DNA of 17,045 bases from a virus. Its lineage: Duplodnaviria; Heunggongvirae; Uroviricota; Caudoviricetes. Below, in pieces: positions 1 through 17,045 of this stretch (positions within the stretch are counted from its first letter, which is position 1; every line of letters begins with the position of its first letter). Below the pieces are notes generated by a model that had not been told where the DNA came from, did no database searches, and was given only the letters and a program-made list of their open reading frames with translations. A program made the position numbers and the translations under genes. Where the stretch lies: IMG/VR virus record IMGVR_UViG_2654588181_000007; one strand, given 5' to 3'.

Positions 1-750
1 TCAGTCAATTGTTTTGTTTATTCCATCTGTGACGCCGATTATTTTCTCAAAATAATGAGATGGCGTGACACCATAATAATCTTTAAATGCACATATGAAA
101 TATGAAGTACTGTTATAGCCACATTTCTGGGCTACGACATTGATAGAATAAGAGTTTGAAGTTATGAGTTTTTTTGCATACCTCATCCTAGTATCTCTCA
201 ATATTTCAGTAAATGACGTTCCTTCATCCCTTAATCTTTTTTTTATTAAACTTTCACTCGTATAAATCAATTCCGCAATATCTTTTAAATGCCATTGCCG
301 CTCAATATTAAAACTGATTATTCCAGTAATTTTACAGGTAAATGTATTTATATTTGTTAGTATAAAAGAATTTACACTTTCGCGTTTTTTGAACATGGCA
401 AGTAAGGATATACATAGTCTTTCTTTTAACCAAAGGGAGTGTGAGTCTGCTATTTTAATCCCTTCAAACAGAGAAAAAACAAGCGATAATGGAGGTTCCT
501 CTTCAGCAATATAGCCATTCTTATCAAGAGTAAATTTGCCAGGCAGCTCATTATTCACGTCGATAAAAAAGGATAAACAAGTTTTCTTATCTATATCAAC
601 AATTCTTAGTTTAGAGGGGCATACTGGTAACTCCCTTCTAATTTTGTCGCTTACAATAAACAATGAATTTTTTTTGAACGAGATAACTCTCCTGTTTATA
701 ATTAAATCAAATGATTGACAGATGAAAACTACGGAGCAAACATAATCCAT
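1..750 (-). CDS. appY: AraC-family transcriptional activator AppY (249 aa, complete)
   Basis: Full-length ORF, ATG at 748-750 and TGA at 1-3. C-terminal AraC-type helix-turn-helix. The translation matches my memory of E. coli AppY; AT-rich upstream region 751-1290. Confidence 0.9.
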
Positions 751-1293
751 CTTGCACCTATCATAAAATTAAAACAAGTTGATAGCAGTCAAATAACAAC
801 CAATTAAATACACAATCATAATCAGGATGATGTGCATTTATATTTTTATACACAAAATTATAGTTTGCAAATTTTAATAAATTTCATTTAAGATTAAATT
901 ATTATATGTATATTGTTTTTTATTCTAACGTATTTCAAAGTTACATTTTTCAACGCTTACTATACTTTTTATTAACATAAACTCACTACAACGCACCTGA
1001 AACCTCTTGCTATATATATGTCAACCGTTTGAATTTAAAATAAAAAGAGTATCATTTTTACTTGCATTTCTTATCAAGTCACATTCAACAACAGTAAAAA
1101 AACATTATTAGAACCATTCAATTAACAAAAAAACCAACATCCAGCTTGCTTAATTTTTCTTTATTAAACGATATTGAAAATCAATTGATAAAATACATCT
1201 AAACAACCTTTTGGGGCGCAAAAGCATAACATCAAACAAATAACACACCGAAAAAACTCACAATTAATAACCTATGATATACATACTGTTTAT

Positions 1294-1553
1294 TATGGTT
1301 GAATAAGCCACTCGATATCTGGTGCTACGGAAGTGTCCACACGGTTTAGCAGCACCCGATACTTTTTTCAGGCTTCCAGCAACGATCTTTCTTCCTCCGT
1401 TGCGATTTCCAGATCTACAGCATCCTGCAGTGGCGCAATATACTCACTGAATTCCTGGATGTAGAACTGTGTGGTGACGGTCTTCCAGCTATTCGGCTCC
1501 TGCTGTATTGAAGCATACCAGGCTATTTCAATATCGCTATGCTGCGGCAGCAT
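1294..1553 (-). pseudogene. tfaX: Tail-fibre assembly gene remnant: C-terminal fragment with an in-frame stop, homologous to the 3' third of tfaD
   Basis: The 61-aa ORF 1368-1553 ends ...[22 protein letters not shown], matching the TfaD C-terminal region. Past the stop the same frame still reads [17 protein letters not shown], so the W codon appears mutated to TGA. DNA at 1340-1449 is about 90% identical to 4111-4220. Confidence 0.75.
1340..1449. repeat. Direct repeat copy A (~110 bp, about 90% identical to 4111-4220): conserved 3' end of a tail-fibre assembly gene
   Basis: By-eye alignment: CACGGTTTAGCAGCACCCGATACTTTTTTCAGGCTTCCAGCAACGATCTTTCTTCCTCCGTTGCGATTTCCAGATCT... against 4111-4220. 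Confidence 0.7.
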
Positions 1554-1609
1554 TTAACCCCTTGTAATTCATTGCCATAATTGATTTAATTCACAAATAA
1601 AACTATAAC

Positions 1610-2278
1610 ATGGTGAAATTAATGAAAAAAAACACAGATGATGGGGCTAAAATTTACACACCACTTACCCTAAAGCTTTATGACTGGTGGGTTTTGGGAG
1701 TATCAAATCGGCTTGCATGGGGATGTCCTACAAAGGAACACCTTCTTCCACACTTTCTGGAACATTTAGGTAACAACCATCTGGATATTGGTGTTGGAAC
1801 TGGGTTTTACCTTACTCACGTACCTGAGAGTAGTCTGATATCTTTAATGGATTTGAACGAAGCTAGCCTGAACGCGGCATCTACAAGGGCTGGGGAATCA
1901 AAAATTAAACATAAAATTAACCATGATGTTTTTGAACCTTATCCCGCGGCGTTACATGGTCAATTTGATTCCATTTCCATGTTTTACCTTCTTCACTGCC
2001 TGCCTGGAAATATATCTACAAAAAGCTGTGTAATACGCAATGCGGCGCAGGCCTTAACTGACGATGGAACTCTATACGGAGCCACAATTCTTGGCGATGG
2101 AGTTGTGCACAATAGCTTCGGTCAAAAACTGATGCGCATTTACAATCAGAAAGGCATCTTTTCAAACACAAAAGATTCCGAAGAAGGCTTAACACATATA
2201 CTCTCAGAGCATTTCGAGAATGTTAAAACCAAGGTTCAAGGTACTGTAGTAATGTTTTCCGCTTCAGGGAAAAAATAG
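1610..2278 (+). CDS. ybcY: Class I SAM-dependent methyltransferase (222 aa); small-molecule/RNA/protein type rather than DNA MTase
   Basis: SAM-binding motif I LDIGVGTG, post-I acidic residue (LMDLNE) and motif II (FDSISMFYLL). No DPPY/NPPY or C5-MTase motifs. Position between tfaX and tfaD matches K-12 ybcY from memory. Alternative start at 1622 (MKKNTDD). Confidence 0.8.
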   Translation: MVKLMKKNTDDGAKIYTPLTLKLYDWWVLGVSNRLAWGCPTKEHLLPHFLEHLGNNHLDIGVGTGFYLTHVPESSLISLMDLNEASLNAASTRAGESKIKHKINHDVFEPYPAALHGQFDSISMFYLLHCLPGNISTKSCVIRNAAQALTDDGTLYGATILGDGVVHNSFGQKLMRIYNQKGIFSNTKDSEEGLTHILSEHFENVKTKVQGTVVMFSASGKK

Positions 2279-2643
2279 CATCCAACCGCAGCACGTTCTT
2301 GCATAAGGCGTGTCTGCGGTTTTTCAACTATTCAGATACATCACTCCCATCACATTCATTCCTCCGCATCATAGGCATATAGGCTATATCACCTTGATAT
2401 TTTTCTTCTTCAGATAAAAACTGTTATCTATGTATACTTTTAAACCCAATCCGTGTAGAGTCTCTGCATAAGATAGTTTGCAGTTGCCACTTCAGCTTGC
2501 GCCATAAACCGCCTGATTTTTGCTGCCACCTGTTAGCATTCCTGTATACCTGAAACGACAATGTTTATCTACGAACTTTAAGAACCCCCAGGATAAAAAT
2601 TGTCAACTATATCATATATAACACATTACTAATTCGAGGCTAT

Positions 2644-2757
2644 ATGAACAGCATACTGATAATCACTTCGCTCCTTATCATATTCAGCATTTTTAGTCAT
2701 GCGCTAATAAAATTAGGGATTGGCATATCCAATAACCCAGACAAAACCGATGTATAA
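2644..2757 (+). CDS. Hypothetical 37-aa hydrophobic peptide ([37 protein letters not shown]); below the ORF-track size cutoff
   Basis: ATG at 2644 with GAGG 4 nt upstream. The N-terminal ~25 residues form one predicted transmembrane helix followed by a polar tail. Lies in the 514-bp gap between ybcY and the next ORF. Confidence 0.3.
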
Positions 2758-2792
2758 GTCAACATATCCTGAATCAGACATACAATATCGCA

Positions 2793-3059
2793 ATGAAAAT
2801 CAATAATATTTTAAGGAATATCTTCATGAAATCAAAAGACACCCTAAAGTGGTTCCCTGCGCAGCTTCCTGAAGTAAGAATTATCCTAGGGGATGCTGTA
2901 GTGGAAGTAGCAAAACAGGGAAGACCTATCAATACCAGAACATTGCTTGATTACATTGAAGGAAACATAAAGAAAAAATCATGGCTGGATAACAAAGAAT
3001 TATTACAAACAGCGATATCAGTTCTTAAAGACAACCAAAATTTAAATGGTAAAATGTAA
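2793..3059 (+). CDS. Hypothetical protein (88 aa; more likely 77 aa from the ATG at 2826, which has AAGGA upstream), function unknown
   Basis: Clean ORF in an AT-rich stretch immediately upstream of the serine recombinase, same strand. No motif I can recognise. Confidence 0.45.
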   Translation: MKINNILRNIFMKSKDTLKWFPAQLPEVRIILGDAVVEVAKQGRPINTRTLLDYIEGNIKKKSWLDNKELLQTAISVLKDNQNLNGKM

Positions 3060-3375
3060 TATAATAAACTTACTTTTTTATCATTTTTCCACTTTAACAA
3101 CATTTTGCTCCACTTTTCCACGACCAAACAACTTGAAATCTGGTTAAAATAACACGCAACACTATTCTTCTTCCTTGAGTCCGCCCGGAACTCGAAAAAC
3201 AAACCGAGTTAAAGCCATTTTTCACAAAATCGATTTTGGGTCTCACCAAAATTACGGGGTTGCATACGCATTCGTTTATTTTCGAACGTGTACATACAAA
3301 TATGCACAAAAATAATCATAATTATTTTCTGAGATGCATTATGATATGAACACCAATTTCGTATAGAGTCTCACT

Positions 3376-3966
3376 ATGTCTCAAATTTTTGCTTACTGTC
3401 GGATATCAACGCTGGATCAGACCACCGAAAATCAACGCCGGGAAATCGAAAGTGCAGGTTTTAAAATCAAACCTCAGCAAATAATCGAAGAACACATTAG
3501 CGGCTCAGCAGCAACCAGTGAGCGTCCTGGTTTTAACCGGTTGCTTGCTCGCCTGAAATGTGGTGATCAATTGATTGTGACAAAACTGGATCGCCTTGGT
3601 TGTAATGCAATGGATATCAGGAAAACAGTGGAACAACTGACCGAAACAGGTATCAGAGTGCATTGCTTAGCATTGGGGGGCATTGACCTGACCAGTCCAA
3701 CAGGAAAAATGATGATGCAAGTAATTTCAGCAGTCGCTGAATTTGAACGAGACCTTTTACTTGAACGCACTCATTCCGAGATAGTAAGAGCCCGCGGCGC
3801 AGGGAAACGTTTTGGTCGACCACCTGTGTTAAATGAAGAACAGAAACAGGCGGTATTCGAACGAATTAAGTCAGGTGTAAGTATAAGTGCCATTGCCCGG
3901 GAATTCAAAACCTCGCGGCAAACCATTTTAAGAGCCAAAGCAAAACTTCAGACACCTGACATATAA
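3376..3966 (+). CDS. Small serine recombinase (resolvase/invertase family; Pin/Gin/Hin-like architecture, 196 aa)
   Basis: N-terminal catalytic motif YCRISTLDQ (nucleophile Ser in the R-x-S-T-x-x-Q context), conserved LDRLGCN block, C-terminal helix-turn-helix ([19 protein letters not shown]). Only moderately similar to Gin/Pin sequences as I recall them. Confidence 0.85.
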
Positions 3967-4063
3967 AAAATAATCTCGGTGTGAGATGCTTTACGTCTTC
4001 CAAGCCCCCTTCCTTGCCGTAAATGGAAAGATACATCTAATTATAGAATTTATATGTTTTACC

Positions 4064-4639
4064 CTACGGCAGTGCTGGCCATTCAATATCCTGTGCAGTT
4101 GACGTATCAACACGGTTCAGCAATACCCGATACTTTTTCCATGCTTCCAGCAACGAGATTTCTTCCTCCGTTGCAATTTCCAGATCTGCAGCATCCTGAA
4201 GCGGCGCAATATGCTCACTGGCTACCTGCATCAGGTTGTTTTTTGTTTCTTCCGCCTCCCGGATCCGGAACAGTTTTTCTGCTTCCGTATCCTTCACCCA
4301 GGCTGTGCCGTTCCACTTCTGAAACTCCCCTTCCGGCGATAACCAGGTAACATTTTTCGGTAACGGACCGAGTTCAGAAATAAATAACGCGTCGCCGGAA
4401 GCCACGTCATAAACCGTTTTACCCCGATGATCTTCAACGAGATGCCACGATGCCTCATCACTGTTGAAAACAGCCACAAAGCCAGCAGGAATATCTGGTG
4501 GTGCAATATCGGTACTGTTTGCTGGCAGACCTGTATGAGGCGGAATATATGCGTCACCTTCACCAATAAATTCATTAGTTCCGGCCAGCAGATTATAAAT
4601 TTTTATGGTCCGTGGTTGTTCACTCATTCTGAATGCCAT
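4064..4639 (-). CDS. tfaD: Tail-fibre assembly protein (Tfa family, 191 aa)
   Basis: Tfa-like sequence with the conserved C-terminal [16 protein letters not shown]...[12 protein letters not shown] block. Its ATG overlaps the stop of the upstream tail-fibre tip ORF (TAATG coupling). Confidence 0.85.
4111..4220. repeat. Direct repeat copy B (partner of 1340-1449), inside the tfaD 3' region
   Basis: Same alignment; same orientation as copy A, 2.77 kb apart, bracketing ybcY, the two small ORFs and the serine recombinase. Confidence 0.7.
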
Positions 4640-4914
4640 TATGCAAGCCTCACAATATAGTTAAATGCGATGTTTTTGACGGTGTTTTCCGCGTTACCAG
4701 CAGCGTTAACGGTGATGGTGTGTCCATGTGAACCAATCGCAACGGAGTGCGTATGAGCACCAATACCGACAGTATGCGCGTGTGCACCTGCAGATGCTGC
4801 TGTGCCGGACAGTGAATGGCTATGATTACCATCTGTACTGGTATTCGCTAACCACCCCGTAGACATACCTACTGAGCCTTGTACACCCGTTGTTAACTTA
4901 TCCATGGATTTCAT
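4639..4914 (-). CDS. Side-tail-fibre C-terminal tip remnant (His-rich HxH repeats); 91 aa from an internal ATG at 4914
   Basis: Repeats [24 protein letters not shown] resemble receptor-binding-tip His motifs. The ORF-track start at 4959 is TTG and the in-frame upstream sequence is not tail-fibre-like. The ATG at 4914 has GAGGTG 7 nt upstream. Confidence 0.6.
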
Positions 4915-5039
4915 AACCCCACCTCGCAGACAAAGCGGGTGTAAATTGAGGGAATACAACGTATCGCAAAAAAGCAGAAACGTAACAGACTCGGAGTCAG
5001 TGAATAACTCAGGTATTGGGTTATCAGCTAATATCGAGA

Positions 5040-5076
5040 CTCAAAAAATGGAAAAACCCGCTCGACGGCGGGTTTA
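5040..5076 (-). terminator. Candidate rho-independent terminator on the minus strand (stem AAACCCGC / GCGGGTTT, then a T-run on the minus strand)
   Basis: Read directly: 8-bp perfect stem at 5054-5061 / 5068-5075; the minus strand continues TTCCATTTTTTGA. Confidence 0.45.
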
Positions 5077-5503
5077 AGCTGTGTGACGAAGTAACCACTC
5101 TTAACAGCATAACCAATTTTTTACGTACGTAAACCACAAAATGATATTTGCGAGAATGCTACCGAGTATTGAAAACACCACTACAAATACATAAGCAAAT
5201 CTCAACAAATAACCAACAAATAATTTCCAGTGTTATTTTTAGCCGATTTAAATTGAACCTTCAAATTACAGAGCACTTATAAATAACAGCCGTTAATATA
5301 AATTGGCTAATAGATTTATTTTTATTCAGCCAAGATCCATGAATAGGATTCGATAGAAAAAAGTTCAGATAAAAATAGAGATCTACTTCACAAATCAAAC
5401 GAGAAACCAAAACTTACATCTTGAAATAATCACATTGATTAGATGAATATTTATCGCGCAGTGACATCATTTTTTAATAATAGTTCAAAAAAAAGGGCTC
5501 ACG

Positions 5504-6586
5504 ATGAAAAAATTAACAGTGGCAATTTCTGCTGTAGCTGCATCAGTACTGATGGCGATGTCTGCTCAGGCAGCTGAAATTTATAATAAAGACAGTAACA
5601 AGCTGGATCTATATGGGAAAGTTAATGCCAAGCACTACTTCTCCTCTAATGATGCAGATGATGGTGATACTACTTATGCCCGTCTTGGCTTCAAAGGTGA
5701 AACCCAAATCAACGATCAACTGACTGGTTTCGGTCAGTGGGAATATGAATTCAAAGGCAACCGCGCTGAATCTCAAGGCTCCTCCAAAGACAAAACCCGT
5801 CTTGCATTTGCAGGCCTGAAATTCGGGGACTACGGCTCAATCGATTACGGCCGTAACTACGGTGTAGCATATGACATCGGTGCGTGGACTGACGTTCTGC
5901 CAGAATTCGGTGGCGATACCTGGACCCAAACAGATGTGTTCATGACTGGTCGCACCACTGGTGTTGCAACTTATCGTAACAACGACTTCTTTGGTCTGGT
6001 TGATGGTCTGAACTTTGCTGCTCAGTATCAGGGTAAAAATGACCGCACTGACGTAACTGAAGCTAATGGTGATGGTTTCGGTTTCTCCACTACTTATGAG
6101 TATGAAGGATTCGGTGTAGGTGCAACCTATGCTAAATCTGACCGCACTAATAATCAGGTTATCTACGGTAACAACAGCCTGAATGCATCTGGTCAAAATG
6201 CTGAAGTATGGGCAGCTGGTCTGAAATATGATGCGAACAACATCTATCTGGCTACCACCTATTCTGAAACCCAGAACATGACTGTTTTTGGTAATAACCA
6301 TATTGCCAACAAAGCACAAAACTTCGAAGTAGTTGCACAATATCAGTTCGACTTCGGTCTGCGTCCGTCCGTTGCTTACCTGCAATCTAAAGGAAAAGAC
6401 TTGGGTGCGTGGGGTGATCAGGACCTGGTTGAATATATTGATGTAGGTGCAACCTATTACTTCAACAAAAATATGTCCACTTTTGTTGATTACAAAATCA
6501 ACCTGATTGATAAGAGCGATTTCACGAAAGCATCTGGCGTTGCTACCGATGATATCGTTGCTGTAGGTATGGTTTACCAGTTCTAA
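5504..6586 (+). CDS. nmpC: Outer-membrane general porin, OmpC/OmpF/PhoE family (prophage NmpC/OmpD-like), 360 aa, apparently intact
   Basis: Signal peptide [23 protein letters not shown] followed by AEIYNKD; typical porin N-terminus, beta-barrel repeats and C-terminal ...VYQF. Uninterrupted ORF. Confidence 0.9.
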
Positions 6587-6601
6587 TTTGATTACTAAAA
6601 G

Positions 6602-6635
6602 ATATGTTGCGGGAGGCTTTGCCTCCCCAACATAT
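6602..6635 (-). terminator. Long imperfect hairpin 16 nt past the porin stop; on the minus strand it is followed by CTTTT (possible tR'-like terminator or RNA-stability element)
   Basis: Stem ATATGTTG-(C)-GGGAGGC / GCCTCCC-CAACATAT with a TTT loop, read directly. Confidence 0.35.
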
Positions 6636-6722
6636 AAGTGGCTCCCTCAAGCCACTTCCTTTAGGAGCACAACCTTGCTTCTAACTATATAAACCTTCTG
6701 TTATATATTACCCTTTATTTTT

Positions 6723-6748
6723 GGGGGCGTTGCAACGCCCCATTTTTA
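6723..6748 (+). terminator. Rho-independent terminator candidate (18-nt GC-rich palindrome GGGGCGTTGCAACGCCCC followed by ATTTTT) downstream of the porin
   Basis: Perfect palindrome at 6724-6741 followed by a T-tract at 6743-6747 on the plus strand. Confidence 0.55.
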
Positions 6749-6774
6749 ATAATTTTTAGTAAACAATTGGCATA

Positions 6775-7158
6775 TTAATTAGAGTTATTAACAACGATAT
6801 CCATCTCTAACCGGATATCTAATGCCATTAACATCCCTTCAATTATGCCCTCAGCCTTCTGTAACCTTTTCCCGATATAACCATCAGAGCAGCAATGCTT
6901 ACCTGCCAGTGACATGAATGTCATACCGACTACATAATAATCTACTAATAAATCGTGCAAATCGCTGTTGTTCTTTTTCAGACGGGCCATGCACCCGCAA
7001 ATAATCATCGCGTCATCGTCACAACATTGCGGGCGAGATTTTACTTTTGAAGTAATTAATCCCTTAAAACCGGCGGCAATGGACGACCAGGTCACATCTT
7101 CATGATTATTAGCCGCCCACGCTCCCCAACGCTCAAGAACCATCTGAATATCACGCAT
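6775..7158 (-). CDS. quuD: Lambdoid late-gene antiterminator Q homologue (127 aa from ATG at 7156-7158)
   Basis: Translation from [24 protein letters not shown] matches my memory of K-12 QuuD/YbcQ; Cys-rich zinc-binding region ([12 protein letters not shown]). The ORF-track start at 7173 is TTG. Confidence 0.85.
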
Positions 7159-7243
7159 CAACTTACTCCACAAAAATCAGACCAGAACGCCAATTACAAG
7201 CAAAAATCAACAAAACAGTATTAGTTGATTGTTATCTCTGACT

Positions 7244-7384
7244 TCATACTCCTGCTCCTGTCAGGGTTTTGGCGTAATTCTTCAGTATTCGGTAATCGGT
7301 CAAAACAGAACCGGGGAAACGATATAAGCGCAGATGCCCCCAGCGGTGGCGAAGAAGTTCTGCCATATAAAACTCAAACATCAT
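7244..7384 (-). CDS. ylcG: Small nin-region protein YlcG-like (46 aa: [46 protein letters not shown])
   Basis: Found by manual translation between rusA and quuD. Its ATG overlaps the rusA stop (ATGA), typical nin-region coupling. Confidence 0.55.
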
Positions 7385-7743
7385 TCATTCCCCATTTCGG
7401 TGATGGTCAGTTCCAGCCTCCCACCTTTGGTAACAGGCATCTTCACAACGCGGTAATCAACGACCTGAGCATCATCCAGCCAGAAACCTGCTTTGGTGAG
7501 TGCGTCAAAAGCGGCTTTTTGCAGATTATCCAGGTCACGGCGACGGCGATCCGGCATGTGGCACTCAATGCGGATTTTCACAGGCATAGCCAGGCCGATA
7601 TCCAGCATTGCGTTTTTAATGATTCGGGCGACGTTATCGCGGTATGCCTGCCCCTCTGCACTGACGTGCGTGCGCCCGCGATTATGGCGGTAATAGCGAT
7701 TATTGCTCGGAGGCCAGGGTAATGTGATACTGTAGGTATTCAC
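7381..7743 (-). CDS. rusA: Holliday-junction resolvase RusA (120 aa)
   Basis: Translation [18 protein letters not shown]... with the catalytic acidic cluster (DRRRRDLDN); matches RusA as I know it. Confidence 0.95.
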
Positions 7744-7793
7744 GCCTTAATAACCCCCTCTTTCAGCCAGATAACCTGTGTTCTCGCCATACC

Positions 7794-8030
7794 TTACAGC
7801 GCGCATTCTTTTGCATATGCAGCATCGACAAAATGTGTGCGGCGGTCGATTTCGTCGTGGCAGGCAGAACATGCAATGGTGGCAATCAGGTCTGGCGGTT
7901 TGATACCGGTACCGCACAATCCAGCCAGCCGGATATGTGCCAGTACAGACGTTTCAGAATTGCCATTACATACGCCAGGGATTCTTACCTGGCATTCCCG
8001 ACCACGCGCTGCTTTTCTCAAATCAGCCAT
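7794..8030 (-). CDS. ybcO: nin-region Cys-rich protein YbcO-like (DUF1364-type putative nuclease); likely start is the ATG at 8028-8030
   Basis: Cys-rich (CQVRIPGVCNG...CSACHDEID). The ORF-track start at 8069 is TTG; the ATG at 8030 has AAGGAGG 6 nt upstream and overlaps the ninE stop. Confidence 0.7.
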   Translation of the reverse strand: MADLRKAARGRECQVRIPGVCNGNSETSVLAHIRLAGLCGTGIKPPDLIATIACSACHDEIDRRTHFVDAAYAKECAL

Positions 8031-8193
8031 GATTCCTCCTTGCTGCCAGTCGCAACCATTTTTTATCAACCAGGCTAGCGGTATATCCGAGCAGTGTTGG
8101 TATTTCGGATGGCTTCAGCTCAGGCTTACGCTTACGACGATTTGATACTCTGTAGATGTGTCCGTTCATGACACGGATAAGCGGTGTAGCCAT
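8023..8193 (-). CDS. ninE: NinE-family small basic protein (56 aa)
   Basis: Manual translation [32 protein letters not shown]...WLRLAARRNHG; basic composition and pattern resemble lambda NinE. Start overlaps the ybcN stop (TAATG). Confidence 0.6.
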   Translation of the reverse strand: MATPLIRVMNGHIYRVSNRRKRKPELKPSEIPTLLGYTASLVDKKWLRLAARRNHG

Positions 8194-8648
8194 TACGCCT
8201 CCTGCTTGTCGCGGAGCAGCTGGAACTCGCAGCTCTGCGGAATAGTCAGGTGGCAGCCAATATTCACCGCCCAGGCTTCAACCTTACACAGGAAGACATA
8301 CATCTCTCCGGTATCAAGATCGGAGGTATGGCGTAACGACTGGATAGTGGTGATATCACCGGTTACGACATCAACCAGGTCTTTGGTTTCATAACCGAGA
8401 TATGTGTGTTTGAGAGCATCTTTTACCCAAGCTGGAGTGGCGAACGTTTTACCCCTGCTGATGAGGTATTCACTGATTTCGCTGTACCACATGTGGCTGA
8501 GTGCATTCTGGGAAAGACTGCGTTTCTCACGCCACGGTTTAAGCACCATGCGAAAGCATTTGCCCTCCTCCAGATAAGGCTGGATCTGCCGACCGATAGC
8601 GGTGAAGTTGCCGCGATGTAATTTGATGCCGTCTTGTGAGAGGTTCAC
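8193..8648 (-). CDS. ybcN: NinB/Orf-family recombination-associated protein (151 aa), GTG start
   Basis: Position in the nin region and similarity to lambda NinB (RSLSQN motif). GTG start overlaps the ylcH stop. Confidence 0.75.
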
Positions 8649-8746
8649 GCTTCACCTCCGCAGAGGTCAAACGCTAGATGCAAAGAATTGCAGGTGCATT
8701 TCTGCATCTGTGAAGGGAGAAGAGAGTTTGGATTGTATGTGCGCAT
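8645..8746 (-). CDS. ylcH: Small nin-region ORF (33 aa: [33 protein letters not shown])
   Basis: Manual translation; stop overlaps the ybcN GTG start (GTGA). Matches the K-12 ylcH position from memory. Confidence 0.45.
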
Positions 8747-8862
8747 AAACGTCCCCGTTTAGCGCAGAAGTCACCGGAGTTGTTCAGGCTCCGGTGACAT
8801 AATTATGCCGTGTTGATTTCCCAAAATCAAAATCGATAGAATTGCTCCTTCTTAAAACACTT

Positions 8863-17045: not shown

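Follow-up and report, generated by a model that had tools for sequence, protein, structure and literature searches.

A PinQ/PinR-type serine recombinase and a convergent tail fibre assembly gene in the far end region of a defective DLP12-type prophage

In the Din-family switches, i.e. the Mu G segment with Gin, the P1 C segment with Cin and the e14 P segment with PinE, a recombinase with Resolvase and HTH_7 domains is found beside tail fibre and tfa genes. Two inverted 26-bp crossover sites flank the segment in such switches, one of them within the fibre gene, and a Fis-dependent recombinational enhancer lies in or close to the 5' part of the recombinase gene. In P1, cin and the expressed fibre operon S-U are transcribed towards each other. 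A recombinase likewise faces a tfa gene at two prophage ends of K-12: ynfT-ydfK-pinQ is convergent with tfaQ-stfQ at the end of Qin and ynaM-ynaE-pinR with tfaR-stfR at the end of Rac. Wild-type PinQ and PinR are reported to be active and to be induced by T2 infection (PMC12529663). In this work, carried out by one laboratory in K-12, both enzymes inverted the 1797-bp P segment of e14, i.e. of another prophage, and not the neighbouring DNA. Inversion in e14 was seen in both sequenced survivor colonies, and the authors stress that PinQ leaves adjacent DNA uninverted (PMC12529663). The end of the K-12 prophage DLP12 carries the genes tfaD-ybcY-tfaX-appY-ompT.

Here we analysed a stretch of 17,045 nucleotides, called the window in the following, for which a sequence-only reading had described a Pin-like small serine recombinase at 3376-3966 beside tail fibre genes in an arrangement unlike any known switch. 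The recombinase and the neighbouring tfa were recovered as described (Table 1), but the locus is already known: it carries a near-exact copy of the described PinQ/PinR recombinase beside the tail-fibre chaperone gene. The window is a DLP12-type defective lambdoid prophage of E. coli/Shigella that spans appY to intD. Our main reading, to which we assign as a whole a probability of roughly 0.85, is that the region 1294-4959 is the far (b-region) end of this prophage, which is devoid of structural and lysis genes, that the recombinase runs no local host-range switch, and that the tfa repeats of the region are not recombinase sites but diverged tfa 3' ends left by fibre-module exchange. The prophage end would then be a mosaic of DLP12 cargo (appY, the tfaX pseudogene and ybcY), a terminator hairpin, a ynaM-ydfK-pin cassette, a convergent tfa and a stub of stf.

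Table 1. Features at the appY end of the window, with positions in the window.
Feature	Position	Strand	Basis
appY, activator of the AraC family, cargo of the far prophage end	1-750	-	Pfam HTH_18/HTH_AraC; same gene name in the annotations of K-12 and the nearest complete genome
tfaX pseudogene, short Tfa-like, ~86 codons, in-frame stop after codon 61	1293-1553	-	Repeat copy 1 makes up its 3' part
Direct repeat copy 1 (tfaX 3' end)	1307-1460	.	Repeat search, 154 nt; base-by-base alignment
ybcY-type class I SAM-dependent methyltransferase, intact	1610-2278	+	Pfam Methyltransf_12/23/25/11; PHROG 2132, E 2.7e-156
Hairpin with U-tract, intrinsic-terminator-like, just 3' of ybcY	2284-2326	+	MFE -20.7 kcal/mol, z -5.67
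ynaM/ynfT-family small ORF, 37 aa	2644-2757	+	NCBIfam NF041477, E 1.2e-17, above curated cutoff; annotated in the nearest genome, Rac and Qin
ydfK/ynaE, 77 aa, annotated 'cold shock protein YdfK'	2826-3059	+	77/77 identical to K-12 YdfK, 76/77 to YnaE
PinQ/PinR-type small serine recombinase with G135E, 196 aa	3376-3966	+	Pfam Resolvase, E 2.6e-35; HTH_7, E 2e-11
tfa (tail fibre assembly), TfaQ/TfaR type, intact, 191 aa	4064-4639	-	Caudo_TAP, E 6.8e-43
Direct repeat copy 2 (tfa 3' end)	4078-4231	.	82% identical to copy 1
stf side tail fibre gene, 3' stub, ~83 codons	4639-4888	-	Phage_fiber repeat; homology to full stf ends at 4888

The window shows the DLP12 gene order intD-quuD-nmpC-tfa-ybcY-tfaX-appY, the order from quuD to appY being the same as in K-12. 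Identity to K-12 DLP12 is ~99% over window positions 1-2319 and 6545-11114 (99.05% over 1-2319). The window ends with intD and contains no tRNA genes; in the nearest complete genome, PSS-07, the prophage adjoins tRNA-Arg and intD is annotated there. The tfaX pseudogene is identical to K-12 TfaX at 60 of 61 residues and matches Caudo_TAP (E 7e-7) as well as PHROG 2341 (an 88-position profile, E 1.4e-41). K-12 DLP12 carries the same pseudogene with the same in-frame stop and also has the tfaD/tfaX direct repeat. Differences exist as well: ybcY, intact in the window, is a pseudogene in K-12, where nmpC is also interrupted by IS5, and K-12 retains the lysis and nohD genes that the window has lost. 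The deletion in the window prophage comprises the remainder of stf and all genes as far as the lysis cassette. The full-length stf genes of strain S10 and phage Kati match the window no further than 4888, and K-12 DLP12 homology (essD/nmpC side) picks up again at 4883. The tail fibre tip that had been proposed is thus present as a 3' stub of stf, but of the 106-aa ORF that extends to 4959 only 4639-4888 is real stf sequence, the DNA past 4888 being unrelated.

K-12 DLP12 has counterparts of window positions 1-2319 and 4077-4493 and is missing exactly 2320-4076, i.e. the 1.76-kb ynaM-ydfK-pin cassette carried by the window. Over 2270-4835 the window is collinear with the K-12 Rac and Qin ends at 98.6-98.9% DNA identity. 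Genes, order, strands and spacing agree with both of these ends: ynaM/ynfT, ydfK/ynaE and pin are convergent with tfa-stf, and pin (591 nt), the spacer (97 nt) and tfa (576 nt) have equal lengths in all three. The tfa product is identical to TfaQ at 189 and to TfaR at 188 of 191 residues. The module directly borders the end of the prophage in Rac and Qin, whereas in the window ~2.3 kb of extra cargo (ybcY, the tfaX pseudogene and appY) lies beyond it; moreover, the window stf is reduced to ~250 nt and the recombinase carries the G135E substitution. Homology to Rac, Qin and Tritos starts at 2270-2282, and the hairpin forms the left edge of the module that the window shares with these three. The methyltransferase and the two small ORFs that had been noted in the segment bracketed by the tfa ends are indeed there, but the ORFs, regarded as unknown before, belong to two named gene families of K-12, YnaM/YnfT and YdfK/YnaE.

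The ynaM-ydfK-pin genes behave as a discrete mosaic cassette between the terminator hairpin and the tfa stop codon. The K-12 empty site is not a clean excision: it contains 14 nucleotides of unrelated sequence, and the C-terminus of tfa differs (TNPVRE vs ALP), as is typical of mosaic module exchange. Phage Kati (PP925833) carries window positions 1-4888 at 99.76%, including ompT, appY, the tfaX pseudogene, ybcY, ynaM, ydfK, pin and tfa. With this match the layout is shown to be the b region of a viable lambdoid phage. Beyond 4888 Kati, which is deposited as a complete phage genome, continues with a full 3.4-kb stf, lom and J, such that the window represents a deletion derivative in comparison. 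PhiR68_2, mEp460, 2H10 and Turner are grouped as relatives of Kati, and the cassette is also present in mEp460, 2H10, Turner and Tritos. Among 5426 complete E. coli genomes the ybcY-ynaM junction was found in 316, of which 312 are collinear from ybcY to tfa. In every context seen the cassette adjoins a tfa 3' end, even where only a ~110-nt tfa remnant is left (Tritos, E. coli C). The view that the genes are not arranged like any known system is thus not tenable: K-12 Rac and Qin, 316 complete genomes and viable phages all have this arrangement, which here sits in the known tfaD-ybcY-tfaX-appY end of DLP12. The locus is a well-represented variant in which two K-12 textbook prophage ends are joined, and it carries little weight as a discovery. 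A serine recombinase beside tail-fibre genes is a signature that commonly gives a false positive for a host-range switch in E. coli/Shigella.

The recombinase differs from K-12 PinQ at one residue (195/196 identical) and from PinR at three (193/196). It has the N-terminal catalytic and the C-terminal HTH domain of a small serine recombinase. Its best solved relative is Gin (E 2.3e-28); the alignment between the two spans residues 4-185 and takes in the catalytic-serine motif YxRxST. The bit score was 102 for Gin and moderately lower, 80, for gamma-delta resolvase. Identity is 38% to PinE and 36% to Cin, vs 82% between PinE and Cin. The comparison with Din invertases that had been suggested thus places the protein outside the closely related, mutually complementing Gin/Cin/Pin clade; it is an orphan PinQ/PinR-type small serine recombinase. 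By its gene content the locus does not look like a transposon resolvase/res system, no transposase gene being annotated in or beside 1294-4959.

For a local inversion switch, we scanned the window, Rac, Qin, S10, Kati and Tritos with the Din-type 26-bp crossover-site pattern TTNTCNNAAACCNNGGTTTNNGANAA. As a positive control, pixL and pixR of e14 were recovered at 1 mismatch. No site was found in the window at up to 3 mismatches and none in any of the six sequences at up to 4 mismatches, while at 5 mismatches matches occurred at chance level (~1.9). An oppositely oriented cassette with an alternative fibre C-terminus and tfa was not found either; the window has one tfa and, beyond pin, the tfaX pseudogene in direct orientation. 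We observed no flanking repeat pair beyond chance, inverted repeats being at most 24 nt long and 74-81% matched. The inverted orientation was absent among 60 rows sampled across the ranking of junction-bearing genomes, a survey of assembled genomes with one orientation each, to which low-frequency switching within a culture is invisible. It is because crossover sites, an alternative fibre cassette and orientation polymorphism were all not found near the recombinase, unlike in the Din-family switches, that our main reading holds no local host-range switch. The same three results speak against the rearranged or collapsed shufflon considered earlier. The geometry does differ from the Mu G and e14 P switches, as had been stated, and the convergence of the recombinase with tfa was correctly seen, but this convergence is not foreign to known switches, given that of P1 cin with S-U.

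Judging from the literature, the recombinase, if active at all, would work in trans, using inverted sites of the Gin/Cin/Pin type at other places of the genome. Of the options raised before, control of something other than fibre choice fits best, PinQ and PinR being able to invert e14 P in trans (PMC12529663). Since PSS-07 has no e14 at icd, the source strain may lack this substrate, the only one reported. Furthermore, G135E hits a glycine that is aligned with a glycine of both Gin and gamma-delta resolvase and is also present in PinQ, PinR, Kati, Tritos, S10 and PSS-07 as well as in a ColV-plasmid homologue of 82% identity. The exact allele is on record for only 2 contigs, compared to hundreds for the wild-type sequence. 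The substitution of such a family-conserved residue may weaken or abolish the activity of the window recombinase. Together with the heavy deletion of the prophage and the lack of a local substrate in the Din-type scan, these observations speak for an inactive relic, i.e. a passenger gene without present function in this strain, which would persist only as long as the prophage end is undecayed and would be disabled here by G135E. We regard this as possible but rather doubtful. The recombinase ORF is intact, its other residues are unchanged, including the one aligned with the catalytic serine of Gin, and activity and T2 induction were reported for wild-type PinQ and PinR (PMC12529663).

The ancestor could also have been a fibre switch of the P1 type, with pin followed by a site, a stf'-tfa' cassette and the convergent tfa-stf with a second site in stf, of which cassette and sites were lost. 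In P1 the invertase gene is convergent with S-U, the two are separated by Sv'-U', and the 3' end of cin holds cixL; P1 minus that cassette has exactly the pin-tfa geometry of the window. Such a collapse is nevertheless improbable: the 97-nt spacer holds no inverted tfa' or stf' remnant, the full stf of Rac, S10 and Kati holds no relic of a site, the tfaX remnant is directly oriented and on the wrong side of pin, and the recombinase falls outside the Cin/Pin clade. It would in any case concern ancestry only and leave the present-day verdict unaffected.

The direct repeats formed by the two tfa 3' ends, previously placed at 1340-1449 and 4111-4220, extend over 154 nt each in the same orientation (blastn E ~2e-39; longest shared exact run 16 nt). 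They represent true homology of tfa 3' ends and not chance. Repeats of this kind occasionally recombine homologously, with loss of all that lies between. In agreement with the deletion-proneness predicted for the 2.8-kb segment, 9 complete genomes carry a single chimeric tfa beside appY. In the 4 of these that were aligned, the position of the switch from tfaX to tfaD varies, giving at least 3 crossover patterns, and one of the 4 carries the tfaX in-frame stop. The variable crossover points argue for homologous rather than site-specific recombination. Isolates with the segment inverted or deleted had been envisaged; the deleted form was found in these 9 genomes, the inverted one in 0 of the 60 sampled rows.

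It is very unlikely that a live local switch inverts or excises part of 1300-5000, e.g. the cassette or the inter-repeat segment, using sites unlike those of Gin/Cin/Hin/Pin. A local site of another type is conceivable because the recombinase, lying outside the Din clade, is only 36-38% identical to Din invertases, such that its native site could differ. The cassette is also a discrete presence/absence unit that always adjoins a tfa 3' end. However, no segment is flanked by a repeat pair beyond chance, nearly all junction-bearing genomes (312/316) are collinear, the K-12 empty site is not a clean excision, the tfa-repeat deletions point to homologous recombination and PinQ is reported to invert e14 and not adjacent DNA (PMC12529663). 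Still less probable is an unrecognised target of PinQ-type recombinases in the conserved tfa 3' block adjoining pin, by which they would promote fibre-module exchange or deletion between prophages residing in the same cell; the tfaX/tfaD repeats would then serve as substrates instead of being passive scars. Taken as diverged tfa ends, as we prefer, the repeats still gave recurrent natural deletions despite their short exact runs. The methyltransferase between them showed only a weak PADLOC match to mad2 (E 6.8e-4).

By six-frame ORF prediction and Pfam searches we found the genes that a previous sequence-only reading had described between 1294 and 4959, among them the small serine recombinase, the convergent tail fibre assembly gene (tfa), a short fibre-repeat ORF, the methyltransferase and the Tfa-like ORF. 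This observation was confirmed. Its interpretation is partly supported: the region is indeed not a classical inversion switch and deletion between its repeats does occur, while the supposed novelty of the arrangement was wrong.

Features of the recombinase region and of the adjoining prophage
Feature	Coordinates	Strand	Evidence
Tfa-like ORF, 61 aa	1368-1553	-	ORF list and Pfam scan
Class I SAM methyltransferase (ybcY-type), 222 aa, intact	1610-2278	+	ORF list and Pfam scan
Strong hairpin with U-tract, directly after ybcY	2284-2326		Folding: dG -20.7 kcal/mol, z -5.67
Small serine recombinase, 196 aa	3376-3966	+	Six-frame ORFs and Pfam: Resolvase E 2.6e-35, HTH_7 E 2e-11
Tail fibre assembly gene (tfa), 191 aa	4064-4639	-	Caudo_TAP E 6.8e-43
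Rfam RF02111 'IS009', 3' half of tfa	4098-4296	-	Full 199-nt model, 220.9 bits (gathering score 117)
Short fibre-repeat ORF	upstream of tfa		ORF list and Pfam scan
nmpC/ompC-type porin, 360 aa, intact	5504-6586	+
508-aa ORF at the ybcK position	10686-12212	-	'Recombinase family protein' in PSS-07 and K-12 annotation

The origin of the region becomes apparent from pairwise blastn comparisons with the prophage ends of E. coli K-12. The appY-tfaX-ybcY end of prophage DLP12 corresponds to window 1-2319 at 99.05% identity, and its tfaD gene is 93.8% identical to 4077-4493, while exactly the stretch from 2320 to 4076 is missing from K-12 DLP12. Window 2270-4835 in turn matches the left end of Qin (ynfT-ydfK-pinQ facing tfaQ-stfQ) at 98.6% and the right end of Rac (stfR-tfaR facing pinR-ynaE-ynaM) at 98.9% identity, with equal gene lengths and spacing. 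At the protein level the recombinase shares 195 of 196 residues with PinQ and 193 of 196 with PinR; Tfa agrees with TfaQ in 189/191, YdfK in 77/77 and TfaX in 60/61 positions. As judged from these alignments, the region is a PinQ/PinR cassette of the Rac/Qin type set into a DLP12 end, such that two known K-12 arrangements are joined. The ybcY-type methyltransferase, intact here, is a pseudogene in K-12. A defence role of the cassette proteins was not supported by the PADLOC models, where the methyltransferase alone gave a weak match (mad2, E 6.8e-4). The Rfam family matching the 3' half of tfa seems to represent this repeated coding sequence of prophages and not an independent RNA gene.

The same layout occurs in phages. 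Phage Kati, deposited as a complete genome, holds window 1-4888 at 99.76% identity, with ompT, appY, tfaX', ybcY, ynaM, ydfK, pin and tfa; next come a full side tail fibre gene (stf, 3.4 kb), lom and J. The cassette together with tfa is also found in PhiR68_2, mEp460, 2H10 and Turner, and in strain S10 a window-type end is joined to a full prophage. Tritos and HannyBb carry the cassette with only the last ~110 nt of a window-type tfa, after which different fibre genes follow; the conserved tfa 3' block gives the impression of a junction at which fibre modules are exchanged. Among 5426 complete E. coli genomes the junction ybcY-hairpin-ynaM is present in 316 (~6%). The layout is thus common, found in viable phages and already known. 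The claim of an arrangement unlike anything known therefore fails, since it is a Rac/Qin cassette in a DLP12 end whose recombinase activity also has a published account (PMC12529663). The tfa remnant of Tritos (7465-7576, between pin and the other fibre genes) is seen in E. coli C-type genomes as well, and in many genomes the remnant ends at the equivalent of window 4175.

On the left, the boundary of the Rac/Qin-type module coincides with the hairpin following ybcY, which a consensus terminator scan overlooked due to its long loop and which was confirmed by folding. On the right, the K-12 gap stops within tfa, ~10 nt from its 3' end. A self-mobilising cassette was rejected: the K-12 'empty site' contains 14 unrelated nt and encodes a different Tfa C-terminus and is therefore not the result of clean excision; the cassette is thus a mosaic module.

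The direct repeats described at 1340-1449 and 4111-4220 are real and part of a single longer pair (1307-1460 and 4078-4231; 154 nt, 82% identical, blastn E ~2e-39). The left copy belongs to tfaX, a short Tfa-like gene of ~86 codons with one in-frame stop at a position where Tfa has W. Given this reading frame and a match to a PHROG family of 88 positions, tfaX is not a random fragment. The longest identical run between the copies is 16 bases, so that they are poorly suited to homologous recombination. The predicted deletion was nevertheless borne out: a search with a synthetic deletion product as query returned nine complete genomes where the appY flank continues directly into one full-length tfa and stf. 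For four of them the crossovers were compared site by site. In SFE8 the sequence switches from tfaX-like to tfaD-like near 1334, in EM18-18-42 near 1428-1442, and the other two show a patchy tfaX/tfaD pattern. The tfa of EM18-18-42 carries the stop inherited from tfaX and is annotated as a pseudogene. Variable and patchy crossover points indicate homologous recombination with mismatch correction. They do not point to a single-copy tfa as the ancestral state, and in view of their differences among the four genomes a site-specific deletion was rejected.

The view that the region is not a switch of the Mu, P1 or e14 type proved right, since neither crossover sites nor an alternative fibre cassette nor an inverted class was found. 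A Gin/Cin/Hin/Pin-type crossover pattern recovered pixL and pixR of e14 with 1 mismatch; the P1 cix sites, compared by eye, also agree with it. With this pattern no site was obtained at up to 4 mismatches in the window, the Rac and Qin ends, S10, Kati or Tritos, full stf genes included; matches at 5 mismatches were at chance level (~1.9). These scans for Din-type sites, run at ≤3 and at ≤5 mismatches over the window and its intact relatives, thus did not exceed chance. In e14, stfP-tfaP faces tfaE-stfE and pinE follows, and in P1 cin is followed by cixL and Sv'-U' facing U-S, with cixR inside S. In the window, by contrast, only 97 nt of non-coding DNA separate pin and tfa and no alternative fibre cassette lies between them. 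The convergence of the two genes, which had been taken as an anomaly, is not one by itself: P1 cin is likewise convergent with the expressed S-U operon. The order from ybcY to tfa was collinear in 312 of the 316 junction-bearing genomes. Sixty rows sampled across the ranking of genome matches fell into five classes (full DLP12-type, Rac/Qin-type, cassette with tfa remnant, K-12-type without cassette, and truncations). An inverted class was not among them. Inverted-repeat searches in the window, S10 and Rac returned short matches of at most 24 nt, most pairs being 74-81% identical. One such pair (1015-1036 and 3944-3965; 22 nt, 77%) would bracket tfaX through pin and had no orientation variant in its support.

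Among solved relatives the recombinase is closest to Gin (102 bits), only moderately ahead of the gamma-delta resolvase (80 bits). It is 36-38% identical to PinE and Cin, which share 82% with each other. According to Kirigo et al. (Nucleic Acids Res 2025, PMC12529663), PinQ and PinR, which are 99% identical, use the pix repeats of e14 to invert its 1797-bp P segment, and the resulting chimeric StfE2 prevents T2 adsorption. PinQ left its adjoining DNA uninverted, which the authors called remarkable. Considering this published action on e14 instead of on its own neighbourhood, the window recombinase would most likely be an orphan and at best an invertase acting in trans. In the nearest complete genome (E. 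coli PSS-07) e14 is absent from icd, which directly adjoins iraM. In addition, an A for G at window 3779 (codon 135) causes a G135E exchange. Gly135 aligns with a glycine of Gin and gamma-delta resolvase and is kept in every PinQ/PinR-type copy compared (PinQ, PinR, S10, PSS-07, Kati, Tritos and an 82%-identical plasmid homologue). The exact G135E protein is on record from 2 contigs only, both labelled Shigella sonnei. Together, the lack of e14 at icd in PSS-07 and the exchange suggest that the recombinase may be idle or impaired in the source strain. The plasmid homologue (9059-9649 of the 192-kb, tsh-bearing ColV-type plasmid NZ_CP146668.1) lies among IS fragments, with neither tail-fibre genes nor an invertible segment nearby. 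The PinQ clade is thus not tied to fibre genes, and the homologue was uninformative as a guide to a cognate site.

PSS-07 matches window 1000-5500 at a printed identity of 100.0% and differs by 2 SNPs over 1-7905 and an indel near 7906, so that it is not itself the source of the window. Its annotation shows a defective prophage of the DLP12 type that adjoins a tRNA-Arg gene, in the order appY, tfa pseudogene, methyltransferase, ynaM, ydfK, recombinase, tfa, fibre stub, ompC/nmpC porin, quuD, rusA, ybcM, ybcL, ybcK, emrE, ren and intD. The window spans exactly appY to intD, without any tRNA gene. The homology shared with the full-length stf of Kati and S10 stops at 4888, and that with K-12 DLP12 sets in again at 4883, at a position inside essD and upstream of nmpC; no lysis, packaging, head or tail gene is left at this junction. 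Since both homologies overlap by a few bases, one deletion took the stf body through the lysis genes. The ybcN-ninE-ybcO stretch (from ~7906, 99% identical to K-12) is kept in the window and partly lost in PSS-07. The prophage also encodes a second, unrelated recombinase at the ybcK position, and its porin gene, split by IS5 in K-12 DLP12, is intact.
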